A stretch of DNA of 38,722 nt from a virus (taxonomy: Duplodnaviria > Caudoviricetes), in IMG/VR virus record IMGVR_UViG_3300020043_002961, positions 1-38,722 of that record. One strand, 5' to 3'. The notes below the pieces were generated by a model that saw only the letters and a program-made list of their open reading frames with translations, had not been told where the DNA came from and did not search any database. Both the position numbers and the translations under genes were made by a program. Below are positions 1 through 38,722 of the stretch, one piece after another; the first letter of the stretch is position 1; each line of letters begins with the position of its first letter.

Positions 1-104
1 GTAGAGATAAAAAACACTCTACCCTGTAGGGTAGAGATGATCAGGAGATCAGAATTTATGAGCCGCCACACCCACCTGTACCAAAACAACGCTTGGAAAG
101 ACCT
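1..104. repeat. 104-bp perfect inverted repeat, partner at 1300..1403
   Basis: 1..104 is the exact reverse complement of 1300..1403. Confidence 0.95.
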
Positions 105-339
105 TCGGCGCAACCAATTGCAGAAGCAGCCGCTGTGCGAATTCTGTCTGGCTCGTGGAATCATCACCATGGCGACCGTGTGCGATCACATCGAACCGCA
201 TCGTGGGGATCTGGATAAGTTTTGGAATCCACTCAACCTTCAGAGCCTATGCAAGCAGTGTCACGATATAGATAAACAGAGAATAGAAAACGGACTTAAT
301 GAAAAAAAGATCATAGGGATTGATGGATGGCCAATTTAA
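58..339 (+). CDS. HNH endonuclease, HK97 gp74-like packaging-associated
   Basis: PLCEFC...VCDHIEPHRGD...FW...NLQSLCKQCH motif; AGGAG before ATG 58. Confidence 0.85.
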   Translation: MSRHTHLYQNNAWKDLRRNQLQKQPLCEFCLARGIITMATVCDHIEPHRGDLDKFWNPLNLQSLCKQCHDIDKQRIENGLNEKKIIGIDGWPI

Positions 340-380
340 GTTGTGGCAAAATAATTTCAACTTAAACAATTGGAGCCATT

Positions 381-1025
381 ATGAATAGAAATCGCACATA
401 CAGAACTGTTAGTAAGGATTGTGAAAATTGCGGATCAATTTTTTCATTTCAACATTCAATAGGAATGAAAAAGACAGTTTGCTCAGATGCTTGCATGACT
501 GAAAAGAGAGCAAAAAACAAGGCAATAAGACAGTCAAAACTTCCAAATTGCTCGGTTGAAGGATGTAAAACAAAAGCCACGAGAGTTGGTTGTGGTATGT
601 GCGAAACACATTTCTACAGACTAAGAAGGACAGGATCGACAAAAGATCCAATTTTTAAAAATTGGGCAAAGGCAACAAATGGTTACATAGCAAGAAAAGA
701 TTCCGGCCATTTTCTTTCTGGTGTTCATGGAATGATTTATCAACATAGATTTGTGCTTTTTGAAAGTATCGGAGTTGGCGAGCATCCTTGTTACTGGTGC
801 AAAGAAAAAGTTGAATGGAAGGCTCAAGGAAAAAGAAAACTTGTAGTTGATCATCTTGATGGAAACAAAGAAAACAATTCTTTAGACAATCTTGTTGCTT
901 CTTGTCATAGGTGCAACTCAGGCAGAGGACTGTTTGAGTCATGGGTAAGAAAGCATCTAGACGATCCGTTCTTACACAAAATATTTGAAGACGCAAAAGC
1001 AAAAGGACTGTTAGTTCAAAATTAA
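381..1025 (+). CDS. HNH homing-type endonuclease with N-terminal Cys-rich regions
   Basis: YQHR...CYWC...VDHLDGNKENNSLDNLVASCHRCN; AT-rich. Confidence 0.8.
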   Translation: MNRNRTYRTVSKDCENCGSIFSFQHSIGMKKTVCSDACMTEKRAKNKAIRQSKLPNCSVEGCKTKATRVGCGMCETHFYRLRRTGSTKDPIFKNWAKATNGYIARKDSGHFLSGVHGMIYQHRFVLFESIGVGEHPCYWCKEKVEWKAQGKRKLVVDHLDGNKENNSLDNLVASCHRCNSGRGLFESWVRKHLDDPFLHKIFEDAKAKGLLVQN

Positions 1026-1040
1026 GAAATTAGCCAAAAT

Positions 1041-1062
1041 AAAAGAGGCCGAAGCCTCTTTT
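1041..1062. terminator. bidirectional intrinsic terminator
   Basis: aaaagaggc-cgaa-gcctctttt between convergent ORFs. Confidence 0.8.
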
Positions 1063-1063
1063 A

Positions 1064-1159
1064 TTATTTTGTGAGAATGTCGAAGTATTCAAGCAATCCA
1101 ACCAACAACAAGCAAGCAACCACCAGTGCTGCAGCAATATCAAGAATTTTGTTTTTCAT
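1064..1159 (-). CDS. 31-aa single-TM peptide (MKNKILDIAAALVVACLLLVGLLEYFDILTK)
   Basis: Read manually; AAGGA SD, TATAAT upstream near 1203-1208, terminator downstream. Confidence 0.55.
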   Translation of the reverse strand: MKNKILDIAAALVVACLLLVGLLEYFDILTK

Positions 1160-1299
1160 TTAAGTTCCTTTTCATGTCCGAACCATTTCGGCGCATGAAT
1201 ACATTATACATGAATTTTTACTTTATTTAACATTAGCCACTAGGACAAACTCTATATTCTAAAAATATTTTTAGCCTTCGCCGTGCTGGGTTGCACCGT

Positions 1300-1403
1300 A
1301 GGTCTTTCCAAGCGTTGTTTTGGTACAGGTGGGTGTGGCGGCTCATAAATTCTGATCTCCTGATCATCTCTACCCTACAGGGTAGAGTGTTTTTTATCTC
1401 TAC
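1300..1403. repeat. second copy of 104-bp inverted repeat, containing the truncated 5' end of the gp74-like HNH gene
   Basis: Encodes MSRHTHLYQNNAWKDL on - strand, then diverges. Confidence 0.9.
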
Positions 1404-1666
1404 CCTCTTCGCAAGCCGCATGGTTGCTGACTTCCCAGTGAAATAGGGTAGAGAGGGTGGGTGAGTGACTCAAATTCCTAGAGTTCAAAAAAATCGTATG
1501 GATTCCATGCCAAACCCTATATTTACTACTTTTTCAAAGTCTCTATATTTACCTACCCTCTCTACCCTCTCTACCCTATAGTAAATAGAAACCCAGTAAC
1601 CATGCGGGTTCCGATAGTTTTTTTTATAGGGTAGAGATGAGGGTAGAGAGGGTGGAGATCAGAATT
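1348..1666. repeat. iteron-like GGGTAGAG repeat cluster in a long imperfect inverted repeat; putative replication origin
   Basis: About 9 exact GGGTAGAG/CTCTACCC copies in both orientations, directly downstream of the primase-helicase. Confidence 0.65.
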
Positions 1667-4007
1667 GGCCAATTTTCAGCGCCGGAGGAACCAGAACTAA
1701 GCTCTTTCCGCTGCTTTTTCGTTTCTGCACGTTCATCTTGCGCAGAAAGAGTCCGGCTGTCTTTGTGTCACTGCTGGTTGGCCTGTCGATGCCGCACTCC
1801 ATAAGCATCTGGGTAGTAGTAACCCACCTCCAATTAAGCTGATCTGTCTTCCACTCCAGCCGGAATGAAAGGCGCTCGTCAATGGGGTCGATCTCAGTGT
1901 GGTTGTCGTTGTGCTCATTCAACTCTGCCACCTCGTCATTTGAAAGAAACCAGCTCATTCCTTTCAGGTACATCGACTCGTAAATCTCAGCCCAGAGCTG
2001 CTGCATATCAATTTTGTGGTCGCAGTCGATTGCTTGGCAGTTAATCGTCCAAAAGCGCCTGTTTCCTGTTTTGTCCTTCAGGAACTGATCATCGTTGACC
2101 GAGCCAAAGAATACAGTGCGCCGTGCAAACGTGCGCTCTTCGCGTCCGTACGACAGACGCATCACATCGCGGTCGCTGGTAATAAAAGCCTTCAGCGCTG
2201 CTATGTCAGCTTTGCGAAAGGTAGCGTCCAATTCGCCAAGCTCAACCATCCAGTAGCTGACGGCCCGTTTAACGCTGTCACGGTCATCAGGGCGCAAGCT
2301 CAGGCCGTCTTTGATGACATCCAAGCTCTTTGGAGCCAGTGATTTGAACCACTTCGTCTTGCCCATGTACTGCGCACCAGTGAACACTAGCACGCCAGCT
2401 GTAGATGCGCCGTTCGGCTCAAAAGCAGCTGCAATTGCAGACAGAAGCCACTTAGTCATCATGGCCTCTTTGAGCTGCTTGACCTTCTGATCCGAGTCTT
2501 GATTTGCGGCCGTGACTGTGTTGTGAAAATCACTTATTCGAGATTTTCCGTCCCACGGCTTGCTAGTCACCCACGTTGTCACGGGGTTGTAGATGTTGCT
2601 GTCTGCGATGTACCACGTATAAGCATCCAGATCCGCCGACGAGAGCTCAAATTTCTTGCAGCTTGACGTGAACCATGCGAATGCAGCCTCGGCCTCGTTG
2701 TCCATGCTGAAGCTCTGATTCGGGATGATGATTTCTCGCTTTTTCTTGATGATGTTATAGCGAATAGTCACATCGAGACGGTGCGCAGCTGCTGCAATGT
2801 TGTTGATGGTAGATAGTGGTTTACCTTTGCTGTTTATGTCAGGTAATGGGCTGTACCAATCAACAGAATCGCCAAAATTGTGCTCAATGATCTCGCCTGT
2901 ATCTGGATCTATCGTCTCAGTATTTCTTGCAGGAGCTGGAGCTGCAATAGCTCGCTGCTTCAATTCCGGAGCCTTGCGTGGTTGTAATTTACCCTTCTGA
3001 AATGCGCTGTGAAGCGTTGAGTCAATCTCTGATGTTTGAAGGCCGTTGATCTCTGCCGCTTCAGAAAGCGAGTTCCAGGCCAAGCTCTCGTTCAATTCTC
3101 CGCTGCCTACGAATTGAGCAATGCAAAACGCCTCTGAATTGAGTGTGTCGTTTCGCTGGCCAGAAGGCGCGTTTTGAACCTTCTGAATTGCGTTGTCAAG
3201 CGCCGACAAAACGTATTTACGATTCGGCGTGGCAGACTGAGCGTGAGATTCAGATTGTTGTGGTCGTACACGCTCCACAACAGGCTCAACAAACTGATGG
3301 GCCATCAGCATATCCATCGTCACCAATCCTGCGCCCTGTGGGCTCTCAAGCAGTTCTGATCGCCTATGTGGACGCTCCGAAGAGTTATCCCCCTTAGTTG
3401 ACATGGTTCCGTACAGCTTAACGATGCGCGATGCGTTTGATACCTTCACATCTACGTGCGCAATGTCAGTGCTGAAGTTTGCGTGAAGATATTTCAAAAA
3501 GCCTTTGACGGCAGCTGTGACTTCGCTGGTGTTTTCAAGATCGCACTTGTAAAGCAGGTGAAATCCGTTGCCTGAATCAGCAACAAAAGGCACTGGAAAT
3601 CCAGCATCGGCCATTTTGTCTCGAATCCGCATGGCCACGTCATACGACTCTTTTTTCTCATCATCGGTGCTTGCGCAGTCTGCTGGACGCTTTGGATCAA
3701 CGTCAACAAGAATAAGAGCTCTACGCTCGATGTCTTCATCCTTGGTTAAAAGATTTCGATCTGCATAGTCAATTGTTTTATTCTTGATGCGATCCAGAAG
3801 CTCAGGCTTTACTGGGTTAAGCGTGATGTAGATGGATGGCACATTACCATCCAGCTCTTCAACCGCCTTCAGGAATGATGTGCCACCACCCGCGCCAAAG
3901 AATCCTGAAACTGTTCCTTTTGATGTTTTCGGAACTCGAAGCTCAAAGACACCGTGATCTTTAAACAGCGACTTGTATGTTTTCGCAATGAGTGACTTCA
4001 TCATCAC
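1659..4007 (-). CDS. primase-helicase (AEP prim-pol-like, PriCT-like, VapE/VirE P-loop ATPase)
   Basis: LVDVD and DSGNGFH primase motifs, GQRNDTLN, Walker A GAQYMGKT, WMVELGE, GNRRFW. Confidence 0.85.
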   Translation of the reverse strand: MMMKSLIAKTYKSLFKDHGVFELRVPKTSKGTVSGFFGAGGGTSFLKAVEELDGNVPSIYITLNPVKPELLDRIKNKTIDYADRNLLTKDEDIERRALILVDVDPKRPADCASTDDEKKESYDVAMRIRDKMADAGFPVPFVADSGNGFHLLYKCDLENTSEVTAAVKGFLKYLHANFSTDIAHVDVKVSNASRIVKLYGTMSTKGDNSSERPHRRSELLESPQGAGLVTMDMLMAHQFVEPVVERVRPQQSESHAQSATPNRKYVLSALDNAIQKVQNAPSGQRNDTLNSEAFCIAQFVGSGELNESLAWNSLSEAAEINGLQTSEIDSTLHSAFQKGKLQPRKAPELKQRAIAAPAPARNTETIDPDTGEIIEHNFGDSVDWYSPLPDINSKGKPLSTINNIAAAAHRLDVTIRYNIIKKKREIIIPNQSFSMDNEAEAAFAWFTSSCKKFELSSADLDAYTWYIADSNIYNPVTTWVTSKPWDGKSRISDFHNTVTAANQDSDQKVKQLKEAMMTKWLLSAIAAAFEPNGASTAGVLVFTGAQYMGKTKWFKSLAPKSLDVIKDGLSLRPDDRDSVKRAVSYWMVELGELDATFRKADIAALKAFITSDRDVMRLSYGREERTFARRTVFFGSVNDDQFLKDKTGNRRFWTINCQAIDCDHKIDMQQLWAEIYESMYLKGMSWFLSNDEVAELNEHNDNHTEIDPIDERLSFRLEWKTDQLNWRWVTTTQMLMECGIDRPTSSDTKTAGLFLRKMNVQKRKSSGKSLVLVPPALKIGQF

Positions 4008-4186
4008 TCCTTAGCAATTATTGCGGCAGCAAGAAGAGCTATCGAGATGTTGTACGAGTCAGATCCTCGTGAGTAAATGATTGTTGAGTTTGCGTCAAAT
4101 TTCTCATAGACGGCTTGGAACACATCAACTGCGTGTTGAGCTTTTTCGTCAATGGATTTACCAATGGAAATGTTTTCTTGTGTCAT
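4004..4186 (-). CDS. hypothetical protein (60 aa), translationally coupled to primase
   Basis: ATG 4186 with GAAAGG SD; 4-nt overlap with primase start. Confidence 0.6.
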   Translation of the reverse strand: MTQENISIGKSIDEKAQHAVDVFQAVYEKFDANSTIIYSRGSDSYNISIALLAAAIIAKE

Positions 4187-4215
4187 TGTCCGACCTTTCA
4201 AAGCGACCATAAAAA

Positions 4216-4283
4216 GACAGAGGGCAGGCGGTGGTCGAATCCGCTTTTCGGGAGGGGAGCTACCCCGAGAACCTAGCCGTGTC
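4216..4283 (-). ncRNA. C4-like structured antisense/leader RNA
   Basis: Closing stem plus hairpins GGGG-tagct-CCCC and GCGG-attcgacca-CCGC; loop CGACC is complementary to two downstream GGTCG sites; TGaTATAGT upstream. Confidence 0.55.
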
Positions 4284-4308
4284 AAACAACTATATCACAG
4301 AGAGAAAA

Positions 4309-4503
4309 TCACTCACGCTTGAGTTTCGGCAACGGAGCCCAAGCCACATAAAACGGATCTTTTCCGTTGTACTGCCCGTACATCGCGACACCTCCAGCAC
4401 CGAGAAGCTGGCATTTAACGCCGCGTGGGCACGTTTCAATTGGTTGCCAGAAGTAGTTGTGATCTACGGCTGCTTTACCTGTGCTGTCGATTTGCGTTGT
4501 CAT
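4309..4503 (-). CDS. hypothetical phage protein (WQPIET...WAPLP, DUF551-like)
   Basis: Motifs; overlapping operon chain. Confidence 0.6.
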   Translation of the reverse strand: MTTQIDSTGKAAVDHNYFWQPIETCPRGVKCQLLGAGGVAMYGQYNGKDPFYVAWAPLPKLKRE

Positions 4504-4787
4504 TCTTGACCCCTAGCTCGAATCTGCATACCAAGCATTGCAGGTAGTGTGTTTGGATGCGCTGCGTCGCATAGCTTTGCACAAGCCTCACGCTCCTCTT
4601 TGACAGCAAGATCAACAAAATGAGGTGGAACCCATGTGTAAACGATTTCCTCGCGCAATTCTTTTCTTGTTTTGTCTGCTACCAGATTTGCAAATGCTTT
4701 GAAGTGCTCTCCTAATCCTTCGTAAACAGACAAGTCTTGCCAGAATCCTGCCTCTTTAGCCATCTCAATAATTTCATCTCTCTGCAT
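4500..4787 (-). CDS. hypothetical phage protein (EREACAK...IRARG type)
   Basis: Common small phage protein motif; coupled overlaps. Confidence 0.65.
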   Translation of the reverse strand: MQRDEIIEMAKEAGFWQDLSVYEGLGEHFKAFANLVADKTRKELREEIVYTWVPPHFVDLAVKEEREACAKLCDAAHPNTLPAMLGMQIRARGQE

Positions 4788-4956
4788 TGCGCTTCTCCTT
4801 ATAAATTTTCCTCAGCTTCGGCAACAACTTCGCGTGCGAATCTGGGTATTTTTCTTTCAGCCATTGCACAACTCTGAAGACATAGAAAGACGTATTGCTA
4901 CGCCTTTCCAGAAACTTCAGTAGCTCTGCTTCAGCTGCGTGTGTTTTGTTGCTCAT
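4774..4956 (-). CDS. hypothetical protein
   Basis: Operon tiling with overlapping neighbours. Confidence 0.55.
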   Translation of the reverse strand: MSNKTHAAEAELLKFLERRSNTSFYVFRVVQWLKEKYPDSHAKLLPKLRKIYKEKRNAER

Positions 4957-5207
4957 GGCTTACTGGATAGACCGCGCCATTTAGATTCGTGAAGAATCAT
5001 GCTTGATAAGCTGCACCTGTCCGATTTGTTTTTTTGGCCACGAGCATCTCGAACAGTTGAAGCGCAGAGTCTCCAGCCCTTGTTGTCGTAATACGCATAT
5101 CTGTTGGCGTTGTTGTTTGGTGTATCGACCTCATACACGCCGTCTCTGACTGGATTTACGCTAACTGGAAACCACTCAGTCACACCATGGGTTTGTTTTG
5201 ACTTCAT
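4953..5207 (-). CDS. hypothetical protein (TEWFP..PVRDGVYEV...WRGL)
   Basis: Recurrent phage motif; tiling. Confidence 0.6.
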   Translation of the reverse strand: MKSKQTHGVTEWFPVSVNPVRDGVYEVDTPNNNANRYAYYDNKGWRLCASTVRDARGQKNKSDRCSLSSMILHESKWRGLSSKP

Positions 5208-5550
5208 CAATAAACTCCTTCATCTGTTGTGGCGACCTGATAAGACGATACCGGCCACCCCGCTTTTGAAACGCTTGCTCCCACTTGACTTGCGCGTCTC
5301 GTTGCTTGCCTTTGAGTGTTTTGAACTCTGCGGCTGCGCAGACTGCAACAGTCTTTCCAACCATGTCTGGCGTGATGACGACTTTGACAATCGCGATCGA
5401 GTCCGAGACGCCTGGCGTTCCGACTTTAACGATTCGACTTGGATCATCCATTGAGCGAAAGACGCCCGATTGAAGTCGCATTGCCAAAACGTCTGGATCA
5501 GAACCGATTGCAAGTAGTGAAGCATTTTGAATATTTTTTTCTTTTAACAC
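5176..5550 (-). CDS. VRR-NUC (PD-(D/E)XK) nuclease / putative resolvase
   Basis: GTPGVSD...AEFK..KGKQ..Q..W....GG.Y.LIRS. Confidence 0.8.
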   Translation of the reverse strand: MLKEKNIQNASLLAIGSDPDVLAMRLQSGVFRSMDDPSRIVKVGTPGVSDSIAIVKVVITPDMVGKTVAVCAAAEFKTLKGKQRDAQVKWEQAFQKRGGRYRLIRSPQQMKEFIDEVKTNPWCD

Positions 5551-5602
5551 GGCAACTCCAGTAAAATTTCAACCGTAAGTTGCCGTTTCTCCAAGGGACG
5601 TT

Positions 5603-5636
5603 AAATGCCGCAGACCGAAACCTGCGGCATTTTTTT
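5603..5636. terminator. hairpin downstream of ssb; U-tract is stronger on the + strand
   Basis: aaatgccgcag-accgaaac-ctgcggcattttttt. Confidence 0.55.
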
Positions 5637-5638
5637 CG

Positions 5639-6097
5639 TTAGAACGGGATGTCCGATTCGAAGTCGTCGTTGTTACGCGCTGGAGGCTGGTAGTGTGGAC
5701 GAGCCTGCGGAGCCGGAGCCGCAGCAGGACGCGCTTGCTGTTGCTGGCCAGCGTTGTCAGGCTTGCTGCCAAGCAATTGCAACTCCGTAGCAACGATGTC
5801 AACCGTGTTTTTCTCAACGCCAGTATTCTTGTCTGTGTAAACGCCGTATTTAATGCGACCTTCGACATAGATTGATTTACCCTTTGTGACGTACTCGCCA
5901 GCAATCTCAGCAAGGCGATCGTAGAACGTCACTCGATGCCACTGCGTGTCTTCGATGATTTCGCCTGTCGTTTTGTCTTTACGCTTCATCGACGTTGCGA
6001 TGCTTACGTTAGCCACGGCCTTTCCGTCTGCAAGATAGCGAACCTCAGCATCGCGACCTGCGTTGCCCATCAAAATAACTTTATTTACTGACGCCAT
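5639..6097 (-). CDS. ssb: single-stranded DNA-binding protein
   Basis: MASVNKVILMGN...WHRV...YVEGRI...acidic DIPF tail. Confidence 0.97.
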   Translation of the reverse strand: MASVNKVILMGNAGRDAEVRYLADGKAVANVSIATSMKRKDKTTGEIIEDTQWHRVTFYDRLAEIAGEYVTKGKSIYVEGRIKYGVYTDKNTGVEKNTVDIVATELQLLGSKPDNAGQQQQARPAAAPAPQARPHYQPPARNNDDFESDIPF

Positions 6098-6098
6098 T

Positions 6099-6386
6099 TT
6101 ATTTCTCCTGATTTGATTGATAAATTTTCTCTGTGAGCAGGTAGCCTTCAAGCTCCCACATCTTTTCAACTGCTTTCTCGAACGAGTATTTCTCTCCGAG
6201 TGCTTGGTTGTAGTTTTTAATGTCAACGCAAGCTGAAGCTCCTTCGATTGAGAATCCATTCTCAAGAATGATCTGACAAACTGTTGTCTTTCCATTCGGC
6301 AGCAACGTGTATGTCGTGCTTTTAATCTTCGCGAGCATATCGCTCATTGACACCTTGTTTGGTATCGGCTGGTTTACTTCTTGCAT
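6099..6386 (-). CDS. N4 Gp49 / Sf6 gp66 family protein
   Basis: TVC.IILENGF.IEG.SACVD..NY...LG...A....W.LEGYLL. Confidence 0.8.
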   Translation of the reverse strand: MQEVNQPIPNKVSMSDMLAKIKSTTYTLLPNGKTTVCQIILENGFSIEGASACVDIKNYNQALGEKYSFEKAVEKMWELEGYLLTEKIYQSNQEK

Positions 6387-6587
6387 TTATTTCTCCTGAG
6401 TTAATGCGTTGTGGGATTCTTGTGCGGCCTTGATCTCTTCAATCGCCGCGTTTCTCATCATCTCGAACAGTGGCTTTGCCTGTGCTGGATCTCTGGTTTT
6501 TAAACCTTCGAGAATCAAATTGATCTCGTCGATACCAAGCACGAAGTTGACCTTGACTGCTCGATGATCAAAACATTGGTTCGTCAT
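6387..6587 (-). CDS. hypothetical protein (66 aa)
   Basis: ATG 6587 within the end of the Sak4 gene; tiling. Confidence 0.55.
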   Translation of the reverse strand: MTNQCFDHRAVKVNFVLGIDEINLILEGLKTRDPAQAKPLFEMMRNAAIEEIKAAQESHNALTQEK

Positions 6588-7572
6588 CGTCTGCTTTCTC
6601 TGGTTGTGGTTGTGGTTGTGGTTGCTCTGTGTGCATCTCTGCCGCAGGTTGCTGCTTGTTTGCAATTGCATTCAACGAAGCAATGCTCTCATCTTCATTC
6701 GCAGTGCCAAATGCTCGCTGGTCGTCGAAGGCTTTAGCTGAGGCTTTTGCAGAATCCAAAAACGCCTTTCCAAGCACTTTCTGGATGTCAGCAGGAGTCT
6801 GTGACCACTGAGCCTTCAGCGATTCCATGCCGCCCTCTGTCGAGTTCAATACCAAACCACGATAGTGTTCAATCTTTGGATCAACCTTCTCAGCGCCGTC
6901 AACCCAGTTACGCAGCGACATTCCATCTTCCGATGTGATGTAGCCTTGACCGCGACCAAGAATGTCTTTCAGCTCGGCAGGGCACTTTAGGATGTCTTGT
7001 GAATATCCTTGATTCTGCATCATCAAACTTACAGTAGCCTCATAAGAAAAATTCTTTTCTTGAATTGGCTGGATGCCAAGTTTGATTGGCTCCTTCGGAT
7101 TCGAGAAATCAACCTTCTCACGAGCGCGTGTGCAAGCGATGATGTGAGCTGGGCACTGGAGCATATATGTCATGAATCGCTTGTGCAGTTTCTTCGCCGT
7201 CTTCCAATCTGGAAAGCGCGATTGATTTGCAATCCATTCAACGCCACCTTCTGATTCGTACTCATGCGTTACAGAGTCGATCACGATCACTTCAGCGCCA
7301 GCATTACACGCAGCTTCGATTGCTGCAATGTAGCGATCAGGACTAAATGGTGAGTAGAAGTCGATGATGTTGAACGGTTGTGGCAGCGCGTTTGCGTACA
7401 GTGATCCACGGCGATTTTCTGTGTCTATGAGAACAATTTTGTTCGCATCATTACCAGCCAAGCCGTAAGCCAGCTGCAACGCTGTGTATGTCTTGCCAGA
7501 GCCAGAAACACCAGACAGTTGAATCAATAAACGTGCGCCTTGGCGCTGTGCTTTGCGTACTTCGAAACTCAT
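6568..7572 (-). CDS. Sak4-like AAA ATPase single-strand annealing recombinase
   Basis: GVSGSGKT, IDTE, VIDSVTHE; lies between exonuclease and ssb. Confidence 0.85.
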   Translation of the reverse strand: MSFEVRKAQRQGARLLIQLSGVSGSGKTYTALQLAYGLAGNDANKIVLIDTENRRGSLYANALPQPFNIIDFYSPFSPDRYIAAIEAACNAGAEVIVIDSVTHEYESEGGVEWIANQSRFPDWKTAKKLHKRFMTYMLQCPAHIIACTRAREKVDFSNPKEPIKLGIQPIQEKNFSYEATVSLMMQNQGYSQDILKCPAELKDILGRGQGYITSEDGMSLRNWVDGAEKVDPKIEHYRGLVLNSTEGGMESLKAQWSQTPADIQKVLGKAFLDSAKASAKAFDDQRAFGTANEDESIASLNAIANKQQPAAEMHTEQPQPQPQPEKADDDEPMF

Positions 7573-7757
7573 TTTTCATCCTTAGTAAAAACAACAGCCC
7601 GTCGAAACGATTTCTCAGAGCAAAATTTATTCAGATCGCCACCATCCGAATACGAAACAAATCCGTTGTGCACAGCAACCACTCGGCGGTGCGTGCTTCG
7701 CGCATTCGGCTTACGTGGCGAGTAGACTTTGCCAAGCTCAATCACGTTTTTCTTCAT
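7569..7757 (-). CDS. hypothetical protein
   Basis: Tiling, ATGA overlap. Confidence 0.55.
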   Translation of the reverse strand: MKKNVIELGKVYSPRKPNARSTHRRVVAVHNGFVSYSDGGDLNKFCSEKSFRRAVVFTKDEK

Positions 7758-7920
7758 GCTTCACCTCTTTGGTTTTGCAGTCGCCATGAGCATTGATGAA
7801 TTTCTTCATCGCCAATGTGTACTCGCTCACCTCAATCGGAAACTTCACAGCTTGTTTTGCGCCGCAAGCGTGACAGTTGAAGTGACCGTCTTTGTAGTTC
7901 ATGTGATCTTTGTTAGACAC
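7738..7920 (-). CDS. small Cys/His (Zn-ribbon-like) protein
   Basis: GTG 7920 after AGGAG; CHACG...H.DC. Confidence 0.55.
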   Translation of the reverse strand: MSNKDHMNYKDGHFNCHACGAKQAVKFPIEVSEYTLAMKKFINAHGDCKTKEVKHEEKRD

Positions 7921-8761
7921 CGTCAATCTCCTTTTCAGCCCAAACTGGTAACGACAGATTTGTGATTTCTTTGGAGTAGCTTGGCCACTCTTGCTTGCGA
8001 TGACATTCGACGATCTTCGCAAGCTGTTCGCGGTAACGCTTGTGGCCGTAGTCGATCATCTTTGATGGAGCCGAGTACATGGCAGTGGCAAATGGCGCAT
8101 CTTTCTCTTGGCAGAAATACAAGAACGGTGGGCGATCGTTGGTACGCCAGAATCGCTGCCACACATCGCAGTAAAACGCTGCTTGGTAGTGGTAGTCGAG
8201 ATTCCAATACGAACGGCCGAACTCGTGTGGTGACGCGTCCTGCGTTGTCTTGCCATCCAGAATCAATCCGTTTGGAAATTGCTCGCAAGGCATGATGGCC
8301 AAGTCTGGGCGAATCTTCAGTGTGAGCGATGTTTCTTCGTCTGCGATGAAGATCGAATTCTCAATGATGCAGTTCTCATGAGTGAGAAGCATTGACATGA
8401 CTGGATGTTTGCTGGCCAGCTCAGCCATCTTCATGATCTCGCGATACTCGTTAGGCTTGAATGGCGTTTGACCATTGGCCTCAATGTCAGCAAACAATTG
8501 CTTGCCTTCTTTGGTACGACGGTCAATGCCTTCTGGAACCTCAATGAAGTCATTGCGGAAGTTCTGCGGCTCAAACAAGGCGGTGTGCCAAGCAGTTCCA
8601 GTCAGCATTGCTGCTGTTGCTTCTTTCTTTTCACGCTCTGGATTCACGTAGGCTTGCCAGTAGTGAAGCGCTGAGCGTTCCATCACTTTGAAGTGGCTAC
8701 TTGAGATGCCATCCATTGCATGATATTCCTCGTTGGTGAGGGTTGTGGTGATGTAGTTCAC
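7913..8761 (-). CDS. RecE/exonuclease VIII-like PD-(D/E)XK nuclease (DUF3799-like)
   Basis: EYHA..GISSS, GTAWH...EP, IRPD, DGKTT, YHYQAAFY. Confidence 0.88.
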   Translation of the reverse strand: MNYITTTLTNEEYHAMDGISSSHFKVMERSALHYWQAYVNPEREKKEATAAMLTGTAWHTALFEPQNFRNDFIEVPEGIDRRTKEGKQLFADIEANGQTPFKPNEYREIMKMAELASKHPVMSMLLTHENCIIENSIFIADEETSLTLKIRPDLAIMPCEQFPNGLILDGKTTQDASPHEFGRSYWNLDYHYQAAFYCDVWQRFWRTNDRPPFLYFCQEKDAPFATAMYSAPSKMIDYGHKRYREQLAKIVECHRKQEWPSYSKEITNLSLPVWAEKEIDGV

Positions 8762-8784
8762 GACTTACTTTCGTTGTTGATGAG

Positions 8785-8870
8785 CAATCAGTGTATCACA
8801 GAACTTCACGCTTGTGAAAAAATAATTTAAAAATATTTCTTGCAAAACTTCACAGGTGTGATATATTTGG
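8785..8870. promoter_or_regulatory. divergent sigma70-type promoters with two TCAC-N4-GTGA operator-like sites
   Basis: TTGCAA..TGaTATATT (+) and TTCACA-17-TACACT (-); aacttcacgcttgtga and aacttcacaggtgtga. Confidence 0.6.
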
Positions 8871-8889
8871 TTTTTCTAAAGGAGAAACT

Positions 8890-9285
8890 ATGAAAGCAAA
8901 ACACACACCTGGGCCTTGGGTTGGAATGAACTCAGATGGCAAATTTAATCCAGACCATGATTGGTCGGTGACGGATGAAGAGGCATCTACATCAGAGGCT
9001 GCTGCAATTTGGGCTGGCGATAGAGTAATCGCTTTTGCCGTGTACTCAAGCAAAGGCTTTTACCGTGATAGTCACCCATCCATAGATGCCAACGCCCGCC
9101 TAATCGCCGCAGCCCCAGACCTACTATCCTGCCTAATCGAGATGGTAGAAGTTCACGACGAACCGTGCCACCTAGATCATCACGGCTGCTGTCAGTCGCA
9201 TTTTTTAGATGATGTGAATGACGGTGGATGTCGCGTTGCGAATGCGCGTGCGGCTATAGCCAAAGCAACAGGAGAACAGCTATGA
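8890..9285 (+). CDS. hypothetical early protein (KHTPGPW...ANARLIAAAPDLL type)
   Basis: AAGGAG SD; widespread phage motifs. Confidence 0.75.
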   Translation: MKAKHTPGPWVGMNSDGKFNPDHDWSVTDEEASTSEAAAIWAGDRVIAFAVYSSKGFYRDSHPSIDANARLIAAAPDLLSCLIEMVEVHDEPCHLDHHGCCQSHFLDDVNDGGCRVANARAAIAKATGEQL

Positions 9286-9602
9286 CAGATAAAGAACTGC
9301 TAGAACTGGCTGCAAAGGCGGCTGGATATGATTTTGAATGGTTTGGACAGCACTTTCACATTGCTATTGATGATCGTAGGTTTACATCTTGGAACCCACT
9401 AACAGACGATGGCGATGCGCTGCGTTTGGCTGTGAAGTTGCGTCTGACGATTTCTTTGGATCGTTTTGACGATTCAGACTACGCGACAGCAACGCCGCCT
9501 CACACCCATCAAGGCTACGACTGCATAGTTGATCAAGACCCATACGCGGCAACCCGCCGAGCAATCGTAAGAGCAGCAGCAGAGATTGGGAGAACACTAT
9601 GA
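9282..9602 (+). CDS. hypothetical protein (ELLELAAKAAG...WNPLTDDGDALRLA type)
   Basis: ATGA overlap; AGGAG SD; conserved phage motifs. Confidence 0.75.
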   Translation: MTDKELLELAAKAAGYDFEWFGQHFHIAIDDRRFTSWNPLTDDGDALRLAVKLRLTISLDRFDDSDYATATPPHTHQGYDCIVDQDPYAATRRAIVRAAAEIGRTL

Positions 9603-9838
9603 TCAAAAACTGGCTATACGCCCTAGCAATCGCAATCATCCTGAGCTGCTCTTATATGCTCGACGGTCACGCATTTGAGCCAAAGCCTTTTTATTTCAGC
9701 AAGAAGCCAGACAAAATTGAGGCTTACCAAGCGTGCAAGAAAATCGGTGGGCCGAATGCTTGGTTCGTTGTCACTGATTCAGGCAAGATCGTCTGCGTCA
9801 ACAAGCGCGGAAATAAATTGTCGGAGCAGCCGAAGTGA
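9599..9838 (+). CDS. small membrane-anchored/exported protein
   Basis: N-terminal hydrophobic segment; ATGA overlap. Confidence 0.6.
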   Translation: MIKNWLYALAIAIILSCSYMLDGHAFEPKPFYFSKKPDKIEAYQACKKIGGPNAWFVVTDSGKIVCVNKRGNKLSEQPK

Positions 9839-9867
9839 GTTGTTGATATAATTTTTTAGCCAATCGT

Positions 9868-9977
9868 GGCAACCTCTTGGCGGAGGTTATTTGAGTAAGC
9901 CCTTGGGGCGTCTCTGCTGGTACTCACCAGTCCGCCAACGTGTGAAAACACGAGAGACGCGCCGAGGGCTTTTTTTT
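9868..9977 (+). ncRNA. C4/CI-like cloverleaf leader RNA ending in a terminator-like U-tract
   Basis: Nested stems with two loop-to-upstream complementarities; TGaTATAAT at 9844-9852. Confidence 0.55.
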
Positions 9978-9986
9978 GGAATAAAA

Positions 9987-10484
9987 ATGGCAAGACTACC
10001 TACACCTGCAATTGACAGGGTTATGTCAAGAATCGTCAGACTCCCAGAGTCTGGGTGCTGGATTTTTATGGGGGCGCTTAACGAGGCTGGATATGGAATT
10101 GTCGGCAATGGATCTAGATCGTCTGGCGTTGACAGGGCTCACCGAATTACATACAGACACTTCAAGGGAGAGATACCTAAAGGTTTGTTTGTATGTCATC
10201 ACTGCGACATTCCTAGCTGCTGCAATCCAGACCATTTGTTTATCGGAACAAATCATGAAAACGTAATTGATTGCGTGAGAAAAAAAAGGAACTCAAAGCC
10301 CCCAGTCAATTCACATATAAAAGGAGTTGTCCATGTCAAGCATAAGTTAAATGATGACATTGTTAAAGAAATACGAGCAATGAATGGTGTCATATCGCAT
10401 CGAATTTTGGCTAACAAATTTGGAGTTTGCAGGCAAACGGTAAGTGACATAGCTTCTGGAAAAAAATGGAAGCACGTCAAATGA
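9987..10484 (+). CDS. HNH homing endonuclease with C-terminal HTH
   Basis: GCWIF...GYG...AHR...VCHHCDIPSCCNPDHLFIGT..EN. Confidence 0.9.
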   Translation: MARLPTPAIDRVMSRIVRLPESGCWIFMGALNEAGYGIVGNGSRSSGVDRAHRITYRHFKGEIPKGLFVCHHCDIPSCCNPDHLFIGTNHENVIDCVRKKRNSKPPVNSHIKGVVHVKHKLNDDIVKEIRAMNGVISHRILANKFGVCRQTVSDIASGKKWKHVK

Positions 10485-12145
10485 GTATCAGCCTAAGACC
10501 TTATCAGCACGACGTAGTTAATCAGGTGCGAGCAGCATACCTGGATGGCTACAAATGCCCTCTAGTCGTCGCAAGCACAGGATCTGGCAAGACTGTGATG
10601 TTTAGTTACATCGCAAAGAACGCCGCTGATAAAAACAACGCAATCCTGATTGCTGCGCACCGCAAAGAAATCATTCGTCAGATCAGTCTGTCTCTGGCCA
10701 GATTTGCTTTGCCGCACAACGTCATCGCTGCACCTGCACTGGTTCGTGCAATCAAGATCGCGCAGTTCAAAGCATTTGGCAAATCATTCGTCGATGCAAC
10801 ATCATCGACCATGGTTGGATCTGTGCAGACAATCGTTGGCCGGTTCGATTCAATCGACGGAGCGATTGCAAGATTGTCAAAGCGAATTGCAAAGCCAGCC
10901 AAGACAATCGTGATTCAGGATGAAGGTCATCATGTGGTGCAAAACACAGCATGGGGTCGCGTCATGGATCGCTACGGGCCAGCTGTCGGCAACGTCAGTC
11001 TGATCGTCACGGCGTCACCACAGAGACTGGATGGACGTGGGCTAGGCAAAGGCCATGGAGGTTACGCAGACACCATCATCGAAGCGCCTCCAATGCGCTG
11101 GCTGATCGAGAACGGATTTCTGTCGCCGTATCGTGTGTTCACTGCGCAGCACCAGATCGACGTGTCATCCGTCAAGACAAGAATGGGTGACTATGCCGCC
11201 TCAGACTTGCAGGAGGTGGTCGATAAGCCACAAATCACGGGTGACGCCATCACTCACTGGCGAAAGCACGCAAGCGGCCTTAAAACGGCTATTTTCTGCG
11301 TCTCTGTTGAACACAGCAAGCACGTTGCCGCCGAGTTCAATGAGAACGGAATTCCTGCTGCTCACATTGACGGCGGAACTGATGACGCCGAACGCGACAA
11401 AGCGATTGTCGACTTCGCGAACGGCAAGATCATGGTCATCACCAATGTCAACATCCTGAGCGAAGGATTCGACCTGGCCAGCATTGCCCAGCAAGACGTG
11501 ACGATCGACTGTGTGGTTGACTTGGCTCCAACGCAATCGCTGGTGAATGCCTTGCAACGCTGGGGTCGAGCACTGCGTCCAGCTGCTGGCAAGACGGCCA
11601 TTCTGCTGGATCACGCTGGCAACGTGATGCGCCACGGCTTGCCGGATGAAGATCGCGATTGGACGTTGGAAGGCGTCAAGAAAAAGAAGCGCAAAGCCGA
11701 GGAGGACGACGAAGATGATGTCAAGGTCAAGTGCTGCCCAGAGTGTTTCTCGATCCATGAACCACAGCCTGTGTGCCCGAACTGTGGTCATGTGTACGAA
11801 ATCAAAGCCAGAAAGATTGAGCACATTGAAGGCGAGCTAAAGGAAATTCAGCAGGCTCAGATCGAAAAGATGCGCCGAGACAGGATGCTTCAGCAGGGCA
11901 AGGCTCAGACCGTTGATGAACTCGTGCAACAAGGTATGAGTAAAGGGCGAGCCGAAAAGATCATCGAAGCCCGACTCGCTAAGCAGGCGTTGCAGGAGGA
12001 GATTTTCAATAAGCTCTCAGAGATTCAGGTCAAGACCGGCTTCGGCCCATACCAGACCTGCGGATTCACCCGCGCAGACATCCTACGAATGAAGCCCAAG
12101 GAGCTGAAAGCCTTGAGTGTTACAATCACAACTGTGAACAATTAG
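10481..12145 (+). CDS. superfamily 2 DNA helicase with C-terminal Zn finger
   Basis: STGSGKT, DEGHH, TASP, LSEGFD, QRWGRALR, CPEC/CPNCG. Confidence 0.92.
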   Translation: MSISLRPYQHDVVNQVRAAYLDGYKCPLVVASTGSGKTVMFSYIAKNAADKNNAILIAAHRKEIIRQISLSLARFALPHNVIAAPALVRAIKIAQFKAFGKSFVDATSSTMVGSVQTIVGRFDSIDGAIARLSKRIAKPAKTIVIQDEGHHVVQNTAWGRVMDRYGPAVGNVSLIVTASPQRLDGRGLGKGHGGYADTIIEAPPMRWLIENGFLSPYRVFTAQHQIDVSSVKTRMGDYAASDLQEVVDKPQITGDAITHWRKHASGLKTAIFCVSVEHSKHVAAEFNENGIPAAHIDGGTDDAERDKAIVDFANGKIMVITNVNILSEGFDLASIAQQDVTIDCVVDLAPTQSLVNALQRWGRALRPAAGKTAILLDHAGNVMRHGLPDEDRDWTLEGVKKKKRKAEEDDEDDVKVKCCPECFSIHEPQPVCPNCGHVYEIKARKIEHIEGELKEIQQAQIEKMRRDRMLQQGKAQTVDELVQQGMSKGRAEKIIEARLAKQALQEEIFNKLSEIQVKTGFGPYQTCGFTRADILRMKPKELKALSVTITTVNN

Positions 12146-12153
12146 GAACCATC

Positions 12154-12345
12154 ATGCACTTAGATGAAGCAATAAAACACTACAAAACACAGCGCAAGCT
12201 GGCCGAAGTTCTCGGTGTGTGCGAGCCTTGCATCAGCAATTGGCGCTCACGAGGAAAGATCCCTGCAATGGCGCAGCTGAAGATTCAAAAACTCAGCCGT
12301 GGCAAATTGAAGGCAGACATCAACGTATTTGGAGTGAAGCAATGA
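12154..12345 (+). CDS. Cro/YdaS-like HTH regulator
   Basis: QRKLAEVLGV...ISNW...GKIP...GKLKAD. Confidence 0.8.
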   Translation: MHLDEAIKHYKTQRKLAEVLGVCEPCISNWRSRGKIPAMAQLKIQKLSRGKLKADINVFGVKQ

Positions 12346-12644
12346 GCTATTCAGAAGTTGAGATGAAGGTTGTGCAATGGGGTGAAGCTCGCAAGATCAT
12401 CCAGAATGGCACGGCTATTTCGCAAGCAATCAAGACTCTCGAAGAAACGACCGAGCTTCTTGACGCGATCAACCGCGACGACATGGATGAGATCAAGGAT
12501 GCCGTGGGTGACATCGTTGTGACTCTGATCATGGTGTGCGCGATCAAAGACATTGATTTGGTGCAGTGCTTGGAAGGTGCTTACCAGCAGATTAAAAATA
12601 GGCGAGGCCACCTCACACCGCAAGGCACGTTCATCAAAGAGTGA
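12342..12644 (+). CDS. MazG-like nucleotide pyrophosphohydrolase
   Basis: KTLEETTEL...DAVGDIVVTL...AY..IKNRRG....TFIKE. Confidence 0.85.
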   Translation: MSYSEVEMKVVQWGEARKIIQNGTAISQAIKTLEETTELLDAINRDDMDEIKDAVGDIVVTLIMVCAIKDIDLVQCLEGAYQQIKNRRGHLTPQGTFIKE

Positions 12645-12720
12645 TTTGCGAAAAATAAAAAATTTAGTTGTTTCTTTAACAAATCGTGATATACTTGTTT
12701 CACACTAACACAATCGAAAG

Positions 12721-12927
12721 ATGAAAATGCAAAAATTATTGAAGATCAAAGACGTGGCCGAGATCCTTGGTCGCTCGCCAGTGACGGTTCGGGTTGATGT
12801 TTCTCGCCGCCCAGAGACGCTTCCACCGCGCATCGTCATGCCAGGATCCAATCGCGTCGTTTGGGATGCCAATGACGTGGCTGAGTGGCTGGCCAAGCAG
12901 AAGCGAAGCGATGAGGTGACTGTTTAA
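12721..12927 (+). CDS. AlpA/excisionase-like DNA-binding protein
   Basis: LLKIKDVAEILGRS...LPP......VW...DV.EWL; GTGATATACT promoter upstream. Confidence 0.75.
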   Translation: MKMQKLLKIKDVAEILGRSPVTVRVDVSRRPETLPPRIVMPGSNRVVWDANDVAEWLAKQKRSDEVTV

Positions 12928-13124
12928 TGGCCGCGCACGGTATCGAAGCACTGGTGTGCGAAGACATTGAGAAGCGCCAAGAGCTCGGTATGAAAAAGTA
13001 TGGCGTCTCTGTCGCAGATAGCGATCTTCCGCTTGAAGATTGGTTACAGCACGCATATGAGGAGACGCTTGACAAGGCAATCTACCTCAAGAGGGCAATA
13101 GAAAAAATCAGGAGTCAACAATGA
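12927..13124 (+). CDS. conserved phage protein, possibly all-alpha NTP-pyrophosphatase-like
   Basis: R..LG.KKYG....WLQHAYEE.LD.AIYL. Confidence 0.6.
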   Translation: MAAHGIEALVCEDIEKRQELGMKKYGVSVADSDLPLEDWLQHAYEETLDKAIYLKRAIEKIRSQQ

Positions 13125-13498
13125 AACGCAAAGACATTCCAAGAGCAATCGTAGAGGCGCTGATGAAGCACAAAGATGGCTTATCAATTCACGACTTGTG
13201 CGACATTCTTCAGTCAGACTACGAGGCGATCCGTAGCGTGTTAAAGAACAAGCGACCACTTGGTGTCTATATTGGTGGCTGGGTTAGAGTCTCAAAAGGC
13301 CCGTACACAGCAATCTTCAAGATGGTGAAGATGCCAAAAATTCCAGCAGATGCTGATCAGCCAAAAGTTGAAGCTGGAGATGCAATCATTTTTCGAGAGC
13401 GAATCAAACCAACCAAGACTGAGGCTCGCATAAACAAATTACCAACACAAGGTATAACTCAAATTCGCGGCCCATGGCCAACGCAGGTGCAGCTATGA
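13121..13498 (+). CDS. hypothetical protein, possible N-terminal winged HTH
   Basis: AGGAG SD; ATGA overlaps. Confidence 0.6.
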   Translation: MKRKDIPRAIVEALMKHKDGLSIHDLCDILQSDYEAIRSVLKNKRPLGVYIGGWVRVSKGPYTAIFKMVKMPKIPADADQPKVEAGDAIIFRERIKPTKTEARINKLPTQGITQIRGPWPTQVQL

Positions 13499-13635
13499 AT
13501 GAAGACGACACAGAAGACGAAATCTGCTCATGGTGCAGCGGGTCTGGTGAAGGAATGTATGACGGTGCTACGTGTAGCAAATGCCACGGCTCAGGTGTTG
13601 AGCCTGTTGAAAACGAGTATGACGACTATGAGTAA
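13495..13635 (+). CDS. 46-aa acidic DnaJ-type zinc-finger peptide
   Basis: Read manually: CSWCSGSG and CSKCHGSG (CxxCxGxG twice). Confidence 0.65.
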   Translation: MNEDDTEDEICSWCSGSGEGMYDGATCSKCHGSGVEPVENEYDDYE

Positions 13636-13744
13636 ACAATCGTGGCCTTTCCCACCAGCAACAGGCGCAGTTCCTTGGACTGCCAAACAAATCAAAGCGT
13701 ACCAACAAGCGCAACGCGCACAACTGCCAGAGGCTCCGCTATGA
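13628..13744 (+). CDS. 38-aa hypothetical peptide (MSKQSWPFPP...EAPL)
   Basis: Tiles between neighbours with overlaps. Confidence 0.55.
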   Translation: MSKQSWPFPPATGAVPWTAKQIKAYQQAQRAQLPEAPL

Positions 13745-14295
13745 AACAAGCATTGCAATCATTGATTGATGAAATGGAATATGTTTTGTCGTGTATCAAT
13801 GAAGAAAAAATTCCTTTTGATGGTGATGATTTCCATGAAGCATTGCGATTAGGAAAAGAAGCACTAGCCAAGCAAGAGCAGGGTGAGCCTTTAGACACGC
13901 CATTGCCATGCGATGTAAAAGTTGGGCATGTGAATATTCGCAAAGGCGTTGCTCTACGCACTCTAGTAGCGCGTATGCAAGTGCTTTATGACATGGCACA
14001 ACCAAAGCAAGAGCAGGGCGAGCCTGTGGCGATAGTGGTTGGTGATGCGTGGAATTCGGCTATCCACTTTCTACCAGAGGGGCTGGATTTACCGATTGAC
14101 ACCCTGCTTTACACCACACCACAACAACGCAAGCCGCTGACGGATGAGCAAATTGAAGACCGTGTGTTGTCCGATGTAGTTGATTACTTGTCCAAACAAC
14201 ATGACTGGCTAACAAAAATTTCTGCAATCAACTTAGTTGCAGGTTTGTATGGTCGCGCTGACAAAGTTTTAGCCGCCCACGGCATTAAGGAGTAA
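13741..14295 (+). CDS. modular accessory protein 1 (linker-delimited modules)
   Basis: ATG 13741 in ATGA overlap; KQEQGEP twice, LYTTPQQRKPL. Confidence 0.75.
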   Translation: MKQALQSLIDEMEYVLSCINEEKIPFDGDDFHEALRLGKEALAKQEQGEPLDTPLPCDVKVGHVNIRKGVALRTLVARMQVLYDMAQPKQEQGEPVAIVVGDAWNSAIHFLPEGLDLPIDTLLYTTPQQRKPLTDEQIEDRVLSDVVDYLSKQHDWLTKISAINLVAGLYGRADKVLAAHGIKE

Positions 14296-14769
14296 GACAT
14301 GAGTAAAGAAGCAATGAAGCTGGCGCTTGAGGCGTTAAAAGCACCGTCACCTATGGGTAACTACAAAGCCATTACAGCCCTAGAAGAAGCACTAGCCAAG
14401 GAAGAGCCTGTGGCGATAGACATCACGATTGATGATGATGATGCGCTGTCTTACTTGCGCGATATGGTCGTTCAATCAGATGGTGACTTGACACCAATCC
14501 GTCTGTTGGTCGGTGAATGGCACTCTGGGTACGGCCTTTACATCGCTTCGGCAGACTACCCAGAGGAAGGCGCTGTCAAGATTGCTGATGTTGCCGCCAG
14601 CAAAACTGCAACACAGCCAGAGGAAGAGCAAGAGAAGGGATCAACTCCAGAAGACCCAATGGACACGCCATTACCTTGCGATGTGACAGTGGGCCACGTA
14701 AATATTCGCAAGGGCGTTGCTCTGCGTACTTTAGTGGCGCGTATGCAAGTGCTTTATGACATGGCGCAA
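13894..14769 (+). repeat. 108-bp duplicated coding module (13894..14001 and 14662..14769)
   Basis: 14 nt differences, 35/36 aa identical. Confidence 0.9.
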
Positions 14770-15447
14770 GCAACTCAATCGCAGGGCGAGCCTTTGAAGG
14801 TGCATGACGCGCAATGTCCAGCTTTGATAGGAGATCGCTGCGATTGTTCAGCAAGCCCCAAAGTCGTTGACAAAGCATGGGCTCAATTTTGTGGAGGAAT
14901 TGGTCTTGGTCCAGATGCACCATACCCAGGAATGATTGAAGCTTTTGAACTGCACTACGGGCAATCTTTCACAGACAAAGACTGGCGCGAAGAGACTAGC
15001 GTGTGGGCGGCTGCTTGGAAAGCTGCAAAGGCTACTAAACCAAAGCAAGAGCAGGGTGAGCCTGTGGCGAATGCGTCAACGTGGTTTGCATTGGTGATGA
15101 ATGCAGCGGCAGAGCTTGAGAACGCATCAATTTTCCTACGCGATGAAGACGCGAAGCGCGTTGCAATTAGTGGGGCGAAATACTACCGAGATCAGGCAAG
15201 CGCTCTCTACACCACACCACAACAACGCAAGCCGCTATGGATTGACCCAAACGACAAGACGCAAGAGAAGTTTCTGCCAAACATTGGTGAGCCTGTTATT
15301 TTTTGTTGCCGAGGAGAGACTTATATCGGATGGCACACTGGAGGTGGATTTCAAGATGCCTTTAACAGTGAAAACTATTTCAACACGTGGTCTTGCAGGT
15401 GGATGCCAATTCCATTCATCGAAGCCGCCCACTCAAGTAAGGATTAA
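14299..15447 (+). CDS. modular accessory protein 2 (linker-delimited modules; C-terminal DUF551-like segment)
   Basis: AAGGAG SD; shares linkers and a 36-aa module with the upstream gene. Confidence 0.75.
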   Translation: MSKEAMKLALEALKAPSPMGNYKAITALEEALAKEEPVAIDITIDDDDALSYLRDMVVQSDGDLTPIRLLVGEWHSGYGLYIASADYPEEGAVKIADVAASKTATQPEEEQEKGSTPEDPMDTPLPCDVTVGHVNIRKGVALRTLVARMQVLYDMAQATQSQGEPLKVHDAQCPALIGDRCDCSASPKVVDKAWAQFCGGIGLGPDAPYPGMIEAFELHYGQSFTDKDWREETSVWAAAWKAAKATKPKQEQGEPVANASTWFALVMNAAAELENASIFLRDEDAKRVAISGAKYYRDQASALYTTPQQRKPLWIDPNDKTQEKFLPNIGEPVIFCCRGETYIGWHTGGGFQDAFNSENYFNTWSCRWMPIPFIEAAHSSKD

Positions 15448-15450
15448 GAC

Positions 15451-15588
15451 ATGAAAATGGTTTTACTTGTCGGATGGTTCCACATCATCATGTGGACGTT
15501 TGGAAGTCTAGGTGCGTTGGACTATCACCTGTGTATCAAGGCTCCTGCTGGCGCTTGCAAGAATTTCGGCATCAAGGAAAACAAATGA
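15451..15588 (+). CDS. 45-aa hydrophobic peptide
   Basis: Read manually: MKMVLLVGWFHIIMWTFGSLG...; TAAGGA SD. Confidence 0.5.
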   Translation: MKMVLLVGWFHIIMWTFGSLGALDYHLCIKAPAGACKNFGIKENK

Positions 15589-15728
15589 CCAAAGAAGAGC
15601 CAATCCAAATGCTTCGCGGCATAGGCTGCGATGAAAACACAATTACAGCTATGTCAAACGCTTACGATTTAGGCTTTGAACACGCAAAAGAAACACTGGA
15701 GAAGAAATGCGAAAACCAATCGGCATAA
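15585..15728 (+). CDS. 47-aa hypothetical protein
   Basis: ATGA overlap; AAGGA SD. Confidence 0.5.
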   Translation: MTKEEPIQMLRGIGCDENTITAMSNAYDLGFEHAKETLEKKCENQSA

Positions 15729-15892
15729 CAGTGCCACACAGAGAAGTCGGCTACAAAGAGCCAAAGGGATGGCGCGGTATTGCTGACAGCGAGATCATCG
15801 AGATCTTGCGCGACTACAACATGGAGCCATCGCCAAATCGAATGAACTACACCAAAGAGATCATCCGAACATTGATGGAGCGCAATACATGA
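15707..15892 (+). CDS. hypothetical protein
   Basis: GGAG SD; tiling. Confidence 0.55.
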   Translation: MRKPIGITVPHREVGYKEPKGWRGIADSEIIEILRDYNMEPSPNRMNYTKEIIRTLMERNT

Positions 15893-16008
15893 GCGAAGAA
15901 ATAAAAAGCCTGCCGACGTTGATCGGGTTGATCTTTGCATCAGCAGGCTTGACTGTGGCTGTTCTCTACTGGTTCGTCAGTAGCAGCGTCGATGATGATC
16001 AAGCGTAA
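15889..16008 (+). CDS. 39-aa single-TM peptide
   Basis: Read manually; GGAG SD and ATGA overlap. Confidence 0.45.
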   Translation: MSEEIKSLPTLIGLIFASAGLTVAVLYWFVSSSVDDDQA

Positions 16009-16469
16009 GCGCGTGCGCCTAATTTGTCGATGATGAGCTTGGATTTCTTGGGCACATCGCTCTCATTGGTGGTGATGGACACATGAGTCCAGCGGTCGAA
16101 CTCGCGAATCACCTGTTGGTAAGGCAGTTCGCTTGCAATGATTGCTTTCGTGACTTCATCAGGCGTCATGCCAGGCACACGAATGTCAGCAGCGCAACCG
16201 CGACGGTGATCGCTTTTGTTGTTTGAGCCAACAGAATCATTCACAGCCTCAGATCGGAATCCGCTATTGATCATGATCGGCTTTCCGTTCAAGATGACCT
16301 TCAGCTGCTCCAAGAAGTTTGCCAGTCTAGGCAGGTTGGCAACTGCGTTCACGAACACTTCTTTGCCATCAATGATGCACTTCTCGCGCTCGGTTGGTGT
16401 GTTGTCCAGATCACGATGATCCGTGTGCGTCAACTCTTCAATGGTGAAGTGTGGGGTTAAATTTGTCAT
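15999..16469 (-). CDS. endolysin, peptidase M15A family
   Basis: LTPHFT..E, INSGFRS..VN..VG....SDH..G.AADI, EFDRWTHVS. Confidence 0.9.
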   Translation of the reverse strand: MTNLTPHFTIEELTHTDHRDLDNTPTEREKCIIDGKEVFVNAVANLPRLANFLEQLKVILNGKPIMINSGFRSEAVNDSVGSNNKSDHRRGCAADIRVPGMTPDEVTKAIIASELPYQQVIREFDRWTHVSITTNESDVPKKSKLIIDKLGARAYA

Positions 16470-16915
16470 TTGCGTTTCTCCATTACTTTTTCAACAGTCC
16501 GACCGCCAAAGTATGCAGTCATTACGATCATGCCCCACTGGCCCAGCAGGTTCACGTAGGACTCGGCGATGCGGAATCCAAATCCATCTGCCACCGCCAT
16601 CAAGATGAAGGCAGACAGAATGTAGATCAGCGTCATTGGACGGATGTTTTTAGACAGCCACGAATCGCTGGCCATGTCAGCCTGCCAGCGTTCGCTGACG
16701 GCCTTTGTTTCAGCTTCAAACGCACGCGTATCAATCTCTTTTAGTTTGAGCGCCAGCTCCGGATTTGCCTCCAGAGCCTTAGTCACCTCACCAATTGACG
16801 CGGGCACGCCGAGCTTGTCAGCAATGGCCTTCACAGCCATGCCACCCATAGGGCCAGCCACCGCAGTGGCCAACGCTGGGGCTGCGCTGCCTAGCAGTTT
16901 AAGAAGGCTGTCCAT
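16466..16915 (-). CDS. holin, 3TM (GTA-holin-like)
   Basis: APALATAVAGP, DSWLSKNIRP, AYFGGRTVEK; adjacent to endolysin. Confidence 0.8.
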   Translation of the reverse strand: MDSLLKLLGSAAPALATAVAGPMGGMAVKAIADKLGVPASIGEVTKALEANPELALKLKEIDTRAFEAETKAVSERWQADMASDSWLSKNIRPMTLIYILSAFILMAVADGFGFRIAESYVNLLGQWGMIVMTAYFGGRTVEKVMEKRK

Positions 16916-17222
16916 CGTCCGGCTTTCCAACGATTGCGTGCGCAATGGCGGCAGTGGCCTTGCGACCAGAGATGCCGCCCAATGTGCCCACACCCATGAA
17001 GGCGATGGCTTTCAGGATTTCCAAGAAGATGGCGTCGATCGGGGCTAGCACTTCATCTTGAGGCTCAAATGCAATAGCGTACATCACACCCATTGATATC
17101 AAGAACACCATGGCGCAGATCGACTTTACGACAAACGCCCACACTTGCACCTCAACCTCTTCGACGGTTGGCTTTGGCCGATTAATACGCGCCTCGATGA
17201 TTTTCAGTAATAGCTCTTTCAC
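16899..17222 (-). CDS. 2-TM membrane protein in lysis cluster
   Basis: Two hydrophobic helices. Confidence 0.65.
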   Translation of the reverse strand: MKELLLKIIEARINRPKPTVEEVEVQVWAFVVKSICAMVFLISMGVMYAIAFEPQDEVLAPIDAIFLEILKAIAFMGVGTLGGISGRKATAAIAHAIVGKPDDGQPS

Positions 17223-17443
17223 TCCTTGCCTTTCTCGGTGTTTTCCACCGTCTTCAATAATTTCTCAAACTTCTCTCTCTCTTCACGCAAAACCAATGCA
17301 GCCTTGTTCAACTCACGACGATCGCGTGTGCGCTCAGCATCTTGAACAGCGAACTTGAACAGGCCCCAAAAAATGATCGTTCCAAAGCACATGACAAGCA
17401 AGCCAAGAAACACAATTACGCCAAGGTTGTCAGGTTTAGACAT
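17219..17443 (-). CDS. single-TM protein with coiled-coil tail
   Basis: N-terminal TM, charged helix; tiling. Confidence 0.6.
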   Translation of the reverse strand: MSKPDNLGVIVFLGLLVMCFGTIIFWGLFKFAVQDAERTRDRRELNKAALVLREEREKFEKLLKTVENTEKGKE

Positions 17444-18197
17444 TCGCAATGATACCAATCAACAACCAAAAATATGCCACCATGAGAAGCAACAAGAACA
17501 CCGTCACGTTGCGGTCGATGCGGTCGTTGCGCTCTCTAAACTGCTTGGCTACCAACGCAGCACGCTCACGCTTCTGCTTCATCTGGCGAGCCGCCTGTCC
17601 GACCTTCACTTTGTCCTGCATCTCTTTGAACTGAGTCCAGATCGGCCCAAGCTGCCACGGTGCGTTGCTGGTCATCAAGGTCATCAACGCTGGGTAAGCG
17701 GCATCCACCTCAACCTGCAACTGCGTTAGCTCCAGAACCTCTTTCTGGTCGATAACGTCCTTGCCAAAAACTTCTGCGTAGCGTTTCTCGGTGTACGACT
17801 TCAGGAAAGCGTACTTGTCGAACCACTCGCCAACGTGCCCGATGAACTGCTGCACGACTTCGTCTTGTGTTGGGATGTGGTCGATGTAGCCGTCATCTTT
17901 CTTAGATCGCTTTCCAGTTGTCTTTGCTGGCGCTGTATGCGCTTGATCTCCAACTGGCTGGGGCGCTGCGGCTTGTAATTGCGGAGTAGGTTTTGCGCCT
18001 CCGAGAAGGTTTTTAAACCATCCCCAAATGCCCGTAACCTCTGCGTAAATTTTCTTAGCGTCAGTGACTCCACCTTCAACGGTCTTTTTGACGCGCTGGA
18101 TCTCAACAGACCCTTCGCGAAGGCAATCACAACAAAACTGAATGCCAGCCCAAGCGCCACGCATGGCTTGAAGGGCGAGCATAATTTCTGGGCCCAC
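17436..18197 (-). CDS. hypothetical protein with C-terminal TM anchor
   Basis: Likely GTG start at 18197; hydrophobic C-terminus. Confidence 0.6.
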   Translation of the reverse strand: MGPEIMLALQAMRGAWAGIQFCCDCLREGSVEIQRVKKTVEGGVTDAKKIYAEVTGIWGWFKNLLGGAKPTPQLQAAAPQPVGDQAHTAPAKTTGKRSKKDDGYIDHIPTQDEVVQQFIGHVGEWFDKYAFLKSYTEKRYAEVFGKDVIDQKEVLELTQLQVEVDAAYPALMTLMTSNAPWQLGPIWTQFKEMQDKVKVGQAARQMKQKRERAALVAKQFRERNDRIDRNVTVFLLLLMVAYFWLLIGIIANV

Positions 18198-18198
18198 A

Positions 18199-18438
18199 TC
18201 ATGCAGCCTTGTCTTGCTTGCCGTCGAGCTTGTCGAAGATTTGGCGCAGCAGATCCTTGATCTCGCGCATATCCTCTTTATAGTCGAGCTTCTGGACGTA
18301 TTCCTTGGGCAGCTCATTGGTGAGCGTCTCGATCTTGTCCTCTGCTTTTTGCAGGCGTTGCGTCAGCGAGTTAAGCACCCACAAGGCGAGACCCCCCGCA
18401 ATAGAGATGGCTATGTTGAAAAGTGATTGGCTATCCAC
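18199..18438 (-). CDS. small TM plus coiled-coil protein (holin/antiholin-like)
   Basis: N-terminal TM; LPKEYV.K.DY..D...I...L..IFDKLD.K.DK. Confidence 0.65.
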   Translation of the reverse strand: MDSQSLFNIAISIAGGLALWVLNSLTQRLQKAEDKIETLTNELPKEYVQKLDYKEDMREIKDLLRQIFDKLDGKQDKAA

Positions 18439-18449
18439 ATGCTACTTTC

Positions 18450-18746
18450 TCAAGCCTGTGGCTCGTCTTCTGGTTGCGCTGCCGCTGCCGCTGCCGCAGC
18501 AGCTTCTGCCGCTGCCTTTGCATCATCCCATTTTGCAAGTGTTGCGATTGCCCATTCTGGCAACTCTTCGATGTGCTCGTTAGCAGGCTTCTTGAACTCG
18601 CTTTCGTTGACGAACTCAATCCAACCTTTAGCGCCATCCCACTGTAAAGCGTGCACTTTCTCTGGTGTGCTCGACAGATCAAGACCGCTGTACGAAACGC
18701 CGTCTTTATAGACCGCGCCGTCTAAGGGAATAATTGTGATCTTCAT
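18450..18746 (-). CDS. tail fiber-associated protein
   Basis: VHALQWDG.KGWIE motif; GGAGG SD; downstream of fiber genes. Confidence 0.6.
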   Translation of the reverse strand: MKITIIPLDGAVYKDGVSYSGLDLSSTPEKVHALQWDGAKGWIEFVNESEFKKPANEHIEELPEWAIATLAKWDDAKAAAEAAAAAAAAAQPEDEPQA

Positions 18747-19057
18747 GGCTTCACCTCCAAAATCATATGTTGAGCTTGTTGCGGAACACCAGCAGCGGCA
18801 AGCAGCACTCGCTGCCCGACTTCATTGGCTTTCACCATCTCATTGCGAAAGCTCTCTACTGCCGCTCCTGTTTGACGTTGCTGTTGCGAGTTCTCGATCA
18901 TCAGCACTGGCAGCCATGCCATTGAGCAACCCCACTCATCTTTGTCTTCACCGGTGTTTGGGTTCTTGCCTCGTATCCGCATAAACCACGCGCAATCAAG
19001 TTTGCGGCATGGGTTGAATCCATCGAGGGGGCAGTTTGCTTTTGCTTCGATCTTCAT
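18743..19057 (-). CDS. conserved Cys-rich protein of the fiber cluster
   Basis: CPL..C..LDCAWF...WGC.MAW.P..IENSQQQRQTGAAVESFRNEMV. Confidence 0.65.
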   Translation of the reverse strand: MKIEAKANCPLDGFNPCRKLDCAWFMRIRGKNPNTGEDKDEWGCSMAWLPVLMIENSQQQRQTGAAVESFRNEMVKANEVGQRVLLAAAGVPQQAQHMILEVKP

Positions 19058-19060
19058 GGT

Positions 19061-19522
19061 TTAGTTCTTTGTCGCGATGATCGTGTCAACGTAGGACACA
19101 GCAAAACTAGGCATGGTGTGCGTGTGTGAGCCACCGCCGCCTTGAGCGTTTGTGGATATCGTTGAAGATTGAATAAAGGTATATTGGGCGCTCAGGCCGT
19201 TTGCATTGCCACCTCCTCCGCTCACAACAATGCCATGACTATGGCTAGGCATCTGAGCAGTGCTAAGTGTTGTCGCGCCAGCAGAAAGACCAGATGCAAA
19301 CGCTGTCGTAAACGCAACCGAACCACCCGAGCTGGCTGTGCCGCTAACTACGCGCAGCGCTTTGTCGTCATGCGTTGTTGATTTAGTCCAGCCAGTAGGT
19401 GCGGCGGTTTGAACAAACAACATGACAGTGCCAGCGTCAAACGATGGCGCATTGGACAGTTTGTCTGCCTTTACGTTGCCACTCGAATCGAGTGGCTGTG
19501 AGAGATAACGTGCAAGGCTCAT
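19061..19522 (-). CDS. short tail-collar/fiber-tip protein
   Basis: GTVMLFVQTAAPTGW, TLSTAQMPSHSH, GGSHTH. Confidence 0.75.
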   Translation of the reverse strand: MSLARYLSQPLDSSGNVKADKLSNAPSFDAGTVMLFVQTAAPTGWTKSTTHDDKALRVVSGTASSGGSVAFTTAFASGLSAGATTLSTAQMPSHSHGIVVSGGGGNANGLSAQYTFIQSSTISTNAQGGGGSHTHTMPSFAVSYVDTIIATKN

Positions 19523-19749
19523 GGCATCACTCCTTTGATTTGCTCAACAGTTGATGCGGCATCAATGGCTGCTTGCATCTCTGCGTACTTAGTGCGAATG
19601 GCTTGACGCTCAACTTTAACAGCTTGCACATTAGTGTTTGGGATTTGCTTCATGATGACCTCATCAAGCGGTTTAAATTCTTCGGCGCGTGCTGCACGGC
19701 GCACATCATGCGCAATGGCTTTTGCCTTGTCTATGTTTACGGTAATCAT
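19519..19749 (-). CDS. tail fiber assembly-like protein
   Basis: AK.IAH..RR..R..EF.PLD; position. Confidence 0.6.
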   Translation of the reverse strand: MITVNIDKAKAIAHDVRRAARAEEFKPLDEVIMKQIPNTNVQAVKVERQAIRTKYAEMQAAIDAASTVEQIKGVMP

Positions 19750-20000
19750 TCAGTCACCTCTGGAAATTTGTTGTACTCTGCACCCACGCCATCAGTCAGC
19801 GTGGCCTCATCAACTTCCCAAGCTGCGCGGAAAGTGCGGTCACTTGGCACGTCTGCTGTGTAAACAATCTTGAATGGCTTTCCAGCAGGTACGTCTTTAA
19901 GCGCGATGGCTTCGATGCCGTATTGCTCAAGAGCTTCTGGTGTTGGCACGATGACAGCCACGCCGCCTTCGTCAGTTTGATAGATGATTCTCTGTGTCAT
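19746..20000 (-). CDS. tail fiber-associated protein
   Basis: KDVPAGKPFKIV...VPSDRTFRAAW; position. Confidence 0.6.
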   Translation of the reverse strand: MTQRIIYQTDEGGVAVIVPTPEALEQYGIEAIALKDVPAGKPFKIVYTADVPSDRTFRAAWEVDEATLTDGVGAEYNKFPEVTE

Positions 20001-20015
20001 TTTGGTTGCTCCTAA

Positions 20016-21509
20016 TTAGCGAAAAATGGATACCGTTGCTAACGCCATGTCTTGGTTATCCATTGAAGAGCCTTGTGAGCGAACTGTATCAAAGCGCAGA
20101 GACGAAGCTGTTTGTTCGCCTGTGGTTGTCCGTCCAACAGATACAGCATTAGTTGTGGAGTCATTCAAATGACTGCTTCCAGCGTAGCTCCATGAATAGT
20201 TTGCATCAGGCATAGCCGTCGAAAAGTTAACTGTGTAGTCGCCAGTACCGTTATCCGTAATCGAACTAACGTTGCCACTACCGCGAATCGCCACAGTGCC
20301 AGTGCCGTTGAAGTTCACCCAAGCGCGGCAACCGTAGGCAGTTGCGACAGAGCCGTAGCCTGAGTTGAATTTGAAGTTGCCGATTGAGTCGATGTGCGCA
20401 CGCTCTACACGGCGGTCAGAAGATCTGGAGCCAGAAGGTGTTGTGTAAAAAGATAGATTACTCGAACCGTCTGTTCCTAAACCAGACATTACGCTCGCAC
20501 AAGGGTAATCATTCTCATTCATGAAGTCGATAAAACCTGTTCGTGCATTACTTGCGCTTGCATCCGATTGTTTTATCAAAACCCCATTAAATGAGTTTCC
20601 AGAACCAGAAAACCTAGCAATGTTTCCAGATGAGGAAATATCCAACTTGCAAGTAGGAGAACTCGTACCAATACCTACGTTGCCAGAAGCATCCTTGTAG
20701 AACTGGCCTGAGCCTAAGTTCACAACGCCAGTGCCACCAGTGAGCGTGCCGCTGTAAGACGGGTTTACCTTGGTTAAAAATAACGCATCAGCCTCACCTT
20801 GCGTATAAGTATTCGCAACCTCAAACGCTCCGTATGCAACCACATCAAGCACATCGCCAGCGGCAGCGCCTGAAACCAGTACGACAGCAGTTCCGCTTGA
20901 AACGGTAACGTCAGTGCCGTTCACCAGCTTGACGCCGTTTAGGTACACGTCAGCAAAGTTGGCGTCGTAGCCGTCAGTCACAGTGAATGATGTCTGGCCG
21001 GCGGTTGCAGTAAATGTCTGACGGCGAGCTGTTCCGTTTACGGCAGATCCAGCGTCCTTCCATCCAGTTGATGCGTAAACCCTCATCTTCTGGTCTGTCG
21101 TATTGAAATACAAAGCGCCAATGATCAATGCGCCACCGTCATTGTCAACAGATGGTTCTGACGATTTCGCGCCAAGGTAACGATCATCGAATGAATCATA
21201 CGATGCAGCGGCATTAGTTGCAGCCAATTCAGCGGCTGTCTGAGCGGCCTGAGCGCCCAATTCAGCCGAGTTAGCGTCCAATGCACTTGCGGCTGCTTCG
21301 CTTGCCTTGGTTGTGGCAATGCCAGCCTGCGTGGTAGCAGTTGAAGCAGAGGCGGCGGCGGCAGAGGCGTCAGCGTCAGCCGCAACGCCAACAGCGTTTG
21401 CGGCCGTGCCCCAGTCATCAAGAGCAGCAACAAAAGCGAACGCCTTCGTGTTAAATACTTCCGGCGAGTCGCCTAACGCTGGTGCGTCTGGTAGTGCTGG
21501 GATTGTCAT
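20016..21509 (-). CDS. tail fiber / receptor-binding protein
   Basis: Ala-rich coiled coil, SFDDRYLGAK, DVYLNGVKL, GNVGIGTSSP, RAWVNFNG..GNVSSITDNGTGDY. Confidence 0.85.
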   Translation of the reverse strand: MTIPALPDAPALGDSPEVFNTKAFAFVAALDDWGTAANAVGVAADADASAAAASASTATTQAGIATTKASEAAASALDANSAELGAQAAQTAAELAATNAAASYDSFDDRYLGAKSSEPSVDNDGGALIIGALYFNTTDQKMRVYASTGWKDAGSAVNGTARRQTFTATAGQTSFTVTDGYDANFADVYLNGVKLVNGTDVTVSSGTAVVLVSGAAAGDVLDVVAYGAFEVANTYTQGEADALFLTKVNPSYSGTLTGGTGVVNLGSGQFYKDASGNVGIGTSSPTCKLDISSSGNIARFSGSGNSFNGVLIKQSDASASNARTGFIDFMNENDYPCASVMSGLGTDGSSNLSFYTTPSGSRSSDRRVERAHIDSIGNFKFNSGYGSVATAYGCRAWVNFNGTGTVAIRGSGNVSSITDNGTGDYTVNFSTAMPDANYSWSYAGSSHLNDSTTNAVSVGRTTTGEQTASSLRFDTVRSQGSSMDNQDMALATVSIFR

Positions 21510-22423
21510 GTAAGACCCTCAAGTTCAAGTGTGCAGTCAGAGTGCGTTGGGTACGAGATCGAGACTTGGAAGTCCTTGTAGATCCCGAAAATGATCGTCG
21601 ATTCGTAGTCGCCATGTCCAATCCACAAGCATGGAGTTGCGCGGACATCTGCAAGATACGAAACAGTCGAATCCACATCCTTCTTTTCCAGTAGCATACC
21701 AAAACTGGCACGCTTTGAAAAGGCTCTGCGAACCAATACTGTGTCGCCGAACTCATTTGTCTCTTTGCGCGAGTAGTCCTGAATGCCGACGTTTGCGCCG
21801 AGATTTACGCCAAGGCCAATGCTTCTGATCTGGCCAAACAGGATGACGCCAACTGACATCTCTCCGTTTCCAGCCAAGTCGATCAGAATGTCAGCCTCTG
21901 GGTACGACGGCAAATCAGCCTGCACAGACAGCTGAGCCACAGACCGGACGCTAAAGAACCACTCCCACCAACCAACGATATCTGGGTGCGAAAGCAAAGA
22001 TGTCGTCTTGTCGTAAACCGTACCGTATGTCGGATCAATCATGCGCACGCGAACCGTGTCAACGCCAGACATATTCAGCACAGAGACGTTGTTTACAACC
22101 AATCCTGGTGTAATTCTGTAGCTGATTGTGTCGGCTTGAACGGTCTGAGTGCTGTTGGATGTGTCGAACACTTTCCAGCGGTTTGTCGGGCCAACCTCGA
22201 CCCAATAGGTCAACTCAGTGACTGGGTCTTTGTTGGTGTTTGACGATTGCAGCGACTCGTAAATCTTGTGCGTGCTGGTCAAAATTACCCGTGCACCGGC
22301 GGCATAGGTAGTTCCACTAGACCACGCCGCGTAGTCGTTTTCAGGCACGTCGGACGACACCAGCATGGCTGTAGTCATCGTCATTGGCTTGACGACCTTC
22401 AGTGCATACGTTGCTGCTGTCAT
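21506..22423 (-). CDS. minor tail / tail-tip protein with N-terminal carbohydrate-binding-like segment
   Basis: AWSSGTTYAAG.RV, IQDYSRKETNEFG; directly follows TMP. Confidence 0.65.
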   Translation of the reverse strand: MTAATYALKVVKPMTMTTAMLVSSDVPENDYAAWSSGTTYAAGARVILTSTHKIYESLQSSNTNKDPVTELTYWVEVGPTNRWKVFDTSNSTQTVQADTISYRITPGLVVNNVSVLNMSGVDTVRVRMIDPTYGTVYDKTTSLLSHPDIVGWWEWFFSVRSVAQLSVQADLPSYPEADILIDLAGNGEMSVGVILFGQIRSIGLGVNLGANVGIQDYSRKETNEFGDTVLVRRAFSKRASFGMLLEKKDVDSTVSYLADVRATPCLWIGHGDYESTIIFGIYKDFQVSISYPTHSDCTLELEGLT

Positions 22424-25400
22424 ACCACCGCCCTTGTTTCTGGAATGCCGTCAATATCCCAACGCTCGACGACCTTTGTGAGTCTAGATTGTAATTGGAC
22501 AATGGCTCGCGCTTGCGCCTGATTGTCAACTCGAAGAGCAGAAATCTCCTCGATCAGCACGGCGGTAGACGACGCGCCAGACATCAAGCATGCCGTTGTC
22601 GATGTCGGAGTCAGCTCCAGACCGTCGGTCTGCTGAGTTGCAGTCAGGTCAACGGATGCGATTGTAGAAATCGCCTTCTCAGCAGATCCAGCGCCAAGGA
22701 TCGACAATGTCTCAGCCAAGCTACCAGCCAAGAAGCCTTTCATGCGAGCAACTTCGCTCGCGGTCGTGGCAGTCAATTGGAACGCTTGGTCAAGAGCCGA
22801 GCTGATTGTTGGCAATTTGGAGAGCGCAGTCAGGTCGCCTGAGCGAGCCTGAGCCGTCGTGGTGGCAAACTGAGCCTGCAATGCCGCTGCGCTCTGAGCG
22901 TTTGTAGATCCACCCAAAGATTTCTTCAGGCGATCAATCTCGCTTGTGACGCCTTGGCTGGCTTGAATCAGCTCTTGCTGGGCCTTCTTTTCGTCTTCCA
23001 GAGCCCAGATACGCTCTTGCAGCGATCGGTTGCTGGCATCCAAGGATTCCAGCTCAAGGCGTCGAATCTCAGCCGTGTTGCCAGTGGCCGTGAGCAATTG
23101 CTTCTCAAGGCTTTGACGCTCAGACTTGATTTTGTCTTGAGCCGCTTTTTCTGCGTCGAGAATCTCTTGACGGGCCTCTTCCTGTGCGTTTACAACATCT
23201 ACAAAAGACGGAGCAAGAGCCATCAAAGCAAACTTCAGCTTCTTGCCAGCGTCTGTAGATTCATCCTGCGCGTCAACCAAGGCACGAAGCTCAGCAATAG
23301 TTTCAGGAACCTTCGTGCCAGTGATGCCGAGATTCTTGAACTGGTCACGAACGGCTTGCTGGTTAAATTGCAGCATCTCTGCGCTGGTCAACACAGCATC
23401 GCGGTAGCCAGACTTCAGATCCTCAGCGGCTTGAATCATCTCTGCAAACGCTGGAGACAAAGAAATCAATGTTGCGTATGCCTTACGGCCAGATTCTGTT
23501 GTCAGATCCTGCGCGTTCACCAAATCCTTGAAGCCTTGTGTTGTCTCTGGAACTGATTCGCCCATGTAAGACATGGCACGAGTCATCTCAATGATCGCGT
23601 CTGCGCCGCGCTCTTCAGCGGTAAAGAAGTCTTCGTAATATTGCTGGACGGCAGATTGGTACTCAGAGATTCCACCAAACGCGTTCACGATGCTGTCGGC
23701 CAGCAATCCACCATTGACGCCGGTTTGCTGCATCGTGTCGCCGAGACGCTCTGTGTAAACGCGAACCAGTTCAAACTGCGCTGCAACGCGAGAAAGCGTC
23801 TCGAAGTAACCTTCGCCAACCTTTTGGATTGACTCAAAGCCGCCAATCGCAGCGCGAGCGATTCTGTCTGACTCAGCGCCAAACACGGCTTCAAGTTTTT
23901 CTGCAATTTGCTCGCCAGACAGATTCTTCAAGTCGATGCGTCCAATGTTGACAACATACTCTTGGAGACGCTTGTTGACTGCATTTGTCTCAACTTGCAG
24001 AAGATCTGCGGCGGTCATCACGGTGTTTCCGACAGATCGGAAGATCGCGCTGAATTGCTGCTTCAGTTCTGAATCAAGCTGACTGTACTGGGTGCTTGTT
24101 GATGTGCTGTAGCTAAAGCCAAACAGCTTTTTCTTTGTCTGCACATCTGCGTAGTATTGACCTTGGAACCCTTGATCCATGATGTCTTTTAGCATCTGTG
24201 AGTTGGCTGAAATACCAGACCCAGTGACGCTCACGCTCTTACCGAATAAAGATGTATTCAGGCCGGACATGATTCCAGACAAGGGAGCCAAGAATGATGG
24301 CAAAGCCCTCCACACAGAGTTCATCAGATTGCTGACTGTCGTATCAAACTTGCCAGTTGGTATGGTTGCTTCGAGATCCGAAATTCCAGTGCTACGCAAA
24401 TACAGATTTGCGACTCCACCGATCTGCTGCTCAATCGTGCGCAGGCTCATCGCCATCTCGCGTGTGTAATTCAGCGCAACGTCCTGAGTCGAGTTCAACA
24501 AGTCAAGGCTGTTCTTCAGCGATTCGCTCGCCTTGCCAGTGTCTCCGAATGTCGTTCCCTTGCCTTCGTTTGTCGGGGCCGCTCCGCCTCCGCCACCTCC
24601 GAATGCACCAACAGCAAATCCAAGCGAGGCCATGATCGCTGCCATGGTGGCCATACGTGGGAATGCAGTGTACGGATCACCCTTTGACTGGTTTGCTACA
24701 CCAGCAGCTGCGCTCGAAGCGCCGATTGCAGCGTTGTTGGCAACTTCAGCTGTCGCGTTTGCGGTTCCGCTTGTCGTCATCAGCGCGTCACCGGCGACCT
24801 TCTTGGCCACGAACAAGTCAATGAAGCCTAGCTTCTTGGCTGCATTGCCAACAGCACTGGCCAGCTCGAATGCGCGGAACACCTTCTCTGCGTTATACAG
24901 AGCGTCGTATGCCTTCGTTCCCTCTTTTGCGTAGCTGCGCAATCCACCAATCATTGAACCATAAGCAGAAATACTTGCGCGAGATGACATCTCCATCAGC
25001 TTGGCTTGCTCAGCAGCCATCTTTGCTGGGTCGTTTTTGTTCACCTCGGCGTTCATTGCCATGGCTTTGTTTAAGCGGAGCTGAGTTTCGATGACGTTGT
25101 TCAATGCGTCAGCGAACTTAAATGCACCATCAAGTGCACCATCAAACATCGTGCTGAATTTTGACGTGTCGATCTCAGAAGATTCTTTAATTGTCTTCTT
25201 GAGGTTTGCATATGCCTCGGTTTGCTCAGCAAGATTGATCTTTGCTCGCTCACTTTGGAAAGTCTCTGGAGTTAGAAACTCCTGCTTCTTTTCAAGGTCG
25301 CGCATCTCCTTCGCGTACTTCAGCTGGATCTGACGCTGTGTCGTAATGTTTTGCTGCTCAAGGCGAGACTTGCCAACCATCTGGAATTCGTCTTCCAGTG

Positions 25401-27381
25401 ATTTAGCAACCTCGCGAGACGCGGCTAAGAGCTCGTCGGTCTTAAGCTCAGTCTCAAACATAATTTTCTTTGAGCGAGCTTCCTTCTCAACAACAACCAA
25501 AGCCTGAGCAGCAGCAAGTGCTGCCTTCTTGTTGTCAATCTCAATGCCAACCACGCCTTTTATTTGAAGCGTCTTGATCTGCTCTTTGAAGCCTGAAATC
25601 ATCTTCTCACCTTCAGTGAGCTCGCTAGATTTCAATGTGGCTTTTGTGAGGCCGTCAACGTACTCGCGCAACGCCGCAGTCTTGCCTTTGATGTTTGCAA
25701 CTTCATCATCACCAGTGCGAGGTGTCTTGGCGTTGATGCCAGAAATGATTGTGTTGTAGTCACGCAGGACTGCGTTGTATTCTTGTGAGCCTTTAGTCAG
25801 GCCGACCAATGCTTTGTCGCGAGTTTGAACTGCCTGAGTTCGCTCAAGCTCTCGCTTCTTTTCGTCAGAATAGAACGCTTTGGCTTTTTCTCCAAGGTCG
25901 ATTGCTGCTGACTCTGCCTTTAAGCCATCTTTCTTTGCCTGCTCTCGCTGGTTTTCAAGATCAACGGACTGCTGGAGTAAGCGAATTTGCTCTTTGTAAA
26001 TCTTGATTTGCGGCGACTCGCCGCTCACAGCTTGACCGCGAGCTGCTGCACGACTCTGCAACTCCTGTGCGCTTGCCAGCTTTTGTTTCATTTGGTCGAG
26101 CTGCTGCTCAGGAGTAAGCTCTCGCCCAACCTCTTTCACGGCATCAAGAGCCTGTCGTGCTGCGCCTTTAATTCCAAGCCAAGCCTTCTCGATGTAACCC
26201 AAGTTGGCCAGCAACTTTGGAGTCATACCTTCAAGCGATGCGGCATAAGCCTCCTGCGCAACCTTTGCTGCTTCTGAAGACTTTCCTTGCTCTTCAAGCG
26301 CTTTGATCTGCGCGTACACGGATCGAGTCAGGTAGTTTGTAGATTCAGTCAGCTTTAATGAAGCCTGCAATGGAGCCTTGCCAAGAGCCTCAAAGTTTTT
26401 GGTGATGTCTTCAACAGCACCGCCGCCTGCATTCTCAAAATCAATCACAGCCTTGGTGAAACGCTGGAAATTCTCAGCGCCAACCTTGCCAGTCTGTGCA
26501 AAGATATTCAAAACCTCAGCGGCCTTGGCTTGCGTTGTGGTTCCGCTATCCAAGCTGGCAGCGATCGCAGAAAACTGGCCAGCAGTGACTCCGGCTGCAT
26601 TGCCGGTCAAGATCAAGCTCTTCTGGAAAGCCTCGGCCTCAGCTGCGCCCTTGAAGTAGCCATATCCAAGAGCTCCAATGGCCGCTGCCGCAACGGTGAA
26701 CGGATTCACCAATCCTGCGATGTAGCCGCCAAGAGCGCGAGCGGCTGCGCCAGCGCTACCAAAGATGTCCTTCAGTTGGCCACCCTGTTGCAATAGCACG
26801 GTCAATGGAGCCTGACCGCCTTGCAATGACACCACGATGTCAGTGAACTGAGCTGGAACCTGACGCAACGCAGCGGCCGTAGCCTTGGCTGTCATGCCGA
26901 ATTCGTTGAGCTGCTTGTTTCCCTTGCCAAGAGATCCATTCACGGATTCATTGGCTTTTTCGATTTCTCGCAGCTTGGCCAGGTATGGTTCCAGCTTTGT
27001 GAGGTCTGCACCGCGCTGCTCGGCGATTTTTTGCTGGTATGCGGCCGTACCCTTGCCGCCAGCCTCAAGCTCCGCTGTGGAGCGCTGGACAGCTGCAATG
27101 ATGCTGTTTGTGGCACGCTCTTGGCGCTTGGCAACCTTCTCAGCCTCGTCAGCGAGCTTCTTTTGCTCCTGAATGACTTTCTTGATGCCGACGCCGGTTT
27201 GATCTGCGGCTTCCTGAGTCTTATTGAATGACTCAGTGGCCTTCTTGCTTTGCTGATCTAAAGCCTGCGAAAGCTCGTTGATAGAGTCTTTCGCTACTTT
27301 CGTTCCGTCCTTAACACCAGAGGCGTCAACGCCCATCTCAATGTTAATTTTTGGATTGTTCGAGTTGCTTTGATTAGCCAT
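22420..27381 (-). CDS. tail tape measure protein
   Basis: 1653 aa helical; VPAQFTDIVVSLQGGQAPLTVLLQQGGQLKD lambda-type TMP motif. Confidence 0.92.
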   Translation of the reverse strand: MANQSNSNNPKINIEMGVDASGVKDGTKVAKDSINELSQALDQQSKKATESFNKTQEAADQTGVGIKKVIQEQKKLADEAEKVAKRQERATNSIIAAVQRSTAELEAGGKGTAAYQQKIAEQRGADLTKLEPYLAKLREIEKANESVNGSLGKGNKQLNEFGMTAKATAAALRQVPAQFTDIVVSLQGGQAPLTVLLQQGGQLKDIFGSAGAAARALGGYIAGLVNPFTVAAAAIGALGYGYFKGAAEAEAFQKSLILTGNAAGVTAGQFSAIAASLDSGTTTQAKAAEVLNIFAQTGKVGAENFQRFTKAVIDFENAGGGAVEDITKNFEALGKAPLQASLKLTESTNYLTRSVYAQIKALEEQGKSSEAAKVAQEAYAASLEGMTPKLLANLGYIEKAWLGIKGAARQALDAVKEVGRELTPEQQLDQMKQKLASAQELQSRAAARGQAVSGESPQIKIYKEQIRLLQQSVDLENQREQAKKDGLKAESAAIDLGEKAKAFYSDEKKRELERTQAVQTRDKALVGLTKGSQEYNAVLRDYNTIISGINAKTPRTGDDEVANIKGKTAALREYVDGLTKATLKSSELTEGEKMISGFKEQIKTLQIKGVVGIEIDNKKAALAAAQALVVVEKEARSKKIMFETELKTDELLAASREVAKSLEDEFQMVGKSRLEQQNITTQRQIQLKYAKEMRDLEKKQEFLTPETFQSERAKINLAEQTEAYANLKKTIKESSEIDTSKFSTMFDGALDGAFKFADALNNVIETQLRLNKAMAMNAEVNKNDPAKMAAEQAKLMEMSSRASISAYGSMIGGLRSYAKEGTKAYDALYNAEKVFRAFELASAVGNAAKKLGFIDLFVAKKVAGDALMTTSGTANATAEVANNAAIGASSAAAGVANQSKGDPYTAFPRMATMAAIMASLGFAVGAFGGGGGGAAPTNEGKGTTFGDTGKASESLKNSLDLLNSTQDVALNYTREMAMSLRTIEQQIGGVANLYLRSTGISDLEATIPTGKFDTTVSNLMNSVWRALPSFLAPLSGIMSGLNTSLFGKSVSVTGSGISANSQMLKDIMDQGFQGQYYADVQTKKKLFGFSYSTSTSTQYSQLDSELKQQFSAIFRSVGNTVMTAADLLQVETNAVNKRLQEYVVNIGRIDLKNLSGEQIAEKLEAVFGAESDRIARAAIGGFESIQKVGEGYFETLSRVAAQFELVRVYTERLGDTMQQTGVNGGLLADSIVNAFGGISEYQSAVQQYYEDFFTAEERGADAIIEMTRAMSYMGESVPETTQGFKDLVNAQDLTTESGRKAYATLISLSPAFAEMIQAAEDLKSGYRDAVLTSAEMLQFNQQAVRDQFKNLGITGTKVPETIAELRALVDAQDESTDAGKKLKFALMALAPSFVDVVNAQEEARQEILDAEKAAQDKIKSERQSLEKQLLTATGNTAEIRRLELESLDASNRSLQERIWALEDEKKAQQELIQASQGVTSEIDRLKKSLGGSTNAQSAAALQAQFATTTAQARSGDLTALSKLPTISSALDQAFQLTATTASEVARMKGFLAGSLAETLSILGAGSAEKAISTIASVDLTATQQTDGLELTPTSTTACLMSGASSTAVLIEEISALRVDNQAQARAIVQLQSRLTKVVERWDIDGIPETRAVV

Positions 27382-27388
27382 GCAGCAC

Positions 27389-27702
27389 CTAACTGTTTGC
27401 TTGGCGCATTGATTCCAATGCCGCCGATTCCATTACACGAATGTCATCGAATGCAACCTTCCAGTCGTTCGATGGCAGGCCGAGATTATCAATCATGCGG
27501 AATAGGACGTTGTAGTCCAAACCTGTCGGCCCACCCATCCCGATTCGCCACTGAGTAGCGACCGCGATAAACAGGTCTACAGTTTGCCAGTTTTCGGGCC
27601 AAACTTCAACTGTTTGAGACGCCATAAGACCAGAAAGATCAAACCCGTTTCTGGGTTTGTCTTTCGGTTCCGGCGTATACAGCGACGAAGCGACCCGTCT
27701 TA
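27389..27702 (-). CDS. tail assembly chaperone extension (gpT/DUF1799-like), expressed by -1 frameshift
   Basis: VWPENW...TQWR.G..GLDY...ME.AAL; frame open up to the slippery site. Confidence 0.8.
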
Positions 27703-28092
27703 GTTTCCCAGACGGCCTTCAGTGATGGCGTTTCGGTAGCTGCTCATGATGGCCATGGCCGCAGCTGGAAGCTCGTCGCAGAGCTGAGCAACGGCACGGC
27801 GGCTGAATTCGATGTCCAAGTTCCAGCCGTCAGCGACCTTCATGATGTAGTCGGCATTGGTTTCTTTTGTCTTTTCAAGCGCGTCGGCCAATGAGAATTT
27901 TTGCTCTTCGTCGCCAGATCCAGTTGGAGCAACGCCTGCGTCTTCCATCAGGTTGTCAATCATTTTGCCGAATTCAGTGCGCGTGCGGTACACATAGCTC
28001 ATCTCAATAGAGCCTTCGCCGCCTTCAAGCATTGGAATGTTGACGATTGCTTTGAAGTTTTTGGGGCGTGAGCCAAGTACGATTTTTGCCAT
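27700..28092 (-). CDS. tail assembly chaperone (gpG-like)
   Basis: ATG 28092; ends GRLGN; between major tail protein and TMP. Confidence 0.85.
   Translation of the reverse strand: MAKIVLGSRPKNFKAIVNIPMLEGGEGSIEMSYVYRTRTEFGKMIDNLMEDAGVAPTGSGDEEQKFSLADALEKTKETNADYIMKVADGWNLDIEFSRRAVAQLCDELPAAAMAIMSSYRNAITEGRLGN
27703..27709 (-). other. -1 frameshift heptamer G GGA AAC (G/GT type)
   Basis: ctg gga aac taa at the end of the chaperone gene. Confidence 0.8.
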
Positions 28093-28202
28093 TTGGATGT
28101 TTCCTTTGGGTGTTGAAAATGCCAGCAGAAGAGCTGTCAAGCAGATCATTTGGTTCACCCATTGTATTCCAAAAACTTTTCAGTTGTGACATTCACAAAA
28201 AC

Positions 28203-28230
28203 AAAAAAAAGCCACCCGAAGGTGGCTTCT
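28203..28230 (-). terminator. intrinsic terminator after the major tail gene
   Basis: agaagccacc-ttcg-ggtggc-tttttttt. Confidence 0.85.
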
Positions 28231-28245
28231 CTTCGATACGTTGTA

Positions 28246-28893
28246 TCAACTCGCGTAAGAGATGCTTCTGCCCAAAAGGGTCAAAGCAGCAGTCACAGAG
28301 TTCGCCTGGTTCACGTTAAGTGATGGAGCCTCAGACACGCTCATGTAGCCGTAACCGTAGGTCACAGCGCCACCAGACAAGACCATCTTGAACGCGACTT
28401 TGGACAAAGTGCGGCTGATGTCGAGCATGGTTTGGTAGTTTGCGTTGGCTGGATCGTGACCCAAAGTCAGCGTGATGCTGGTGGCGTTAAAGCCAGTTGG
28501 GATGTTGATCGAGTTACGACGAGCAATTGGGCTGATAGTCGTGAAACGAGCGTCGCCGCCAGAAGTGGCGATGGTCAACACTTGCGGGATTTCAGTCCAG
28601 CTAGACACTTTTTGCGCGTTGCCAACACCGCCACCAGCAGAGTAGAAGTCTGTGTCGGTAGAGTTCAAACCAGTGACGCCGAATGTGTCAGCAGTCAACG
28701 AATCGACTTTATACACGGTGTCGGTTGCATCTTCCCAGCCAGAAGTCAAGATGACTTCGTCGCCGTCTGAGTAGCCGTGCGAAGTCGCAGAGGCCACAGC
28801 AGTGGAAGCGTTAGACAATGCGGTAATTGTTTTTGCAGACGCGAAGTCTTGCGAAAAATAAAATTTACTGCCCTCGGGGAAAAAGTAGGCCAT
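28246..28893 (-). CDS. major tail tube protein (Phage_tail_3-like)
   Basis: ATG 28893 after AGGAG; HGYSDGD.V..TSGW, WTEIPQV..SGG. Confidence 0.88.
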   Translation of the reverse strand: MAYFFPEGSKFYFSQDFASAKTITALSNASTAVASATSHGYSDGDEVILTSGWEDATDTVYKVDSLTADTFGVTGLNSTDTDFYSAGGGVGNAQKVSSWTEIPQVLTIATSGGDARFTTISPIARRNSINIPTGFNATSITLTLGHDPANANYQTMLDISRTLSKVAFKMVLSGGAVTYGYGYMSVSEAPSLNVNQANSVTAALTLLGRSISYAS

Positions 28894-29003
28894 GATTAAA
28901 ACTCCTGTGAAATGTCCGGCCGGACGAAGCACTTACGTGCGCCATTGAGCGAAAACCACTCTACATGGATTTTAGAGCGATTTTCAGATGCGTTGCAAGG
29001 CAT

Positions 29004-29357
29004 TTATCGCAAATCGCGAATAACGAAGTCCTGAATCGCACCGCGCAAACCAGTCTCTTTATCTGCAACTGAAACCAGTTCTGCCGAGGCTTGCGCAGCA
29101 AACAGTGTCGATGTGCGCAGCGCTGAGTCTGCGGCCAAGATCAATTGAGATGCACCAAGCCTAGTTTCTGCCCATACGTTGATCTGGATCACAGCTCCGC
29201 GCATATTTGGCACAGACTTGCCAAGTGGCTTGATTGACGTGCCGCCAATCTGATTCCAAGTGATGAACGGGCGAGCCGTGTTCTCTGGGGCGAAGTCTGG
29301 GTAGACGTTATCGCACACAGTTTTCAGTACCGTGTCGACGTTTGATTCGAGACTCAT
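29004..29357 (-). CDS. tail terminator (DUF3168-like)
   Basis: VYPD.AP....PFITW.QIGG...QINVWA.TR; position. Confidence 0.8.
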   Translation of the reverse strand: MSLESNVDTVLKTVCDNVYPDFAPENTARPFITWNQIGGTSIKPLGKSVPNMRGAVIQINVWAETRLGASQLILAADSALRTSTLFAAQASAELVSVADKETGLRGAIQDFVIRDLR

Positions 29358-29833
29358 AGTTCACCGATCCTCTTCATGATGACGCTTTCAACCGCAGCAA
29401 TTGCTTCGGCTCGTTTGTTGATCAAGGCAGGCCGCAAGAATGGCTTTCTATTCGGCGCAAATGGGTTTAGGCCGTACTCAACGAACAATCCATACGGAGC
29501 CTTGGTGAAGTTCCAGCTCACATGGTAAGTGGCCTTCTCTGTCGTTGAGTTGTCTTTTGAGTAGACCTGATAGATGGCCTTCTGCAAGTTGCCTGGCTCA
29601 AACCTGTACCGGCCAGTCTTGCTCTCGCTACCTTTTTTCCACGATGTACCGTAGAAAAAGTGAGGCTTGTCGCTTCTGCCAGCCAATCGCTTGGCCTCTT
29701 CGTAAAGCACGTTTGCGCCAGCTTGCGCAGCTGGCCTGACAGATTCTTCTGCGGCGTCCTCAAGGCGAGACATCAGAGCGTCAAACTGAGACGTGTCAAC
29801 ACGGATGTTGACGCTCTTGGCTCCTTTAGCCAC
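29354..29833 (-). CDS. HK97 gp10-like tail completion protein
   Basis: RPAAQAGA..LY.EAK, APYG.FVEYG, PFLRPA. Confidence 0.8.
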   Translation of the reverse strand: MAKGAKSVNIRVDTSQFDALMSRLEDAAEESVRPAAQAGANVLYEEAKRLAGRSDKPHFFYGTSWKKGSESKTGRYRFEPGNLQKAIYQVYSKDNSTTEKATYHVSWNFTKAPYGLFVEYGLNPFAPNRKPFLRPALINKRAEAIAAVESVIMKRIGEL

Positions 29834-30146
29834 CGTATACCTCGCAAACCAGATCCATGTAGTCCTTGTTCGCGACATCGCGCAGCACTGATTGGATCTG
29901 ATAAGTCACGGAGCCGTGCACAACACGCATAGCAGCCGTCACACCGGCCTTATAGCGAACGCGAATGCTGGCCTTGACAGTTGATGTCACCTCGCCAGAT
30001 TTTATCGACTCCATGCCGCTTTTGTGGCGAATCTCCGCCCACACGGTCGCAAACGTCGTCCAAGTGTTGACAGGCTGGCCAATCTCATCTTGAGTAGCCG
30101 ACTGCTGCTGAATCGTCACGCGATTTTTTAGGCTACCTGCTTGCAT
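29826..30146 (-). CDS. head closure protein (SPP1 gp16-like)
   Basis: AG.L.NRVTIQ...D..GQ...W...ATVWA. Confidence 0.9.
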   Translation of the reverse strand: MQAGSLKNRVTIQQQSATQDEIGQPVNTWTTFATVWAEIRHKSGMESIKSGEVTSTVKASIRVRYKAGVTAAMRVVHGSVTYQIQSVLRDVANKDYMDLVCEVYGG

Positions 30147-30470
30147 TTACATCCCCATGTTGATGCGGAATGGGTCAAGCAACCACTTGACGCCAAACGG
30201 CAATTCGACAATCGCTGATCGCATTGGCTGCACGGATGCCTCGCGGTTCGCGTACAGATTTCCGACCTGCAAGAGAACCGCGCTCTTGACTGCGTCGTTC
30301 ATCACGAGCCCGTCCAAGTCGCTACCTGCGGATGATGCGTACAGAGTGCGGTTCAAGTACATTGAGACGGCCTTTTCACAGCCGTCCAGATAGATTTGAA
30401 TCAAAGTGTCTTCATCGTTGTGATCAACGCGAAGGTGCAATTTTGCTTGTGCTAGTGTGGTAATGCTCAT
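30147..30470 (-). CDS. head-tail connector (HK97 gp6-like)
   Basis: AKLHLRVD...ED.LI, AVLL.VG.LYANRE, LLDPFR. Confidence 0.92.
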   Translation of the reverse strand: MSITTLAQAKLHLRVDHNDEDTLIQIYLDGCEKAVSMYLNRTLYASSAGSDLDGLVMNDAVKSAVLLQVGNLYANREASVQPMRSAIVELPFGVKWLLDPFRINMGM

Positions 30471-31081
30471 GGTCTTTCTTCCCAGCGTGCTTTGAATACG
30501 CCCGTTGCTGTCTGATTTCCGATGTTTGAAATCGAGATGTAGTATGTGCCAGCGGGCATCCCGATAGGATCTGAACTGCCGCCAGACACGGAGTCACTTT
30601 TGTTGCCACTGTTAACCTGAAACACATCAAGCAAAGTTCCACCAGTCACGACGCCACCGTTATCCATGTCTACGTGAGTGACATACGATGAATCAATATC
30701 AGAAGTGTTGTTGACGCGCATTACTGGAATGTCGTTTACAAAAGGACTCGTCACTGTACTGCCAGATCGCAATTCAACCCTGACGCTACCGGCCCAGTTA
30801 TCAACAAGAAAGCTATTCAGGAAAACATCAACCGTGGTGATTGCTCGAATCGCAATGCTTGCGCCCTGCTCAATCGAATATTCGTGAAACGCAGCAAACT
30901 CGCGACCAGCGAAAAATCCAGTCTGGCCGGAATCGACACGAAGGCGAGCATACGGGCCGTCTCCATCAGTCATCAGAACCTTTGGCGGATAAGCCTCAAC
31001 GCGCTCGGCGTGCGTCCCATCCCCTCGGTCAACGAGGAGCTTCTTTAAGCTCTGCCAGAAAGGAAAGTTCGTGTTGCTCAT
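30467..31081 (-). CDS. hypothetical beta-rich protein, probably virion-associated
   Basis: RLRVDSGQTGFFAGREF...PAGTYY...WEE; in head operon. Confidence 0.65.
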   Translation of the reverse strand: MSNTNFPFWQSLKKLLVDRGDGTHAERVEAYPPKVLMTDGDGPYARLRVDSGQTGFFAGREFAAFHEYSIEQGASIAIRAITTVDVFLNSFLVDNWAGSVRVELRSGSTVTSPFVNDIPVMRVNNTSDIDSSYVTHVDMDNGGVVTGGTLLDVFQVNSGNKSDSVSGGSSDPIGMPAGTYYISISNIGNQTATGVFKARWEERP

Positions 31082-31097
31082 ACCCAGAGTTTACCTT

Positions 31098-31685
31098 TCA
31101 AAGCTCAGGAATCCAACTCTTTTTGACATCCCATGGTCGCGGGTTGCCATGGAAGCAGATCACGCTTGCACCTGCTGGAGCGGTTTTCAAGGAGTGCGCC
31201 TTGTAGCTGAAGATCTTGTTCGGAAGCTCAAGCTGCCATCTTTTGCACGGCAAAACGTCACGCAGATAACCTTGATCACCCCAGTGCTCACGAGTGACAC
31301 AGCGCTTCATGTGTGCCTCTGGGTTCTCCATCCAGTCAGACCAAACCCTGTCTTTGTCGCGATTCTTGATCAACATCAGGCCGGACGCAGGTAAATGCGG
31401 CTTGTAGAAATCACTGAGCAGCGTCGTGTGCTCAAGCGACTCAAGCTGCTCGATACCACCCAAAACAACCGTGTCAAGGTCGAAAAACAGCAGGTCTTCC
31501 TCAATGTCGGGCCGGAAAAGCTCCATCTTCGCCCACCAGCCTGGCCAGTTGTGTTTGAGCCTTATGGTGTGCACACCCTCAACCTCAACATCCGAAAGGC
31601 AAACCAAATCTGGAACCTGCCGCGCAAGCCACTGTACGTGCTTCGGCCCGTACTCTTTTCCGCTTCTCAAAACGCAAATTCTCAC
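31098..31685 (-). CDS. GT-A fold glycosyltransferase (GT8-like)
   Basis: GWWAKMELF, FFDLDTVV (DxD), SGLM, WGDQGYL, ICFHGNPRPW. Confidence 0.8.
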   Translation of the reverse strand: MRICVLRSGKEYGPKHVQWLARQVPDLVCLSDVEVEGVHTIRLKHNWPGWWAKMELFRPDIEEDLLFFDLDTVVLGGIEQLESLEHTTLLSDFYKPHLPASGLMLIKNRDKDRVWSDWMENPEAHMKRCVTREHWGDQGYLRDVLPCKRWQLELPNKIFSYKAHSLKTAPAGASVICFHGNPRPWDVKKSWIPEL

Positions 31686-32275
31686 AGCAGATCCTCAAGA
31701 TTTTTTCTCGGAAACATATCAAGCGCCGTCACTCGACTTGCATTGATGATTTCAGCGTCAGGATGGTCATCTCTGAGCCGTTTAAACAGCGCAGGCCACC
31801 TGTCTATCTGCTTCGCATTTGCGAGCCCTCTGGGGTGGTTTCCGTGCCAGTGAGCCTTGCCGTCTGTGTGCTGACAATCAAACCCAAGCATGATCACGCG
31901 CTCTGCATCACCGAATAGCGCCAAAGACACTCCGCCAGCGCCAGAATTGCCGTAGGCGTTGAATTTCGCAGGATTCAGGTACGTCGTCATGTACTTCGCT
32001 GGCAGATTGTTCGTGCAGAACCTCTGGCCAACGAAGTCACGATTCACTTCATCAAGATGCAACGACCACCATGGCTCATCAAGAGCAAACAGAGCGTCAG
32101 CCCAAGGTGCAGCTCTGAATGTGGTGTTGGCAACGATTACTGCTTTTTGGCCTTGCGTCCAGTCTTGCTGGCTTTCTTCTCTGGCTCGCCAGTCTCTGAC
32201 TCGCTCGATGTCTCCTCTTGTGAGGCTTGGCCCACTGGCAAGGACGACGACTGTGCCTCCTCGCCATCTTCCACT
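31682..32275 (-). CDS. Maf/DUF115 (MptE-like, sialyltransferase-fold) transferase domain lacking its own start; predicted -1 frameshift fusion
   Basis: TVVVLASGPSL, VIVAN, ADALFALD..WW, GNSG, VIMLGFD, HWHG.H, IINAS..TAL..F; no ATG/GTG/TTG upstream of these motifs. Confidence 0.7.
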   Translation of the reverse strand, partial: SGRWRGGTVVVLASGPSLTRGDIERVRDWRAREESQQDWTQGQKAVIVANTTFRAAPWADALFALDEPWWSLHLDEVNRDFVGQRFCTNNLPAKYMTTYLNPAKFNAYGNSGAGGVSLALFGDAERVIMLGFDCQHTDGKAHWHGNHPRGLANAKQIDRWPALFKRLRDDHPDAEIINASRVTALDMFPRKNLEDLL

Positions 32276-32436
32276 AAAGGGCGATCCATTGCCTCCTTGG
32301 TTTCCATGCGCACAGCTTCTCCGCGTTCAATGAAAAACTTGGCCAATGAGTCATTTACTTCAACAGGCACGCCAGCTGGGAGACGGCCGTAGCCAACAGC
32401 CATGATTGGCTTTTTCGAGGTGATAACGATTTTCAT
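32137..32436 (-). CDS. small capsid-adjacent protein (99 aa) with acidic then basic low-complexity tail
   Basis: Overlaps HNH stop; position after the capsid gene. Confidence 0.75.
   Translation of the reverse strand: MKIVITSKKPIMAVGYGRLPAGVPVEVNDSLAKFFIERGEAVRMETKEAMDRPLVEDGEEAQSSSLPVGQASQEETSSESETGEPEKKASKTGRKAKKQ
32236..32298 (-). other. predicted -1 programmed ribosomal frameshift signal
   Basis: AAGGAGG (32298-32292), 10 nt, C CCT TTA (32281-32275), 8 nt, stem TGGCGAGGA/TCCTTGCCA. Confidence 0.75.
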
Positions 32437-33113
32437 AGGAGATGCTCCAATCTTGCGCTTTTGCGCTGGTTTTCTTCAGCCCACAAGGGACGAAGGTTTG
32501 TAAAGTGGTTAAGTCGGATTATGTCATCTTCACAAGCTGCTGTCGCTAGTGGAATGATGTGGTCAATGTGCCACAGGTTTCTGTTTTGCCACGTCATGCC
32601 TTCTTGAAATTGACGCTCAATGTGCAGGTGAAACTCTTCCCAAGTGCAACCGATCATTTCTGATGTTGATGAGCCTTTTCTTAGACCAATCCCTTTCATG
32701 GCTAGGCGCACTCTGTGAGATATTTTTCCTTTCAAGTAATAAATATCATCGCTCAACCTTCTCAATTTGCATCTTTCAACAGCCTTTGCGTAATATTTTT
32801 TCCTGTTTAATGACCATTGCTTTTCTTGGTTTGCTCTTACCTTTTCTTTATTTTTTATAGACCACAGCCTGTCTCGTCTTCTTATTTCGTCTATGTTTTC
32901 TATTCTGTACTGTCTTTTTTTCTTGATCAGTAGGTCTCTGTTTTTTATGTTGTACTCAGATATGTACTTGGCAATCTTGCCTCTATTTTTATCTCGGTAA
33001 TCTTTGTCGCATTCCTTACACTTGGACTGCAATCCATCCTTGCTTCTGCTCGATTTGGCAAACTCAAACAATGACTTTTCAGTTGAGCATTTATTGCAAA
33101 ATTTGACTTCCAT
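32433..33113 (-). CDS. HNH-type endonuclease with N-terminal Zn finger, inserted in the head operon
   Basis: C..C..EK...F...DGL...CK.C; WHIDHIIPL...NHFTNLRPLW..EN; AT-rich. Confidence 0.85.
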   Translation of the reverse strand: MEVKFCNKCSTEKSLFEFAKSSRSKDGLQSKCKECDKDYRDKNRGKIAKYISEYNIKNRDLLIKKKRQYRIENIDEIRRRDRLWSIKNKEKVRANQEKQWSLNRKKYYAKAVERCKLRRLSDDIYYLKGKISHRVRLAMKGIGLRKGSSTSEMIGCTWEEFHLHIERQFQEGMTWQNRNLWHIDHIIPLATAACEDDIIRLNHFTNLRPLWAEENQRKSARLEHLL

Positions 33114-33156
33114 AAAATCTCCTTTTGCATATTTTACTCGGTTTATTTTTTGCGTT

Positions 33157-33181
33157 AAAAAGCCCTCCGAAGAGGGCTTCT
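33157..33181 (-). terminator. intrinsic terminator after the major capsid gene
   Basis: agaagccctc-ttcg-gagggc-ttttt. Confidence 0.85.
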
Positions 33182-33195
33182 TAAAACTTTACAGC

Positions 33196-34344
33196 TTAAG
33201 CTGAATAGTCACCGTACAAAATGCCAGCAGGACGCTCTGTGCCAAGGCCCAAACGCTCTTCTGCGCGAATTGTAATCAAATTTTTGGTAAAATCTTCGTT
33301 AATGTAACCCATTTCAATTACAGCGCCGCTGCGATTGTAAAGGATTGCAGAGGTGCGCAATGCGCCGATCAGGAACTTGCCAGCTGCCATGTGATTCGAC
33401 AGAATCACGTTGACGCCGAATGGGTTCATGCCAGCAGCCATGCCAGGCATACCGTATAGGTATTCACCCTTACCACCGGTGTAGGTTTCGCGAGTGCGCT
33501 CCATTGCGCCCCAGTCGGCTGGGTTCACGATCACTGTGTCAGGAGCGTTACCAGTTGCCCACAAGGCGTACTTGGCGCGAGAGATTGCATCAACCAACAA
33601 GTCGTCGCTAGATGCGCTATAGGCAGTGAAGTTGCCGCTGTCGGTCAAGCCAGACAAGTTGGGGCTAGTGCCGTTGCCGTTGAGCAACTGAGCGTCGATG
33701 CGCTGGGCCAAGCCGTCACGCAAGCGAGACTCAATGTAAGCCACAACAGCAGGAGCGTCTGCCAGCAACTGATTGCTGATTTTAATCCAGTGAGCAACAG
33801 TCGTGATTGGCACGTTGTATTGCTCAAAGGTTGCATCAGATTCAGCTTTGGACGCGCCTTGAGACACTTCGGCAGCAGAGTTTGTCCAGCTGGCTTCACG
33901 CAAAGCGTTGACCATGTTGGTAGACACAGCGATGCTAGTCAAAGCAGCGCGGATGCTGGTTGGCAAGAAGTTGCCAGGGATGATGCCAGGCTTTTGGTCT
34001 GGGAACACGGTTGTCGAACCAGATGTGACAGTGTTCTTGACTTCAAAGCGAGCGCGTTGAGTGTTGCCAGTCACGAGCTGTTTGAATTGCTCAGACTTAA
34101 CGAACTCTTCAGCAGCAGACAAAGGCTTGGCTTCAACTTGAGCGGCAGCAGTTTGCTTTTGAGCCAACTCAACCATTTGTGCAGACAAAGATTTGAACTG
34201 CTCAGACAGTTCTTTCACTTCGCCCTTAACTTCGGTGTCAACGCCACCTTTTTCTTTGAGCTGGCCTTCGAATTTCTCGATTGCAGCTTGCAATTTCACT
34301 TCTTGCTTGGCCAAGCCAGCTTCGATGATGTCTTTCAGTTCCAT
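33196..34344 (-). CDS. major capsid protein, HK97 fold
   Basis: N-terminal delta coiled coil; TVAHWIKIS.QLLADAP, LNGNG..PNL.G, FTKNLITIRAEERL. Confidence 0.96.
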   Translation of the reverse strand: MELKDIIEAGLAKQEVKLQAAIEKFEGQLKEKGGVDTEVKGEVKELSEQFKSLSAQMVELAQKQTAAAQVEAKPLSAAEEFVKSEQFKQLVTGNTQRARFEVKNTVTSGSTTVFPDQKPGIIPGNFLPTSIRAALTSIAVSTNMVNALREASWTNSAAEVSQGASKAESDATFEQYNVPITTVAHWIKISNQLLADAPAVVAYIESRLRDGLAQRIDAQLLNGNGTSPNLSGLTDSGNFTAYSASSDDLLVDAISRAKYALWATGNAPDTVIVNPADWGAMERTRETYTGGKGEYLYGMPGMAAGMNPFGVNVILSNHMAAGKFLIGALRTSAILYNRSGAVIEMGYINEDFTKNLITIRAEERLGLGTERPAGILYGDYSA

Positions 34345-34362
34345 GATGATTTCCTTCAGGAG

Positions 34363-35001
34363 TTAGTTTGCTTTAATCTGGAATAGCTTGGCAATTTCTT
34401 GCTTCGCCTTTTCTTCTGCCAAAAGCTCACCTTTTAGCAAGGACTTGATGCGCGATACCAGCATACACGCATCATTCCGACTAAAGCCGCCTGACTCCCT
34501 CAGCGCAGCTTCAACTTCACGAATGCTTGAGGCAGTTTCGATTGCAGATTTCACGCTATTTATCGTAGCGTTTAAATCGGCAGGCTCTTCAACCACACTG
34601 ATCTCAAACAATTCAATTTCTTTCAGCAATCGACGGCCATCGCCAATCGACTCGCTTCGTGTTGGCATATAGCCGATCGACATACCGTCAATCGCGCCAT
34701 GCTTCATAGAGGCGTAAACGTCGCCAGCAACAGAGTGGCCAGGAGTCAATTGACCCTCGACAAACAAACCCTTGCTGTCAACAAACATATTCTTCCACTT
34801 GCCGATGATAGGGCCGTAGTGGTTCCAGCGCAAACGAATTGGACGGTCACGATTCACAAGCGTCTTGTCGTATGCGTTCGGGTCGATCGTGTCGCCATAG
34901 GCATCGACTCCGCCAAATACGGAGGCGTAGCCAGAGAACGACATATCGTCACCGACAAATTTCAGTTGGAGCGAATCAACGCCTAATTGTTTGATTTCCA
35001 T
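34363..35001 (-). CDS. HK97-type prohead protease
   Basis: FSGYASVFG.VD.YGD, WNH, IGKW, GMSIGY, LFEISVV..PA. Confidence 0.95.
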   Translation of the reverse strand: MEIKQLGVDSLQLKFVGDDMSFSGYASVFGGVDAYGDTIDPNAYDKTLVNRDRPIRLRWNHYGPIIGKWKNMFVDSKGLFVEGQLTPGHSVAGDVYASMKHGAIDGMSIGYMPTRSESIGDGRRLLKEIELFEISVVEEPADLNATINSVKSAIETASSIREVEAALRESGGFSRNDACMLVSRIKSLLKGELLAEEKAKQEIAKLFQIKAN

Positions 35002-35033
35002 AAAAGTTTCCTTCTTCACGGAATTGTACGACC

Positions 35034-35564
35034 TCAGTGTAACAACAGCAACATTTCGTTGCGCTTTCTTTTTGCTCGTCGGATCACCTCATCGGCCAGT
35101 AATGGCCACGGTTGCCACTCTAGATCCTGCCGCTGATTTCCACCTTGAGCGATGTATACGGGCTGAGGCTTCGTGCCTGATGCTGAGAATGTGTCGGACG
35201 CCTCGGATGCAGACAGCTCTCCATCGACGGGCACATCTCCAACAGATGAAAAATTATCCTTTCCAGCTTCGGTTGCATTCAGTTCGCCAGACAGGAACGC
35301 GACGCCAGAAGCTGAAATCGAATCCTCGCCAGTCTCAATTGCTTCGAGCGATCCCTGCGCCGTAATATCGCCAGCCGCGTAAAACGTGTCGGAGCCCTCG
35401 GTGGCAGAAAGTACACCAGAGGCGGGTAGCGCGAAGTATATTGGGGAGTCAAATACATCAACGCCCTCTGCCTTTTGGTGGAAAAAGTAGTACCAATTGG
35501 CCTGAACTATGCCACCAAGGGAGGAGCCATCGCCCTCCAGTGCCGACATGGTTCCTGTTGTCAT
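35034..35564 (-). CDS. repeat-containing acidic protein, possible head fiber
   Basis: Four ~21-aa repeats G.L.A.E..D.F...G. Confidence 0.6.
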   Translation of the reverse strand: MTTGTMSALEGDGSSLGGIVQANWYYFFHQKAEGVDVFDSPIYFALPASGVLSATEGSDTFYAAGDITAQGSLEAIETGEDSISASGVAFLSGELNATEAGKDNFSSVGDVPVDGELSASEASDTFSASGTKPQPVYIAQGGNQRQDLEWQPWPLLADEVIRRAKRKRNEMLLLLH

Positions 35565-35935
35565 GGCGCGTGCGTAATTGAGGCGCTATTGATTGTGATT
35601 GTCTGGCTAGCAGTGATGGTCACGCTGTCAAGATTGATGTCAGCACCCGACGTGCCGACTGTCAGGCCGGTGATGATGTCGGTGCCGTCAACCGATGTGC
35701 GAATGCGTGCGGCCGCTGCCGTGCCGCTGTTGTCGGCCGTTGTATCAGACTTCGGAAAGCCAGAAAACGTCATCACGCCTGAAGCCACCGTTGCGGCTGG
35801 GTTGTCGAGCGGGATCACGGCCAACACAGCAGCCATGGACGCAGTGCCAATTTCCAGCACTGCCGTTGTGCCCATGGCCGTCACGACGGCGCTCAAACGG
35901 GCGTTTTTCACTGCGGTTGTGTATGTCACGGCCAT
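35561..35935 (-). CDS. Thr/Ala-rich beta protein, possible head decoration or spike base
   Basis: SGTAAAARI...GLTVGTSGADINL..V.I...QT.TI.S..IT. Confidence 0.6.
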   Translation of the reverse strand: MAVTYTTAVKNARLSAVVTAMGTTAVLEIGTASMAAVLAVIPLDNPAATVASGVMTFSGFPKSDTTADNSGTAAAARIRTSVDGTDIITGLTVGTSGADINLDSVTITASQTITINSASITHAP

Positions 35936-35937
35936 GT

Positions 35938-37560
35938 TTATTTCTCGTAAGTGATGATGGTCTTGCTGATGTCGTCGTTGGCATCGCGCTCAACGGTTTG
36001 CACAGCGCGTTTTGGATGCGTATCAACAACTGTCACGTCGGATGGCTTAACATCGTTGTAGACGTTCACTGTCGGGTTGGCCTGCTTTAACTCAGGCATC
36101 ACAGCCTCTACAACGACATTGTTTTCAGGTACGTTGATCACGTTTTTGATGTCTGGAGTGTTCACGTTTGTGACGTTGTTCTGCTCAGGCAGGTTGACGT
36201 AGTTGTTGATCACTGGGGGCTGCGCTGGCGCATTCTTCGTGCTCATCTTCACCAGCGTGTGCAGCGACTTCATCTCATCCATGAGCTTTTGCATCTCGGC
36301 TTGGCGCTGATCTTCTTTGAGCTTTTCATTGATGTCGGCCATCGGATCTTCGGCGGCAGCAGCAGGCTCAGCAATCTTGCCAAGGCCATCTACAGGAGCC
36401 ATTGCACCCTGAATCAACAGCTGATCGCCGCCTTCTTTCTCTGGCAGATGCTCCATAGCGCGAGCCTCGTTTGGTGTCATCAGGCCGTTTGTGATTGCAA
36501 CGCGGTACGACTCATAGCGAGACTTCGCGTCAGCACGCAGCAAGGCGTCAAAATCAAACGCGACATCCATGCGGTCACGCTCTGCGGCCGTCATCAAGTT
36601 CACCAAGATGCTGGCCTCAATCTTTTCAAGCAGAGGACGCAGTGACAGCTTGTAGAAGCCTTGCATGACCTGCTCGATACCAGAACCCCAGACGCTCGTG
36701 CCAGACGAGTCGTTCACCATCACTGATGGCACGCCGTACCAGCGGCAGATCTCAGCGATCTGGAATTTACGACTGTCCAGCAATTCGATGTCCTGCGGCG
36801 ACAAAGAAACCGAATCAAACTTCATGCCGCCTTCGAGAACCATCAAGCGATCATCGGTGCTGGTGGTCAAAGTGTTGAAGTTGGCACGAACTTTCTCGCG
36901 CTGCTCTGGAGTCAGCATTCGGTCAATGCTCAAAACGCCAGAGGGCTTCGCACCGTTGCGGTAAATCTTAGTTACAGCACCTTCTGCGGCCTGCGCGATG
37001 CCGAGTGAGTTGCGCTGGTAAGCCAAAGGCGACATACCGATCGTGCCGTTGCCCATCAGCTTCAAGTGCCAGATGTTTTCAGCGGCGAACACGGCCATGC
37101 CCTGATCGTTCTGGTAGTTGTAGACCATCGCGCCATCGTCAAGCATCATCGGCTCGACCTGCGCAGACATGATCGGCAACAAGCTGATGATTCGGCCACC
37201 AACGCGCTCAATCACGCAGTATGCGTTGCCGTTCACAATCAAATTCAGCATTACCGTCTCGAAAAACTCAATTTTCGTCTGGTATCGGTTCACTTTTCCA
37301 TTGAAAAGCGTGGTCAATGCGTGAGTTTCGTGCACAACTCGGCCGTCTGGCGTCTTCTTGTAGATCGTCAGAGGCAGTGATGCGACAGTCTCAGAGAGCA
37401 ATTTGACACAAGCCCAAACCGCTGAGAGCTGCATCGCGCTGTCATACGTGACAGTGGAAGCTGCGTCTTCAGAGTAGCTGGACGGCGTAGAGTATTGGAT
37501 GCCTTTGGATCGGCGCAAACCGCCCATCACCCAATTTGAGAAGCTGGAAAATAGACTCAT
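35938..37560 (-). CDS. HK97-family portal protein with long C-terminal extension
   Basis: AVWACVKLLSETVASLP, NGAKPSG, EICRWYGVP, G.MTPNEAR..E.LP..GGD. Confidence 0.95.
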   Translation of the reverse strand: MSLFSSFSNWVMGGLRRSKGIQYSTPSSYSEDAASTVTYDSAMQLSAVWACVKLLSETVASLPLTIYKKTPDGRVVHETHALTTLFNGKVNRYQTKIEFFETVMLNLIVNGNAYCVIERVGGRIISLLPIMSAQVEPMMLDDGAMVYNYQNDQGMAVFAAENIWHLKLMGNGTIGMSPLAYQRNSLGIAQAAEGAVTKIYRNGAKPSGVLSIDRMLTPEQREKVRANFNTLTTSTDDRLMVLEGGMKFDSVSLSPQDIELLDSRKFQIAEICRWYGVPSVMVNDSSGTSVWGSGIEQVMQGFYKLSLRPLLEKIEASILVNLMTAAERDRMDVAFDFDALLRADAKSRYESYRVAITNGLMTPNEARAMEHLPEKEGGDQLLIQGAMAPVDGLGKIAEPAAAAEDPMADINEKLKEDQRQAEMQKLMDEMKSLHTLVKMSTKNAPAQPPVINNYVNLPEQNNVTNVNTPDIKNVINVPENNVVVEAVMPELKQANPTVNVYNDVKPSDVTVVDTHPKRAVQTVERDANDDISKTIITYEK

Positions 37561-38591
37561 TTGAACGTCACCGGATTAGACAGAAAGCCATCGAAATCCC
37601 CTTCCGTGCTTGTCTGGGGGGTTACACCTACGGCCATCGCCAATGCAACCGCGCCGTCAATGCGGCCGGTCGCTTTTTGCTTATTCAGCTTGCGGTTTCC
37701 GGCTGCATCTTGCTCGATCTTAGCATTTGCCATACACATAGTCAAAACTGGATGCGCAGAGTGAGCCATTTTTTCATTCAGCAAGATCGTCTCCAATGAG
37801 TCGATCGCCGGAGCCATGTCTTTGAAGCCCTGGCCAAACGGTTGCAGTGGCAATTCGACACCCAGATTGTCAAACTCTTTCTTGAGCAGGTCAAAGCGCC
37901 AGCGGTCGTAGGCTACGGCCACCACGCTCATTCCATCCAGTGCTTCGACAATCTCGCGTGCCACTGCGTCGTACTCAATTGACGCGCTCGGCAGAGCTCG
38001 GATGAAACCTTGGTCTGCCCAAATGTCGTATGGTGCGCGGTCACGCTTTGCACGGTCACGCAAACCCTTCTCCGGCGTCCAGAAAATAGGCTTGACGTGC
38101 CACTTCTCCTCGAAGGCAATGGCCACCATCGCGGTCAAGTCATTCTTGGCCGACAGGTCGAGGCCGACGTACACAGGAACGCGGTAAAACACCGAATCGT
38201 CAGCTTCCATGCTGTTGAGCAGCCAAACGCCCTTTGAGATGAACGGCGCGGCCATCTCGACGCGCTGGTTTAGCACCAAATTGCGGAAAGTTGGCTCAAA
38301 ACTTGGCATTCTTTGCGCTCTTTCGGCCTGTTCTTCCACGTCTTTTAGGCTGCGAAACACGCCAATAGCAGGGTTCGCCGACTTCCAGCCTGTGCGATCC
38401 ATGATGTCCAATTCTTTTGGAGCCTCGTAGACGTGGCAAACGATGCGCGGATCTTTGCTTTCCTGCGCGTCGTCAAGCCAAATTGACAGCAAATCGTTAT
38501 CGTTTGGAGCCTGTGTGCTGATGCAAATCAGCAGTGGATCTTTGTGTGCACCCTGCGCGGTGGTGATCGCGTCGATGAAATCTGACTGCGG
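37557..38591 (-). CDS. terL: terminase large subunit, 5'-truncated at a chimeric junction
   Basis: ISTQA, GLDLSA..DLTA, YDRW, FGQGF, GRIDGAVALAMA; Walker A/B region absent. Confidence 0.9.
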   Translation of the reverse strand, partial: PQSDFIDAITTAQGAHKDPLLICISTQAPNDNDLLSIWLDDAQESKDPRIVCHVYEAPKELDIMDRTGWKSANPAIGVFRSLKDVEEQAERAQRMPSFEPTFRNLVLNQRVEMAAPFISKGVWLLNSMEADDSVFYRVPVYVGLDLSAKNDLTAMVAIAFEEKWHVKPIFWTPEKGLRDRAKRDRAPYDIWADQGFIRALPSASIEYDAVAREIVEALDGMSVVAVAYDRWRFDLLKKEFDNLGVELPLQPFGQGFKDMAPAIDSLETILLNEKMAHSAHPVLTMCMANAKIEQDAAGNRKLNKQKATGRIDGAVALAMAVGVTPQTSTEGDFDGFLSNPVTFK

Positions 38592-38601
38592 CATTGCCAG
38601 A

Positions 38602-38722
38602 GTTCCTGTTGTCATGGCGCGTGCGTAATTGAGGCGCTATTGATTGTGATTGTCTGGCTAGCAGTGATGGTCACGCTGTCAAGATTGATGTCAGCACCCG
38701 ACGTGCCGACTGTCAGGCCGGT
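38602..38722. repeat. 121-bp exact direct repeat of 35551..35671
   Basis: Direct sequence comparison. Confidence 0.95.

Follow-up and report, generated by a model that had tools for sequence, protein, structure and literature searches.

The Maf-like domain encoded behind the capsid gene of this phage is very probably produced by ribosomal −1 frameshifting. It has no start codon and overlaps a small gene of the capsid region, so that it is most likely made only when the ribosome slips back by one base. The fuller reading, in which programmed slippage at a C_CCT proline codon yields a minor 251-aa fusion predicted to glycosylate virion proteins, seems likely to us; virion glycosylation, taken by itself as the job of the fusion, we consider about evenly balanced. 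The first-pass annotation had proposed such a −1 fusion, and it is supported by the overlap of the two frames, by a tetramer and a stem conserved in the family, and by natural in-frame fusions.

The window, that is the whole stretch of 38,722 bases of IMGVR_UViG_3300020043_002961 (estimated completeness 57%), carries on its minus strand a siphophage head-tail operon. This begins with terminase, portal, protease, HK97-type capsid, an endonuclease VII-like gene and the 99-aa gene, and continues with the start-less domain, a phrog_1962 glycosyltransferase, one unknown gene, head-tail connectors and tail genes (Table 1). The small gene had been described as capsid-adjacent, which is true of the relatives, where the two genes are neighbours, but not of the window genome, where the endonuclease gene (32433–33113) intervenes and its stop overlaps the ATG of the 99-aa gene. 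Close relatives come mainly from freshwater runs, and their contigs in all four runs diverge at position 32437, implying that many relatives lack the endonuclease insertion. RNA runs contain only 4–16% of the sequence words. Three other HNH-like endonuclease genes are present in the window (37–339, 381–1025 and 9891–10484). A 176-aa gene lies between the portal region and the protease (35034–35564), a 204-aa phrog_13935 gene lies downstream of both transferases (30467–31081), and two ORFs of 217 and 382 aa at 13642–15447 have no PHROG match.

Table 1. Features of the cassette, numbered by position in the window.
Feature	Position	Strand	Remarks
HK97-type major capsid gene, upstream of the cassette	33196..34344	-	Same position in 85/88 relatives
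Endonuclease VII/HNH-like gene, between capsid and small gene	32433..33113	-	phrog_1035
0-frame small gene, 99 aa	32137..32436	-	L9-N-terminal-like domain (residues 1-53) and Ser/Glu/Lys-rich low-complexity tail
N-terminal domain common to both predicted products, ending at shift-site Pro53	32278..32436	-	Also heads natural in-frame fusions
Start-less −1 frame domain, 198 aa, Maf-like fold	31682..32278	-	phrog_4603 / P1 PmgO family, E 9e-47
126-aa TTG ORF as called by gene callers	31682..32062	-	Lacks first three strands of the fold; database entries truncated
Second glycosyltransferase-like gene, next downstream, overlapping the domain's stop	31098..31685	-	phrog_1962, E 4.5e-65
SD-like AAGGAGG, 10 nt before the slippery site	32292..32298	-	Kept in window lineage, not family-wide
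C_CCT tetramer, core of predicted shift site, family-conserved	32278..32281	-	70/88 overlap, 0/33 stand-alone clusters
C_CCT_TTA heptamer, lineage-specific extension	32275..32281	-	Listed as shift-prone (PMC4066793)
Stem-loop, predicted stimulatory	32236..32266	-	Lower part matches the family's 11-bp stem, base eroded in window genome
Possible second stem (pseudoknot), hairpin loop with downstream sequence	32210..32251	-	Weak, bulged in window genome

The 126-aa ORF had been taken for the tail of a longer open frame, and indeed the domain frame (31682–32326, minus strand) runs open over 214 codons. No ATG, GTG or TTG lies between the stop upstream and the conserved ASGPS motif, as had been noted, and no CTG, ATT, ATC or ATA either; the sole near-cognate codon is an ACG right after the stop, which is missing in the close relatives L001 and L002. 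The 99-aa ORF (32137–32436) overlaps this frame, and the relation between the two requires a −1 shift, with a predicted fusion of 251 aa. Reading along the minus strand, AAGGAGG (32298–32292) is followed after 10 nt by an in-phase C CCT TTA (32281–32275) and after a further 8 nt by a stem (32266–32258 with 32244–32236), each element at the spacing originally described. The hairpin after the heptamer has a predicted energy of −18 kcal/mol (z −2.96), equalled by none of 200 shuffles. As a chance control, 28 in-phase X_XXY_YYZ heptamers occur in the 9,602 codons of 31 window ORFs; of these, C_CCT_TTA alone comes with an SD-like sequence, and it combines this with a hairpin at least as stable as −15 kcal/mol and a −1 frame that stays open over 199 codons. 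The heptamer is found in all 15 loci of the window's cluster and the AAGGAGG-type internal SD in 14 of 15 close loci. Contigs from four runs, each of a different study, carry substitutions and not a single inserted or deleted letter, and pieces from X3 and X4 span the site.

To place this arrangement in its family, 267 loci were gathered in addition to the window, from partly overlapping sets of 18 and 80 viral rows, 80 genome rows, 80 metagenome rows and 10 annotated phage regions. Usable loci numbered 245 of 268, the other 23 being cut upstream or having a motif that could not be located. They form 146 clusters at 80% identity, nine of which were dropped after the script had mislocated the motif, leaving 137. 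A 0-frame ORF crosses the ASGPS motif in 92 of the 137; within these overlap clusters the domain frame has no ATG, GTG or TTG in 80 and a candidate in-frame start in 12. The remaining 45 clusters have no overlap, and a start codon is present in every one. Conservation spans clusters that are 25–64% identical to the window protein. The phrog_10 major head protein lies upstream in 85 of the 88 overlap clusters whose upstream gene could be cut out, and for the stand-alone clusters (n = 42) no major-head family appears among the 25 of 69 neighbour families listed. The small domain lies upstream in the 0 frame in 88 of 92 overlap clusters, 66 of which were used to build its profile. Genes 3′ of the cassette include head-tail adaptors (31 of 85), a second phrog_4603 copy (four), phrog_1962 (three) and two methyltransferase families (three each).

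Among isolated phages, D3, Psp6 and S20 are examples of the overlap, and the gene stands alone in P1, PAJU2, Eowyn, CcrSC and IME392; the PAJU2 homologue is called a 'structural protein', by annotation only. The domain has matches in about 1,100 stored viral stretches, and in two thirds of the sampled clusters the gene is annotated as truncated or missed. Homologous genes with candidate starts are unannotated in GenBank at L023 (JK004, 2501–3034) and L026 (phiNP, 2501–3040).

The signal that the family shares is a tetramer. The conserved Trp codon of the domain, which 88 of the 92 overlap clusters and 33 of the 45 stand-alone ones possess, served as the alignment anchor, and exactly 14 nt before it an in-phase C_CCN is present in 70 of 88 overlap clusters against 0 of 33 stand-alone clusters. 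For any Z_ZZN at that site the counts are 74/88 and 3/33, the four extra overlap clusters having A_AAA (twice), A_AAG and G_GGC. The third codon base of the tetramer is T in 48 clusters, C in 15, A in 5 and G in 2 (C_CCY in 63 of 70), compared with a proline usage in the same genes of 235 CCG, 90 CCC, 83 CCA and 78 CCT (p 6e-22 with clusters treated as independent; as they share descent, such p-values overstate that independence). The bias agrees with the rule for E. coli that C_CCU and C_CCC shift equally and C_CCA or C_CCG barely at all (PMC4066793). The distance from tetramer to ASGPS varies, with 39 short-loop and 31 long-loop clusters, and because the loop has two lengths the spacing of the tetramer is fixed to the stem rather than to the protein motif. 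Codons on both sides of the tetramer are free to vary, and residues of the −1 frame are unconserved upstream of the shift-site proline. A −1 frame stop stands immediately before CCC in three clusters and one codon earlier in eight, which confines the shift to the CCC codon or just after it. Past the site the 0-frame tail runs for 23–38 codons in 69 of 70 clusters, with the downstream frame intact.

The Shine-Dalgarno element and the full heptamer are not part of this family signal. Of 70 clusters, 22 have a heptamer that puts the proline codon in the P site and nine have one that puts it in the A site; 21–27% of the 70 have a strong SD-like 8-mer at a distance of 8–12 nt, and a comparable peak is seen 34–38 nt upstream. 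On these figures we rejected both as a signal of the family. Since the internal SD is lineage-specific, the dnaX/IS911-type design assigned to this site by the first-pass annotation describes the window phage and not the family: lack of a start and the stem are conserved in homologues, the heptamer and SD are not, and the tetramer is conserved in their stead. D3-like loci have C_CCA_AAG in 29 of 29. A rank test of spacer length against presence of a heptamer gave p 0.07; a spacer cut at 8 nt gave 10/15 versus 10/41 (p 0.005), a lead only, the cut having been chosen afterwards.

Among the 88 anchored overlap clusters, 18 have no C_CCN at 14 nt. Seven loci, mostly alphaproteobacterial (L150, L152, L156, L167, L168, L171 and L025), have their C_CCT farther 5′, at 17–35 nt from the last Trp codon, with predicted hairpins that differ, and this is probably a variant signal. 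The L040:2501 region, L138, L143 and L147 have tetramers or heptamers with U_UUU, A_AAG or A_AAA in place of C_CCY, at the same or near spacing, and L141, L169 and L139 have no clear site.

Downstream of the tetramer, an 11-bp stem starting 5 nt after it (in the window, 8 nt after the heptamer) forms the longest conserved helix. Its cells are 86% paired, 20 of them changed on both sides, and this pairing is above 500 of 500 shuffles and every slid control; the number of pairs with two-sided change does not exceed the shuffles (344/500), and relatedness inflates these stem tests. Minimum-energy folding produces the stem in 56 of 70 overlap loci and in 3 of 31 stand-alone loci, although stand-alone loci, too, are more stable than their synonymous shuffles (median z −1.4; overlap loci −1.8). 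A second stem, which would make an H-type pseudoknot, has 77.6% of cells paired with few two-sided changes, a figure confounded by the two-frame protein constraint, and longer complementary runs than stand-alone genes, a comparison confounded by protein sequence. The 11-bp stem is possibly part of a pseudoknot.

We envisage that the ribosome would pause at this stem, or perhaps pseudoknot, beginning about 5 nt past the A-site codon, and that tRNA-Pro would re-pair from CCU to CCC. In the heptamer lineages (C_CCU_UUA in the window, C_CCA_AAG in D3) two tRNAs may slip one codon later; the stem base there would be shorter, with added help from the SD in the window phage. The expected products are a 99-aa protein in abundance and, as the minor form, an enzyme fusion of 251 aa. 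In E. coli, tetramers follow the hierarchy A_AAG > U_UUY > C_CCY > A_AAA and need a strong stimulator, and the best six with a strong pseudoknot gave 0.26–5.6% shifting (PMC4066793). Tetramers shift at a few percent at most, so the yield of fusion would be low. C_CCU_UUA is among the shift-prone heptamers of that study, and C_CCA_AAG reached 54% with the IS3 pseudoknot (PMC4066793). The phage site resembles IS3 elements in its A-site tetramer, in a stimulator from 5 nt downstream, which is the spacer length of IS3 (PMC4066793), and in a predicted long product that shares the N-terminus of the short one; it differs in using C_CCY instead of A_AAG, in its place in a head operon and in having only a possible pseudoknot. 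The likeness to dnaX and IS911 lies in the SD 10 nt upstream, heptamer and stem of the window genome; the SD and heptamer are not family-conserved, and the shifted product of dnaX itself is the shorter one.

Natural in-frame fusions, suggested early on as a check, do exist, with at least seven clear cases that join these two domains. Among 278 proteins scanned (270 with the domain), seven scored ≥28 bits, five 15–20 bits and four lower. In the in-frame fusions P0029 and P0040, each 244 aa long, residues 1–55 share 33% identity with the 99-aa protein. In a quick, midpoint-rooted FastTree of 147 rows, from which no order of events is claimed, the 12 fused rows are scattered among overlap lineages and need seven changes, at least three of them forced by well-supported branches. 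The two domains thus work as one polypeptide in nature. The DNA of P0029 was not found in viral contigs, so the evidence for the fusions is at the protein level only, for the most part from single Logan or metagenome entries, and P0029 and P0040 are each a single-member cluster; a separate, weak search with the small-domain profile returned one protein and no fusion. The Maf-like domain is also found fused at its C-terminus to enzyme-like domains of 180–340 aa (P0136, P0269, P0191, P0172, P0247, P0143, P0154, P0139, P0258 and P0176), in some cases together with the small N-terminal domain.

What the fusion does is less certain than how it is made. The domain matches positions 2–173 of the 178 in the phrog_4603 profile (E 9e-47) and is 35% identical to PmgO of phage P1. 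The 198-aa model (pLDDT 95) finds its best fold match in the glycosyltransferase Maf (PDB 5mu5; Maf_flag10, GT-A variant fold; Z 16.2, rmsd 3.0, 175 residues aligned, Foldseek E 1.3e-4), followed by MptE/HPPK, a pterin pyrophosphokinase (Z 11.5), SteA (Z 10.7) and Cst-I (Z 10.1), in keeping with the Maf/sialyltransferase-like fold that had been suggested. A common catalytic-domain fold is shared with Maf and the GT42 enzymes Cst-I and Cst-II; identity is 13–15%, and the phage protein corresponds only to the core domain (residues 265–510 of 5mu5) and not to the full multi-domain architecture of about 630 aa. Maf proteins transfer nonulosonic acids to serine and threonine of flagellin, using D324, E415 and a conserved serine (bioRxiv 2020.06.03.131540); the invariant D67 and D134 and near-invariant S112 of the phage domain are candidate equivalents of these residues. 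Neither the Maf-like nor the small domain gave a significant hit in profile searches of solved structures, and NCBIfam had no match for the five proteins tried.

The shared 53-aa domain (model pLDDT 78) has L9 N-terminal domains as nearly all of its top Foldseek matches, with a best E of only 0.03. DUF7210 matches 19 of 66 family members, the window's own protein not among them. Pro53 is invariant by construction, and Gly39 is present in at least 90%. The 0-frame tails, of 23–61 residues, are rich in A, K, S, P, R, G and T, a composition that is partly due to the overlapping frame.

We suggest that the L9-N-like domain would direct both products to the head or neck and that the frameshift would set a low ratio of enzyme to structural protein. 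By analogy with Maf, the enzyme may transfer a nucleotide-activated sugar, CMP-nonulosonate or Kdo, to serine or threonine, and one candidate acceptor is the tail of the short product; sugar-transferase activity and acceptor are both what we infer. Rather doubtfully, we extend this to a scheme in which recoding at C_CCY with a pseudoknot sets the ratio of a capsid-binding protein with and without its Maf-like glycosyltransferase, leaving the heads of proteobacterial phages such as D3 coated with a sialic-acid-like sugar on the Ser/Thr tail; this would be a widespread kind of recoding that has gone unrecognised. Ribosomal protein L9 curbs frameshifting. That the L9-like domain might tune its own frameshift on the ribosome is speculative and very improbable.

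A serious contender, if not the favoured reading, accepts the frameshift and gives the enzyme another role: it may act on the host surface or a host protein, or be pyrophosphokinase-like or an inactive structural domain. The fold also matches MptE/HPPK and thiamine pyrophosphokinases, and 38 of 66 relatives match the Pfam MptE-like family (PF01973) at E 0.01 or better, the window protein itself falling short of the gathering score (13.7 bits versus 34.6). Furthermore, pmgO of P1 is a stand-alone gene outside the head genes and is non-essential (PMC10695390). Against this reading stand the major capsid gene that precedes the cassette in 85 of 88 loci, the protein O-glycosyltransferase as best fold match, and the other glycosyl- and methyltransferases among the neighbours.

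Independent translation of the domain, whether from a non-canonical or downstream start (such as the TTG at 32062) or by reinitiation after the stop of the 99-aa gene, is improbable. Gene callers do report such ORFs, and the 12 overlap clusters with a candidate start upstream of the motif include four with an SD-like context of −5.7 to −8.2 kcal/mol. However, a downstream start would delete the ASGPS strand, which is invariant, and the two strands after it from the high-confidence (pLDDT 95) model, no start is available in the other 80 clusters, and the fixed spacing between tetramer and stem would go unexplained. The D3 lineage has a GTG or TTG with SD-like context 20–22 codons upstream: at this position 20 of the 29 loci have TTG, 6 have GTG and 3 have neither, whereas C_CCA_AAG is kept in all 29.

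Transcriptional slippage, with a base added in the C/T run, or a +2 event would give a nearly identical fusion, and context-dependent slippage on short runs is known (PMC5009743). We think either hardly likely here, since the run is merely 3–4 C, the conserved structure is found 3′ of the site, spaced as for ribosome entry, and the motif keeps strictly to the phase of the 0 frame. A pseudogene born of a one-base deletion in a once-fused gene, for which the natural in-frame fusions provide a precedent, or a sequencing or assembly error can be virtually discounted, given the four independent samples without the indel that had been raised as a possible artefact and the same break, with an intact downstream frame, in 92 clusters.

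We take the domain, then, to be reached by −1 frameshifting, and several known systems are close to it. The window domain belongs to the same protein family (phrog_4603) as P1 PmgO, D3 orf6.5/orf7 and PAJU2 ORF10. The P1 and PAJU2 genes have their own start, unlike D3, which has the same overlap; its orf7 carries the annotation of a separate, truncated gene, without a frameshift. In T7 gene 10 and the Listeria phages PSA, A118 and A500, recoding likewise adds a C-terminal domain to a protein of the virion region (PMC5009743); the Listeria cases quoted there are +1 shifts at CCC, and in the present family a small accessory protein is the carrier, with a transferase fold as the addition. Phage-encoded glycosyltransferases decorate the virion of mycobacteriophage Che8 (Freeman 2023, cited in PMC11256854), with other hosts and genes and with no mention of a frameshift in the accessible text of PMC11256854. 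Phage frameshifts and phage glycosyltransferases are thus each known already, and no paper on their junction was found in the literature searched, the accessible texts of PMC5009743 and PMC3711429 included. Passages of the main text and two supplementary files of the GeneTack paper hold no DUF115, MAF_flag10 or capsid entry.

If this is correct, tail chaperones and capsid or tail extensions would be joined by a third common class of phage frameshift, one that makes natural use of the C_CCY tetramer. It would be a recoding event that current genome annotation misses across dozens of distant relatives, including Pseudomonas phage D3, in which the predicted frameshift is directly testable. Should the virion prove to be glycosylated, phage glycan coats would reach beyond mycobacteriophages to many proteobacterial phages, with relevance for phage therapy, adsorption and survival in water.

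The lambda-like G/GT tail chaperones also make a short abundant and a long minor product from one phage morphogenesis gene; gene, position and motif are different, and the extension in the window phage is enzyme-like. The 99-aa gene has neither chaperone homology nor a position before the tape measure gene; the chaperone pair of the window is found at another place (27389–28158). There, a G_GGA_AAC (27709–27703, minus strand) at the end of the tail assembly chaperone gene (27700–28158) opens a 106-codon −1 frame that runs into a DUF1799 ORF, a classic site for the G/GT frameshift. With the site at 27709 and the C_CCT site together, the window genome likely has two programmed −1 sites.
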